Positions 1-64,000 of a stretch of DNA of 64,000 bases are shown here, one piece after another. The translations under genes and the position numbers were made by a program. The DNA is taken from positions 640,001 through 704,000 of the forward strand of contig CAVQBA010000006.1 in assembly GCA_963710605.1 (NCBI GenBank), given 5' to 3'. Source of the DNA: an uncultured cyanobacterium. GTDB taxonomy: Bacteria; Cyanobacteriota; Cyanobacteriia; Cyanobacteriales; Cyanobacteriaceae. Below the pieces are notes generated by a model. The model ran no database searches, had not been told where the DNA came from, and saw only the letters and a list, made by a program, of their open reading frames with translations. Positions within the stretch are counted from its first letter, which is position 1. Each line of letters starts with the position of its first letter.

Positions 1-2
1 AT

Positions 3-260
3 TTATTCGCAGAAACCATGAGCAATAATCCTCTTAGTTGCCCTACTCTATTTATCGGTTTTGATTGGTATCTGCAAGGTAGTAGCGTCAAAACCAACTT
101 AGATATTAAACATAAATTATTAGCTCAGTATTTACCCACCACAATTTACCAAATTAGTGATGATTTACCTGAAAATAGTATTGGTATTGTTTGCAAAAGA
201 TTATCTTGTTTTGAACCTGCAACCACTCAAAACAAACTTTTAGAACAAATTCAAAGTTAA
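3..260 (+). CDS. C-terminal fragment of thioredoxin-domain/DUF255 (YyaL-like) protein, runs in from the window edge
   Basis: Frame is open from position 3. The ending (CPTLFIGFDWY...QYLPTT...GIVCKRLSCFEPATT) resembles the C-terminus of cyanobacterial YyaL-family proteins. Confidence 0.6.
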   Translation, partial: LFAETMSNNPLSCPTLFIGFDWYLQGSSVKTNLDIKHKLLAQYLPTTIYQISDDLPENSIGIVCKRLSCFEPATTQNKLLEQIQS

Positions 261-535
261 TCACAGATAGTAATTTATCAACTGGTTAGTTTTTTAGCAA
301 GACAAATAAATTGATTAGAAAAACTAATCATTATTAAAGCAGTAAAATTAATAATTTATACTATTTTAACTATTACTAAGGCTATTAAATTTTGAATTAA
401 ATCATATCTTTTAGCTAGTTATTTTTTTATCTCTTTATCAGGAAAAAACATATTAACTGTTTTTAATCATCGCAAAATTAATAACTTTAATATCCTTAAA
501 AATCGTTAATAAATTCAGCATTGAAAATAATAAAT

Positions 536-991
536 ATGGAAAACTTTGAAGAAATAAAAATTAGACTTAAAAAAAAATGGTTGCAATACTATAAACATAA
601 CAGAACATGGATTAATAAATATTGTCAAGAAAACTGTTATGTCTCAGTCAAAGGTTCAATAGAAGGAGAAACATGGACAACGATCGAAAGAAGTTGGGAT
701 GATCCAAACTATGCAGAAGTTCATCCACCTAGTGAATTAATTATTGGTGCAATTACCGCCTTAGAACCCTTATTAGCTCAATATTGGTTAACAGCTTTTG
801 TTGATTTATATGCTAATAAAGAAAAAATAATTGTTGCCCTAGGCTTAAATTTTGACCCAGAATTAGAATTAAAAAAAATAGAACAAAAAAAGTGGGATAA
901 AGAACAACTAGTTTTACAACCTGAATTGATTACCGAAGATACTCAAGAAACTGAAAATCGTTTTTTATCTACTAGTAAAATCGATACTTAA
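536..991 (+). CDS. DUF5331-like cyanobacterial hypothetical protein
   Basis: LKKKWLQYYKHNRTW, PPSELIIGAITALEP and ALGLNFDPELEL match the DUF5331 pattern. ATG at 536 preferred over TTG at 521. Confidence 0.7.
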   Translation: MENFEEIKIRLKKKWLQYYKHNRTWINKYCQENCYVSVKGSIEGETWTTIERSWDDPNYAEVHPPSELIIGAITALEPLLAQYWLTAFVDLYANKEKIIVALGLNFDPELELKKIEQKKWDKEQLVLQPELITEDTQETENRFLSTSKIDT

Positions 992-1235
992 TTAACTCTG
1001 TTAAATAGTAATTAAAAGGATAGATTCAACTAATTTAGATTTAGTACTTTATAATTTATTTGATTATCGTCAAATTAAAATACTATTATTAATCTTTTTG
1101 TCAAGCATAATTTTAAAACTTATTATTTATTATTTTCAGAATCTTCATCACTGTTTTAAAATATAAATAAAAACTGATAAAATTATCTTTTATTGTCATT
1201 AAATTAACCATTTATCTCTTAGGCTTTAGCTGAGT

Positions 1236-3446
1236 ATGAATACAAACCAACAGACAAAGACAGGTTTAGGCACTTTTGGTGGTGTTTATACCCCTTCAAT
1301 TTTGACCATTTTAGGGGTGATCATGTACCTTCGTTTTGGCTGGGTAGTTGGCAATGTTGGCTTATTCGGTACTTTAATTATTGTTACCCTCTCCAACGTA
1401 ATTACTTTTTTAACCGCTTTATCTGTATGTGCGATCGCAACCGATCGAGTTATTCGTGCAGGAGGGGCTTATTACATGATTAGTCGCTCTTTAGGAATCG
1501 AAACAGGTGGGGCAGTAGGTGTACCCTTATATATTGCTCAAGCCCTATCAGTAGCTTTATATACCCTTGGTTTTGCCGAGAGCGTAGTTAGAGTATTTCC
1601 TTCGTTGTTAGAATATCAGTTATACATAGCCTTGGCGATTACCATTGGAGTCGGTATTCTTGCTTTTACTAGTGCCGAGATAGCAATTAAAGCACAATAC
1701 TTCATTATGGTAGCGATCGTTTTATCCTTAGTTTCCTTCGTCTTCGGACATCCTATCGAACCGACACAGATAGAATATTGGAATGATGAAGGAGAATCAT
1801 TTTGGATTGTTTTTGCTGTTTTCTTCCCCGCAGTTACAGGTATTATGGCGGGAGTTAATATGTCAGGTGACTTAAAAGAACCTTCTATTGCTTTACCAAA
1901 AGGCACATTATATGCTGTCGGTACAGGTTACTTAATTTACATGATTATCCCGATATTTTTATCATTAAGAGCTAATTCAAGTACTTTAATTAACGAACCC
2001 TTTATTATGGCGGATATGTCTTATTGGGGTGGTGCGATCGCCTTGGGAGTATGGGGAGCAACATTAAGTAGTGCGATCGGCAGTATTTTAGGTGCACCTA
2101 GAATTTTACAGGCATTAGCTAGAGACAAAATTTTTCCCCAATCATTGAATTTCCTCGGTAAAGGAAATGGCCCTCAAGATGAACCTCGTATCGGGACAAT
2201 TGTCACCTTAATCATTGCTGTTTTAGCAGTCTGTCTAGCTGATTTAAACTTAATTGCACCAATTTTGACAATGTTTTTCCTCACTACCTATTTAGTCTTA
2301 AATTTGTCAGCAGGAATAGAAAGTTTTTTGCAGTTACCCTCATTCAGACCAACATTTAAAGTACATTGGTCACTATCTTTTCTGGGTGCATTAGGATGTT
2401 TAGGAGTTATGTTTTTGATTAATGCCTTGGCTACGGTTGTTGCCGCCGTCATCGTATTAAGTATCTATTTTTATTTACAAACAAAAGAATTAAAAGTTAC
2501 TTGGGGAGATAGCCGTCGAGGAGTCTGGATGGCTTTTTTGCGTACAGGAATATATCAAGTTGATCACTTTCCCGATGCCAAGAAAGACGCTAAAAATTGG
2601 CGTCCTCATATACTAGCATTTGCTCGTAATCCTGAAAAAAACTGGTCTTTAATCGAGTTAGCAGATAGCTTTAATCACAATGGAATACTCACCGTCACTA
2701 AGATTATCCCTGAAGGAGAAGAGTATTATGAAAAAAATCAACTAGCACAAAAGGTCAAAGAATATCTTGAAACTAATAATATTCAAACTTTAGTTAAGAT
2801 AATTAGTTCTAACAACACCTTTGGTATCGTTCCCCAAATAGTCGAAACATACGGTATCGGGCCATTAATTCCTAATACTATTGTCTTAGGTGATAGTCAG
2901 GCTTCCTACACTAATAATTTCCAAAAACATCAACAATATTGCCAAATGATTAATTCATTACACCAATCAAAACGTAATATTGTAATTTTTAAAGAAAATA
3001 AAGAATTGAAATTTAACAACTATAAACGTATAGATGTTTGGTGGAGAGGGAAACAGGCAAATGGAAGTTTGATGCTTTTACTCGCTTATTTACTAAGAAA
3101 CGATTGGAGTTGGCGTAAAGCTAATGTTTATGTAAAAGTTATCTGTTATGATCCCCAAGAGCAACAAGAAATTAAAAGAAATTTGTCTAACTACATTAAG
3201 AAATTAAATATTAACTTTATTCCTGAGGTTATTGTTTCTAATGAAGATTTCTTTACTAATTTGAAAAAAAATTCAGGTGATGCCGATTTAATTTTTTTAG
3301 GTTTACCTAGATTATCAGCTAATTTCGAGCAAGATTATACTAATTTGCAAAAAGCAACTAACAACTTACCAACGATCGTTTTTGTTTTAGCATCAAATGA
3401 TTTTCTCTTTGAAGAAGTATTACAAAAAGACCAAGAGCCAAATTAA
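1236..3446 (+). CDS. Cation-chloride cotransporter (SLC12/Na-K-Cl) family, amino acid permease fold
   Basis: LGTFGGVYTPSILTILGVIMYLRFGWVVG, GGAYYMISRSLG, FFPAVTGIMAG and KNWRPHIL motifs; many TM helices plus a cytoplasmic C-terminal domain. Confidence 0.9.
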   Translation: MNTNQQTKTGLGTFGGVYTPSILTILGVIMYLRFGWVVGNVGLFGTLIIVTLSNVITFLTALSVCAIATDRVIRAGGAYYMISRSLGIETGGAVGVPLYIAQALSVALYTLGFAESVVRVFPSLLEYQLYIALAITIGVGILAFTSAEIAIKAQYFIMVAIVLSLVSFVFGHPIEPTQIEYWNDEGESFWIVFAVFFPAVTGIMAGVNMSGDLKEPSIALPKGTLYAVGTGYLIYMIIPIFLSLRANSSTLINEPFIMADMSYWGGAIALGVWGATLSSAIGSILGAPRILQALARDKIFPQSLNFLGKGNGPQDEPRIGTIVTLIIAVLAVCLADLNLIAPILTMFFLTTYLVLNLSAGIESFLQLPSFRPTFKVHWSLSFLGALGCLGVMFLINALATVVAAVIVLSIYFYLQTKELKVTWGDSRRGVWMAFLRTGIYQVDHFPDAKKDAKNWRPHILAFARNPEKNWSLIELADSFNHNGILTVTKIIPEGEEYYEKNQLAQKVKEYLETNNIQTLVKIISSNNTFGIVPQIVETYGIGPLIPNTIVLGDSQASYTNNFQKHQQYCQMINSLHQSKRNIVIFKENKELKFNNYKRIDVWWRGKQANGSLMLLLAYLLRNDWSWRKANVYVKVICYDPQEQQEIKRNLSNYIKKLNINFIPEVIVSNEDFFTNLKKNSGDADLIFLGLPRLSANFEQDYTNLQKATNNLPTIVFVLASNDFLFEEVLQKDQEPN

Positions 3447-3826
3447 GTATAAACATATTAAATAGTTGAGAATAAATACAGTTCAACATTTACCCAAAAA
3501 ATTGCGATAAAAATTTTTGTGCTTATTTCGAGACTTTTTTTAAGATCATAATCTAAAACCACTTCTGTCCTTCGATCGTTTAAACAAGTTCAAGCTATTA
3601 CCAATTAAGAACCAACTAAAGACATAAAAGTATCTACTTATTCTGTTTATTCATAGATAGCCATTCTGATTAAATTTAACGACATCAGGATTAACAACAT
3701 TGTTTTACCGCTAATAACTTTCACCTTACTAGCTATTTGAACAAAAATAATAAAAAATTAAACCCTTGTAAATACTGATAAATATAGGGTGTTGTTTACC
3801 GAACAAAAAATAAATCGAAGTTAAGG

Positions 3827-3855
3827 TTGACAGTCGAGAAAATAGTGGTTATATT
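3827..3855 (+). promoter_or_regulatory. sigma70-type rRNA operon promoter
   Basis: TTGACA (3827-3832), 17-nt spacer, TATATT (3850-3855), about 200 nt upstream of 16S. Confidence 0.8.
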
Positions 3856-4052
3856 AGTAATTGTGCGTTTGAGACATCAACACCTCGAAGCCGCACATTG
3901 AACCTCGACAACTTGATATTTTTTCTAGCAATCATTAGAAATATTTTCATAACATAAAACCTTGTCAAAAAATAGTTAAATCAAAAAACAGGAATAAGTC
4001 AATCATTATAAGTAGAAGCAACAATATGTTGCCCAAGCCGAAGTGATTAACT

Positions 4053-5543
<1,491 letters not shown>

Positions 5544-5637
5544 ATAAGGGAGACTCTAATTAATGGAGTCAGCAAGGAAAAGGAAATAAAAAAAAATGAA
5601 TTGCTAGAGAAAATAGAAAGATTGAGGGGGTTACAAT

Positions 5638-5711
<74 letters not shown>

Positions 5712-5715
5712 TGAT

Positions 5716-5791
5716 GGGGGTATAGCTCAGCTGGTAGAGCGCCTGCTTTGCAAGCAGGATGTCAGCGGTTCAAGTCCGCTTACTTCCACCA
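5716..5791 (+). tRNA. tRNA-Ala(TGC)
   Basis: GGGGGTATAGCTCAG...TTTGCAA loop...TTCAAGT...TCCACCA; G3:U70 pair present; encoded CCA. Confidence 0.97.
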
Positions 5792-5949
5792 AAGAAAGAA
5801 AAAATAGAGAAAGAAAATTATTATTCAGCACCGTATCGAGTAGCGAGCGAATGCTGGACTGATAAAAGTTCAGAGAATGAACCTTGAAAACTGCATAGAA
5901 AAGAAAGATGAACGAAGACTTAATTAAATTGAATTGAGTTCAAGTGAAA

Positions 5950-8737
<2,788 letters not shown>

Positions 8738-8839
8738 AAAAAAGCATTTGAATTAAGAAGAAAATGAAATTGAGTCGGAAGTAATCGAGAAATCTATGCA
8801 GTCTTGAGGGGGATTTAAAGTAATCCTTTTCCAAACAAT

Positions 8840-8957
8840 AGCTGGTGTGTGCAGCGTTGTGGAACCACTACGAACCATCTCGAACTCGTGTGTGAAACGC
8901 AACAGCGGCGACGATACTGCGGGGGTAGCCCTTTGGGACAATAGTTCCATGCCAGCT
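8840..8957 (+). rRNA. rrf: 5S rRNA
   Basis: AGCTGGTG...GAACCAC...CGAACTCG...GTGAAAC...GCCAGCT with complementary ends. Confidence 0.95.
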
Positions 8958-8980
8958 TTACCAATCGAATCTCAAAATCA

Positions 8981-9015
8981 AAAAAGAACTCTTTAATACA
9001 AGGGTTCTTTTTTTT
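8981..9015 (+). terminator. Intrinsic terminator of the rRNA operon
   Basis: AAAAAGAACTCTT...AAGGGTTCTTTTTTTT hairpin with U tract just after 5S. Confidence 0.85.
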
Positions 9016-9021
9016 GCTTAA

Positions 9022-9380
9022 TAGACATCTCCAAAAACTATCTAAGCTTCTGTCAATTTGAGTTTACACCATCAATGTTAGTCAAACATATTTATTTAAC
9101 AATGTTAACAAAATTTCGTCTGTCAGAGTTAATTTCTTTTTTCATCTACCTCTAGGAGAAATAATAGTCGGATTGTTTAAGGCATTTATCTTTTATCTTA
9201 TCCTTTTTATTTCTTGAGCGATCTCGACTAAATTGATAAATTGTTCATAGGTAATACCAATTATTCTTTTTGTTTGCAGAGGATAATCGTCAATATATTC
9301 TAAAATTTGATTGACAATTTAATTTCTAATTTTTTATTTATTCTAATTATATTCGCTATTTTCTATTTTGAAGATGTCTA
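9022..9380 (-). mobile_element. Internally deleted IS5-family (ISL2-group-like) element / MITE with transposase N-terminal remnant
   Basis: TIRs TAGACATCTCCAAAA (9022-9036) and TTTTGAAGATGTCTA (9366-9380), 14/15 match. Minus strand reads LEYIDDYPLQTKRIIGITYEQFINLVEIAQ...IISPRGR...DEILLTL with stops and frameshifts, resembling the HTH N-terminus of cyanobacterial IS5/ISL2 transposases. Confidence 0.75.
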
Positions 9381-11117
9381 ATAGCCAGTAGTTAAAGATT
9401 CTCGACGACGTGTATCGGAAAATCCATATAAAAACTGATCGACTTTCATAATACTTTGAGTACTACCCATTGCTCTACTAAGCTCTATATTATGTTCTTT
9501 TTCGATTAGTAAATTACGAGTATCCTGATTAATACTTTCTTCAATAAATAATTTGTCTGGTAGCCATTGATGATGAATTCTTGGTGCGATTGTTGCTTCG
9601 GCTATATTCATCTGAAAATTAATGACATTAAGTACTATTTGCAATACTGTTGTGATAATTCGGCTACCACCAGGGCTACCCGTTACTAAAAATACCCGAT
9701 CGTCTTTAAGTACGATCGTCGGTGTCATGGAACTTAACATTCTTTTTTCAGGAGCGATCGCATTGAATTCTCCTCCTGTTAAACCATAGGCATTAGGTAC
9801 ACCTATTTTAGCGACAAAATCATCCATTTCATTATTAAGTAGAATACCTGTATTAGGAACAGTAATACCGCTACCATAACTAAAGTTTAAAGTGTAGGTA
9901 TTAGCTACTGCATTACCATCTTTATCTACTACTGAATAATGAGTTGTGTCGTTACTTTCTTGATATTTTAAAGGATTATGAGGAGCTATTTCATTACTAG
10001 GTGTAGCTCGATTTTGATTAATTTTTGTTCTTAACTCATCAGCATATTTTTGAGATACTAAACCATTAATAGGAACAGTTACAAAATCAGGATCACCTAA
10101 ATATTTAGATCGATCGGCATATGCTAATTTCATGGTTTCGGTAAGCAAATGGATAGTTTTAGCTGTATTATGACCGAACGCTTGTAAATCGAAAGGTGCT
10201 AAAATATTCAACATTTGAATTAAATGTACACCACCAGAGCTAGGCGGAGGCATCGAATAAATATCATAACCTCGATAATTACCTTGTATCGGTTTTCTAA
10301 TAACAGGTTGATAATTAGCTAAATCTTCTAAACTAATTAATCCCCCACCTGCTTTCATTTCATTGACTAATTCTTGAGCAATTTGACCTTGATAAAAAGC
10401 ACTTTTTCCTTGGGTAGCAATTAATTTTAAACTATGAGCTAAATCAGGTTGTTTTAATTTTTTACCGACAACTAAAAGTTGATCATCAGGATAAAAAATT
10501 GTTTTACTTTCAGAGTGTCGTTGTAAAGTATTACTCGCAAAAACTAAAGAATCAGCTAAATCTTGGGTAACAATAAAACCATTTTCGGCTAAATCGATCG
10601 CTGGTTGTAATGCTCTAGTCAAAGGAATTGTGCCATATTTATCTAATGCCATTGCTAAACCAGCTACTGTACCAGGTACACCTACAGCTAAATGACTATA
10701 ACGAGACTTATCTTTATCAACTTCTCCTTGCTCATTCAAAAACATATCCGCTGTAGCTAATAAAGGGGCTTTTTCTCTGTAATCTAAAGCAATATTTTGA
10801 TTATCCTCAGCCAAATGAATCATCATAAATCCACCACCGCCTATATTACCTGCCCGTGGTAAAGTGACAGCTAAGGCAAAACCAACCGTAACAGCCGCAT
10901 CAACAGCGTTACCTCCTTCTTTTAAGACTTGTAAGCCTGCTTCTGTAGCTAACTTTTCTTGGCTAGAAACCATAGCATTATTAGCGGTAACAGGATGAAA
11001 AATTGATTGGGTATCGTAGATTGGTGCTGTTTGACTAAAACTACTTTGAATAGTGATAATAAAGATAAAGGCAATAGCGAATACGAATAAATAGATTTTT
11101 TGCCTAATAATTCTCAT
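9378..11117 (-). CDS. ggt: Gamma-glutamyltransferase (signal peptide)
   Basis: GGNAVDAAV, catalytic TTHYSVVD, LSSMTPT and GSPGGSRI motifs. Confidence 0.97.
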   Translation of the reverse strand: MRIIRQKIYLFVFAIAFIFIITIQSSFSQTAPIYDTQSIFHPVTANNAMVSSQEKLATEAGLQVLKEGGNAVDAAVTVGFALAVTLPRAGNIGGGGFMMIHLAEDNQNIALDYREKAPLLATADMFLNEQGEVDKDKSRYSHLAVGVPGTVAGLAMALDKYGTIPLTRALQPAIDLAENGFIVTQDLADSLVFASNTLQRHSESKTIFYPDDQLLVVGKKLKQPDLAHSLKLIATQGKSAFYQGQIAQELVNEMKAGGGLISLEDLANYQPVIRKPIQGNYRGYDIYSMPPPSSGGVHLIQMLNILAPFDLQAFGHNTAKTIHLLTETMKLAYADRSKYLGDPDFVTVPINGLVSQKYADELRTKINQNRATPSNEIAPHNPLKYQESNDTTHYSVVDKDGNAVANTYTLNFSYGSGITVPNTGILLNNEMDDFVAKIGVPNAYGLTGGEFNAIAPEKRMLSSMTPTIVLKDDRVFLVTGSPGGSRIITTVLQIVLNVINFQMNIAEATIAPRIHHQWLPDKLFIEESINQDTRNLLIEKEHNIELSRAMGSTQSIMKVDQFLYGFSDTRRRESLTTGY

Positions 11118-11171
11118 GAATAAATCCTGATTGATGAGTATTTTGTTTTTAGGTTATCACTTTTTCAGTCT

Positions 11172-11636
11172 TTATTTGGTTAATTTTTTCCATAAAATTA
11201 AAGCATCTTCTCCTGTTTTTTGATAATATTTTTTTCTTCTTCCTGCTTCTTTAAAATCAAATCTTTGGTATAATTTTAAAGCTTTAATATTATTTTCAGA
11301 AACTTCTAAGGTTGCTGTTTTTAATTTTCTTTTATTAATTTCTCTTAATAATTTTTCAAGTAAATATTTGCCATAACCTTGATTTTGGAAATCAGGATGA
11401 ATGGCTAATATAGTAATATGTGCTTCGTCTAAAATAGCCCAAAAACAAGCAAGACCAATTACTTTTTCTGTACAATTAATATTTATTGTGATGATTAACA
11501 AACAACTATTAGGACTATTAATTTCTCGTATATAACCGTCTTTACTCCATAAGCCACCAAAACAAAGATAATCTAATTCTAAAACTTGCTCTAATTCTTT
11601 TTCTGATAGTGATTTTGTTTTTATATTTTCGAGCAT
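11172..11636 (-). CDS. rimI: Ribosomal protein S18 alanine N-acetyltransferase (GNAT)
   Basis: ILDEAHITILAIHP, QNQGYG, TLEVSENN and GRRKKYY...GEDALILW motifs. Confidence 0.9.
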   Translation of the reverse strand: MLENIKTKSLSEKELEQVLELDYLCFGGLWSKDGYIREINSPNSCLLIITININCTEKVIGLACFWAILDEAHITILAIHPDFQNQGYGKYLLEKLLREINKRKLKTATLEVSENNIKALKLYQRFDFKEAGRRKKYYQKTGEDALILWKKLTK

Positions 11637-11841
11637 CTTTTTTGGGATAAAATAATTAGGTTAAATTATAGTTGATTGATTTTATCTTTCGATTTGTAAT
11701 CTGTATTAAATTGATACTTACTACGAGGATAAATAATTACGATCGTGTTTAATTTCATTTTCAGGTAACATATGTCAATACTCATAGCTTTAAACTAGAT
11801 AGAATAATTATTGAGGACTCTATCCTATTATCAATCAATCA

Positions 11842-12505
11842 ATGGAAATATTAGAACAATCGTTACTAACTACCGATATCAAAAAAGCTAAACAGATACA
11901 GATTGTTGGGCAACAAAAAGTTATTACTGAAGATAGATTAAAGCAAGTTAATTATGTAGCTGGTGTTGATGCGGGGTATAAAAGTAAAGAGCAAATTAGT
12001 AAAGCGGCGATCGTTATTTTAGCATTTCCTAGTTTAGAATTAATCGAAAAAGCGAACGTAGAAATTCCGACGGTTTTTCCTTATGTATCTGGTTATCTAT
12101 CATGAGTGAGAAATACCCGCTATTTTAGAAGTAATCAAAAAAAAAGTAAATATTACTCCTGATTTAATTTTATGTGATGGACAAGGTATAGCTCATCCCC
12201 GCCGTTTTGGTTTGGCTTCTCATTTAGGAGTGATGCTAGATTTACCAACGATTGGGGTAGCTAAAAGCAGATTGATAGGTGAACATGAAGAAGTAGATAA
12301 AGAAAAAGGTAGCTGGGAATATTTAAAACACCAAAATGAAACTATTGGAGCGGTAGTACGTACTCGTACTAATGTTAAACCACTTTATATTTCGATCGGT
12401 CATAAAATTAGTTTACCGACTGCGATCGATTATTTGTTTAAATGTCTGACTAAATACCGTTTACCTGAAACTACCCGTCATGCTGATCGTTTAGCGTCTC
12501 ATTAA
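11842..12505 (+). pseudogene. nfi: Endonuclease V, disrupted by an in-frame TGA plus +1 frameshift at ~12103-12109 (true pseudogene or sequencing error)
   Basis: VAGVDAGY and FPYVSGYLS in frame 1; EIPAILE...[24 protein letters not shown]...PTIGVAKS...YRLPETTR continue in frame 2. Confidence 0.85.
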
Positions 12506-12571
12506 CTTAAAGTAGTGTATATTTTTTAAATAGTTTGTGTTATGATAGTCTGTTAGATAATTATGCTTATT

Positions 12572-12645
12572 GCTACCTTAGCTCAATTTGGTAGAGCAAC
12601 TCATTCGTAATGAGTAGGCTGTCGGTTCAAGTCCGATAGGTAGCT
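12572..12645 (+). tRNA. tRNA-Thr(CGT)
   Basis: Acceptor stem GCTACCT/AGGTAGC, D arm GCTC...GAGC, anticodon arm ACTCA-TTCGTAA-TGAGT, T loop TTCAAGT; no encoded CCA. Confidence 0.93.
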
Positions 12646-12860
12646 TTTAAAAAGTTAGTCGTTGAAAGAGTACAAAGATCAAGATAATCAAGAATTGAGA
12701 TTAATCTCTACTCAAGACGTATCTTTGATAATTTTAGATTTGATACTAACTAAAATCTAAACTCAAGCTATAAATAAAGCAATGAGTCAATGACGCTTCA
12801 TTTATAAATATTAATCATACTGATAAACTCTCAGATTTACTGCAATTAGAGTAATTATGG

Positions 12861-13574
12861 TTACAGTCTGACCAAAATATTATTGCCATGAGTATCTGTT
12901 CCACAAGTAGTGTACAAATTATACTTACTAGCTAGTTTTTTGGTGATTTGAGTTTGCTCTTGACTAGCTTGCCACGGCTTAGGATTACCATAAGCATAAT
13001 AAGCCTCAACTCCATCAATTTCTGATTCATAGGCTTCTAATATTAATTCTCTTCCTGAGCGACGATAACGGAATGGATGTGCTAAGACAACTAATCCACC
13101 TGCTTGATGAAGCGCTTCAATCACTTTTTTGGCTTCGGCAAGTTTTCCCTTAGGGCTTTCTCCTGTTAAATATTTCTGAATACTTGTCGCTTTAGGATCA
13201 AAAGCATATCCTAGTATATGTACAACTGTACCGTTCAGCTTACTTGTAATTTCAATCCCACTCCACAAATAAGGTAAAGCTGAAGTATTAGATGGAGAAA
13301 CTTTTTTTTGCTCTAGCCATTTTTTGGCACGGTAAAAACCATTCATTGTATGATGATCTGTAATAGCTAATCCTTTTAATCCGAGAGAAATTGCTTGTTC
13401 TATCAATGATTCAGGACTTAGCTTACCGTCAGAACAATTAGTATGTAAATGAAAGTTATAGTCGTATGGACAGCTATTTTCTGTTAATGTCTCCCAAGTT
13501 GTTGCTAACTTCAAGACCTCTTGGTTAGCATTATTAACAGATGATCTTGATTTTGTTTTTGTTGTTACTAGCAT
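12861..13574 (-). CDS. PHP domain metal-dependent phosphoesterase
   Basis: HLHTNCSDG, AITDHH, LAHP and GTDTHG motifs. Confidence 0.92.
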   Translation of the reverse strand: MLVTTKTKSRSSVNNANQEVLKLATTWETLTENSCPYDYNFHLHTNCSDGKLSPESLIEQAISLGLKGLAITDHHTMNGFYRAKKWLEQKKVSPSNTSALPYLWSGIEITSKLNGTVVHILGYAFDPKATSIQKYLTGESPKGKLAEAKKVIEALHQAGGLVVLAHPFRYRRSGRELILEAYESEIDGVEAYYAYGNPKPWQASQEQTQITKKLASKYNLYTTCGTDTHGNNILVRL

Positions 13575-13831
13575 TTTTTGACAAAATTATTGCTAATTGT
13601 TAAGTTTAATTTAACAAATATTTGCTGATGTTGATCGTTATTTCATTGAAAATTATTATTTTTCTGATTTAACTATTTTATTTTAAGTAGAAATACGTAG
13701 ATGACATCAAATAAATTTTATTTTACTTAAATAAACCTAGCTTGAGTAAACAAACTGTTAAACTATTAGACGAGTAACTAAAATGAACAGAAAATAATTT
13801 TATCTTCGTGATGTTTGTTGATTATTAATCT

Positions 13832-14620
13832 ATGCGTATTTTAATTAGTAATGATGATGGTTTTTTTGCTTTAGGTATTCGTACTCTTGCTAATCGAATG
13901 GCAAAAGAAGGGTATGAGGTTATAGTTGTTGCCCCAGATCGGGAACGATTGGCTACAGGGCATGGTTTAACTCTTCATCAACCGATTCGTGCTGATCAAA
14001 TAAAAGATATTTTTGTCCCTGAAATTGAAGCTTGGTCTTGTTCAGGTACACCTTCTGATTGCGTTAAATTGGGCTTGAGTGCAATTTTAGATACACCACC
14101 TGATTTTGTGTTGTCGGGGGTTAATAAAGGACCAAATTTGGGGACTGACGTACTTTATTCGGGGACTGTGTCTGCGGCGATGGAAGGAACGATCGATGGA
14201 GTTTCTAGTATTGCTTTTAGTTTGGCTAGTTTTACTTGTGAAGATTTTGACGCATCGGCTAATTATGCGGTTAAGTTAATTAAAGAATTAATTGCTAATC
14301 CTTTACCTAAAAGTACTTTACTTAGTGTTAATATACCGGCTGTCAGTGAAGATGAAATTGCCGGAGTCAAAGTTACTCGTCAAGGTATCCGACGTTATCA
14401 AGAAAGTTTTCAAAAAAGACATGACCCTCGTGGTCGCACTTATTATTGGTTAGCAGGAGAATTAGTTGAGGAAATAGAACAACCTGAACATATTTATTTA
14501 CCTCCCGATTTACCGACAGATGTTCAAGCTAGTAAGGAAAATTACATCACTATTACACCTTTACAATACAATCTAACTGATGCAGTAGCAGTAACAAAAT
14601 TACAGCAAATTTATCTTTAA
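13832..14620 (+). CDS. surE: 5'/3'-nucleotidase SurE
   Basis: [40 protein letters not shown]. The usually conserved Ser in RSATGH reads Leu. Confidence 0.95.
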
Positions 14621-14965
14621 AAATCTTCAATAATTTATCTTTGTAGAGGTAATTAATAATCAATAATTAACAATTGATTACGTTGGAAAATTTGCTGTTT
14701 TGAAAAGAGTAATTATTCAATCAATTAATCAAAAGATCAATCTATTTTTAGTTATTTTTTGACTATTAATAGTTACTACTTAAATTTTAAAAGTTAATCA
14801 GTCTGAGTGTTTCAATTATAAGTAATGTTTAGTTAGTGATGATTAATCTGTATTGAAACTATAGTTGCTTGTAATTAAAAATTGCTGATTACTTATTGTT
14901 ATGGTCACAAACCATGATATTCTTGATTTTACCAACTGTTTTCATCTTGCTTGACTCATATAATT

Positions 14966-15553
14966 ATGTCCTCCCAATTTTATTCAGAAAGTGGCTCTTA
15001 TGATGATACTGAGATCGTCACTATTTATGATTATGAAGGGCGATCGCTAGATTGTTATATTGAAAATGAAATTGAATATACAAATACTATTTACGTACTG
15101 CTAATGCCGATCGATTTAGCGATCGTTATTTTAAAAGAGCAAAGTCCAACTCATCAGAATCTTGAAGAGGGGGAGACAGTTATTGTAGAAGATAGTGAAG
15201 AACTTAAACTAATTTTTGACGATGCTAAAGCAGTTTTAGGTGAGTTAAATCTTTATCTTAAACATACAGGATTTATGCTCAGTGCGAGTGGCGAATTACC
15301 ACCTTTAGAAGAAGAAAATATAATTAGTTTAGAACTTGATGAAAATGATGGTGAAATAGAAGGCGATGAATTACAATTTTTAGCTAGTTTTTATTCATCA
15401 AAACAAAAATATAATTTATATACTCCTCTAAGTCCACTTTTATTTATCGGCGAAAAAAGGAAAAGTGGAAAAATTCATATTTTTCAAGAAGATGACGATC
15501 GATTCTCCATCATTCTAGAAGAATTATTATTTGATGATTACGACGATCATTGA
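14966..15553 (+). CDS. DUF3727-family acidic cyanobacterial protein
   Basis: GRSLDCYIE, AKAVLGELNLYLKHT, LQFLASFY and YTPLSPLLF patterns. Confidence 0.75.
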   Translation: MSSQFYSESGSYDDTEIVTIYDYEGRSLDCYIENEIEYTNTIYVLLMPIDLAIVILKEQSPTHQNLEEGETVIVEDSEELKLIFDDAKAVLGELNLYLKHTGFMLSASGELPPLEEENIISLELDENDGEIEGDELQFLASFYSSKQKYNLYTPLSPLLFIGEKRKSGKIHIFQEDDDRFSIILEELLFDDYDDH

Positions 15554-15586
15554 TTGTCAATAATTATTTTAATTTTTTAATCATTA

Positions 15587-15610
15587 GTAGGGTGGGCAAT
15601 GCCCACCTTA
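15587..15610. repeat. REP-like palindrome GTAGGGTGGGCAATGCCCACCTTA between convergent genes
   Basis: Perfect GGTGGGCA/TGCCCACC stem with GTAG 5' tetranucleotide; may act as a bidirectional terminator. Confidence 0.75.
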
Positions 15611-15649
15611 ATTTTTTACTAATAGCAAACTGCTAAAAATCTAATTTAA

Positions 15650-16753
15650 TTAGGCTTGAGGTGCGACGAAGTTTTCCGAGCCTTCAATAACTTTAGCCTT
15701 AATTATTTTATCCTCAGCACTTAATTTTTCCAAGACATCAGCACCTTCGGTAACATAACCAAAAATAGCAAACCTACCATCCATTAAGTTATAACCAGGG
15801 GGAGTTACCTCAGTATCAAACTTAAAGAAGAAAAATTGAGACGAACCACCGTTAGGATTTGAGCTAGGACGAGCTAAAGCTACCGCACCATAGGCATTAA
15901 AAGGTAACACAGGTTGTGCTAAATACATTCCCACATCTTCTGTGGTAAAACCATAAATAGGTTCTGTTTCTCCTTCTACCAAAATTTCTAAAGGAATTGC
16001 TCTATATTCATTGGTTTTTGGATCAATAAATCCTTGTGCTTCTCCTTCTGGGTCACCTGTTTGAATTACATAAAAGTCTTCTGCACGACTAAACGGTAAA
16101 CCATCATAAAATTTACGCTCTACTAAATCAACAAAATTACCTCCTGTGATAGGAGCGCTATAACCATCAACAACAATAACTAAATTACCTTGTGTTGTTT
16201 CTACTTCTACTTTTGCTCTTCCTAACAATTGAGGCAAATTACTATATTCAATTGGCACTTCGTAAGGAAAACCAGTTACCATCGATTCTTCTAATTCAGT
16301 GATATAACCAAGTATTTTTTGGCGAGTAAGATAAACTTGCTCTTTTTTTTGGTTAGCTACGTATTCTTCTAACTCAGCGATATCATTTCTCATCGCTGTA
16401 ACTAATTCAGTCGCTCTTGGTTGTAATTCTTCAGGTACACTACTAACAATATCGCTTTCATGTAGTTTGAGTACAAATGCCGCATTACGAACTTCTTTTT
16501 CTACTGGCTTCCATCTTTTAGAGCGTAAATTACGGGCGATTTTTTCAATATCTGTTTGAATAGTTCTAATATCTTTATTTTCGATCGGTAAAGCATAACG
16601 TAAAATTGCTTTAGGATCTGTGATTGCATCACCTTGAGCTAATATCGCCTCGGCTGAGGGAATTCCTAAAGGATTAAGTGCGATCGCAGTAGTTATCACT
16701 AAGACAGTAGTTATAGTTAGACTGACAAAACGTTGCCACCAATTTAACTTCAT
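15650..16753 (-). CDS. Thylakoid lumen cyclophilin-type peptidyl-prolyl isomerase (TLP40/CYP38 homolog)
   Basis: Signal peptide, AILRYALPI helical domain, and DGYSAPITGGNFVDLV...QTGDP...SSQFFF cyclophilin domain. Confidence 0.9.
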   Translation of the reverse strand: MKLNWWQRFVSLTITTVLVITTAIALNPLGIPSAEAILAQGDAITDPKAILRYALPIENKDIRTIQTDIEKIARNLRSKRWKPVEKEVRNAAFVLKLHESDIVSSVPEELQPRATELVTAMRNDIAELEEYVANQKKEQVYLTRQKILGYITELEESMVTGFPYEVPIEYSNLPQLLGRAKVEVETTQGNLVIVVDGYSAPITGGNFVDLVERKFYDGLPFSRAEDFYVIQTGDPEGEAQGFIDPKTNEYRAIPLEILVEGETEPIYGFTTEDVGMYLAQPVLPFNAYGAVALARPSSNPNGGSSQFFFFKFDTEVTPPGYNLMDGRFAIFGYVTEGADVLEKLSAEDKIIKAKVIEGSENFVAPQA

Positions 16754-17062
16754 AGTTTTGTATTTTTATTGACTTTTTTTTCTTCAATGTTATCCATCAT
16801 TAATTATTTCACAAAAAAGTCAGTTACCTACCTTAGGTCGTCCATAACTTGAATCTAGATTACTTTTAAATAGAATTAACGATCGATTACGAGAATTGAT
16901 GATTAATGATTAACAAAAATACAATGTTCGCCTGTTGACTATTATTCGTAGTAATCTTTTAGGTAAGGTAAAAGGCTTTAATTACCTGTTGACTCTTCCT
17001 TTACCAAAGATTTTCGCGCTTAAGTAATAAGTAATAAATAATGAGTTAAAACCTAAATTTGT

Positions 17063-17150
17063 GATAAAGCCTCGCCTTTGAAGGCGAAAAGAAACACTCA
17101 CATATTTTCGGATTTTGAATCCTCTTCTATAAAGGTAGAGGTATTACTAA
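17063..17150 (+). mobile_element. Possible decayed IS200/IS605-derived minimal element (two subterminal hairpins, no ORF)
   Basis: AAAGCCTCGCCTTTGAAGGCG hairpin followed ~30 nt later by GAATCCTCTTCTATAAAGGTAGAGGTATTAC, resembling IS605-family left and right end palindromes. Confidence 0.4.
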
Positions 17151-17418
17151 TTACTCGTAAATCCTTTCTCTATATTGTTTCGCAATATTTTTGAAGACTG
17201 AAGTATTTTTTTTTGATGTTAAACAAAACAAACGTTCACTCCCAGATTAATCATTTTTATTTTCGGTAGTTATGAATGATGAGGTTGTACCGTAGATAAA
17301 AATCGATCGTTATTTTTTCAATAAACATAAACTTTTGTTGCGATTTATAAATAATCATGTTATATTTAAGTTAGTTGTTTGACACAACTGCATTTATAGT
17401 ATCTAAAAAAAAATCATC

Positions 17419-17562
17419 ATGGAAAACAAAACAGAAAAATTAGGTTTCACTAAAACCGCAGAAAACTGGAATGGTCGTTTAGCGATGTTAGGATTTGTAA
17501 TTGGCGTTGCAACTGAGTTCCTCACAGGACAAGGTATCTTATCTCAAATCGGTTTAATGTAA
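17419..17562 (+). CDS. hli: High-light-inducible protein (Hlip/Scp), 47 aa, missed by the ORF track
   Basis: MENKTEKLGFTKTAENWNGRLAMLGFVIGVATEFLTGQGILSQIGLM carries the ExxNGRLAM chlorophyll-binding motif. Confidence 0.95.
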   Translation: MENKTEKLGFTKTAENWNGRLAMLGFVIGVATEFLTGQGILSQIGLM

Positions 17563-17591
17563 TAAATTGAGTATCTACGTTTTAATTGAAA

Positions 17592-17720
17592 AGATAACTT
17601 CAGGTTTGGGTTATTAAAAATGTGAGCTCAATCATTAAATCGAAGAAACAAAATTGATAATTATTAATTTTCATTCTTCAAACCATAATTCACGCTGATA
17701 ATTCAAGCCTGAGGTTATCT
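17592..17720. mobile_element. MITE-like element with ~24-bp imperfect terminal inverted repeats
   Basis: AGATAACTTCAGGTTTGGGTTATTA ... TGATAATTCAAGCCTGAGGTTATCT; AT-rich non-coding interior. Confidence 0.6.
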
Positions 17721-17749
17721 AAATCAATTATACTAACATTCTATTTAAG

Positions 17750-17776
17750 AAGGGGCAATTTGCCCCTTACTTTTTT
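17750..17776 (+). terminator. Intrinsic terminator downstream of hli
   Basis: AAGGGGCA-ATT-TGCCCCTT hairpin followed by ACTTTTTT. Confidence 0.8.
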
Positions 17777-17970
17777 GTCTGTATTTATAGCAATTGATAG
17801 TTAATAATTAAATATACTGACTAATAGTTAGCTGTTGTAGTGCCTAATTTTTGACTATTAACTATTTATTTAATGTTGTAGCGGTTATTATCTTATTGAT
17901 CACCACAAATTTTTTTGATAACCAGAAGCTTTAAACTAAATGATTATTACTTAAATAAATTTTTTCGATC

Positions 17971-19140
17971 GTGATGATGTTAATTTTAGTTAGTTTGTCT
18001 TTAATAATTTGGCTTTATTTGATCGCAGGTAGAGGTGGTTTTTGGCTGAGTAATCAGTTTTTAGATACACAAGTCTCTCCATTAGTCAATCATAGTTTAA
18101 AAGTGACGGCAATTATACCTGCTAGAAATGAAGAGGAAAATATTTCAATTTGTTTAAATTCCTTACTTCAACAAGATTATCAAGGTGAATTCAAGATTGT
18201 TTTAATCGACGATCGTAGTGATGATAAAACTAAAGAAATTGCTCAACAAATAAAAGAAGAAAACGAAGCACGATCGCAACTAACAATTATTGATGGTCAA
18301 CCTTTAGCTAATGAATGGAGTGGTAAACTCTGGGCAATGAATCAAGGAATAGAATGGGCGATCGCAAATTTAGAAACTGATTATTTTTTATTAACTGATG
18401 CCGATATAAATCATAGTGCTGACAATTTGTCTTCATTAATAGCTAAAGCCGAACAAGAACAATTAGATTTAGTTTCTCTGATGGTTAAATTAAATTGTCA
18501 AAGTTTCTGGGAAAAGTTGCTAATTCCCGCTTTTATTTTCTTCTTCCAAAAATTATATCCTTTCAGTTTGGTCAATAAACCCCACAGAAAAATAGCAGCC
18601 GCCGCAGGAGGTTGTATTTTAATTCATTCAAAAGCTTTAGCAAGAATCGGTGGTATCGAATCACTTAAAACAGCTTTGATTGACGATTGTACTTTAGCAG
18701 ATTTAGTCAAAAAAAGTCTCCCTAACGATCGTGGTATTTGGTTAGGTTTAACGAATACGACTAAAAGTTTAAGAATGTATCATGATTTAACTCCGATTTG
18801 GGATCTGGTAGCACGTACCGCTTTTACTCAACTCAATTATTCTAACTTGCTACTTGTGGGTACTGTTATCGGGATGTTTATTACTTATTTGGTTTCACCT
18901 TTAGGGTTAATTTTCGGTTTGGTTACGGGGCATTATTTAATCGCTTTATTGGCTTTAATTACATTGGCTTTAATTAGTTTGAGCTATTATCCTACCGTCA
19001 AATTTTATCAGTTACCTTTATGGTATAGTTTTTTGCTCCCTGCGATCGCTTTGATGTATAGCTTGATGACGATCGATTCGGCACTGCGATATTGGCAAGG
19101 AAAAGGCGGTCAATGGAAAGGAAGAGTATATAATAATTGA
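17971..19140 (+). CDS. hpnB: Glycosyltransferase family 2, hopene-associated HpnB-like
   Basis: IIPARNE, WSGKLWAMNQG, LTDADI, AAAAGGCIL, ALIDDC, VARTAFTQL and GGQWKGR motifs. Confidence 0.8.
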   Translation: MMMLILVSLSLIIWLYLIAGRGGFWLSNQFLDTQVSPLVNHSLKVTAIIPARNEEENISICLNSLLQQDYQGEFKIVLIDDRSDDKTKEIAQQIKEENEARSQLTIIDGQPLANEWSGKLWAMNQGIEWAIANLETDYFLLTDADINHSADNLSSLIAKAEQEQLDLVSLMVKLNCQSFWEKLLIPAFIFFFQKLYPFSLVNKPHRKIAAAAGGCILIHSKALARIGGIESLKTALIDDCTLADLVKKSLPNDRGIWLGLTNTTKSLRMYHDLTPIWDLVARTAFTQLNYSNLLLVGTVIGMFITYLVSPLGLIFGLVTGHYLIALLALITLALISLSYYPTVKFYQLPLWYSFLLPAIALMYSLMTIDSALRYWQGKGGQWKGRVYNN

Positions 19141-19289
19141 GAATTGTTCAGTGCGAGAATAAACCCAACAGTTAAAAAAAATAAAAAGTTAATCATCGGT
19201 TACTATTAAATCGTGAATGAATGGGATTCGATAATAAATTCATACCTACAGACTAATACATGGAATAAGCATTATTATTACGATCGTCT

Positions 19290-19425
19290 TATACCAGTTC
19301 AAATAAAATTTGCAACAGTTTATCTAAACAAGTCCTAGAAAAATAAAAGCGAAGCATCTATACTTCCTCCCCCTTTCAAAGGGGGATAGAGGGGGATAAG
19401 GATTTAGGGGGCTTGCTTAATCTGC
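19290..19425. repeat. Decayed MITE-like element carrying the G/C-rich dispersed repeat CCTCCCCTTTCAAAGGGGGATAGAGGGGGAT
   Basis: CCCCTTT/AAAGGGG hairpin plus G tract at ~19366-19397, same family as the inserts in the chelatase gene; flanking imperfect IR TAAACAAGTCCT / GGGGCTTGCTTA. Confidence 0.6.
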
Positions 19426-19514
19426 TTATTTTGTTCGTAATAATTTATCGACAAACTATTTTCTCGAACAAAACAGTAAATTTTGTATAATCAAGAGGAT
19501 AAGGAGTTTTTTAT

Positions 19515-20138
19515 ATGAATATCGAGTTATGGCTGATTAATCCCAATCGTGAAATGTGTGCAGAATTTAGACGAAGTTTCTCAGCTTTACCCTATCATCA
19601 AGTCATTCAATCTAAATTTGAAAAATTAGAACCACATGATTGTTTTGTAACTGCGGGTAATTCTTTCGGAATTATGAATGCAGGAATAGATGCGGCGGTT
19701 GTTGCATTTCATGGCAAAGAATTAATGAATAGAATTCAACATAGAATTATTACAGAATATTTAGGCGAACAACCTGTCGGTACTTGTTTTATTGAATCGA
19801 CTAATAATCCTCAATATCCTTTTGTTGCTCACTCTCCTACTATGCGTGTTCCTTGTGGTATCGATCGAACAGATAAAGTTTATAATGCTACGTGGGCGGC
19901 TTTAACTGCAATTCACCGTCATAATAACTCAGCCAACCAGAAAAGAAAAATCAAAACAGTGGTATTTCCTGCAATGGGTGCAGGATATGGTGGAGTGCCT
20001 TATGCTGAAGTTGCCAGACAGATGGCTGTTGCTTACAAACATTATTTACATCCTCCAGATAAACTCGATTGGGATGTGGTTGTCGCTAAGAATAAAACTA
20101 TTATGTACAACGATCAAAATAAAAAAATTGTTAGGTAA
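19515..20138 (+). CDS. Macro domain (ADP-ribose binding/hydrolase) protein
   Basis: VTAGNSFGIMNAGIDAA, GEQPVGT, HSPTMRVP and VFPAMGAGYGG are macro-fold motifs; AAGGAG RBS upstream. Confidence 0.85.
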   Translation: MNIELWLINPNREMCAEFRRSFSALPYHQVIQSKFEKLEPHDCFVTAGNSFGIMNAGIDAAVVAFHGKELMNRIQHRIITEYLGEQPVGTCFIESTNNPQYPFVAHSPTMRVPCGIDRTDKVYNATWAALTAIHRHNNSANQKRKIKTVVFPAMGAGYGGVPYAEVARQMAVAYKHYLHPPDKLDWDVVVAKNKTIMYNDQNKKIVR

Positions 20139-21380
20139 GTTATTTGATACTATAGGTTCCAGAGCATCATTAACATATTCAGTGCGATTACGTTATGAAG
20201 GTTGGGTTACTTTTCAAATGTATTCTTCTTTTCAAATCATTCAAGGCTAACTCAGCTTACAACCCAACATCGTATTACTTTAAGGGTGAGTTTAGCTACA
20301 GCCTAATAATCGTGCGTAGATTAATTCAATTATATTTTTTCCATAAATTATTCTTGAATATCCTCTGGTAAAGGCATATCACCGTTGATTCAATATATTT
20401 TAATAATTTTTGTTTAGTTTTAATTGTTTTAGATCTAATGGTTTGCCCGTAAATTAACCCCCGCAATTAGATGTACCAATTGCATCCCATAGTAATCGCT
20501 GGAGTTAAAGGAGAATTTGTCATTAAAGCTGATGCGTTTTCCTGCATTTAGTTGTATGTAATCCAAAATCATTATCATCTGTAAGAGGAATATATTTTTT
20601 TTGGTTGTAGTCATTAATTTAATATATGACTTAGTCAATCGTTGGGACATAATTTGCTGATAATTATTTCAGATATCGTTAATGCGTTACGAATATTTTT
20701 TTTGGCAGAAAAATATTCAAGATTTACTTTTAATCCTCGGAAAGATGTCTTTAAAAGCATCTTCAATGCAAGATTTGATAATTCATTTTTTAAGTGTTTT
20801 CAATAGTTTGTAACAATCTTTGGAACTTCTATAATTTTATTTGAAATATCAAACGTATTTTTTTTATTTATATGAACCTATCATTCTAAAAAGTTTTATC
20901 GTAATCCACATATGAATCACCGCCAACCGACAATAAAATATGAAAGAAAGTTGGGTAGTCTTTCCCACTGAAATAATAGGGGACACAGATTCGATACAGA
21001 ATCACGCGACACCCAACAAGTTGAAAAAGAATAAGGACGTTAATCTGTATGGGTTACGTCCCTTATGTGTGAATGAATTGATTGAAGTTGCGATTTTGAA
21101 AAATGACCTCGGTTTTCCTCAAAATCCTTGTTTTTAGCTGAACTTTATTAATACAATGTTTTAACCAACTCGATTGTTGCTATATGTAAAGTATTTTTAT
21201 TAGATTTAAGTCTCTAGATCAATTTAAAATACATGAATTTCAGTTTAATTTATTAAACGGTATTTATGAGCCTTGTCAATTCATTGCAAGGCGGTTTTAT
21301 GTTCTTCTTTTTACTATTATTTATACTTTCTCAAACTTAATTTAAACAACTATATAAGCGACAATATCCACAACAAACAA

Positions 21381-21418
21381 AAAACCCCTAACCGACAATA
21401 GTTAATCGATTAGGAGTT
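21381..21418 (-). terminator. Probable terminator after rpmE
   Basis: CCTAACCGA...TCGATTAGG imperfect hairpin with adjacent A tract (U tract on the minus strand). Confidence 0.55.
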
Positions 21419-21444
21419 ATGTAGAAAAAAGCAAAATTTTAAAT

Positions 21445-21711
21445 TTACTCTTGCTCTTGTTGCTCTGATTCGTTTGCTTCTTCTTCGGTTTTCTTTTTGC
21501 CACCGCTAAGCATTCCGTACTTACGTAAGAAACGATCGACTCTTCCTTCACTATCAATAATCTTTTGAGTACCAGTGTAAAAAGGATGATTACCAGACCA
21601 TACCTCTACATTGATTTCAGGTTGAGTAGAACCAACACGCATAACTTCTTCGCCGTTACAAATTACTTTGGCATCAGGGTACCATTCTGGATGAATTTCT
21701 TTCTTAGGCAT
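21445..21711 (-). CDS. rpmE: 50S ribosomal protein L31
   Basis: MPKKEIHPEWY...VWSGNHPFYTG...GRVDRF. Confidence 0.97.
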   Translation of the reverse strand: MPKKEIHPEWYPDAKVICNGEEVMRVGSTQPEINVEVWSGNHPFYTGTQKIIDSEGRVDRFLRKYGMLSGGKKKTEEEANESEQQEQE

Positions 21712-21761
21712 CTAAATTTCTCCGCAAAATGTGAATATAAACTATAAAAATGAAAAATAAA

Positions 21762-22160
21762 TTAACGTTTAGAGAACTGAGGTGCTTTACGAGCCTTACG
21801 TAAACCGTATTTTTTACGCTCTTTAGCACGGGGGTCTCTTGTTAAATAACCTTCTGCTTTTAAAGGTTGACGATTTTCAGGATCTAACTCACATAAAGCT
21901 CTAGCTACTCCTAATTTAATCGCATCAGATTGACCAGTCAAACCACCACCATGAGCTCTAACAATAATGTTATACTCACTCTCTAAACCTAATGTTTCTA
22001 AAGGTGATTTGAGAGCTTGAATATAACTGTCAATTTTTTGAAAATAATCAACACCTGGTTTTTGGTTAACCGTAATTTCTCCACTACCTGGTACAAGACG
22101 AACTCTAGCCACTGAAGACTTACGACGACCTGTACCCATATAAACTACTTGATCTGCCAT
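21762..22160 (-). CDS. rpsI: 30S ribosomal protein S9
   Basis: [12 protein letters not shown]...[20 protein letters not shown]. Confidence 0.99.
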
Positions 22161-22615
22161 TATTTATTTCCTCCTGGAATAGTAACAATATTTAAAACTT
22201 CTGGTTTTTGGGCTTCATGAGGATGATTAGCACCTGTATAAACTTTCAAATTAGTGAATAGATTTCTACCTAAAGTATTTTTAGGTAACATACCTTTAAC
22301 TGCTTTTTCGATAATTCTTTCAGGAATTCGGTTTTGTAAAGTAGCAAAAGTTTCTTCTTTCATACCACCAGGACGACCAGAATGACGGCGATATAGTTTT
22401 TGCTCGCTTTTTTTACCTGTAACTACTACTTTTTCAGCATTAATAACGATAACGTAATCTCCTGTTTCTAAGTGAGGAGTATAAGTTGGCTTATTTTTTC
22501 CTCTCAAAATATTGGCAATTTGGGTAGCTAAACGTCCTAAGCGTTGATCTTCAGCATCAACTACATACCACTTTCTTTCGATACTATCTAATGTAGGAAC
22601 TAGTGTTTTATTCAT
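22160..22615 (-). CDS. rplM: 50S ribosomal protein L13
   Basis: WYVVDA...LGRLA...[10 protein letters not shown]...HPHEAQKP. Confidence 0.99.
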
Positions 22616-22632
22616 TTTTGTAATGATAATTT

Positions 22633-23451
22633 TTAATTAAAAGTAAAAATAGGTTGGGAATTTAACCAAGCTGATTCGGGAATGGGAAATTCTGGATAAC
22701 CTACTCTTAACAAACACAAACCTTTGGCGGGGGCAGAGTATTTAACTAAGTCTCGACGACGATCGCTCCAAATTTGACGAAATTCGCTGACCGATTTTTT
22801 TCCTGCACCCACTTCTACTAACATTCCTACTAATAACCTCACCATACCGTACAAAAAACCACTAGCTTGTATTTCAATATTAAGTATCTCGTGATACCGA
22901 GTACAACTAACTAATTGCATCTCTAAAAATGAGTGAGAACGAGAAGAACCAGTTCGTCTAAAGGCACTAAAGTCGTGTACTCCTAATAATGAATCCAAGG
23001 CTTCTTGAATCAACGATCGATCTAAAGGCTTATAATAATAATGCCAAGTAAAAGGCTGTAAAAATAGATTGGGCTGATTGCCCGTATATATTGTATAACG
23101 ATAACGTCTCCACAAAGCTCCAAAACAAGCGTGCCAATCGTCCCCTACTTGAGCTGAAGCTCGAATCAAAACGTCATCTGCTAAATGAGCGTTAATAACT
23201 TTAGCCCAATGGGTGGGGGGAATGGGTGAGTTTACATCAAAATGAGCTACTTGAGCCGCTCCATGTACTCCACTATCTGTTCTTCCTGCTCCGTGAATAA
23301 CAATCTTTTTGTTAACGATTTGGTAAATAGCATCTTCAATTTCTCCTTGAACACTCCGTTGGGCGGGCTGTCTTTGCCAACCACAAAAGTTAGCTCCAAA
23401 ATATTGAATAACGATGACAATTCTAGTAGTTGTTAAAGAAGTATTATTCAT
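22633..23451 (-). CDS. truA: tRNA pseudouridine(38-40) synthase
   Basis: [22 protein letters not shown] and SAPAKGLCL motifs. Confidence 0.97.
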
Positions 23452-23476
23452 CAAGGGAGACGAAACTCAGTACTAA

Positions 23477-23827
23477 TTAAATTAATTGAATAATTGCCAT
23501 TGGGGCATTATCACCACGACGACTTTTTGTCCGTAATAAACGGGTATAGCCGCCATTACGAGTCGCATAACGTTCTTTGGCTTTAGCAAAAGTATCATTA
23601 ACTAAGTCTTTGTCATAGACATAAGCTAATGCTTTTCTTCTGGCACTAACAGAACCATCTTTAGCTAAAGTGATAATTTTATCGGCTGTCGTACGAACAG
23701 CTCTTGCTCTTGCTTTGGTGGTGACAATTTCACCTTCTCTTAGTAATTGGGTTGTTAAAGCTCTTAAAAGGGCTTTACGTTGGTCTGCTGGTAAACCCAA
23801 CCGAGCTACTTTACAACGATGTCGCAT
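23477..23827 (-). CDS. rplQ: 50S ribosomal protein L17
   Basis: MRHRCKV...RNGGYTR...RRGDNAPMA. Confidence 0.98.
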
Positions 23828-24021
23828 CAATTTCCTCCTTGGTAAACGTATGTTATCGATGAAAAAATGTAATCATAATGAAGTCGTAATGTTTAAATTT
23901 ACAACTTCTTCTTACTAATATAAAATTATCTCTTTAATAGACACCATAAATTTCACGACACAAAGACGTGAAGAATAGCTAAATAATTATCGAGATAAAA
24001 ACTACTTAAATATAAATAAAT

Positions 24022-25017
24022 CTAAGGAGTTGAAACTGCTTCAGTACTTTGAATTAAATCCCCTGATGGAGGATCTTTCATCTTTCCTTCCCCTAAAGTA
24101 ATTCCTAAACGTTCTTTTAAAGCTTCGATTACTTCCTCTGCTGATTTTTGTCCGAAGTTTTTAATTTCTAACAAATCATCTTGAGAGTATTCTAGTAAGT
24201 CAGCAACAGTATTAATTTGGGCTCTTTTGAGGCAGTTATAAGCACGAACAGACAGGTTTAGTTCTTCGATCGGAATTTGGCTTGCTGGATCTTCTGGTTC
24301 TTCTTGCTCTTCTGGTTGACCTGTAATCGTTGTCGCATCCGTTAACGGAGAATACAGTTCTACCAATATTTCTGAGGCTGAAGACAGAGCTTCCTCTGGT
24401 TTGATACTACCATTAGTCCAGATATCCAAAATTAAGCGATCGGCATCTGCCGCATCACCTTCATAACTGATTTCTTCCACTGTGAAATTTACTTTTGATA
24501 CAGGCATAAATACCGAATCAATTTGCAAAAAGTCAAGAGAACTATTTTCATCTTTACCTTTTTTCACAGCTCGATAGCCTTTTCCTTTCTCTACCCTAAA
24601 TTCCATCTCTAATTTTGCCCCTTTACTTAGGGTACAAATATACTGGCTAGGTTCGACTACTTCTATTTCCGAAGGAAGATCAAATTGTGCGGCGGTTACA
24701 CTCACAGGACCTGTTGCTACTAAACGACCGATTTGCGGTGTCGGGCTGTAGCTTTTAAACACAACTCCTTTCATATTGAGCATAATTTCCAACACATCTT
24801 CTCTGACCCCTTCGACAACAGCAAATTCGTGGTTGACACCAGAAATTCTGACGGCAGTTACGGCGGCACCTTCTAAGTTAGATAAAAGAACTCTTCGCAA
24901 GGAATTACCCATCGTTATACCTTGTCCTCTTTCTAGAGGTTCAAGGACAAACTTACCATATTGACCTTGGTTTTTTTGAGTCTTATTTACTAAGCAGTCT
25001 ATTTTAAACACAGGCAC
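24022..25017 (-). CDS. rpoA: RNA polymerase alpha subunit
   Basis: LEPLERGQGITMGNSLRRVLLS and LSVRAYNCLKRA motifs; GTG start at 25017 preferred. Confidence 0.98.
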   Translation of the reverse strand: MPVFKIDCLVNKTQKNQGQYGKFVLEPLERGQGITMGNSLRRVLLSNLEGAAVTAVRISGVNHEFAVVEGVREDVLEIMLNMKGVVFKSYSPTPQIGRLVATGPVSVTAAQFDLPSEIEVVEPSQYICTLSKGAKLEMEFRVEKGKGYRAVKKGKDENSSLDFLQIDSVFMPVSKVNFTVEEISYEGDAADADRLILDIWTNGSIKPEEALSSASEILVELYSPLTDATTITGQPEEQEEPEDPASQIPIEELNLSVRAYNCLKRAQINTVADLLEYSQDDLLEIKNFGQKSAEEVIEALKERLGITLGEGKMKDPPSGDLIQSTEAVSTP

Positions 25018-25158
25018 AGTAGTTATTCTCTTAATTGATCGCTTTCGGGTTTTGGATTTGATACTTTCCAAATAAGTCACTCAATTTTTTAGCAATAGTT
25101 TGCCGACTTAACATCTATATTGAGTTGGTTATTATCGATTAAATATAATAATTATAGT

Positions 25159-25551
25159 TTAGACTCTACGTCTTTTTGGTGGACGACAGCCGTTGTGCGG
25201 AATGGGAGTGATATCACGAATTAAAGTAATCTCTAATCCTGCTCCTTGTAAGGCTCTGATTGCGGTTTCTCTACCTGCACCAGGACCACTTACCATCACT
25301 TCCACTTGTTTCATTCCATTATCCATTGCAGTACGTGCAGCACTATCTGCGGCGGTTTGAGCGGCGAAAGGAGTTCCTTTTTTTGCTCCTTTAAAACCAC
25401 TAGAACCAGCAGTTGCCCACGAAATTACGTTACCTGTAATATCAGTAATCGTCACAATGGTATTATTGAAAGTTGACTTTATATAAGCAACTCCACTAGG
25501 AATGTTTTTTTTCTGTTTTTTGGCTCCTCCCCTTTTTGTTGGTTTTGCCAT
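25159..25551 (-). CDS. rpsK: 30S ribosomal protein S11
   Basis: STFNNTIVT...KKGTPFAAQ...[12 protein letters not shown]. Confidence 0.99.
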
Positions 25552-25738
25552 GAGCAATCTACCTCTATTATTTTAGTTTTGTTAATTTTGCGAGCGATAA
25601 TTCCACAATTAATCATTTTGATTGACTAAATAAGTAAAATCATCGTATTTTTTTAAGATGACGACACCGTTGTGTTGACATTATTTGTGGTAGTGATTCA
25701 CAGAAAATTTAGGGTTATTAATTAACTGTTGAATTTAT

Positions 25739-26116
25739 TTATTTCTTAGGAGCTTTTTTCTTACCTGCAATGGTTACTTTACGTCCTCTTCTGGTTCTAC
25801 CATTAGTTTTAGTTCTTTGTCCTCTAACAGGTAATCCCTGACGATGACGACGACCTCTGTAAGTACCAATATCGCCTAGACGCTTGATGTTCATCGCTTC
25901 TAAACGACGTAAATCACCTTCTATTTGATAATTTTCGATTTCGCCTCTAAGTTTAGCTATATCTTCATCACTCAAATCTCTAACACGAGTATCGGGGTTA
26001 ACTCCTGCTTTTTCAATAATTTTTTGTGAAGTATTTAAGCCGATACCATAGAGGTAAGTTAGCCCTATTTCTACTCGTTTATCACGAGGTAAATCAATCC
26101 CGGATATCCTTGCCAT
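25739..26116 (-). CDS. rpsM: 30S ribosomal protein S13
   Basis: [10 protein letters not shown]...[12 protein letters not shown]. Confidence 0.99.
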
Positions 26117-26200
26117 TTTTTGTTTCCTTTATAGATCTCGCTTTTTTTTAGATTAGCAAAATTTTTTTCTCATCAGTGCAAACATAATCGACACTGATCT

Positions 26201-26314
26201 TTATCCTTGACGTTGTTTATGTTTCGGGTTGGAGCAGATTACCATTACCCTTCCTCTTCTACGAATGACACGACATTTGTCGCACATTTTTTTGACTGAT
26301 GCTCTTACTTTCAT
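26201..26314 (-). CDS. rpmJ: 50S ribosomal protein L36 (missed by the ORF track)
   Basis: Minus strand reads [37 protein letters not shown]. Confidence 0.98.
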
Positions 26315-26405
26315 AATACTAGTTTGCACTGCAAGCTCTCGATTATAACAATATTTAATACTTATGTCAAACACAAGCATACTGATTTAATCTTTCGAGT
26401 TTGGT

Positions 26406-26633
26406 TTACTTTTTTCCTTTGAGTCGATAGGTGATTCTTCCTTTTGTTAAGTCATAAGGAGTTAATTCTACTTTGACACGATCGCCTGGTAGTATTTTGA
26501 TATAATTACGACGAATCTTACCTGCGATATGAGCTAAGACGTTAAAGCCGTTATCTAAATCAACTCTGAACATAGCATTAGGAAGAGATTCAGTTACCGT
26601 TCCTTCCATTTCAATCAAATCTTTTTTTGACAT
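26406..26633 (-). CDS. infA: Translation initiation factor IF-1
   Basis: [17 protein letters not shown]...[12 protein letters not shown]. Confidence 0.99.
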
Positions 26634-26731
26634 AGTAATAATCCTTTATTTTATACCAGATATATTTCATCCTTATTAATCTTATCAAACCTACTTTGTC
26701 TTCACTTAAAGCCAAAAATAGAGGTAAGATT

Positions 26732-27286
26732 CTAGGATTTGACTATGGCTTTGATTTCTTGACTGACTTCGTAGGGTTGACGATTACCATCTACATTTTT
26801 AAGTAGTTGGTGTTGTTGATAATAATCAATTAAGGGAGCTGTTTGTTCACGATAGACAACTAATCTATTTTTGATTGTGTCTTCGCTATCATCTGCTCTT
26901 CCTCTTGACATCAGACGCTTGGTCACTACTTCGTCTTTTACATCTAAATTAATGACCGCATCAAATGTTTGTTCTAACTTTGTTAAAAGACCATTTAAAA
27001 AATCTGCTTGGACAACATTGCGAGGAAAACCATCAAGAATCCAACCATTTTTAGTATCACGGTGATTCAATCTTTCCTCGATTAAGTCCAAAATTAACTC
27101 GTTAGGTACCAAATTACCGTTATCAACATATTTTTTAGCTTTGATGCCCAAAGGTGTTTGTTTAGATATTGCTGAGCGTAAAATTTCTCCAGTTGAAATA
27201 TGGGGAACTTTTAACCATTCAGCAATTACCTGACTTTGAGTACCTTTACCCGCACCTGGAGCACCTAAAAATATCAGCTTAGTCAT
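26732..27286 (-). CDS. adk: Adenylate kinase (short LID)
   Basis: [15 protein letters not shown] and LDGFPR motifs. Confidence 0.98.
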
Positions 27287-27289
27287 TTG

Positions 27290-27352
27290 TAGTTAATAGT
27301 TAGTAGTTAATAGTTAATAGTTAATAATTCATAGTTACTCGTTAACTATTAA
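27290..27352. repeat. Heptamer short tandem repeat (TAGTTAA-like STRR)
   Basis: TAGTTAA-TAGTTAG-TAGTTAA-TAGTTAA... between secY and adk. Confidence 0.75.
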
Positions 27353-27415
27353 TACTTTTTTGAGCATTGTTTTGTTGACGCTACAAACTATTAAGGCTAT
27401 CAAACTATTGACTGT

Positions 27416-28729
27416 TTATTGTTTTACCATTCCCTCATAACGTTGAGAGATGACATATGTTTGTACTTGCTTGGCAGTATCAATGGCTACCCCAACTAAA
27501 ATCAGTAAGGATGTGGCACCAAAACCTTGGAAAGTCGTTACACCTGTGGCACTTTCCACAAATGTCGGCACGATCGCTACAAATGTCAGGAAGATTGCAC
27601 CTAACAAAGTTAGACGGTTTAAAACTCCTTCTAAATAAGCGATCGTTGATTTTCCAGGGCGAATACCCGGTATGCTAGTCCCCATTTTCTTTAAGTTTTG
27701 AGCTATATCTTCAGGATTAGAAATCAAGGAAGCATAGAAATAACTAAAGAACAAAATCATGAGTGAGTAAGTAATAACGTACCAAGCTGTACCAGGGCGA
27801 AGAGCTAAAGCTACTTGATTTAAAACCGAGCTAAAGGGAGTATTTTCAGCAAAACCTGAGAGTGATGATGGTAAAACTAATACCGCCGAAGCAAAAATGA
27901 TCGGCATTACACCACCTTGATTAAGTCTCAAAGGTAGGTAACTAGTTCTTTCACGATAAAGTTTTTTGCCTACTTGACGACGAGCCGAAATAATCGGTAT
28001 TCGACGTGTTCCTTCTTGGACAAAAACAATCAACACAGTCGTTACCAAAAATACTAATAGTAAGATTAATACTTGAGCAATAGCTTGTCTTCCGCCTGTT
28101 TGAGCATAATCGATCGTATTACCTAAAGTTTGTGGTAAAACAGCTACAATATTGACGAAAATCAACAAAGATGCTCCATTACCTAAACCCCTTTCGGTAA
28201 TTAATTCAGATACCCACATAACGAACATAGAACCTGCGGTAATTGCCAAGACAGTCTCGACAACAAACCACGGACTATCTGTAGTAGCATAAGGTCTTAA
28301 TAAACCGATCGTAATCCCTGTACTTTGAATAATCGCCCAACCCAAAGCTACATAACGGGTAATTTGAGCAATTTTACGTCTTCCTGCTTCACCTTCATTT
28401 TTTTGTAAATCTTCTAGCTTAGGTAAAGCTGAAGTCATTAACTGCATAATGATAGAGGCATTAATGTAAGGTAAAATTCCTAGAGCAAAGATACCTACAG
28501 CGGCAAGACCACCACCTGTAAAAATATTTAAAAACCCAGCAATAGCACTATTTTGGAAAGCCGCTTCAAAAGCTTGACGATCTATTCCTGGAACAGGAAT
28601 ATAAATACCCAAACGAATTAAAATTAATAATCCGAGGGTAATTAGCAAACGACTACGAAGCCCAGCCGCTCCAGCCATTTGCATGAAAGTTTCTTGAGCG
28701 GTTGGAGTTTTTTCTCTACTGACAACCAT
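27416..28729 (-). CDS. secY: Preprotein translocase subunit SecY
   Basis: FALGILPYINASIIMQL, GLGNGASLLIF and IPGIRPG motifs. Confidence 0.99.
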   Translation of the reverse strand: MVVSREKTPTAQETFMQMAGAAGLRSRLLITLGLLILIRLGIYIPVPGIDRQAFEAAFQNSAIAGFLNIFTGGGLAAVGIFALGILPYINASIIMQLMTSALPKLEDLQKNEGEAGRRKIAQITRYVALGWAIIQSTGITIGLLRPYATTDSPWFVVETVLAITAGSMFVMWVSELITERGLGNGASLLIFVNIVAVLPQTLGNTIDYAQTGGRQAIAQVLILLLVFLVTTVLIVFVQEGTRRIPIISARRQVGKKLYRERTSYLPLRLNQGGVMPIIFASAVLVLPSSLSGFAENTPFSSVLNQVALALRPGTAWYVITYSLMILFFSYFYASLISNPEDIAQNLKKMGTSIPGIRPGKSTIAYLEGVLNRLTLLGAIFLTFVAIVPTFVESATGVTTFQGFGATSLLILVGVAIDTAKQVQTYVISQRYEGMVKQ

Positions 28730-28842
28730 AATCTAAATTATAAATATTAAATGAGTGACAAAATTAAAGTAATTTAATAGTCGATCGAAAAATATCCTTT
28801 TACAAGTAACACAATTGACCACTATTACTATCTTGACATTAA

Positions 28843-29316
28843 TTAGCCATTATTGTCTTGCTCATTTTTCTTTTCAGGTTGACCAATACTGCCGCCTGCG
28901 GCTTCAATTTTAGTTTGAACTGATTTACTCCAAGCCGCCGCTTTAATATTTAAAGGAATAGAGATGTCTCCACGACCTAATATTTTAAGGGGGCCGTCAT
29001 TGGCTGTAACAATTCCTGCTTCGGTTAAAGATGCCATTGTTACCTCAGAGTTAGCCTCTAAAGTTCCTAATTGATCAAGATTGATAATTGTAAAAACTTT
29101 ACGGTTAATAACTGTAAAATGCTTTAACTTAGGAACACGTCTGTAAAGGGGCATTTGACCACCTTCAAAACCGGGTTTTGTACCAGTACCAGAACGTGAT
29201 TTTTGACCTCTCATCCCAAAACCACCACTGGCACCTTGTCCAGCAGAAATACCTCTACCTATACGGCGAGGACGGTGTTTTGAGGTCGGTTTGGGTGCTA
29301 GTTTATGAAGTTTCAT
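28843..29316 (-). CDS. rplO: 50S ribosomal protein L15
   Basis: [11 protein letters not shown]...[15 protein letters not shown]. Confidence 0.99.
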
Positions 29317-29448
29317 AATAGTAATCTAATGTAGTCAATATATAAAATTGACAATTATTTAATTCGGTAATAGATCTATTTTTTCACTTAGTGAAGAAGT
29401 AACTGTCCATTGTCCATTGTTAATTGTCAATTTTTAAATAGCTTTAGC

Positions 29449-29988
29449 TTAGGAAAAAATTTGTTGTAAAGGAATATCTCTTTCTTTAGCTACGTTAGAG
29501 TAACTACGAATTTGCTCAAGCGCGTTAACCGCAGCTCTAGCGTTATTTAAAGGATTATTAGATCCTTGTTGTTTAGCTAAGATATTTTTAATTCCGGCTA
29601 ATTCTAAAACAGTACGTACCGCACCACCTGCAATTACACCAGTACCAGGAGCGGCAGGACGCATAAATACTTTTGCTCCTCCTGCAATACCTGTACTGAT
29701 ATGGGTGATAGAATCAGCTTTATTTAATCTGATCGAAATCAGATGTTTTTTACCATCAGAGACTGCTTTACGTACTGCATTAATAACGTCACCTGCTTTA
29801 CCAACGCCAACACCGACTTGTCCTTTCTCGTTACCAACAACGACAATTGCTCGGAAGCTAAGTTTTTTACCACCTTTAACTACTTTGCTGACACGACGAA
29901 TTTGGACAACTCTTTCTTGCCAAGCGTTGTCTTTTTTCTCTCTGCGTTTTCTTTGTTTGCCTTTACGTTGTTCTTGTTCTTTTGCCAT
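29449..29988 (-). CDS. rpsE: 30S ribosomal protein S5
   Basis: [15 protein letters not shown]...[15 protein letters not shown] at 29988. Confidence 0.98.
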
Positions 29989-29995
29989 AATCCCT

Positions 29996-30358
29996 CTAGA
30001 AGTTAAGACCTTGTTCACGAGCGGCACTTGCCAAAGATTTGACTCTACCGTGATAAAGATTACCACCACGATCGAATACTACTTTTTCGATGCCTTGAGC
30101 TAATGCTCTTTGAGCTACTAATTTACCAACTTCAGCCGAAGCATCACAATTAGAGGTTTTTCCTAATTTTCCTTTCAATTCTTGATCAAGAGTTGATGCG
30201 GCTACTAAGGTATGTTGAGACACATCATCAATTACTTGAGCGTAGATATGTAAATTAGACCTGAATACAGCTAAACGAGGACGTTCAGATGTACCTTCTA
30301 CTTTTTTACGAACTCGTAAATGACGACGTTTAGTGAGATTTTTACGATTAATGGTCAT
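29996..30358 (-). CDS. rplR: 50S ribosomal protein L18
   Basis: [10 protein letters not shown]...[13 protein letters not shown]. Confidence 0.99.
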
Positions 30359-30360
30359 AG

Positions 30361-30900
30361 TTATTTCTTACCTGATTTACCTACTTTACGTCTGACGTAT
30401 TCACCTAGATAACGAATACCTTTACCTTTATAGACTTCAGGTGGACGAACGGCACGAATTTTAGCGGCAGTATTACCAACTAATTCTTTATCAATACCTG
30501 TAATAACTACTTCTGTGTTGCTATTAACCGCAACAGAAATACCTTCAGGCATCTGCATTTCCACTGGTTTGCTGTAGCCTACATTAAGAGTAAGTTTCGA
30601 GCCTTGTGCTTGAGCTCGATAACCAACCCCTTGTATTTGTAATTTTTTCTCAAAGCCGTTAGATACACCTTCAATCATGTTAGCGACTAAAGTACGACAC
30701 AAACCGTGTCTTTCTCTTGCTCTACGAGATTCGTTGTCACGTACAACTTTTAATTCTTCGCCCTCTTGAGTCACGGTAATAAGACCGGGTAATTCTCTAG
30801 ATAAATTACCTTTTGGCCCTTTTACATCGACGTGTAAACCGTCAATATTTACGTCAACTTTAGAGGGTATCGTGATAGGACGTTTTCCAATACGAGACAT
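30361..30900 (-). CDS. rplF: 50S ribosomal protein L6
   Basis: MSRIGKRPI...[13 protein letters not shown]. Confidence 0.99.
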
Positions 30901-30979
30901 GATTTTACTTCTAAAAAATTGTTAATTGATAATTGATAATTGATAATGTGATTTATCCTTTATCTTTTATTATTCATTA

Positions 30980-31381
30980 TTACCAGACGTAGCAGAGAAT
31001 TTCTCCGCCTACACCTTGTTTTCTGGCTTGTCTGTCAGTCATGATGCCTTGAGATGTGGAAATAATTGCTACGCCGATACCACCTAAAACTCTAGGAAGA
31101 TCTTTTTTCTTACTATATACCCGTAAACCCGGAGTACTAACTCGGCGGATATTTTGGATAATAGATTGACGATTTTTTCCTTTATATTTCAAGGATACAA
31201 CTATATTTTTGTTAACTCCTTCACCCGCTTCTTCGTAGCCATTGATGAAGCCTTCTTCAATCAATACATCAGCTATATTTCGAGTCATCCGAGTACTGGG
31301 TATATTGACTGTAAGATGACGAACGGCACAAGCGTTGCGAATACGAGTCAGCATATCTGAGATAGTGTCGTGTGCTGGCAT
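30980..31381 (-). CDS. rpsH: 30S ribosomal protein S8
   Basis: [13 protein letters not shown]...STPGLRVY...GGEILCYVW. Confidence 0.99.
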
Positions 31382-31410
31382 TCTTTTTTCTGTTCCTTTG
31401 TTACCTTAAT

Positions 31411-31953
31411 TTATTTATTCCGAAAGGGCATTCCCATTTCTTTTAATAACGCCCGTCCTTCTTCGTCGGTGTTAGATGTGGTGATGATGGAAATATCAAA
31501 ACCACGAATTTGATCGATACTATCGTATTCGATTTCAGGGAATATTAGTTGTTCTCTGATCCCTAGACTGTAGTTTCCTCTACCGTCAAAACTTTTAGGA
31601 CTAACACCACGAAAGTCACGAATTCGAGGTAAAGCAAGGCTGATCAAACGATCGAGAAAAGCATACATTTTTTCACCACGAAGAGTTACCATGGCTCCTA
31701 CGGGCATTCCTTCACGGATTTTAAATCCTGCGATCGCTTTTTTGGAGCGAGTAACTACAGGTTTTTGTCCAGAAATAATCGCTAGTTCACTCAGAGACGA
31801 CTCCAGTGCTTTAGCATTCTGTGATGCTTCCCCCAAACCTCTATTGATGACAATTTTGGTGACTTTGGGAACTTGATGAATGTTGGTGTAACTAAATTGT
31901 TCTTTTAATTTAGGAACAATTGTTTCTTGATAATAAGTTTTTAATCTTGACAT
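31411..31953 (-). CDS. rplE: 50S ribosomal protein L5
   Basis: LPRIRDFRG...[10 protein letters not shown]...IFPEI. Confidence 0.99.
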
Positions 31954-32027
31954 TACGGTAGTAATTAGTAGTAATCAAACAAACCGTTAGCTATTTTATT
32001 AAGTAATTAGAAAACTAAAATTTCAGG

Positions 32028-32384
32028 CTAATCGATTATTTCGCCAGTTTTCTTTAATTTTCTTACTTTTTTACCATCCTCTTGGATGACATAGCTAATG
32101 CGACTGGCAACTTTTTCTTTCTCAGAATAAAGCATGACGTTAGAACTGTGGATAGGAGCTTCAAATGTTGCAATTTGTCCGCTTTCTCCATCTTGAGTTG
32201 GTTTAACGTGCTTGGTTTTAACGTTTACACCTTTAACAATAATTTTACTGTCACGAGGGTTAGTACTTAATACTTCAGCAACTTTACCTTTGTCTTTTCC
32301 GGAAATGACCTGCACTGTGTCACCTTTTTTAACGTGCATTTTCAATCTAGCGATCTTGGTTGGGGCTTTTTTTAATGCTCTCAT
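32028..32384 (-). CDS. rplX: 50S ribosomal protein L24
   Basis: KOW motif [25 protein letters not shown]. Confidence 0.98.
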
Positions 32385-32387
32385 GTT

Positions 32388-32756
32388 TTAAATTACCTCT
32401 GGTGCTAGAGAAATAATTTTTGTGAAATTTCTGTCCCGTAACTCACGAGCTATTGGGCCAAATACACGAGTTCCTCTAGGGTTGTTATCTTTATTGATGA
32501 TTACAGCTGCGTTGTCATCAAAACGAATACTCATACCACTGTCACGGCGTAGAGCTTGTTTTGTCCGAACAATTACTGCTCTGACTATCTCAGATTTCTT
32601 AACTGTCATATTGGGGTTAGCTTCTTTAACTACGGCGACAATTACATCACCGATCCCGCCGTATGTACAGTTTCCAGTAGATAAGACTCGCAAACACATA
32701 ATTTTACGTGCACCACTGTTATCAGCTACATTGAGATAACTTTGTTGTTGAATCAT
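32388..32756 (-). CDS. rplN: 50S ribosomal protein L14
   Basis: [16 protein letters not shown]...FDDNAAV...SLAPEVI. Confidence 0.99.
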
Positions 32757-32813
32757 AGTCGTTAATTGGTTAGATGTGATGGGAAGTATGTGATCAATTT
32801 TGAATTGAGCTGA

Positions 32814-33062
32814 CTAAATAGCTCGACGACTAATAACCTCAGCTATTTCCCAACGTTTAGTTTTGCTAAGGGGACGAGTTTCTTTGATTCTGACACGATC
32901 GCCTTCTTGACATTCATTTTCAGGATCGTGTGCTTTGTATTTTTTAGTATTGACAACGATTTTGCCATACTTAGGATGAGGTGAGCGGTTTTCGATCGCA
33001 ACTACTGCGGTTTTATCCATTTTGTTGCTAACTACTACACCGACTCTTTCTTTTACTGCCAT
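32814..33062 (-). CDS. rpsQ: 30S ribosomal protein S17
   Basis: [11 protein letters not shown]...HPKYGK...[11 protein letters not shown]. Confidence 0.99.
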
Positions 33063-33106
33063 TGATTTTTACTTTAATTGATTGAGTATTAGTAAAAATT
33101 GCTTAA

Positions 33107-33307
33107 CTATTGTTTACTACGTTCGGTTTGAACTGTAAGTAGTTGGGCAATCCAACGCTTAGTATGTCTAAACTCATGAGGTTTTTCTAAGCGTCCAGTA
33201 CTTTGTTCGAGTCTTAATTGAAAAAGTTTTTGTTTAGCTTCGACAATCTCGGTAGCTAATTCTTGATCGTTTAATTCTCTTGCTTCTGCTATTTTTTTAA
33301 ACGCCAT
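33107..33307 (-). CDS. rpmC: 50S ribosomal protein L29
   Basis: Position between rplP and rpsQ; LFQLR...KPHEFRH...IAQLLTV. Confidence 0.97.
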   Translation of the reverse strand: MAFKKIAEARELNDQELATEIVEAKQKLFQLRLEQSTGRLEKPHEFRHTKRWIAQLLTVQTERSKQ

Positions 33308-33310
33308 TTT

Positions 33311-33727
33311 TTAGTACTCCTGCTCACGAGTGATAAATTTGGTTTTGATAGGAAGTTTTTGTGCCGCTAGACGCATTGCTTCTTTGGCTGTTGCTTCAGG
33401 AATACCCGCTATTTCAAACATGATACGACCTGGTTTAACAACTGCTACCCAAAATTCAGGATTACCTTTACCAGAACCCATCCGAGTTTCAGCAGGACGC
33501 ATTGTTACTGGTTTGTCGGGGAAAACACGAATCCAGAGTTTACCACCACGACGTACATAACGGGTGATAGCTCGTCTGGCGGCTTCAATTTGACGAGATG
33601 TAATCCAACAAGGTTCAATAGCTTGAAGGGCAAAATCACCGAAGTTGATAGTATTACCACGGTTGGCATTACCTCTCATTCTTCCCCGATGTTGTTTGCG
33701 GAATTTCGTTCTTCTTGGACTTAACAT
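33311..33727 (-). CDS. rplP: 50S ribosomal protein L16
   Basis: [11 protein letters not shown]...RMGSGKG. Confidence 0.99.
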
Positions 33728-33825
33728 AACAGTTAATAGTTAATAGTTAATAATTACTCTCTAATTAAAAATTATCTTTGAGTTATGAAAAACTAATTTT
33801 CAATTCTCAATTGAACAATTCTTAA

Positions 33826-34548
33826 TTATTCTGAGCGATCTTCAAATTTTTGACGACGAGGTTTTTTCCTTGCGGGTTTACTACGATTATCAGTAACTGG
33901 TAATGATTCTTCCCCAGGAATAATTTCCCCTTGGAAAATCCAGACTTTGATGCCTAAAATTCCATAAATAGTTTTAGCTTTTTTGTAGCTATAATCAATG
34001 TCTGCTCTCAGGGTATGAAGAGGTACACGACCTTCTCTAATCCACTCTGTACGAGCAATTTCAGCACCGTTAAGACGACCACTTACTTGAATTTTAATTC
34101 CTAATACTTCTGCTTTTTGAGCTCTTTGGATAGCTTGTCTGACTACACGACGGAAAGAAACACGTCTTTCTAGTTGTGAAGCAATAAACTCAGCCATAAG
34201 AGCGGCATTAGCATCAACATTAGTTACTTCAATTACATTGACTCTAAAGGAGCGTTGATTTTGTAATAGTGTTTGTAAATCTTCACGTATTTTTTCGATT
34301 CCCGATCCACCTTTACCTACAACCACACCAGGTCTAGCTGTATGAATAGAGAGTTCTACTTGATCTGCTTTTCTGGCAATTTTGACTTCAGCAATACTAG
34401 CGTTTGCTAAGTTTTTTTCAATATATTGACGGATTTTGTGATCTTCTTGAAGAATTTGTGGATAGTTTTTCTTATCAGCAAACCAACAGGATAAATGATC
34501 CTTGGTATAACCGAGACGAAAACCGACTGGATGTACTTTTTGTCCCAT
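33826..34548 (-). CDS. rpsC: 30S ribosomal protein S3
   Basis: [13 protein letters not shown]...[14 protein letters not shown]. Confidence 0.99.
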
Positions 34549-34555
34549 ATTTTTT

Positions 34556-34945
34556 TTATTCAGGGTTGACTATGCTACTTGGAGCGACTGCCACTGTGAT
34601 ATGGCAAGTACGCTTACGAATTTGATAGGCACGACCTTGAGCTCTAGGGCGGTAACGTTTTAAGGTTGGACCACCATCTGCAAAGGCTTGAGATACGACT
34701 AAGTCTTTACGATCGAGACCATTATTATGTTCGGCATTCGCTGCGGCTGAACGAAGTACTTTCACAATTGGCTCACAGGCACGATAGGGCATAAATTCGA
34801 GAACAATTAATGCTTCTGAGTAGCTACGCCCTCTGATTTGATTTAATACTCGTCTTGCTTTGAATGGTGACATTCTAATATAACGAGCAATTGCTTTTGT
34901 TTGTTGAGAGGTATCTACCTCTGTTTTTTGCTTTTGTTTTGCCAT
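34556..34945 (-). CDS. rplV: 50S ribosomal protein L22
   Basis: RYIRMSPFK...RPRAQGRA...KRTCHIT; ATG at 34945. Confidence 0.98.
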
Positions 34946-35057
34946 GATACTGATTGCAGTAATAAGTGATGGGCTGATGTTCAAATTTATTTATTCGTTA
35001 TAAGAAGATTGCCTAATTAATGTCAATCTTAAACTTGTGAATAGATTTGATCATCGT

Positions 35058-35339
35058 TTATCTTCTGCCAGCCTTTTTGTCACCTTTAGCATGACCTCTG
35101 AAAGTACGAGTTGGAGCAAATTCTCCTAACTTATGTCCTACCATTTGGTCTGTGATAAAGATAGGAACGTGCTGACGACCATTATGAACAGCAATAGTGT
35201 GACCGATCATATCAGGAATGATAGTGGAAGCTCTTGACCAGGTTTTTAAGACTGATTTATCTCCATTTTGATTCATTTTTTCAATTTTGGAGAATAAGCT
35301 ATCGGCTACAAATGGTCCTTTTTTTAGTGAACGACTCAT
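35058..35339 (-). CDS. rpsS: 30S ribosomal protein S19
   Basis: [10 protein letters not shown]...[11 protein letters not shown]. Confidence 0.99.
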
Positions 35340-35420
35340 GTTTTTTCCTTACTTTGTGTTGCGGTATAAAATTATCGAAGTATTAATTAAACTCTTTTTG
35401 ATTAAAAAATCAGTAAGAGC

Positions 35421-36263
35421 TTATCTGCCTTTATTGGCATTACGACGACGAACAATATACTTGTTACTAAGTTTTTTCTTTTTACGAGTTTTCTTACCTA
35501 ATGCAGGTTGACCCCAAGGAGAAACAGGTCCTGAACGACCGATAGGCGCACGTCCTTCACCACCACCATGAGGGTGATCGCAAGGGTTCATGGCACTACC
35601 TCTGACGTGAGGTCTGATACCTAAGTGACGGGTTTTTCCAGCTTTACCTAGTTTTAGGTTACGAGCTTCGATGTTACCGACACGACCAATTGTCGCCATA
35701 CATTCTTTACGAACCATGCGAACTTCTTTGGAGGGTAAACGAAGGGTGACATAGTTTCCTTCTTTTGCCATTAGTTGAGCGAAACCACCAGCAGCACGGA
35801 CGATTTGACCACCTTTACCTTTTACCATCTCCACGTTATGAACTTCTGTTCCTAAGGGGATTTTGGCTAGTGGTAAGGCGTTACCGATTTCAAATGGAGC
35901 TTCTTCACTAGCTATAATAGTGACACCTACTTGAATTCCTGCCGGGGCGAGAATATATCTTTTTTCGCCGTCTTCATATTGCAATAGGGCAATACGAGCG
36001 TTACGATTTGGATCATATTCGATCGCTAAAACTTCTGCGTTAATGTCTAATTTGTCTCGTTTAAAATCTATAATACGATATAGTTTTTTGTGACCACCAC
36101 CACGATGACGACTAGTAATGACACCACGGTTATTACGACCTTTTTTGCGGTGTACATATTTTGTCAGTGACTTTTCGGGTTTACTTTTGGTAATTTCTGA
36201 AAAGTCAGATGATACTGCTTGTCTTCGACCGGGGGTATATGGTCTGTAAGTACGAACACCCAT
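35421..36263 (-). CDS. rplB: 50S ribosomal protein L2
   Basis: GRNNRG...[11 protein letters not shown]...[13 protein letters not shown]. Confidence 0.99.
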
Positions 36264-36334
36264 AATTAAATTTGATAATTATTCAGTTGGCAATTAACAA
36301 TTCCCTTGATTTTAGAAATAATCTTGATGAAGGA

Positions 36335-36676
36335 TTATAAGTCAGGGAAGAATATGCTTTGTAAGGAATCACCTTCTGCTAAAGTAACGATCGCTTTTTT
36401 ATATTGAGATTTGTAACCAATGTATTGACCAACACGACGTTTTCTGCGTGGTTGATTCATTGTATTAACTTTAGTTACTTTGACCTCAAATAAGCTTTCG
36501 ATAGCGGCTCTAATTTCTGGTTTTTTAGCCGTTTTGACTACTTCAAACACATACTTATTTTCTTCCATCATATAGGTCGCTTTTTCAGAAACGATCGGAC
36601 GGAGAATAAGATCTGCTAGTTCACCTGTAGATTTTCTTACTTTAGTTGTTTTTCCGTATCTTGTATTACTCGCCAC
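36335..36676 (-). CDS. rplW: 50S ribosomal protein L23
   Basis: PIVSEKA...YVFEV...[10 protein letters not shown]...YKKAIVTL. Confidence 0.97.
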
Positions 36677-37305
36677 AGTAAACCTCCTGTATTTTAGTAA
36701 TTGCCTCAGAGGTAGCTACGATGTAATCAGCGTTTAAGATGTCATAAATATTTAAACAATCATGCTTAATTATTTTGACTGTCGGTAAATTACGAACAGA
36801 CAAGTTGAGGTTATCAGCAATAGGATCAGTTACAATTAAAAGTACTTTTTGTCCTTTTTCGATTCCCAAACGAGTAAATGCCGCTATCACTTCTTTTGTT
36901 TTAGGAGTAGATAGTTGTTCGGCAAAGTTTTCGACGACGATTAGATCTTCGCTACGGCTAATAAAAGCTGTTCTCAATGCTAATCTTCTCTCTTTACGGT
37001 TCATTTTGATGCTGAAATCTCTTGGTTTAGGAACCAAAGATGACACCACCACCACGCCATAAAGGAGAACGAATCGAACCTGCACGGGCTCTACCTGTTC
37101 CTTTTTGTCTCCAAGGTTTGCGTCCACCACCACGTACTTCAGCACGGGTTTTAGCACTAACTGTTCCTTGACGCTGATTATGTAGTTGACGAACTAAGGC
37201 ACGATGAACAATATGTTCAGCATTTTCTTCTTTAGCGACTTTCATCTCTAAAGAGGTTTCGCCTACTTGCTCTCCTTGCCAATTTTTGACTACACAATTA
37301 ACCAT
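36666..37305 (-). CDS. rplD: 50S ribosomal protein L4, split by a 1-nt insertion at ~37032 (probable sequencing error)
   Basis: [32 protein letters not shown]...GGGVIFG in one frame and [19 protein letters not shown] in the next; removing one base restores IFGPKPR. Confidence 0.95.
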
Positions 37306-37349
37306 AATGATTTTAATTAACTTTTATGTCTTATTTTTTCTTAGTTAAA

Positions 37350-38033
37350 TTACTGTTGCCCGACGATGGTTGCGGGGGTAACACTAACTAAATTTCCAGA
37401 CTTTCCGGGAATTGAACCTTTAACAATTAATAAATTACGCTCAGTGTCAATTCTGACAACTTTTAGTTTGCGAATTTTTGTTTGGGTATTACCGAATTGA
37501 CCTGCCATTTTCTTCCCTGGGTAAACACGACCAGGAGTAGTTCCTGCACCAGTTGAACCTGGTAAACGGTGGTTTTTAGAACCGTGAGTCATGTTACCTC
37601 TTTTGAAGTTATGACGTTTTTGGTAACCAGAGAAACCTTTACCGATCGATTTACCACCGATGTCAACTAAGTCTCCTTCTGAAAACAAACTAACGTTAAG
37701 ACTTTGTCCTAACTCATATTCGCTGACATTTTCTAGGCGATATTCTTTTAAATGACGCACAAGAGGAAGCCCTTTGTTGGATAAGTGTCCATACTCAGGG
37801 CTTGTCAGATATTTATTTACTTCTTTAGAAGTTTTTGTTTTCAAGGTACGTTGACGATCTGGTAGTTCGCTATAACCTATTTGCAAGGATACATAACCAT
37901 CGGTTTCTTTGGTTTTGATTTGAGTAACTGGACATGGACCTGCTTGAATGATAGTTACAGGAATTGCAACTCCTGTTTCTTGCTCAAAAATGGTCGTCAT
38001 GCCTAGTTTAGTACCGAGTAAACCTAAGCTCAC
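37350..38033 (-). CDS. rplC: 50S ribosomal protein L3
   Basis: GTKLGMT...GKGFSG...HGSKNHR...[15 protein letters not shown] start at 38033 with AGAGGGA upstream. Confidence 0.99.
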
Positions 38034-38344
38034 GGGATTTATCCCTCTATAATTGCTAAACAACAGATCTTTACTTTGAGGGCAAATTTTATTTATTCCT
38101 CAAGGATTTGTCTGCACCATAAACAAGAGGTTATTAAACTTTGTTTATCTAATAACCATTGTTTTAGTTATTTTTTGATGCGAAGACTTGGACAATCGAC
38201 AATTAATTACTAGTTCTCATCATGTTGATTTAACTAGTACCAGCCACTAAATATCTCAATAGACTTAAGATTTAGAGTTGTTTTTCACCATCTCAGTTTC
38301 TTTGAGGGGCTATTTATTTTTTGTACTTTTCGTCACAAATAATC

Positions 38345-38374
38345 ATTATATACTATTTGCTTAAAATTACGCAA
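38345..38374 (-). promoter_or_regulatory. Putative promoter of the rplC operon
   Basis: Minus strand TTGCGT, 18-nt spacer, TATAAT. Confidence 0.55.
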
Positions 38375-38535
38375 TAGTTTAATTTATTTTTTTATTATTT
38401 TATTCAATATTAGTCTTACGCCTTGCAATCAATTGCTAAGGCTAATAGAATTCGTTTAATAAATTAAACTATGAATAGGAAGGACTAAAGTCCTAATTAC
38501 GAGCATAACGATCTAATATTGATCGTCAAAAACTA

Positions 38536-39678
38536 TCAACTATTAACTGAATAAAGATCTCCTAAAACGACATCTTTTGTTGCACCTGTGACGGTGGGAA
38601 GATTACCGGGGTAGTTATGAATACGCCAATAAGCTAAAATAGCAAATGCGATCGCTTCTTTATACTCACTACTGATTTCCAGATCATCACTAACTAATAA
38701 TTTAGAGTTGGGTAGATAAGATTGTAAACGTTCTTTGAGATAACTATTGTAACTACCACCACCAGCTAGAATCACTTCATTGGGTATTGCTGGTAAAAAA
38801 CGATCGTAACTATCAGCAATAGAAGCGGCAGTAAATTCAGTCAAGGTAGCTAACCAATCAGCAGAAGATAGATGATAAGGTTGAGAATCTTGGGTTAGTT
38901 GAGCTAAGTATTCGTCACTAAATAATTCTCTACCTGTTGATTTTGGTGGCTGTAACAGGAAGAAATCTTGTTTTAACCATTTTTGGACTAATTCTTGGTT
39001 CGGTTTGCCCTGACGGCTAAAGTTACCGTTATTATCGTATTTTTGTTCGTTATTAGTTAGTCGTTGAATCGCTAGATCCATTAAAACATTTCCAGGTCCT
39101 GTATCCCAACCTAAAATTTTACTTTGCCATTTTTCGGTGCTAGTTGCAGGTAAATAAGTAGCGTTACCTATACCACCAATATTTTGTAAACAACGACTAT
39201 TGTCTGGTGTTGCATACAAACACAAATCAATTTTGGAGACTAAAGGTGCACCTTGTCCATAATGATTTATATCTGCCGCCCGAAAGTTATTGACTGTATC
39301 AATATGAGTTTGATGAGCAATTAAATCGCCTCTACCTAATTGTAAGCTATAGCCTAATCGATCGTCTTGGGGGGGTTGATGATAAACAGTTTGTCCGTGA
39401 GAGCCAATTAAATCTACTTCAATACCTGTGGGGATAGTATTTAAAGCGGCTTTGGCAAATTCAGTAGCGATCGCATTATCTAATTTAGTAAACTCTTCCA
39501 TAGATAAGGGTTTACCTGCACAAACTTCCAGAATATGCGATCGTAAATTAGAGGAATAAGTAAGAGTATTACCCGCAATCAATTCGACTTGTAAATCCAA
39601 ACCTTGACCTGTGATATCGACAACAGCAACATCAATTCCATCAACCGATGTCCCGCTCATTAAACCAACAACAATCAT
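38536..39678 (-). CDS. anmK: Anhydro-N-acetylmuramic acid kinase
   Basis: GLMSGTSVDGID, GSHGQT, GQGAPL, NIGGIGN, DTGPGN, PKSTGRE and KEAIAFA motifs. Confidence 0.97.
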   Translation of the reverse strand: MIVVGLMSGTSVDGIDVAVVDITGQGLDLQVELIAGNTLTYSSNLRSHILEVCAGKPLSMEEFTKLDNAIATEFAKAALNTIPTGIEVDLIGSHGQTVYHQPPQDDRLGYSLQLGRGDLIAHQTHIDTVNNFRAADINHYGQGAPLVSKIDLCLYATPDNSRCLQNIGGIGNATYLPATSTEKWQSKILGWDTGPGNVLMDLAIQRLTNNEQKYDNNGNFSRQGKPNQELVQKWLKQDFFLLQPPKSTGRELFSDEYLAQLTQDSQPYHLSSADWLATLTEFTAASIADSYDRFLPAIPNEVILAGGGSYNSYLKERLQSYLPNSKLLVSDDLEISSEYKEAIAFAILAYWRIHNYPGNLPTVTGATKDVVLGDLYSVNS

Positions 39679-39884
39679 AATTTTCAATTATATTCTGCTT
39701 AAAAAAATCGATCTTTAAACTAGAATGCGATAGTAATTAGAATAATTATAGTCCGCTCGAAAAATAATTAATTGAATAACTTAAGGTGATACATAAAAAT
39801 TGACAGTTAATGATAACTTTTTGAGACAAAATGTAATTAAACAAATATATCTAACTATCAGCTATTAATTATTAAATAAAAGTC

Positions 39885-40457
39885 ATGTCAGATCTTGAAA
39901 ATTTAAGATTACCTGAATCTCATTTTAATATTTTACAAATTTTAAGTGCTTTAGCATGGGCAGATGGAGATTTAAGCCAAAAAGAAATCAAAATCTTATT
40001 AGAAGAGTTTAAAGAAGATTTACCAGTCGAACCTCAGGCTATATCATTAATAGATAACACGGGAATAGCTAATTTAAATCTTGAGCAAGAAGCATTTGCC
40101 TTCGAGCAAATGGAAAAGAGAATTAATGCTGAATTAGCTTTTCAACAAATTATTGAGAATTATCATCAAAATCCTATTCCTTTGACTGATTTGGTTTCTA
40201 AACTAAAGACTAGCGAAGATCGTAGTTTAACTGTTAAGTTGGCTTATATGCTGATTTGTGTAAGCTATGACTCTAAAACACAGACAATTCCATTAGTTGA
40301 AAAAGCTCTTTATCGTGAATTAATTCAACTTCTAAATTTGGATAACAATTTAGTTAAAGAAATTGAATGGGAGGCGAAAAAAGAATTAGATGAGTTTCAA
40401 CATCCTTTTAAAGCATTCATAACTAGTATTGGAAATATTTTAAACACAAAAATTTAA
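39885..40457 (+). CDS. TerB-like domain protein
   Basis: LAWADGDLSQKE motif and helical pattern with C-terminal EKALYRELIQLL. Confidence 0.65.
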   Translation: MSDLENLRLPESHFNILQILSALAWADGDLSQKEIKILLEEFKEDLPVEPQAISLIDNTGIANLNLEQEAFAFEQMEKRINAELAFQQIIENYHQNPIPLTDLVSKLKTSEDRSLTVKLAYMLICVSYDSKTQTIPLVEKALYRELIQLLNLDNNLVKEIEWEAKKELDEFQHPFKAFITSIGNILNTKI

Positions 40458-40577
40458 GCTCGATTGATTTAGCTAGTTATTAAAAGTAGATTAAGAAAGT
40501 CAAATAGGCTTTTGTTGTCAAGTTGGTGTGTTTCTTGTATGCTAAAATTTGAGTGTTTTTTAGGCAAAAAGGTTGAG

Positions 40578-41054
40578 ATGGGTATTACTGTTGAAGTTAG
40601 TCAAGAACAAATCGATCGATTAGATTTATCTAGTGTCTCGACAACGATTGAAGAATTAAGCCAAAGAGGAGAAATTACGACATTAGAGCAACAGCTTAGT
40701 TTTAATATCGATTATAAAACTAGTGAAACCGATCCGCGTGAATTATCAGAAATTCCTGAAGTTAGACTTTGGTTTATCGCTTTAGATAGTCATTATCCTT
40801 GGTTACCGTTTTGTCTTAACTGGAGAGAAGGAGAGTTAGCTAGATACGCCGCCATGCTAGTTCCACATCAGTTCAATCGTACTGAGGGAATTCAATATAA
40901 TAGTGAGGCATTAGATATTTTTATCATGCAAAAAACTTTTATTTTGAATAATTGGCTAAAACAACAGAATATGAAAAGTAATTCCCGTCTTAAAGCTATG
41001 GCACAAATTTTTGGTTATGATTTGCAAGGTGATTTTCTTGATTTATTACCATAA
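40578..41054 (+). CDS. CRR6-family NDH-1 (NdhI) maturation factor (DUF1817)
   Basis: DPRELSEIPEVRLWF...YPWLP...GELARYAAMLVPHQF; ATG at 40578. Confidence 0.9.
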   Translation: MGITVEVSQEQIDRLDLSSVSTTIEELSQRGEITTLEQQLSFNIDYKTSETDPRELSEIPEVRLWFIALDSHYPWLPFCLNWREGELARYAAMLVPHQFNRTEGIQYNSEALDIFIMQKTFILNNWLKQQNMKSNSRLKAMAQIFGYDLQGDFLDLLP

Positions 41055-41254
41055 TAAATTTTAGTTGATTATGTTTTAATCTCTATTTAGTTCGGCAATT
41101 TGTTCTCAAAAATTATCAAATCACTCAAATTATTTTTTGTTATATTTATTGATTACTATTACTTAGTTTGAAACTATTTTCTTTCCTAGTCAGTCTATTT
41201 ATCTAAACATAATTTTAATCGAATCTAATAATCAAGTTTTTTTAGGATAATTAT

Positions 41255-41992
41255 ATGAAGAGCGGTAAATTTAGTTTATCAAATTTAAGTTTTTTAATTA
41301 TTTCCACGATCGTAATCTGTCTAACTTTAGCTTTTGGGTTTAATCCAGTTATGGCACAAGAACAAGTATTATCAACTTTAACAGTTACTGGGCAAGGAAT
41401 AGAAAGGATTCCTACTACTCTAACGCAGGTACAATTAGGAGTAGAAATTGAAAACAAGACAGCACAAGAAGTACAACAAGAAATTGCCGAGCGTACTTCA
41501 GCAGTGGTAGATTTACTTCGTCAACGTCAAGTGGAAAAATTAGAAACGACAGGAATTAATTTACGACCTAATTATAAATACGATGGTAATAATCAAAGAA
41601 GCTTAGTTGGCTATGTTGGCACAAACACAGTCAGTTTTCGACTTCCTACAGAGCAAGTCGGTAATATCTTAGACGAAGCAGTAAAAGTAGGTGCTACACG
41701 AATTGATAATATTAGTTTTACGGCTACGGATGAAGCTGTTAAAACAGCAAAAAAAGCGGCTTTAGCTCAAGCTACTGGAGACGCACAACAACAAGCTGAT
41801 GCTGTTTTAGATAGTTTAAATTTAAATGCTAAAAAAATTATCAGTATTCAACTCGATCGAGCCAATCCTCCTCAACCTGTAGTTGTTCGAGAACAAGCTT
41901 TATCCTCACGGACAGCTAACGATGCGGTAACTCCTGTCATTGGTGGTGAGCAAACGGTTCGTGCTTCTGTTACTTTACAAATTACTTATTAA
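41255..41992 (+). CDS. SIMPL (DUF541) domain periplasmic protein
   Basis: Signal peptide; TLTVTGQG...GATRIDNISF...GEQTVRASVTL. Confidence 0.9.
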   Translation: MKSGKFSLSNLSFLIISTIVICLTLAFGFNPVMAQEQVLSTLTVTGQGIERIPTTLTQVQLGVEIENKTAQEVQQEIAERTSAVVDLLRQRQVEKLETTGINLRPNYKYDGNNQRSLVGYVGTNTVSFRLPTEQVGNILDEAVKVGATRIDNISFTATDEAVKTAKKAALAQATGDAQQQADAVLDSLNLNAKKIISIQLDRANPPQPVVVREQALSSRTANDAVTPVIGGEQTVRASVTLQITY

Positions 41993-42136
41993 AGTTTTTT
42001 ATTGATTAATCGATGTGAGATTAACATTTATCTGTGGAGTAATTAATTCGATCGATATTTATTAGTAGAATTTGATACCTAAATATTAGATAATGTAAAA
42101 TTATTGTTCATTTATTTATCAATACTAATAGTTATT

Positions 42137-42601
42137 ATGCCTTTACCTAGTAATCTTAAAACTATTGACGGTACTAGCTTAGCTAGTTCAGAAATAGAAG
42201 ACAAAGTTGTTTTATTTGTTAACGTCGCTAGCCAGTGTGGTTTAACACCTCAATATTCTGGTTTGGTGGAATTAGAAAAAAAATACAGTGACAAGGGATT
42301 GAAAGTTGTTGGCGTGCCTTGTAATCAGTTTGGCGCACAAGAGCCGGGAAGTCCAGAAGAAATTAAAGAATTTGCTAAAAGTAAATATGATGCTGATTTT
42401 ACTTTACTAGAAAAACAAGATGTAAATGGGGCAAATCGTAGCCCTCTTTATCAATTTTTAGTTGATGATGGTAGCGATATTGGTTGGAATTTTGGTAAAT
42501 TTGTTGTTGGGCGTGATGGCGAAGTGGCAGAGCGTTTTGAGCCTAAAGTTGCACCTGATGATGCTGATTTAATTGCCGCTATTGAAAAAGCTTTAGGTTA
42601 A
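42137..42601 (+). CDS. gpx: Glutathione peroxidase-like protein
   Basis: VNVASQCGLT, PCNQFGAQEPG and WNFGKF motifs; ATG at 42137. Confidence 0.95.
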   Translation: MPLPSNLKTIDGTSLASSEIEDKVVLFVNVASQCGLTPQYSGLVELEKKYSDKGLKVVGVPCNQFGAQEPGSPEEIKEFAKSKYDADFTLLEKQDVNGANRSPLYQFLVDDGSDIGWNFGKFVVGRDGEVAERFEPKVAPDDADLIAAIEKALG

Positions 42602-42618
42602 TTTATTGATTTAATGTG

Positions 42619-42643
42619 AAGTAGAGATTAATAGTCTCTACTT
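42619..42643. terminator. Hairpin after gpx
   Basis: AAGTAGAGA-TTAATAG-TCTCTACTT perfect stem. Confidence 0.65.
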
Positions 42644-42684
42644 ATGCCTGAGAAACGATCGATGTAAGACTATAATTTGCTTAT

Positions 42685-42843
42685 TGTCTGTATCAGGATT
42701 AAACAGGATTGGTAGATTAACAGGATGTTTTGTTTTTAATTAGTTCGTTATTATCGAAATTATCCTACCATTCACAATACAAACTGATACACTATTAACA
42801 ATCATCCTACAATTGGTTAATTCTCTAAATTCTGATACTGATA
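42685..42843. repeat. ~155-bp structured palindromic repeat, copy 1 (3' of the GxxExxY gene)
   Basis: Left arm TGTCTGTATCAGGATTAAACAGGATTGGTAGATTAACAGGATG pairs with right arm CATCCTACAATTGGTTAATTCTCTAAATTCTGATACTGATA. Confidence 0.8.
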
Positions 42844-42853
42844 AGTAAGTTAA

Positions 42854-43228
42854 TTAATTATATTTGCGATTAAAAATCTTTTTATATTGCAAACTATTAC
42901 TACCAAAATTAATTAATAAGCCGATCGGAAAATCATAAGCAACGACATAATTTTTTGCTTGGGCTAAATGTACATTTTCTAAATTAATTACCGCTTTAAG
43001 TTCAACAATTATTTTATTCTCTACAACAAAATCTGCTCGTCTTGTGCCTACTTGTGTACCTTCATAAAAGATAGCTTGTTCTTTTTCTCTTTCATAAGTT
43101 AGATCACTTTTTTGAAATTCGATCGCTAAACATCTTTGATAAATTACTTCTTGAAAACCATTACCAAGAGTGTTATGTATTCTCATTGAGCATCCTATTA
43201 CTTTGTAGGTGATGTCTTCTAATTTCAT
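42854..43228 (-). CDS. GxxExxY family protein (PD-(D/E)XK nuclease superfamily)
   Basis: GNGFQEVIYQ motif, RADFVVE..IIVELKA, Q...NY and GLLINFG. Confidence 0.93.
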   Translation of the reverse strand: MKLEDITYKVIGCSMRIHNTLGNGFQEVIYQRCLAIEFQKSDLTYEREKEQAIFYEGTQVGTRRADFVVENKIIVELKAVINLENVHLAQAKNYVVAYDFPIGLLINFGSNSLQYKKIFNRKYN

Positions 43229-43266
43229 TCACCCATTCATAATCTCTTATTTTTAAATAATTATAC

Positions 43267-43420
43267 TGTCTAGATCAGGATTAGACAGAATTATTTGATT
43301 AACAAGATTTTTCGTTTCTAATTTATTTATTATTATCAAAATAGTTCGATCGATTTATAATACAAACTAGAACATTATCAACAACAATCCTGAAATCCCT
43401 TAATCCTTAAAATCCTGATT
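43267..43420. repeat. ~155-bp structured palindromic repeat, copy 2
   Basis: TGTCTAGATCAGGATTAGACAGAATTATTTGATTAACAAGATT ... AATCCTGAAATCCCTTAATCCTTAAAATCCTGATT; direct repeat of 42685-42843 at ~582-bp offset. Confidence 0.8.
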
Positions 43421-43434
43421 TTAGGGGGGAATAA

Positions 43435-43535
43435 TTAATTATATTTAGGATTAAATACTCGTTTATGTTGTAAGCTATTACTACCAAAATTAATTAGTAA
43501 GCCGATCGGAAAATTATAAGCAACTGTATAATTTG
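43435..43535 (-). pseudogene. 3' remnant of a second GxxExxY gene copy
   Basis: Reads NYTVAYNFPIGLLINFGSNSLQHKRVFNPKYN* versus NYVVAYDFPIGLLINFGSNSLQYKKIFNRKYN* in the intact gene, 581-bp offset. Confidence 0.85.
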
Positions 43536-43563
43536 GAAATAATTAATATCTTTCATAAATAAA

Positions 43564-44541
43564 ATGGATGAAAAAAATTTAGAAAATAACGATAATAATA
43601 TAGAAGGGGAGTCAGGTTGTTGTTGTCTGGGTTGTTTATTCTTTTTTATTTTTTTTGCATTTTTGATTCCTTACTATATAAATACATCGAGTATTATTGT
43701 TGAACAAATTAATAAGACTTACGATGTTTTTTGTAATGATCTTCTGGATGAAAAAATTTTAGAGGTCTTTTTACAACATAATATTTTTAGTATTTTTCCT
43801 CATGAAAAAATTCCTGAAATATTACAACTAATATATATATCTCCAATGATTTTTATAACATATATAATTACAATTATATTTTGTTTAATAATTGTTTTAT
43901 TTGGCATTTTTGTTATTTTATGGGTACTATCTCTGATTATATATGTAGTTATATATCTACCTATCATCCTAATTACACGTATAATGATAATGATAGATAA
44001 AACTATCTTCTTTTTAGCAGATAAAATATTTTTTATTGATTGGATAATAGGTTTATTCGGAATTATCGTTTTTGCACTACCAAACTTATTTTATTTTCTT
44101 AAATGGATACTTAAAATATCTTTGATAGGAACTTCAATAATTTACGAGTTTATAAAGAAAAAACTATATGAAGATATAGAAGTTAATGACGAATTAACTG
44201 AAAACGAAGATACGAATTTAGAAAATACTAATATTAAAAATCAATTACAAAATAATCAAATAACCCCTCAAGAAGAGTTATTACAAGCAGAAAATAATGA
44301 GAATAAGTTTAATCAAATGATTATCAATTATATAGAAACTCAAAGTAAACTGATAGAAGAAAAAGAAAATAAATGGAAAGAACAAAAAGAAGATGAATGG
44401 ATAGAAGATAAATCTCAACTAAAGGTAGTAAAATTTATAAACTCATGGAAATTTGAGAATTCAACTCTTTTCATAATTGACAAAAAAATTATTATAATTA
44501 GAAAAATAGTTGTTAGTTTGATGTCTGTAGCAAAAAAATAA
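43564..44541 (+). CDS. Hypothetical, very AT-rich membrane protein with acidic coiled-coil C-terminus
   Basis: 325-aa ORF with several Ile/Phe-rich TM stretches; no recognised family. Confidence 0.6.
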   Translation: MDEKNLENNDNNIEGESGCCCLGCLFFFIFFAFLIPYYINTSSIIVEQINKTYDVFCNDLLDEKILEVFLQHNIFSIFPHEKIPEILQLIYISPMIFITYIITIIFCLIIVLFGIFVILWVLSLIIYVVIYLPIILITRIMIMIDKTIFFLADKIFFIDWIIGLFGIIVFALPNLFYFLKWILKISLIGTSIIYEFIKKKLYEDIEVNDELTENEDTNLENTNIKNQLQNNQITPQEELLQAENNENKFNQMIINYIETQSKLIEEKENKWKEQKEDEWIEDKSQLKVVKFINSWKFENSTLFIIDKKIIIIRKIVVSLMSVAKK

Positions 44542-44645
44542 TTCACTAAGTAAAAGAAAAGATACTTATAATTTGATAATTTATAGATAATTTACGTAAG
44601 TTATATCGTAAATACATGAATGTAGATTACAAGTTTGAATTTTAA

Positions 44646-47600
44646 TTAAACAATAACCCCCTCCAACTCATCATCAGCCATATCATACAACCCTCTCAAC
44701 TTCTCTAACTTATCCTCATCTGCATCCCAAAAACCACGCCCTGAAGCCTCTAACATTCGTCCAATAATATTACGAAACGCCTCTGGATTAGCTTCTCTTA
44801 ACTTATTTGCCATCTCTTCATCTAACGCATAAGTATCCACCGCTTGATCATATACCCAGTCATCGGTAAAATCAGTTGTACCTGCCCAACCAATCATCGC
44901 CGTCATCCGTTGGGAAATTTCATATGCACCGCCCGAACCTTGCTCAGACATAGCTTTTGCCCATTTAGGATTAAGTAGCTTGGTGCGATACTCCATCCTT
45001 AATACCGATTCTAATTGACGAGGAGTAGTATCCTTAGAAAAACTCTCCACAAAACTAGCCGTTACTTTTTTACCGCTTTGTTTTTCTGCCGCTCGTTTTA
45101 ATCCTCCTGTATTAGCATAATACTCTTGAATATCCGTTAAGCCATACTCTACCGAATCAATTTCTTGCACTACCGTTGAGCTAGTTGCTAATAGTTTATC
45201 CAAAATTTCGGGGCGTGTTTGCCCTTTATCTTTTCTGCCATAACTAAAGCTATTTCTACCCTTCCATGTATCTGCTAACTCATCACCAGACTCCCAATCA
45301 CCATCTACAACTCGATCGTTTACTAACGAACCAAAATCACCGCTAGGATTAGAAAATAGTCTTGCTGTCGGATTTTCTATCCCTTTTTCTTGTAACTCTA
45401 AATAATGTTTACGAATAAAATTATCCTCAATCGATTCATCCGCTAAAGATGCCCTTGTAAATAAATCGTCTAATAATTCAATGATATTGACAAAAGTATC
45501 ACGGAAGATTCCTGATAAATTACCTAAAATATCAATGCGAGGATGACCTATTTTATCTAAAGGCATTAGCTCATATCTAACTATTCGTCCTGTGCCTTCT
45601 TTGACAGGCTCTGCACCTACTAATTCTAATAAAATACCGATCGACTCCCCTTTAGTTTTAATCGCATCTAAACCCCATAACATGACCGCTACTGTCTCTG
45701 GATAACTACCATTGTCGGTTAAATTTTGTTCAATGATTTTTTTACCGATTTCTCTACCTCGTAAATATGCACCTTGTGATGGCATCCGATAAGGGTCGAG
45801 TGCGTGTATATTTCTACCTGTAGGTAAAACACCAGCACCATCTCGAAGTAAATCTCCACCAGGGGCAGGAGGGATATATTCACCATTCAAACCTTTAAGT
45901 AAGTTAGTTAATTCATCGTCTGTTTGCATCAGTAAATCAGTAATTAACTGTTTCTGCTCAAGTCTTTGTTTTGATTCTTCTTCTTTTAAGGCTCTTTTGT
46001 TAGCACGATCGATTAAACTACTATTATCTAAATCTTTGGTAAATTCGGCTTGTTGTTGAGTATCATCAAAATAAGCATCTAGATATGAATTTAATTGTTC
46101 TTCTGTTGGTTTTGCACCAAGAATATGCAACCCTGAAGAAAATAATCTTTGCTCGACTATTTGTAGGTAGTCATATATTTTAATAAAGTAATCGTTTAAA
46201 GCTGACTTACTAAATAATTTAGCATTCTCGGCAGTTAAATCAATACCTCTTTTTTGAGCTTCATTAAATTGACAATCTTTATTTAAACCACTATCAACAA
46301 TCTTTTGAATAATATCTTGTCTTAATAACTCATTTTTATCTGTATCTTCTCGATACTCATTAATTAACTCTTTTAGTGCCATTAATTCTTTATATAATCC
46401 TGCCCTTCCGTAAGGAGGCACGTTATGAGAAATTAAGACACCGTAACCTCTACGTTTAGCTAACATCGATTCGGAGGGATTATTAGCGGCATAGATATAT
46501 AAGTTGGGTAAATCACCAAGTAATACATCCGACCACGAATAACCTGTATTACCTAAAGGATTACCAGGTAGCCATTCCACTGTGCCGTGCATCCCAAAGT
46601 GAATTAAAGCATCAGGTTGATATTCATTTTGTAACCATTTATAAAAGGCGGCGTACTGAGGATGAGGGGTTAAATCTTTCTCAAACATAAGCCTCATCGG
46701 GTCTCCAGCGATACCTAACGGTGGTTGTACTCCGATCCAGACATTACCTAATTGTATGCCACCTATTTGAAATCGATCGCCAATGGTTTTTATTCCTGTT
46801 TGGGTTAAGTTACCCCATTGTTTTTCCATCCGCTGGGTAAGGATATAACCAAGCCATTTTTCAAGAGTTTGTACATCGACGGAATTTGAACCCCCCGACT
46901 GCGTCTCCCCCCTTACGAAGGGGGGCTGGGGGGGATTGTTTCCATTCCTTACTAAAGCAGACTGGGGGCGATCGTTTTTACCACTTTGTAAGGGGGGAAT
47001 ACTATAAGAGAGAAAATCATCGGCGTTTTTAACAGCTTTAATAATCTCTTCACCATCTTCTGGTATCTCGCCTACGTCATAACCTTCTGCCTTGAGAGAG
47101 GTTAATAATTTACGTAAAGATTTAGGCACATTTAAAAGTGCGGCTGTACCTGTCGCTCCATATCCGGGGGGAAAGCCATATAATATAATGGCTATTTTAC
47201 GATCGTTTTTCTCTTTTCTTCTTAAGTTTATCCAACTGTTAATACGACTAGTTAAACGTTTGACTCTGTCTGGTACAAGATATATCTCTTCTCCTACTAA
47301 CCCTCCTAATGGTATAGTATCGATCGCACCATCTAATTCTGGCAGGGCATATAACACTACACTTTGTAATCCACCAATACCTTGTCTTACCCACGATTTG
47401 ATGTCTTGAATTAACAAAGGGGCGGCAACGATATAAGGAATATTTTTGGCGGTTAAGATAGTTTTAGCTACTTCTACTTGTCTTCCTGCTTCCATACTAC
47501 CAGCAGGACCACCCACTAAAGGAAAACCGATCGTGGAAACGATACTATCTACTTGCACCGCCTCTTGAGACAAAGACAATGTATCTTTGATACCTACATT

Positions 47601-48656
47601 TCTTCTATTTTGTTCGTATTCTGTCGTCATCCAATCCCTAACCGCAACATGCCCTTCTACACCGTTAATAAAAATAGGCACGGGAATTAAACCAGCAGAT
47701 TCAAAATGACGAATTAATTGAGGAATATAAGATAATTTGCTGATGACGTGTTTGCGATATAAAAGAATACCAACAACAGGTTTTAATCCCTCCTTGCCCT
47801 GCTTTGAACGGGAGGGATTGATGTTTTGGTTGGAGTCAGAAAATCGATCGTTGGTAGAAGATTCAGTATTTAACTTGCTTTTTATGGTAGGAGTTAGGGC
47901 AGTTGAATCAGAGTGAGAAAATCGATCGTTCGAGGATTGAGTCTTTAACTCCCCCCTTACAAAGGGGGGTTGGGGGGGATTCTTCTCATACCAATCTAGA
48001 TAGTCTTTGGGTGAGATGAAATAACCATCATAGTCAGGATGCAATAATCCCATATTCGGAGTTTCAATTATCTCTGGTATCTCTTTAACAGTTAAACCTA
48101 AATATTTTTCGGCAATTACCCAACACATCGAAGCAACATTTTCTGTACCTCCGGCATTCCAATAACCATAGATAATCAACCAGTTACGTAAGTCTTGGAC
48201 TTTTTTGACAGGCACATATTTTAATAATTTGGGACCAGTTTTGAGGAAACTGATATAACCTGCGAGTTTGTCTTCTTCCTTACTATTGGTAAATTTACTT
48301 AGGATAAATTTTACAGGTTTGGGCATTCCTTTAGGTTTATCACCGATCGCAAATTTACCTATTTGGGTAAGACTCATCAACTCAAGGGCAGATTCAAACA
48401 CTAAACGTATAGAGATGTGTTGAACTCTTTCTCTTAACCAGATTACTTGATCGTAGTCAAATATTAAACTAGCAAAAAAGACATCGGCAGTTTGTAAAGC
48501 TCGATCGACTTTCTCGGCTTCTGTATTGATGCTAGTATCACTAAATACTATTACTTCTAAATCTGGACAACATGAGGTTGCTTTAGTGGCGGCTTGGCGA
48601 TAGAGGTTACTGTTGAAGGTTTCAAATCCGGTGATTAAAACTATGCGTTTTTTCAT
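44646..48656 (-). CDS. bchH: Magnesium chelatase subunit H family (CobN/ChlH/BchH), second-paralog type, with repeat-derived insertions
   Basis: STIGFPLVGGPAG, HFGMHGTVEWLPG, ANNPSES, LPTGRNIHALDP and RTKLLNPKW motifs. N-terminus MKKRIVLITGFE differs from canonical cyanobacterial ChlH. Confidence 0.9.
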   Translation of the reverse strand: MKKRIVLITGFETFNSNLYRQAATKATSCCPDLEVIVFSDTSINTEAEKVDRALQTADVFFASLIFDYDQVIWLRERVQHISIRLVFESALELMSLTQIGKFAIGDKPKGMPKPVKFILSKFTNSKEEDKLAGYISFLKTGPKLLKYVPVKKVQDLRNWLIIYGYWNAGGTENVASMCWVIAEKYLGLTVKEIPEIIETPNMGLLHPDYDGYFISPKDYLDWYEKNPPQPPFVRGELKTQSSNDRFSHSDSTALTPTIKSKLNTESSTNDRFSDSNQNINPSRSKQGKEGLKPVVGILLYRKHVISKLSYIPQLIRHFESAGLIPVPIFINGVEGHVAVRDWMTTEYEQNRRNVGIKDTLSLSQEAVQVDSIVSTIGFPLVGGPAGSMEAGRQVEVAKTILTAKNIPYIVAAPLLIQDIKSWVRQGIGGLQSVVLYALPELDGAIDTIPLGGLVGEEIYLVPDRVKRLTSRINSWINLRRKEKNDRKIAIILYGFPPGYGATGTAALLNVPKSLRKLLTSLKAEGYDVGEIPEDGEEIIKAVKNADDFLSYSIPPLQSGKNDRPQSALVRNGNNPPQPPFVRGETQSGGSNSVDVQTLEKWLGYILTQRMEKQWGNLTQTGIKTIGDRFQIGGIQLGNVWIGVQPPLGIAGDPMRLMFEKDLTPHPQYAAFYKWLQNEYQPDALIHFGMHGTVEWLPGNPLGNTGYSWSDVLLGDLPNLYIYAANNPSESMLAKRRGYGVLISHNVPPYGRAGLYKELMALKELINEYREDTDKNELLRQDIIQKIVDSGLNKDCQFNEAQKRGIDLTAENAKLFSKSALNDYFIKIYDYLQIVEQRLFSSGLHILGAKPTEEQLNSYLDAYFDDTQQQAEFTKDLDNSSLIDRANKRALKEEESKQRLEQKQLITDLLMQTDDELTNLLKGLNGEYIPPAPGGDLLRDGAGVLPTGRNIHALDPYRMPSQGAYLRGREIGKKIIEQNLTDNGSYPETVAVMLWGLDAIKTKGESIGILLELVGAEPVKEGTGRIVRYELMPLDKIGHPRIDILGNLSGIFRDTFVNIIELLDDLFTRASLADESIEDNFIRKHYLELQEKGIENPTARLFSNPSGDFGSLVNDRVVDGDWESGDELADTWKGRNSFSYGRKDKGQTRPEILDKLLATSSTVVQEIDSVEYGLTDIQEYYANTGGLKRAAEKQSGKKVTASFVESFSKDTTPRQLESVLRMEYRTKLLNPKWAKAMSEQGSGGAYEISQRMTAMIGWAGTTDFTDDWVYDQAVDTYALDEEMANKLREANPEAFRNIIGRMLEASGRGFWDADEDKLEKLRGLYDMADDELEGVIV

Positions 48657-48774
48657 TGTTGCCCTAATAGAAGAAATAGTTATTCTATCAAGTATTGTAA
48701 CGACTATTTAAGAGAATTTAAGGACTGAAAAAGTTATTATTAAAATTAAGTTTATTCTTATACAGATTATACAG

Positions 48775-49125
48775 ATGTTGTCTTTTATTGATTTTTCGAT
48801 ACCTCAAGTTCAAGCAGCTATTATTAGTGGATTATTTACTATTATTACTACTGGAGTTTTTGGTCTTATAGGTATATTTATTTCTAATAGATTTAAGAAA
48901 GATGCTGAAAAAGCTAAAAATTTAGAAAGAAAATTACAAGAAGCGATCAACGATATTCACTTTTTATTAAAAGTAGAGAAGTTACATTGTGAAAGAAATC
49001 AGGAAAATTTTCCACAAGGATATAAAATCATAACTAGAGACAAAGTCAGAGAATTGTATTCACCGCTGAAGTTCTCTGGTAAGTTTACTCCTGGAAGGGT
49101 TAATAATCCAGATTACAACAACTAA
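48775..49125 (+). CDS. Hypothetical protein with N-terminal TM helix
   Basis: 116-aa ORF; hydrophobic AAIISGLFTIITTGVFGLIGIFI followed by a coiled-coil. Confidence 0.65.
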   Translation: MLSFIDFSIPQVQAAIISGLFTIITTGVFGLIGIFISNRFKKDAEKAKNLERKLQEAINDIHFLLKVEKLHCERNQENFPQGYKIITRDKVRELYSPLKFSGKFTPGRVNNPDYNN

Positions 49126-49286
49126 ATATTGATTTTTGTTTTTTCTTAATTAATTGCCCTGTCAGTATTACCGATTTTTAAGATTAAAGGATTTCACGAT
49201 CGATTTATCGGCTCAAATAAGCTCATGTAAATTAATAAGTTTTATCGTTAAGAAAATACCTTTTTTGTCTATCATTTGAATTTACT

Positions 49287-49970
49287 TTATCTTTGCCTTA
49301 AATTCAATTCTGGTACATCTACATGGGGAGATAAAATCAAAATCCAGTCGATCGTACTCATCAAATCAGCAAGAGGAATTGGTTTTTGCGGTGGGAATCT
49401 TCCTTCTTTAATATCTAATATCACCTCTGGTGTTTTTATATTACTAGGATTAATGACCGTAAATCCGATCTTTTTTTGAAAAGTGATTCTTAAGGCTTGG
49501 ATTGCACCACGTAAAGCAAATTTAGATGCTGTATTCGCTACTTCAATTGAGGCGTTATTATCTAAACCCGATGTTGCACCGATATAAATTGCTCTGGGGT
49601 TTTTTGCCAGAAGTAGATTTGATGATAAAATTCTAGTTATCTCGATCGGTGCGATCGTATTTACGCTAATTACAAAACGAGTTTCTTGATCGCAACTTTT
49701 TAAAAAGTCATAGTCTTGGGTAAAAGCATTTTTTTCCCATACTCCTCCCATAAATAATAAGGCATCGATCGTTTCTGAACCGATTATCTGTTTAATTTTA
49801 TTGATTCCTTCTGTTGTAGATATGTCTGCTTGAATCCAAATACCAACAGAAGATTTACTTCGAGAAATTGTATATATTTTATTCCCATTAGTATCTAAGT
49901 GATTAGCAACTTCTGCACCAATACCACGACTCGCTCCTACAATTACAAAGTTTTTAATTTGATCAGCCAT
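49287..49970 (-). CDS. Short-chain dehydrogenase/reductase (SDR) family protein
   Basis: VGASRGIG Rossmann motif; NTASKFAL where YxxxK is expected. Confidence 0.85.
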   Translation of the reverse strand: MADQIKNFVIVGASRGIGAEVANHLDTNGNKIYTISRSKSSVGIWIQADISTTEGINKIKQIIGSETIDALLFMGGVWEKNAFTQDYDFLKSCDQETRFVISVNTIAPIEITRILSSNLLLAKNPRAIYIGATSGLDNNASIEVANTASKFALRGAIQALRITFQKKIGFTVINPSNIKTPEVILDIKEGRFPPQKPIPLADLMSTIDWILILSPHVDVPELNLRQR

Positions 49971-50121
49971 GATTTAACCAAAAACTTGCTTCATAGTTAA
50001 GGTTTCTCCTTTTTAACTATTGTCTTAGTTAAAATAGTCATTCCAATTTTAAATATATATGCCAATAAAAAAGGACAATTATTCTTGCCCCTTGTCAAAG
50101 ATAAATTAGTTTTAAATTATT

Positions 50122-50830
50122 TTATTCGGCATTTTCTTGCTTACGCTTTTTCATTAAAGTACCCAACCCTAAAGCAATACCAGTACCTAAAATAGTCACT
50201 GGTTCGGGTGTTGGTACAACAGGAATTGTAATAGCAACATCAGGGTCCATCGTCATTGACTGATTATCACTAATTTTTTTAAAACTAGAAATACTTGAGG
50301 AGCTAAAATCTTCAAAAGACGAAAAAAGGATTACATCATTACTGCGATTCCCTCCTAGCGCTTGATCTCCATCATTACCAAAATCACCTCCACTTACTAG
50401 ATTGTCACTGGTACTTGCGGCAAATCGAAAAGAATCACCTACACCAAAGGAGTCTTCTTGAAAATTAAAGGTAATGAATTTGGATTGCTCTCCTGCAAAT
50501 TCAAAACTGATATCATCTGCTGTTAATCCGACTAAAGAACCTAAAACAGGTTGTTTTTGATTATTAAAAGAACTATCATCACTAAAATCAAAAAATCCAT
50601 TGGATTTGAGATTCGAAAGTAACTGATCTAACGTGAGTCGATTCACTAACATTACCCGAATCACTGTTAAATACTACTCCAAACATCTCAAAAGTATTGG
50701 ATGTATCTTGGCCTGTAATGTCACCTATAATTGTAGCCGCATTAGTTTGAGCGTTACTTACTATAATTGAGCCGCCTACAACGCAAAAGGTTATAGAATT
50801 TTTAATTATAGTATTGAATAGTTTATTCAT
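50122..50830 (-). CDS. PEP-CTERM sorting domain protein, split by a 1-nt insertion at ~50612 (paralog of 51684-52361)
   Basis: Signal peptide; C-terminal PTPEPVTILGTGIALGLGTLMKKRK; GAGATTCGAAAG versus GAGATCGAAAG in the intact paralog. Confidence 0.88.
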
Positions 50831-51311
50831 AATTATTTTGCTTTATTTGTAATCAATTGATGATATTTATATAATAATTTAGATTTAAATTAACTTTAAT
50901 GTAGGTAAAAGTTTCTTTTTACAGCACCTATTTTGTGATAGGACTTCAACTTTTTATCGGCGGAACACGATCGTCAATCGTCATCGACCAGTGGCTATTA
51001 TTATTATTAATTATTAATCTGCTTTCACCAACCCTATCCTAAAATCACTCTAAATTTATCCGTAAAATTACTGAAAAAATATTAGTAGATTTAGAATACT
51101 TGAATTATTGAAGTACTTAGAATTTTAGTTAGGGTTAAAAACTAGAGATTATCGTTATTTTTTGTAGAGTTTAACTGAACGTAGTTTTTATAGCGATCGA
51201 CGAATGTTTAATATTATTCAACCGTAATGGTTGTCCTCGTCAAAAATAGATTAATCCCCAAAAAATTTTTAGTAGTAGTAGTAGTAGTAGATGAGTTATA
51301 TGTTTGATTAT

Positions 51312-51442
51312 TGAGTAGCCCCAATTAATTAAACGTCAGAAAGATTAAGTTCGTAGTAAGGGCTTAAGCCCTTATCTTAATAGCTTTTTATCTCCCTAAA
51401 AGGGTAACTACAAACTTTTTTTTATTTAGGTGGAGCTACTTA
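51312..51442. mobile_element. MITE-like element with ~22-bp TIRs and an internal REP-like hairpin
   Basis: TGAGTAGCCCCAATTAATTAAA ... TTTATTTAGGTGGAGCTACTTA; interior TTCGTAGTAAGGGCTTAAGCCCTTA. Confidence 0.65.
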
Positions 51443-51683
51443 TTGTGTAATTTAAAAATTATATAATTTAAAAACAATTATTAAAATTACTTTTTTTTGG
51501 TTGTATGAAGTATCAAACGATCAATCTAACTTTTCTTGATGAGCAAAAATATCAGAAGTAAATAAATGCAGGAGCGTTACAATGTTGAGGTGATTGACAA
51601 AAAAGAATACACGACAAGCAAAGATAATTATACGGCTTAATTATAGAGTGCAAAAGGAGTAGTTAATAACAAATATAAGTTTA

Positions 51684-52361
51684 TCAACTATTTTCTTGCT
51701 TACGCTTTTTCATCAAACTACCCAAACCAAGAGCAACTCCCGTACCTAAAATAGTTAACGGTTCTGGTACAATTTCGGGTTCTAATTCATTTTCGATAGC
51801 AACATTAGGGTCCGTCGTAATTGACTTATTATCATTAATTTTTTTAAAACTAGAATTACTAGAGGAGCTAAAATCTTCAAAAGATGAGAAAAGAACTACA
51901 TTCTTATCACCAAAATCACCTCCACTTACTAGATTGTCGCTGGTACTTGCGGCAAATCGAAAAGAATCACCTACACCAAAGGAGTCTTCTTGAAAATTAA
52001 AGGTAATGTATTGGGATTGCTCTGCATCAAAATCAAAACTAATATCATCTGCTGTTAATCCGACTAAAGAACCTAAAACAGGTTGTTTTTGATTATTAAA
52101 AGAACTATCATCACTAAAATCAAAAAATCCATTGGATTTGAGATCGAAAGTAACCGATCTAACGTGAGCCAATTCACTAACATTACCCGAATCACTCCTA
52201 AATTCTACTCCAAACATATCAAAAGTATTGGATGTATCTGATCCCGTAATATCACCTATAATTGTAGCCGCATTAGTTTGAGCGTTGCTTGCTATAATTC
52301 CACCGCCAACAACGCAAAGGGTTATCGAATTTTTGATTATAGTATTGAATAGTTTATTCAT
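51684..52361 (-). CDS. PEP-CTERM sorting domain protein
   Basis: Signal peptide; VPEPLTILGTGVALGLGSLMKKRKQ tail. Confidence 0.92.
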   Translation of the reverse strand: MNKLFNTIIKNSITLCVVGGGIIASNAQTNAATIIGDITGSDTSNTFDMFGVEFRSDSGNVSELAHVRSVTFDLKSNGFFDFSDDSSFNNQKQPVLGSLVGLTADDISFDFDAEQSQYITFNFQEDSFGVGDSFRFAASTSDNLVSGGDFGDKNVVLFSSFEDFSSSSNSSFKKINDNKSITTDPNVAIENELEPEIVPEPLTILGTGVALGLGSLMKKRKQENS

Positions 52362-52803
52362 AATTATTTTGCTTTATTTGTAATCAATTGAGGATACAAA
52401 TATCATAATTTAGATTTAGGTTAACTTTAATCTATACAAAGGTTGATTTTTGCAGAATCCAATTTTATTATAATGCTTCAAATTTTTATCGGTGGAACAC
52501 GATCGTAAATTGTCATAAATTCGCTATTATTGTTATTCATTATTGAATGACTTTGACTAAAGTTATCTTAAAAATACTCCCAATTTATCCGTAAAATCAC
52601 TGAAAAACATTAGTCAATTTAAAACACTAGAATTGTCGAAGCTTTCTCAATTTAAGTTAGTGTTAAAGACTAGAGATTATCGTTACTTTATTGTAAAGTT
52701 TAACTAAGCTTGATTTTTGTGTAGCGATCGACGGATGTTTAATCTTACTCAATAGTAACCGATTGTCCCCGCCGAGAATATATTAATCTAAAAATATTTT
52801 TGA

Positions 52804-53496
52804 TTAACTGTTTTGTTGCTTACGCTTCTTTTTTATGAAGCTACCAAATCCTAATGCCGTCATTGTACCTAAGATAGTTACAGGTTCTGGTACAGGTTCT
52901 GGGTCGATAGGATCATTTCCGAACTCAAAGGTAATGGTATCAGCACCGCCATTAAAACCGGAAAAATAAGTACCTGATTCTATTCCTAAAGTGTCAAAAT
53001 CGGTATTATTAAAAGTCATGGTAGAACTAAGTTCCGTACCTGTCATATATCCTTGAGGTAGCCTAACTCTACTTCTTGAAACTTGTTGATCAGCTCCACG
53101 AAAAATGAGATCAAAGACAACAGGATCGCCTGATTTCGTATCTGGGTTGGTTCTCATACCACTTCCAAAAGATAAATTTGATGGATTATCAATCAAGTTA
53201 ACATAGACATCAAGGTTTGGAATGTCAACCGGTTCGTTGGGATTAAACGCTATAGTACCACGTTGTGGTAGTATTCGAGTACCTTGAAAATATAAACCAC
53301 TGAGGATATTGACATTTTCTATATCACTGACATCTAAACTTCCGCTCAGAGTAAAGGTTACATTCCCTCCTGTTTCGAGTCCTGAAACGAGTATCGCCGC
53401 ATCTGCTTTTTCTGCTGTTAAGCCGTTAATCAATCCTCCACTAAGAATAGTAAGGGCTAAAGCGTTTTTTATTTTTGATTTGAGTAATCTATTCAT
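52804..53496 (-). CDS. PEP-CTERM sorting domain protein (different passenger domain)
   Basis: Signal peptide ending KADAA; PEPVPEPVTILGTMTALGFGSFIKKKRK tail. Confidence 0.92.
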   Translation of the reverse strand: MNRLLKSKIKNALALTILSGGLINGLTAEKADAAILVSGLETGGNVTFTLSGSLDVSDIENVNILSGLYFQGTRILPQRGTIAFNPNEPVDIPNLDVYVNLIDNPSNLSFGSGMRTNPDTKSGDPVVFDLIFRGADQQVSRSRVRLPQGYMTGTELSSTMTFNNTDFDTLGIESGTYFSGFNGGADTITFEFGNDPIDPEPVPEPVTILGTMTALGFGSFIKKKRKQQNS

Positions 53497-53926
53497 GAAA
53501 AGATTTGTGTCTTTTAGACTTTTAAATATTACCTTTTATCATACTCAGGAAAATAATGAATGTCAATTAATAACGTTAATAAATTTTAATTTTATCGCAA
53601 TTTATTAACACGTGTTTTTAGATAGATATGATTTCATAAATTATAATCAATTGAGCCTTTACAAGGATTATTTCAGTTTTTGCTAACAACTGTTTTAAGT
53701 ATTATTACGCAAAAGTAAATTATTTTTACAAATTAACAAATTTACGTTGAATATATATACTCAGTAATGATAATTTTATTACTTTTTTCTGGAAAAAGAC
53801 GCTTTAAATTGCCTAATAATTGACTAAAACGTTGTCGAAACAAAAAAAGCCTTTGATTGAAGTATCTCATTATAAACTAACCTGTTTTCGAGTAAGATAT
53901 TGATAATTATTTTAATATCTTTTCTT

Positions 53927-55096
53927 ATGAAATTAATTTCTATATTAGGTTCTACAGGTTCGATCGGTACTCAGACTTTAGATATTGTGAGAGAAAATCC
54001 CCAAGGGTTTAAAGTAGTTGGATTAGCCGCAGGAAATAATATTACTTTACTTGCAGGGCAAATAAAAGAATTTAAACCTGAAATTGTTGCTATTTGCGAT
54101 CGTAATAAGTTACCTCAATTAAAAGAAGCTATTAGTGATGTCAATCCGCAACCGATTCTCCTCGCTGAAAACGAAGGTATTTGTGAAGTTGCTCGTTATG
54201 GAAATGCCCAAAGCGTGGTAACGGGAATTGTCGGTTGTGCGGGGCTATTACCAACCATTGCGGCGATAAAAGCGGGTAAAGATATTGCTTTGGCTAATAA
54301 AGAAACATTGATTGCCGGTGGTCCTGTTGTGTTACCTTTAGTAGAAGAATATGGTGTCAAACTTTTACCCGCCGATTCGGAACACTCGGCTATTTTTCAG
54401 TGTTTACAAGGTGTACCGCCTGAAGGTTTGCGTCGCATTATTTTAACTGCTTCTGGTGGCTCATTCCGTGATTTACCTGTTGAGAAACTGGCTGATGTTA
54501 CTGTTGCTGATGCTTTAAAACATCCGAATTGGTCGATGGGGCAGAAAATAACGATCGATTCTGCTACTTTAATGAATAAGGGTTTAGAAGTTATCGAAGC
54601 TCATTATCTCTTTGGTATGGATTACGATAACATTGATATTGTTATTCATCCCCAAAGTATCATCCATTCTTTAATCGAATTACAAGATACATCAGTTTTG
54701 GCTCAATTAGGTTGGGCGGATATGCGTTTACCTTTACTTTATGCTTTATCTTACCCTGAGCGTTTATCAACTAATTGGGAAACTTTAGATTTAGTCAAAG
54801 CTGGGGATTTAACTTTCCGTGAGCCTGATCATGATAAATATCCTTGTATGCAATTAGCTTACTCAGCAGGAAAAGCAGGTGGTTGTATGCCTGCGGTATT
54901 GAATGCGGCGAATGAACAAGCTGTGGCTTTATTTTTAGCTGAAAAAATTACTTTTCTCGATATTCCTCGTGTAATTGAGTCAGTATGCGATCGTTTTGGC
55001 TCACAAAATAATAGTCAACCTAATTTAGATGATATTATAGAGTCAGATAAATGGGCAAGACAAGCTGTATTAGAGCAATTTTCAACTTTAGTTTAA
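53927..55096 (+). CDS. dxr: 1-deoxy-D-xylulose-5-phosphate reductoisomerase
   Basis: [24 protein letters not shown] and [11 protein letters not shown] motifs. Confidence 0.99.
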
Positions 55097-55251
55097 ACTC
55101 TCGATCGTCTATTTATCAATGAATAATGATGTGATAAACTCTAAGCTACAAGAATCATATAATTAGTGAAAATTGGTAATGATTGTTCTTATATATATCA
55201 ATAACATTTTAATTATTCATTATTCATTATTCATTATTAATTAACTACAGA

Positions 55252-56142
55252 ATGAATTGGGATTTTTCACCACACATATTAATACAAGGCATCAATCAAC
55301 CTGAAGCCATCAGTTATTTACAAAAATCTGAATTACCCAAAAAAAGTGTAATTGCGGGTGTAGCGGATGAATATATTGGCGACTCGATCGAAGATATACC
55401 GATTTTTGATTTAGTTACATCTGTAGTTGAGCAAAAAAATAAGGTGGTTACGAGTTTAGTGTTTAGTCATCCCCATCATGTTTTAGATTCTTGTTACGAA
55501 GCTATTAATGCGGGTATCAAACAGATAGTGATTAATTCAGGTAAGGTTTCTCCTTTAGATTTAATCAAACTTTATCAAATTGCTCACAACAATCAAGTTT
55601 TGATACTCGGCCCTTCTGGAGGAGGAATTTTAAAACCGGGGCAATATAATTGTGGCGTTAAAAATAGGCATATTTTTAGTAAGGGTAATGTGGGTATCAT
55701 TAATTTTGCTCATCAGACAATCCCTTCTGAAATAGCTTTATCTTTAAAAGAAGATGATTTGGCGATTTCTATTTTAATTAATTTAGGTAATGATTATTTT
55801 ACGAAAACTAATTGGGATGTATGGCTGAAGTTTTTAAATAAGAATAGACAGACAAGATCGATCGTGGTTATTATTAGTCAAATCACTCCTTTAGAAGCTG
55901 AACAGTTAATTTTAGCTTTAAATCAAGTTGCCAAGAAGAAAGTTGTTATTTATTTATTAGACACTGACAATTGGCATGACAAAATTAATCACCGTCAAGC
56001 AGAGGTAATTTCTGATCAAATCCATACTCATTTATACCCAATTTCAGCGATAAAATTAATTAAAGAATGTGATTTTCCAGAGAATATTATCATTAGCGAA
56101 AATTATGCGCAAATTGGTGAAATACTAACTAAAGATAATTAA
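55252..56142 (+). CDS. Divergent succinyl-CoA synthetase alpha-like (CoA-binding) protein
   Basis: ILIQGI, EAINAGIKQIV, ILGP..GGILKPG and GNVGII resemble SucD; no GHAG catalytic motif. Confidence 0.7.
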   Translation: MNWDFSPHILIQGINQPEAISYLQKSELPKKSVIAGVADEYIGDSIEDIPIFDLVTSVVEQKNKVVTSLVFSHPHHVLDSCYEAINAGIKQIVINSGKVSPLDLIKLYQIAHNNQVLILGPSGGGILKPGQYNCGVKNRHIFSKGNVGIINFAHQTIPSEIALSLKEDDLAISILINLGNDYFTKTNWDVWLKFLNKNRQTRSIVVIISQITPLEAEQLILALNQVAKKKVVIYLLDTDNWHDKINHRQAEVISDQIHTHLYPISAIKLIKECDFPENIIISENYAQIGEILTKDN

Positions 56143-56280
56143 AACTGTATTGTAGTAAAGACTTTGGTCTTTATCTATTTTTTTACCAATTTTGATTCGT
56201 GGTTGATTAAAATCAAAATATCCCATTCATCGATAAGACAAATGGGATACTATTAAATATTGAGTTTTTAGGTTGATTAT

Positions 56281-56916
56281 CTAAGATAAAGGTAATAGAT
56301 AAACTAAACCAAAAAGAATAATCCAAACTACATCGACAAAGTGCCAATAAAGTTCAGCCGCTTCTACACCAAAGTGACTATCAGCTGAATAATGACCTTC
56401 AGTGCGCGATCGCCACAAAACAGCTAAGATGAATAATAATCCAGCGGTAACGTGTAAACCGTGAAAACCAGTCAAGACGTAAAAACAACTAGCAAATAAG
56501 CTATCAGTTAAACCAAAACTTGTATGGGCATATTCAAATAACTGACCACCTAAAAAGATAATTCCCATTAAAGCTGTGATGCCAAACCATAACTGCAAAC
56601 CTTTGACATCGTTGTTTTTGATCGCACTTTGTCCTTTGTGCATCACAAAACTACTAGCAATCAGAATAACCGAGTTGACACCGGGTAATAATAATTCTAA
56701 CTCGATGCCTCCTGTTGGCCATTCAGGGCTAGTAGCATAATAAATCAGATAAGCACTAAAAAGACCAAAAAAGATCATACTTTCAGCGATTAAAAATAAA
56801 ACTAAACCAAACATCCGTAAATCAGGATGTTCACCATGTCCTTCATGTGCATGAGCAGAATTAGTAGTTTCGTAATCTACCGTAACTTGAGAATCGATCG
56901 AAGTTGTACCTTGCAT
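56281..56916 (-). CDS. ctaE: Cytochrome c oxidase subunit III
   Basis: TGFHGLHV and YWHFVDVVW motifs. Confidence 0.97.
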   Translation of the reverse strand: MQGTTSIDSQVTVDYETTNSAHAHEGHGEHPDLRMFGLVLFLIAESMIFFGLFSAYLIYYATSPEWPTGGIELELLLPGVNSVILIASSFVMHKGQSAIKNNDVKGLQLWFGITALMGIIFLGGQLFEYAHTSFGLTDSLFASCFYVLTGFHGLHVTAGLLFILAVLWRSRTEGHYSADSHFGVEAAELYWHFVDVVWIILFGLVYLLPLS

Positions 56917-57082
56917 AATTAATTTCGAGAGTGAATAGTAAAATAAATAGTTATCTTGTAATTAACCTTAATGCTATAAACTAATGCTAACTAAAATTTA
57001 AGAGTGAATAATTAAACTAGTAAAAGTTAATAGCAATAACTAAAAAACTACTAACTATTAACTTTTAACTGTTAACTGTTAA

Positions 57083-58741
57083 CTATTTTGCACTTGCTTC
57101 AGATAACATATCGGTAACACTTTCTTCTTCAGAATCCGATTCGCTATCAATACCGTAATCATATGGGCCACTCCATAAAACAGGCTCTTCTTCAAAGTTT
57201 TCAATAATTGGCGGAGAAGCAGTTTGCCATTCAAGAGTTAAAGCACGCCAAGGATTACGAGCGGCTTGTTCACCTTTCCATAAACTCCAAACAACGTTGA
57301 TAAGAAAAGGAATAGTCGAAACAGCCATGGTATAAGCACCCGCAGTAGCTAGTACATTCAACGGTTGAAATTGTACATCATATAACGCAATACGACGATT
57401 CATACCCATTAATCCTAATTGGTGCATCGGCATGAAAGTTAGATTCAAACCAATGAAAGTCAGAATAAAATGTAAACGCCCTAAACCATCGTGAAACATT
57501 TTGCCTGTAATTTTAGGAAACCAATGATAAACACCAGAGAATAAGGCTAAGGCTGAACCACCAAATAAGACGTAATGGAAGTGTCCGACGACAAAATAAG
57601 TATCATGTACATGAATGTCAAATGGTACAGATGCCACCATTACCCCAGTCAAACCACCGATGAGGAATGAAGAGATAAAACCGAGGGCAAATAACATGGG
57701 GGTGTTTAGTTCAATTTTACCATTCCATAAAGTAGCACACCAGCTAAAGACTTTAATTCCTGTTGGTACAGCAATAATCATGGTTGTTGCCATAAAGAAC
57801 ATTCTCAACCAACCAGGTGTACCACTAGTAAACATATGGTGAGCCCAAACAATCAAACCGAGGAAACTAATGGCTAAACTAGAATAAGCGATCGCACGAT
57901 AACCAAAAATAGGTTTACGAGCATGAACAGGAATCACTTCAGAAATTACCCCAAAGAAAGGCAAAATCATAATATAAACCGCAGGGTGAGAATAGAACCA
58001 GAATAAGTGCTGATATACTACTGGGTCTCCTCCTCCTGTAGGATTAAAGAAACTCGTACCTGCCATCAAATCAAAGGAAAGTAAAATTAAAGCACCAGCT
58101 AAGACAGGAGTAGAAAGTAATGCCAAAGCAGATGTAGCCAACATTGACCAACAAAATAAAGGCATACTATACAAATCCATATCCTTGATTCGCATTTTAA
58201 GGATAGTGGTGGCAAAATTAATTCCGCCTAAAATTGAGGATGTACCTAATAATAAAAGACTAAGTATCCAAAATTCTTCTCCCCATTTACCCGTCATCAA
58301 ACTAAGAGGAGGATAAGATGTCCAACCAGATTGAGGTGCACCGACGAAGAAACTTCCGAGTAATAAAATCCCACCAGGAGGAATTAACCAAAAAGCTACT
58401 GCATTCAAGCGAGGAAAAGCCATATCCTCAGCACCAATCATCAAAGGAATGAGATAATTAGCAAAAGCCGCTCCCGCAGGTACAATCCATAAGAAAATCA
58501 TGATTGTACCGTGAAGGGTAAACATTTGGTTATAAACTTCAGGGGTAACAAAATCAGGGTCAGGTGTGGCTAATTCTGTACGTACGACTTCGGCAAACGC
58601 ACCACCGACGAAGTAAAAGAAAAATGAAGTTACTAAATACTGAATACCAATCACTTTATGATCTGTATTAAAAGTGAAGTATTCCCATAGTTTTCTTTTT
58701 CGATGGACGGGATTATTTTCTACTGTTACTGTTGTATTCAT
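57083..58741 (-). CDS. ctaD: Cytochrome c oxidase subunit I
   Basis: WFYSHPAVYI, VWAHH and HFHYV motifs (A2-type YS motif). Confidence 0.99.
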   Translation of the reverse strand: MNTTVTVENNPVHRKRKLWEYFTFNTDHKVIGIQYLVTSFFFYFVGGAFAEVVRTELATPDPDFVTPEVYNQMFTLHGTIMIFLWIVPAGAAFANYLIPLMIGAEDMAFPRLNAVAFWLIPPGGILLLGSFFVGAPQSGWTSYPPLSLMTGKWGEEFWILSLLLLGTSSILGGINFATTILKMRIKDMDLYSMPLFCWSMLATSALALLSTPVLAGALILLSFDLMAGTSFFNPTGGGDPVVYQHLFWFYSHPAVYIMILPFFGVISEVIPVHARKPIFGYRAIAYSSLAISFLGLIVWAHHMFTSGTPGWLRMFFMATTMIIAVPTGIKVFSWCATLWNGKIELNTPMLFALGFISSFLIGGLTGVMVASVPFDIHVHDTYFVVGHFHYVLFGGSALALFSGVYHWFPKITGKMFHDGLGRLHFILTFIGLNLTFMPMHQLGLMGMNRRIALYDVQFQPLNVLATAGAYTMAVSTIPFLINVVWSLWKGEQAARNPWRALTLEWQTASPPIIENFEEEPVLWSGPYDYGIDSESDSEEESVTDMLSEASAK

Positions 58742-58777
58742 ACAATCTTCAAAAAAGTTAAAATTTTTGTATTGATG

Positions 58778-58799
58778 AGCCTGAATGATTATCAGGCTC
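58778..58799. other. Intercistronic hairpin between ctaC and ctaD
   Basis: GAGCCTGA...TCAGGCTC perfect 8-bp stem. Confidence 0.6.
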
Positions 58800-58815
58800 T
58801 AGTTTTTAGTGGTAA

Positions 58816-59799
58816 TTAATTGTCAATAGTGTCAGTAGGATGCAACTGAGCTAACATTTCTGGAGTTACACCTAAATGATGAGCGTGCATTTCCATATTT
58901 GATTCAGGATTAGTTTGGGCTGAGAGTAAAGCCACTGTTTGTGATGAATCTGTTTCTGGTGCTTGAGCTACGATCGTATTTTCTTCTATCCATTGTTGGT
59001 AATCTTCTTCGCTTTGTACGTATAAGAAGGTTTTCATCCCACCATGATAGGGGCCACATAACTCCGCACAGATGATTGGATATTCACCAATTCTATTGGA
59101 ATTGAATGCTAATTCGGAATCTCTACCCGGTAATACGTCTTGCTTTAGTCTTAATTGAGGTACCCAAAAAGCGTGAATGACATCACCTGCTTTCATGTTT
59201 AGTTTGACTTGTTTATTCACTGGTACGTGTAATTCACCAGAAACAATACCTGAATCTGGATAAGTAAATAACCAAGCGTATTGAATACCATTTACTTCCA
59301 CTTGCATATCAGAAACTCCTGATGAGCCTATTCCTAAAGCCATATGCCCTTGATGAGGATTGAAAGCAACTAATTTACCTGAGTCGCTATTCGCATCAGC
59401 TATTTGCATTTGCTCTTGAGGAAAGTCACGAGAAGAATCTGGATCTAATCCACCGAGGTTATTGTAAACTTCAAAACTGTATAGAGAAAGAATGAGTACT
59501 ATAACTGTGGGAATTGCTGTCCAGACAATTTCTAAAGGAACATTTCCTTCTGTTGGGGGACCATCTGTCTGATCGCCTTTTTTGCGTCTAAATTTAAAAA
59601 TAGAGTACACTAAGACTCCTTCGACGATTAAAAATAGACCTGTTGCGATCGTCATCATCAAGTCAAATAACTCATCGACCTCCACTGCATTTTGTGATGC
59701 TTCGATGGGCATTAAACCATGATTTTGTCCATACCACAGACTGATCAAGGTGAGGAGGATACCTGCTATCAGTGTGATAATATTGCCAGGGATATTCAC
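58816..59799 (-). CDS. ctaC: Cytochrome c oxidase subunit II
   Basis: CuA ligands DVIHAFW and CAELCGPYHGGM. Confidence 0.98.
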   Translation of the reverse strand: MNIPGNIITLIAGILLTLISLWYGQNHGLMPIEASQNAVEVDELFDLMMTIATGLFLIVEGVLVYSIFKFRRKKGDQTDGPPTEGNVPLEIVWTAIPTVIVLILSLYSFEVYNNLGGLDPDSSRDFPQEQMQIADANSDSGKLVAFNPHQGHMALGIGSSGVSDMQVEVNGIQYAWLFTYPDSGIVSGELHVPVNKQVKLNMKAGDVIHAFWVPQLRLKQDVLPGRDSELAFNSNRIGEYPIICAELCGPYHGGMKTFLYVQSEEDYQQWIEENTIVAQAPETDSSQTVALLSAQTNPESNMEMHAHHLGVTPEMLAQLHPTDTIDN

Positions 59800-59978
59800 T
59801 ATTATTAAATTTACCTTAATGTTGTATTTTTATGATCTCTATCTTTCAGGATAATTCAATTTATCGGAATTTTGAAGATAATTACAGGTATGATCACATT
59901 TCTTTAGCTTTTTTTCATACTATCTTTACTAAGGATGAAGGATGAAGAAGTAATAATTAATAATTAGTTTTTAGCTTC

Positions 59979-60020
59979 TAACTCTTAACTCTTAACTCTT
60001 AACTCTTAACTCTTAACTCT
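59979..60020. repeat. STRR heptamer (TAACTCT)6
   Basis: Six perfect tandem copies just past the aroH stop codon. Confidence 0.9.
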
Positions 60021-60024
60021 TGAC

Positions 60025-60420
60025 TTAAAAGATTTTAGTCAGATGCCAATCGGGGCGTAAATTCCCGGCTTTTCTTAGGTAAGGATGACATATTTGGGCT
60101 TGAGGTTTGTCAGTATTCCAATAAATCAAAACTCGAATACATTTTTCTAAACTACCTTTAACTTGCATTTGTTGTAAGTCTAACAAAGGTACGTCTTCCC
60201 ATTGAGGGTTTTCACGAGCGATCGCAGCAGGAAAAATAGCGTCTAAATCTGGGGTGGCGGTAAAAATCACACTTACAATATTGTCGTAATCTAACTGGTT
60301 GCGATTTTCGATTTCTTGTAATAGTTCTGTAATGGCTTCTCGCATGGCTTCTACCGTATTAGCTCGTGCGGTAGTAGCACCTCTGACAGCTCTTACTTTA
60401 GTCATTAACGGTTCACTCAT
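60025..60420 (-). CDS. aroH: Chorismate mutase, AroH class
   Basis: VRAVRGATT, TPDLDAIFPA, KCIRVL and LRPD motifs. Confidence 0.96.
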   Translation of the reverse strand: MSEPLMTKVRAVRGATTARANTVEAMREAITELLQEIENRNQLDYDNIVSVIFTATPDLDAIFPAAIARENPQWEDVPLLDLQQMQVKGSLEKCIRVLIYWNTDKPQAQICHPYLRKAGNLRPDWHLTKIF

Positions 60421-60453
60421 TACTTGTTCGATATTTTACCAATTTTTCATGAT

Positions 60454-61273
60454 TTAAGGACGATATAACCATAAAGGTTGACCATTGGTAGCCAATTCAA
60501 ATTCTAACCAATTTGTAGCCGTCACTATTTTTGATTTTGTTTGACTACGGTTGAGAAAACGATCGACTAAAGTTTTTGGTTCTTCAATAGTATGACATTC
60601 TGTTTTATCTGGGTCAAGTCCTACTAATTCACAAGCCCAAATCCGAGCATCTTCTTGAGTGCCAGTTCGAATCGACTAAACCTAATTTTACAGCTTGTTC
60701 GCCTGAAAAAATACGCCCATCCGCAAAACTTTTGACTGTTTCTGTTGTTAAGTTACGATTCTCGGCTATTATTTGCACGAATTGCTCATAAGTACTATCA
60801 ATCAATTGTTGTAAAATTTCTTTTTCTTCTGGACTCAAATCTCGATCGAAAGATAAAATATCTTTATAAGGTCCTGATTTGATTGTTTGAAAAGAAACAC
60901 CTACTTTATCTAATAGTTTTTCTAAGTTATTCCCACGAATAATTACCCCGATACTACCTGTAATAGTTCCGGGATTAGAAACAATATGATTTGCTCCTGC
61001 ACTAATATATACTCCTCCCGATGCGGAAATATTACCAAAAGAAGCGACTATTTTTACTTTTTTTTGTAGTCTTTTAAGTGCTGAATATATTTCATGAGAA
61101 TCAGCAACTGTACCACCGGGAGAGTCTATTCTTAAGAGTAAAGCGGGATATTTTTTTTCTTCGACTTCTTCTAAGGCACTTAAAACTGTTTCTCTAGTAC
61201 CAGAGGCGATCGCACCATTGATTTCAATACAAGCTATTTGTTTGCGGGTAGAGGGTTTAAAAGGCCAAATCAT
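60454..61273 (-). CDS. sppA: Signal peptide peptidase SppA (36K type), split by a 1-nt insertion at ~60670
   Basis: RIDSPGG, SASGGVY, TGSIGV, KSGPYKD and ADGRIF motifs. Removing one base from GTCGATTCGA restores ...LVDRTGTQEDARIW...GQPLWLYRP*. Confidence 0.93.
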
Positions 61274-61622
61274 TATTTATTTATCTTGTGCAATACTGCT
61301 AAGGTTAGAGTTTTTAGTCCAATTTATTATCATAACAGCATAGTATAACAATTGATAATTGTTCAGTAAGAGAATTGAGAATGAATAACTAATAATTAAT
61401 CGTCGAGCGATTTTTTCGCTTAGTTACTCAATGTTTTATGTACTCACAGAGTTATCATTCATAAGGTTGACCTCAAGTGTGTGGTTAAAAAACAGGTTTT
61501 TCAAGCACCTAAATTAAACTTAGGTAAAAAACCCTTTTGTTTCGCTTTACGAACACTTTTTATTGTACTGTTAACTCACGGGCTCTCCATTCTCAATTCT
61601 CCATTCTCAATTCTCCATTCTC

Positions 61623-62661
61623 CTAGTATCTAATTTGTTTGGCGGTTTCAAAGAAAGTTCTGACATTTTCTTCTGGTGTACCAACTAAAACACCATGTCC
61701 TAAATTAAGGATATGTCCTTGGTTTCCAGCTTGTTTAACCGTATCATGAACTCTTTGCTTGATAAAGTCATGAGAACCAAATAATACGCCAGGATCGATA
61801 TTACCTTGAACTTTCATCTCTTTACCTAGTCTTTGTCTTGCTTGAGCCATATCAACAGTCCAATCAACACTAACAATATCAACTCCTGTACGTCCCATTC
61901 TTTCTAATACTCCTGCACTGCCACTGATATAAAGAATTAAGGGAGTATCAGGATGAGTCTGTTTAACTTGATCGATTACTCTTTTTTGATACGGTAAAGC
62001 AAAAGTATCATAATCTTGAGGAGTTAGTTGCCCAGCCCATGAATCAAATAACTGAATAATTTGTGCACCGCAATCAATTTGGTAACGAACATAGATAGCG
62101 ATCGAATCAGCAATTTTAGCTAATAATTTATGGAGAATATCAGGTTGAGAAAATGCCATATTTTTGATCACGGCATAATTTTTAGAACTTTTACCCTCGA
62201 TCGCGTAAGCGGCTAAAGTCCAAGGAGAACCAACGAAACCTAGCACAGTTGACTTGTTACCTACTTCTTGACGTAGAGTACCTAAAATCTTTTTAATAAA
62301 GGGTAAAGACTCTTCTGGGTCTAATGTGTGTAATGCTTCTATTTGTTCTAAGCTACGAATAGGAGGATCAATAATTGCAACCATTACTTTCGACAATATC
62401 AAAAGGAATACCCATACCGGGTAAAGGAGTTAGAATATCGGAAAACATAATCACACCATCAGGAGCGAAAGCATCCCACGGTTGTAACGATATTTCGATC
62501 GCTAAATCGGGATTTTCAGAACGTTCGCGAAAGCTAGGATGCTTATCCCTTAAATCACGATAAATTTTCATGTATCTACCCGCTTGACGCATCATCCAGA
62601 CAGGAGGACGATCGGCTGTTTGACCACGAGCAACTCTCAGTAAAAGAGGTAAATCTGACAT
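61623..62661 (-). CDS. hemE: Uroporphyrinogen decarboxylase, split by a frameshift at ~62378
   Basis: [11 protein letters not shown] and FSDIL in one frame; IIDPPIR...[10 protein letters not shown]...NLGHG in the next. Confidence 0.95.
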
Positions 62662-62855
62662 TATAATATCTTTAATCTGATCAATTTTTTAGTGCATTTT
62701 TTAGCTTATCACTAGACTCATACACTACCAAAACAAATGTAACGATCTTTTATTATTTTACTGATGTTGAGTAAAAATGTTTTAGTAAAAAGTAGAAGTC
62801 AGAAGTAAGATGTATTAATTAACAACTAAAATATTCTTATCGATATTTGGCTGTT

Positions 62856-62889
62856 TAACTCTTAACTCTTAACTCTTAACTCTTAACTC
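62856..62889. repeat. STRR heptamer (TAACTCT)~5
   Basis: Same unit as the array at 59979-60020. Confidence 0.85.
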
Positions 62890-63250
62890 ACTGTTGTCTT
62901 TGGTTAGCGGTACATATTTATTATCCAGCCACTGAGAAAAACCAATTAAGAAACAATCAAAGAAACATTAACGTCAAAGTAACTAAACTAACAATTAGAA
63001 GAATATAAGTTTGAAAACAAATGTATTGATCAAGTCTGTTTAGGCATTAAGCGAAGATAATTGATTATTAATGATAAATCACCTGTTTTTTCCTGAATTA
63101 AATTTAGTAGATTTACCAGAAACTAGTCGTATTTTCTCTTTTTTGTTACATTATTTAGTAATATAAATAAAAGCCTAACTTATTTCTTAGCTTTTATTTA
63201 ACTTACTACTTCAAAACTACTCTTATACTTAAAATTAATTAAAATATTAA

Positions 63251-64000
63251 ATGTTTGGTCTTATCGGTCATTTAAGCAATTTAGAACAAGCTCAAATACA
63301 AACAGGGAAACTTGGTCATCCTGATTACGCAAAAGAAGGATTTGAATTTTGGTGTTCTGCACCTCCTATTCTAATAGATGAATTTCAGGTCACTAGTGCA
63401 ACAGGTAAAATTATAGAGGGGCGTTACATCGAATCTTGTTTTTTACCTGAAATGTTAGGTAAACGTAGAATCAAAACGGCTATTCGCAAAATATTAAATG
63501 CAATGGCTTTAGCCCAAAAAAATGGTCTTAATATAACGGCTTTAGGTGGCTTTTCTTCAATTATTTTTGAGGAGTTTAATCTTAAACAAAATAAACAAGT
63601 TCGTAATGTTAATTTAGAATTTGAAAGATTTACGACAGGTAATACTCACACTGCATATGTTATTTGCCGTCAAGTTGAACAAGGTTGTGCTAAAGTTGGT
63701 ATTGATTTAAGTAAAGCGACAGTAGCTGTTTGTGGGGCAACCGGTGATATCGGTAGTGCTGTTTGTCGTTGGTTAGATAAAAAAACTGATGTGGCTGATT
63801 TGCTTTTAATCGCTCGTAATCGTGAGCGTTTAGATAATTTACAATCAGATTTAGGTAGAGGTAAAATAATGAGCTTAGAAGAGGCTTTACCTCAAGCTGA
63901 CGTTATTGTTTGGGTTGCTAGTATGCCTAAAGGTGTTCATATTAACAACGATATAATCAAAAAGCCTTGTCTATTAATTGATGGCGGTTATCCTAAAAAT
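63251..64000 (+). CDS. aar: Long-chain acyl-ACP reductase (alkane biosynthesis), truncated by the window end
   Basis: MFGLIGHL...WCSAPP...ESCFLPEM...[10 protein letters not shown]...[10 protein letters not shown]...[14 protein letters not shown]...IDGGYPKN; open to the window end. Confidence 0.96.

Follow-up and report, generated by a model that had tools for sequence, protein, structure and literature searches.

A GxxExxY nuclease gene and its clade-specific repeat arms: a candidate nuclease-plus-repeat mobile element

Why should a small gene for a predicted nuclease lie between two long palindromes, with part of the same arrangement repeated beside it? The locus that raises this question occupies less than 1 kb of the window, the 64,000-nucleotide stretch of an uncultured cyanobacterial genome that was analysed here. 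A GxxExxY (PF13366) gene is bracketed by two palindromes of ~160 bp, each an inverted pair of ~45-nt arms with four GGATT/GAATT-type units 8-10 nt apart. The outer end of the arm is conserved as the terminus TGTCnGnATCAGGATT, with the four GGATT-type units behind it; the arms of the two palindromes start with TTGTCTGTATCAGGATT or ACTGTCTAGATCAGGATT. The features of the locus are as follows.

42682..43534, no strand assigned: ~581-bp tandem unit of palindrome plus gene (unit 1, 42682-43263; unit 2, 43264-43534)
42684..42731, plus strand: left arm of palindrome 1, terminus TTGTCTGTATCAGGATT and three more GGATT-type units (arm HMM E 3.2e-11)
42732..42797, no strand assigned: AT-rich spacer of palindrome 1 between the inner arm ends, from sequence inspection
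42798..42844, minus strand: right arm of palindrome 1, units decayed to GAATT/CAATT (arm HMM E 1.7e-5)
42854..43228, minus strand: intact GxxExxY gene, 124 aa (PF13366 E 9.1e-38; TIGR04256 E 1e-39)
43265..43313, plus strand: left arm of palindrome 2 (arm HMM E 3.7e-10)
43314..43380, no strand assigned: spacer of palindrome 2, containing TTCGATCGA
43381..43428, minus strand: right arm of palindrome 2, four intact GGATT units (arm HMM E 6.4e-8 for 43381-43421)
43432..43534, minus strand: truncated second copy of the GxxExxY gene, final 32 codons and stop (85% identical to 42851-42953)

A preliminary description of this DNA had reported two direct repeats bracketing the gene and, beyond them, a second gene copy of which only the final ~100 nt remain, and alignment bears out both. 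Three direct repeat pairs (42682-42760/43264-43342, 78% identical; 42770-42836/43353-43419, 73%; 42851-42953/43432-43534, 85%) share a period of 581-583 bp, and the second copy retains only its 32 C-terminal residues, with stop codons ahead of them. Unit 2 ends abruptly where an AT-rich ORF (43564-44541) begins. The gene lies outside both palindromes with arm termini facing it, the terminus of the palindrome 1 right arm 10 nt from its stop codon and that of the palindrome 2 left arm 36 nt from its start codon; the outer terminus of the palindrome 2 right arm is degenerate. In its gene placement the window departs from the Bacteroidota arrangement described below, a point against the mobile-element reading favoured here. 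Synteny or an empty site for the window locus was sought in 30 relatives, in which gpx and chlH are not adjacent; only G006 has a gene-less palindrome, ~1 kb from chlH.

The same description saw the repeats as long structured palindromes. Its inverted four-unit arms are real, and its structural claim fares less well: as free DNA hairpins on the plus strand the two copies are not unusually stable (z -1.4 and -0.2), and folded as RNA on the gene strand they give z -0.9 and -3.5, the latter for copy 2. What lies far beyond chance at the palindromes is the arm sequence and not the fold, as judged from the arms found elsewhere in this genome and from cross-phylum enrichment. An HMM built from 23 arms of the source genome finds about 30 arms of the window type there, most of them distant from any GxxExxY gene. 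The basic unit is the single arm of ~45 nt and not the palindrome, as had first been supposed; such arms stand alone, form inverted pairs, flank the gene or are strung together in long tandem arrays. It consists of two to four direct units of 7-9 nt, spaced about one helical turn apart behind the conserved outer terminus, and solo ends are commoner than paired ones.

Arms are extragenic and numerous. In the two arm families of the source genome only 0 of 30 and 2 of 30 fall inside ORFs of at least 120 aa, and counts of terminus matches per genome reach 111, 110 and 163, against 1, 1 and 4 for the reversed control. One set of extragenic arm repeats forms a 42-copy satellite, and arrays dominate among the 100 of 246 arm positions listed for genome G403. 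The 81-bp arm arrays might recall CRISPR loci; this reading was ruled out, the units being 97% identical, 'spacers' included. Intergenic DNA around solo arms proved too diverged to align with that of a genome of the same genus and four further family members.

The protein itself is readily classified. It matches PF13366 (PDDEXK_3) at 129.7 bits (cut-off 22), its sole Pfam match, and TIGR04256 (GxxExxY) at 135.5 bits (cut-off 35). The G-x-x-E-x-x-Y motif and the D...E-x-K residues are both present: all of 56 diverse members share G24, E27, Y30, E76 and K78, while D66 is kept in at least 90% of them. E27, D66, E76 and K78 are the predicted catalytic residues of a conserved active site. A PDB sequence search with the protein returned nothing meaningful, and the top Foldseek matches of its AlphaFold2 model (pLDDT 96.4) were Cas4 SSO0001 (E 5e-5), the restriction-endonuclease-like 3ijm, lambda exonuclease and Hjc. 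We are confident in the predicted assignment, on the strength of the model, to a minimal PD-(D/E)XK fold with an alpha-beta-beta-beta-alpha-beta core. Steczkiewicz et al. 2012 list the function of PF13366 as 'Unknown'. The family occurs in 69 of 121 Bacteroidota genomes sampled, and the window gene has a patchy distribution, being present in 8 of 31 relatives; it has no match among phage sequences and two weak ones among plasmid sequences (55% and 48% identity).

Do arms and gene belong together? The preliminary description had proposed that they do, in parallel with RAYT genes and REP repeats, and had named enrichment of the palindrome beside GxxExxY genes elsewhere as the test. Its outcome is strongly positive. 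We collected 80 loci encoding relatives of the window protein (67-85% identical) from Bacteroidota, Cyanobacteria and MAGs labelled Verrucomicrobia, Ignavibacteriota, Proteobacteria and Leptospirales, and arm HMM matches (E<=1e-3) are present in 72. The 46.4 kb of sequence no more than 300 bp from the gene hold 175 matches and the 355.7 kb farther away hold 47, or 3.77 versus 0.13 per kb, a 29-fold difference. Simple blocks of arm, gene and inverted arm, the usual Bacteroidota layout, make up 35 of the 80 loci; they measure 458-621 bp, with ends TTGTCTGAATCAGGATT...AATCCTGATTCAGACAA, and in 25 of the 35 the left flank ends in AA. More broadly, for PF13366 loci taken singly from 30 Bacteroidota genomes, the best alignment of the upstream flank with the reverse-complemented downstream flank scored a median of 36.5, against 19 in 60 control window pairs of the same geometry, and 25 of the 30 exceeded every control. 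In Cyanobacteria, flanking arms were recognised by eye, with no control set, in eight of nine PF13366 loci.

These results dispose of the view that an unrelated MITE and a neighbouring gene were caught together in a local tandem duplication, their link being coincidental. The 581-bp duplication in the window, and the distance of most source-genome arms from GxxExxY genes, are what such an artefact would produce; the same arms flanking relatives in other genomes, and arms of their own in other clades, are not. This reading is already refuted, and we give it practically no chance. Nor did we find a known IS terminus or any target-site duplication, the latter having been sought at 35 block ends and at the two resolved insertions described below.

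Arm sequence also follows the protein. The window type is built on GGATT, and other PF13366 clades are flanked by units of the types CACAGAG/CGCAGAG/CGCAAAG, CGGAT and CACGAAA. Unit type tracks protein clade, with 11 label changes on the tree compared with a mean of 26.8 after shuffling (0 of 200 shuffles as low). The source genome holds two PF13366 genes and two arm families of ~30 copies each, each gene being flanked by its own family; the second family yields 34 matches, versus 5 for the reversed control, and flanks the second paralogue:

C7:99829-100218: second PF13366 paralogue of the source genome

Mere linkage could explain such co-divergence. From phylum to phylum the termini do not change, although protein identity is only ~70%, and the spacers that separate the units vary freely; this points to sequence-specific reading of the units.

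If the gene drives arm spread, do arm-rich genomes carry it? The test set in advance failed: four other cyanobacterial genomes (G170, G331, G349 and G261) carry the second arm type in at least 10 copies, and none of them encodes a protein with 60% or more identity to the cognate paralogue. At E<=0.001, PF13366 finds nothing in G349 (129 matches) or in G176 (84 matches of the first type), and in G170 there is a fragment only. Post hoc inspection showed that CGCAGAG arms flank a 45%-identical gene in G261 and that G331 has one with a variant unit. For the window arm type, the gene is present in five of eight arm-rich genomes versus 4 of 293 others, at a cut-off of 40 matches that was set post hoc and with six of the eight genomes coming from one family.

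The arm-rich genomes that lack the gene are an argument for regarding GxxExxY as a passenger, that is, for arms as MITE-like ends that a transposase of a known class, encoded elsewhere, mobilises in trans, with the gene as cargo, for example a defence or addiction gene in a 'mobile insertion cassette'. The arm termini start TGT...ACA, as is common in DDE elements; in one MAG, IS110-family transposase ORFs adjoin variant arms; and 19 of the 44 loci scanned for neighbouring Pfam domains lie in restriction-modification operons. That scan, which covered 81 of 145 neighbouring ORFs at 44 of the 80 loci, detected no transposase, however, and no transposase ORF lies consistently near the 80, 30 and 9 loci of our three sets. 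IS110 elements, moreover, usually target repeats rather than own them, and the missing target-site duplications also speak against this model. With four protein clades matched by at least four arm types, and two types together with their two genes in one genome, it would need a separate unseen transposase for each clade. We regard a passenger role as unlikely.

Block insertion polymorphism is observed at two sites. In Mucilaginibacter flavus an arm-gene-arm block sits exactly between leuC and leuD; the corresponding gap in G542 and G549 is 10 and 3 bp and contains no arm, and G552 keeps 17 nt of terminus inside the end of leuC. At the Pontibacter virosus block site, G095, G081 and G087 have 29-77 bp instead, and these 'empty' alleles retain 11-12 nt of terminus. 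About 10 near-identical copies in a Bacteroidales MAG (G032) were considered as evidence of transposition and set aside, all of them lying inside one larger repeat.

Such terminus remnants are what one might expect of homing, in which the arms would be pre-existing repeats spread by other means and each clade's nuclease would cut its preferred repeat pair and be copied into the break. The position of the gene between inverted arms, the existence of gene-less inverted pairs and the abundance of arms without the gene also fit this. At leuC|leuD, on the other hand, a whole block was inserted where the two relatives have no arm at all, and the arms beside the gene have been conserved along with it in different phyla. 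The gene-less palindromes of P. virosus have loops unrelated to the inner flanks of its gene copy, and a slightly different arm consensus. Homing in this form seems to us quite improbable.

The neighbourhood of the gene raises a further possibility. Neighbouring ORFs are co-oriented with it in 118 of 145 cases and it often lies inside operons (hsdS|hsdR or leuC|leuD, for example), so that both arms should be transcribed; some blocks can provide the stop codon of the host gene. As in a ribosomal intervening sequence, the arms might pair in the transcript, with RNase III excising or insulating the ORF and selection acting on pairing instead of protein recognition. The RNA fold of palindrome 2 agrees with this idea, but the other three palindrome folds are unremarkable. 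The suggestion in the preliminary description that the hairpins pair as RNA around the ORF finds no compensatory changes between an element's two arms: at variable positions, complementarity of the left arm to the element's own right arm is 0.361, against 0.338 to right arms of other elements, with a value as high in 183 of 2000 permutations. There are also systematic differences between left and right arms, pairing is impossible for solo arms and for tandem arrays of uniform orientation, and no Rfam family matches; a search at a permissive E-value of 41000-45000 in the window and of eight further loci gave chance microRNA-type or leader-type matches far below gathering scores. We consider an RNA-level explanation very unlikely.

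The most likely reading, to which we assign about an even chance, is that the window holds one member of a widespread, selfish nuclease-plus-repeat mobile element that would work like REP/RAYT or IS/MITE systems; no prior description of such an element was found in the literature searched. We infer that this protein acts on the arms, binding and cutting them, and that it is the driver of their spread. In the mechanism we propose, several nuclease protomers would recognise and bind the repeated units by their sequence and make a nick or cut at the conserved arm terminus or close to it. The block of gene and arms, as well as gene-less arms acted on in trans, might in this way reach new sites, by copying or by movement, without target duplication. 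The 581-bp tandem repeat of the window could then be a by-product of nuclease activity or of unequal recombination at arms. A bolder version, which we put forward tentatively and think somewhat less probable than its negation, is that GxxExxY is the sole enzyme of a new transposable or self-copying class, in which a nuclease of ~125 residues would read modular arrays by placing one protomer on each 7-9-bp unit; its unit specificity would have diversified into many lineages (GGATT, CACAGAG, CGCAGAG, CGGAT, CACGAAA and others), each of them the source of its own extragenic repeat family, across bacterial phyla. If so, the arm families would give repetitive extragenic DNA a second source, independent of REP, and GxxExxY proteins would be a natural library of compact sequence-specific nucleases.

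The tie between PF13366 and clade-specific arrays would give a testable function to a large family annotated only as 'GxxExxY protein'. It would account for abundant extragenic repeats in Cyanobacteria and Bacteroidota, with more than 100 matches in several genomes, and would add a nuclease fold not known to transpose alone to the enzymes that shape bacterial repeats. Matched pairs of protein and DNA unit could serve to study, or to borrow, compact sequence-specific DNA recognition, and blocks inside restriction-modification and leucine operons are relevant to annotation.

Known systems resemble this element in different respects. The intervening sequences of 23S rRNA with an S23p ORF (Coxiella, Leptospira) likewise join a small selfish ORF to inverted repeats and do not destroy the transcription unit (PMC4990558); the window element, however, lies between protein genes, encodes PF13366 and not PF05635, and shows no support for selection on arm pairing. 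An integron cassette, as which the locus had also been read, is a poor match, there being no integrase-like ORF within 40000-46500 and the arms being multi-unit and not attC-like.

PD-(D/E)XK folds break DNA in other mobile or selfish contexts, among them Tn7 TnsA, the homing endonuclease I-Ssp6803I and Rpn/YhgA (PDDEXK_2). TnsA needs its DDE partner TnsB and I-Ssp6803I resides in an intron, and none of the three is known to be accompanied by multi-unit repeat arrays of its own. Insertion sequences and their MITE derivatives, above all those of IS200/IS605, resemble the window element in having a single gene between terminal inverted repeats, short forms that lack the gene, and presence or absence at orthologous sites without target duplication. 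They differ in that the window element has no transposase of a recognised class (DDE, HUH, Ser or Tyr), each of its ends is an array of several units, ends that stand alone are more numerous than paired ones and the window gene lies outside the inverted pairs.

In the REP/RAYT (REPIN) systems of Proteobacteria the protein is an HUH/Y1 (IS200-like) transposase and the REP a hairpin of 20-40 nt, whereas the window protein is a PD-(D/E)XK nuclease matching PF13366 only, and its arm is a series of direct 7-9-nt units with a conserved terminus that forms no hairpin singly. The window gene and its arms, in contrast to REP/RAYT, are common to several phyla at 67-85% protein identity, the gene being patchy, and arm-rich genomes without a PF13366 gene exist. 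What the two have in common is their plan: one small nuclease-type gene flanked by inverted short repeats, tens to hundreds of extragenic repeat copies arranged as singlets, inverted doublets and arrays, and a repeat sequence specific to the lineage of the gene.

Follow-up of the GxxExxY locus showed that a gene for a predicted minimal nuclease is carried between inverted arrays of short units that are specific to its clade, and that copies of these arrays, numbering from tens to hundreds, occupy extragenic DNA and grow into tandem arrays. Three direct repeat pairs sharing a period of 581-583 bp lie in the window itself, together with one GxxExxY gene and the remnant of another:

42682-42760/43264-43342, direct repeat pair 1, 78% identical
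42770-42836/43353-43419, direct repeat pair 2, 73% identical
42851-42953/43432-43534, direct repeat pair 3, 85% identical
42854-43228, minus strand, GxxExxY open reading frame, between repeat pair 1 and its second copy (PF13366, E 9.1e-38; TIGR04256, E 1e-39)
43432-43534, remnant of a second GxxExxY copy, coding for the last 32 residues only

Each ~160-bp repeat consists of two ~45-nt arms in inverted orientation, with ~65 AT-rich bases between their facing inner ends; each arm begins with a conserved outer terminus, which reads TTGTCTGTATCAGGATT in copy 1, and continues with three further GGATT-type units, spaced 8-10 nt. The preliminary description had this layout right, as the repeat pairs, the arms and the 32-residue remnant confirm its bracketing repeats, hairpin arms of GGATT units and truncated second gene. 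Its palindromes stand as inverted arms, and not as hairpins of exceptional thermodynamic stability (copies 1 and 2, DNA z = -1.4 and -0.2; RNA on the gene strand, z = -0.9 and -3.5). A very AT-rich ORF for a hydrophobic protein of 325 aa (43564-44541, plus strand), with no Pfam match, begins at the truncation point of the second repeat unit; another AT-rich ORF (277 aa) lies between a gene-less palindrome and chlH in genome G006.

An HMM built from 23 arms identified 30 arms (E<0.01) across the 3.93-Mb genome of the window (G000; 7 contigs, 33% G+C; the window is C6:640001-704000). The count of solo copies that had been proposed earlier shows most of these to stand alone: only six pair into three palindromes, the window's two and a third at C7:250593-250757 with no GxxExxY gene nearby, and the remainder are dispersed through intergenic DNA. 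The basic unit is the arm, not the palindrome. None of the 30 arms falls within an ORF of at least 120 aa, their orientation relative to neighbouring ORFs follows no rule, and the genome contains only two PF13366 genes. One solo arm (G000:C7:423600-424150) lies within a ~290-bp local tandem duplication, ~75 bp including a gene start being repeated on either side; heptamer-type tandem repeats (GACAATT/CAATTGA runs) adjoin solo arms at C6:715640-715700, C4:1089640-1089690 and C4:1325250-1325290.

Of 588 confirmed loci encoding relatives of the window protein, the best 80 (67-85% identity) were searched with an arm HMM trained on the window's cyanobacterium only, which matched 72 loci and gave no match in eight (E<=1e-3). 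The 46.4 kb lying no more than 300 bp from the gene yielded 175 arm hits and the 355.7 kb farther out yielded 47, a density of 3.77 versus 0.13 per kb; the enrichment beside GxxExxY genes elsewhere, put forward as a test in the preliminary description, is thus present, and coincidence is a practically negligible account of the gene-repeat link. In 45 of the 80 loci the 150 bp upstream contain an arm aimed at the gene, in 40 the 150 bp downstream contain an inverted arm, and 27 loci have both. Simple blocks of arm, gene and inverted arm occur in 35 loci (458-621 bp; termini TTGTCTGAATCAGGATT...AATCCTGATTCAGACAA, up to 3 substitutions permitted); no target-site duplication is visible at their ends, and in 25 of the 35 the left flank ends in AA, two bases that frequently belong to the stop codon of the gene upstream. 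Other loci, mainly cyanobacterial and including the window, carry a full inverted pair on either side of the gene, with arm termini toward it. Record titles name Bacteroidota, Cyanobacteria, and MAGs labelled Akkermansia, Ignavibacteriota, Leptospirales, Beijerinckiaceae, Janthinobacterium and Methylococcaceae, some of which may reflect mis-binning. Identical proteins with the same arm arrays appear under different phylum labels (L045, Microcystis, and L049, a MAG labelled Beijerinckiaceae; L137, from G005, and L031); these short contigs are probably mis-binned, and the taxonomic breadth taken from MAG labels is therefore to be read with caution.

The genome's second PF13366 gene (C7:99829-100218), whose product shares 41% identity with the window protein, lies between inverted arms of three CGCAGAG units with 9-nt spacing and an AACC terminus. 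This second arm family has ~30 dispersed copies (34 pattern matches versus 5 for the reversed control), and at the gene (L133, G000:C7:99729-100560) the downstream arm and ~165 bp of C/A-rich DNA are duplicated in tandem. Among cyanobacterial relatives, flanking inverted arms were recognised by eye, without a control set, in 8 of 9 PF13366 loci. For the Bacteroidota we took 30 loci, one per genome, the best-scoring of ~215 matches in 69 of 121 genomes, and took the score of the best alignment between the upstream 300 nt and the reverse-complemented downstream 300 nt; the median was 36.5, versus 19 for controls, 60 window pairs of equal geometry from other parts of these loci, and 25 of the 30 exceeded all 60 controls. 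The Bacteroidota arms contain 2-4 direct units at 8-10 nt spacing. Unit type varies by protein clade (CACAGAG/CGCAGAG/CGCAAAG; CGGAT-type; CACGAAA; GGATT-type in the window's clade): on a tree of 56 proteins the unit label changes 11 times, versus a mean of 26.8 after shuffling (0 of 200 shuffles as low), with labels that are crude and automatic, 5-mers grouped by the analyst, and near-copies that inflate clustering. The window's clade (22 rows, SH-aLRT 98) is GGATT-type without exception. The arm-gene pattern is a property of the whole PF13366 family.

Across 56 diverse members, G22, G24, E27, Y30, E76, K78, Q90, Y94, N107 and F108 are invariant and D66 is conserved in at least 90%. An AlphaFold2 model (pLDDT 96.4) has the order helix-helix-strand-strand-strand-helix-strand-strand, and among solved folds it comes closest to Cas4 SSO0001 (E 5e-5), a restriction-endonuclease-like protein, lambda exonuclease and Hjc. 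The window protein is an intact minimal predicted nuclease under purifying selection. The earlier suggestion that the hairpins may be RNA sites pairing around the ORF found no support: in 35 simple blocks (16 variable arm columns), left arms match the reverse complement of their own right arm no better than that of right arms from other elements (0.361 versus 0.338; 183 of 2000 permutations as high), and no Rfam family matches. An RNA-level element resembling an intervening sequence is very unlikely. Similarity among left arms (0.394) is higher than that between left and right arms; conservation of units and terminus, with freely varying spacers and non-equivalent ends, makes a protein that would read the units on DNA more likely than selection for a stem.

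In Mucilaginibacter flavus, a block sits exactly between leuC and leuD, its left terminus overlapping the last codons of leuC and providing the stop, its right terminus adjoining the leuD ATG. The corresponding gap in G542 and G549 is 10 and 3 bp and armless; such empty sites weaken the reading of the protein as a homing nuclease aimed at repeats already present, which we consider quite unlikely. Six relatives (G558, G548, G543, G541, G537, G538) also carry the block at this junction, further relatives have other inserts, and G552 retains 17 nt of terminus within the leuC end. Likewise, a Pontibacter virosus block (G034:C2:256569-257132) is missing at the orthologous intergenic site of G095, G081 and G087, where 29-77 bp separate flanks of 82-85% identity and these "empty" alleles keep 11-12 nt of terminus. 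Blocks are gained or lost at orthologous sites without target duplication.

Other sequences occupy the same sites. The leuC-leuD spacers of G553 and G552 (L206, L207) hold a different ~110-bp palindromic element with ends ATGTCATTGCGAGCG...CGCAATGACAT, and G540 and G552 have a small additional ORF at this junction. The site orthologous to the Pontibacter insertion in G093 (L159:1050-1409) holds a DUF559 gene (PF04480, E 1.5e-31). This gene belongs to a different small nuclease-type family and lies between long G+C-rich inverted repeats of its own, suggesting that a gene between inverted repeats is not exclusive to PF13366. In P. virosus, all four gene-less pairs examined (L211-L214) have a second, perfect or near-perfect palindrome (GGACAGGTCGCGACCTGTCC type) ~15-25 nt past the right terminus, suggesting a composite repeat or nested targeting.

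The near-identical copies in G032, a Bacteroidales MAG, all lie within one larger repeat and so do not prove autonomous movement. Otherwise identical copies differ in having 1 to 4 units of gene plus right arm (periods 489-532 bp, 97-99% identity), arrays of the same kind as that of the window. IS110-family transposase ORFs (PF01548/PF02371; L129:1073-2044, L130:5651-6727, L130:7666-8742) lie in one orientation throughout, with arms of a variant type (terminus ...CATGATT) a few hundred bp away, and may target the arm repeat. In the genomes counted below, terminus matches are for the most part solo arms:

Matches to the arm terminus (16-mer, at most 2 mismatches) and to the reversed pattern as control
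Pontibacter fetidus, 111; control 1
Mucilaginibacter flavus, 110; control 1
Cronbergia, 163; control 4
G032, 60; control 1
P. virosus, 56; control 2
Pedobacter planticolens, 0; control 3

The cyanobacterial genome G403 has 246 exact matches, including an array in which an 81-bp unit is repeated 42 times in tandem; at 97% identity between units this is a satellite, and a CRISPR-like array was rejected. Three inverted arms at a 59-bp period follow this array (L198, G403:C1:500900-505300), and L200 has 5 forward arms, then 12 inverted; both are expanded palindromes made of arms.

Among 301 cyanobacterial genomes, eight have at least 40 matches to the window arm type (G403, G302, G357, G024, G261, G176, G322, G000). 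A protein at least 64% identical to that of the window occurs in 5 of these 8 versus 4 of the 293 others, with a cut-off picked after the counts were known and 6 of the 8 genomes from one family. For the second arm type, thresholds were fixed beforehand (at least 10 arm matches, at least 60% protein identity) and the co-occurrence test failed: the pattern has zero matches in 286 genomes and is abundant in G000, G170, G331, G349 and G261, and none of the latter four has a protein at least 60% identical to the second paralogue (best identity 54% in G331 and 45% in G261; none at E<=1e-25 in G170 and G349). Post hoc, the gene of G261 was found between CGCAGAG arms and that of G331 with a variant unit. 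Since a family search found no PF13366 gene in G349 and G176 and only a fragment in G170, arms can abound without a detectable GxxExxY gene. Such genomes fit relics outlasting the gene, or mobilisation by another agent; that the gene is a passenger riding on ends moved by an unlinked transposase is unlikely.

A scan of 44 loci (81/145 neighbour ORFs, taken as the longest within 900 nt rather than curated genes) placed 19 in restriction-modification operons (Methylase_S, N6_Mtase/HsdM_N, HSDR_N/ResIII, Eco57I) and 6 inside leu/ilv operons, with 118 of 145 neighbour ORFs co-oriented with the gene. The gene is patchy among relatives of the window's genome (8 of 31), occurs rarely on plasmids and had no match among phages. 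In one paper passage, GxxExxY receives passing mention as an annotation label, and a table entry for PF13366 reads "Unknown... multiple transfers" (Steczkiewicz et al. 2012). Arm 16-18-mers gave no literature match, and 10-11-mers matched only papers that are unrelated, to judge by title and abstract; in the abstracts searched on RAYT/REPIN and on intervening sequences, no link between a PD-(D/E)XK protein and cognate repeats was found.

We give about an even chance to a nuclease-plus-repeat mobile element that acts like REP/RAYT or IS/MITE systems. Nuclease protomers would align on units spaced by one helical turn, cutting at the conserved terminus or close to it, and repair or strand transfer would then copy the block or gene-less arms elsewhere and produce tandem arrays. 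The parallel to RAYT and REP drawn in the preliminary description is apt for this similar working, and does not extend to membership, given the enzyme class and repeat architecture. Arm-rich genomes without the gene would not fit a strict dependence of the REPIN/RAYT type, and would fit arms that persist after loss of the gene, as happens with many MITEs. The element belongs to neither REP/RAYT nor IS/MITE, because its enzyme class, repeat architecture and missing target duplication fail their defining features.
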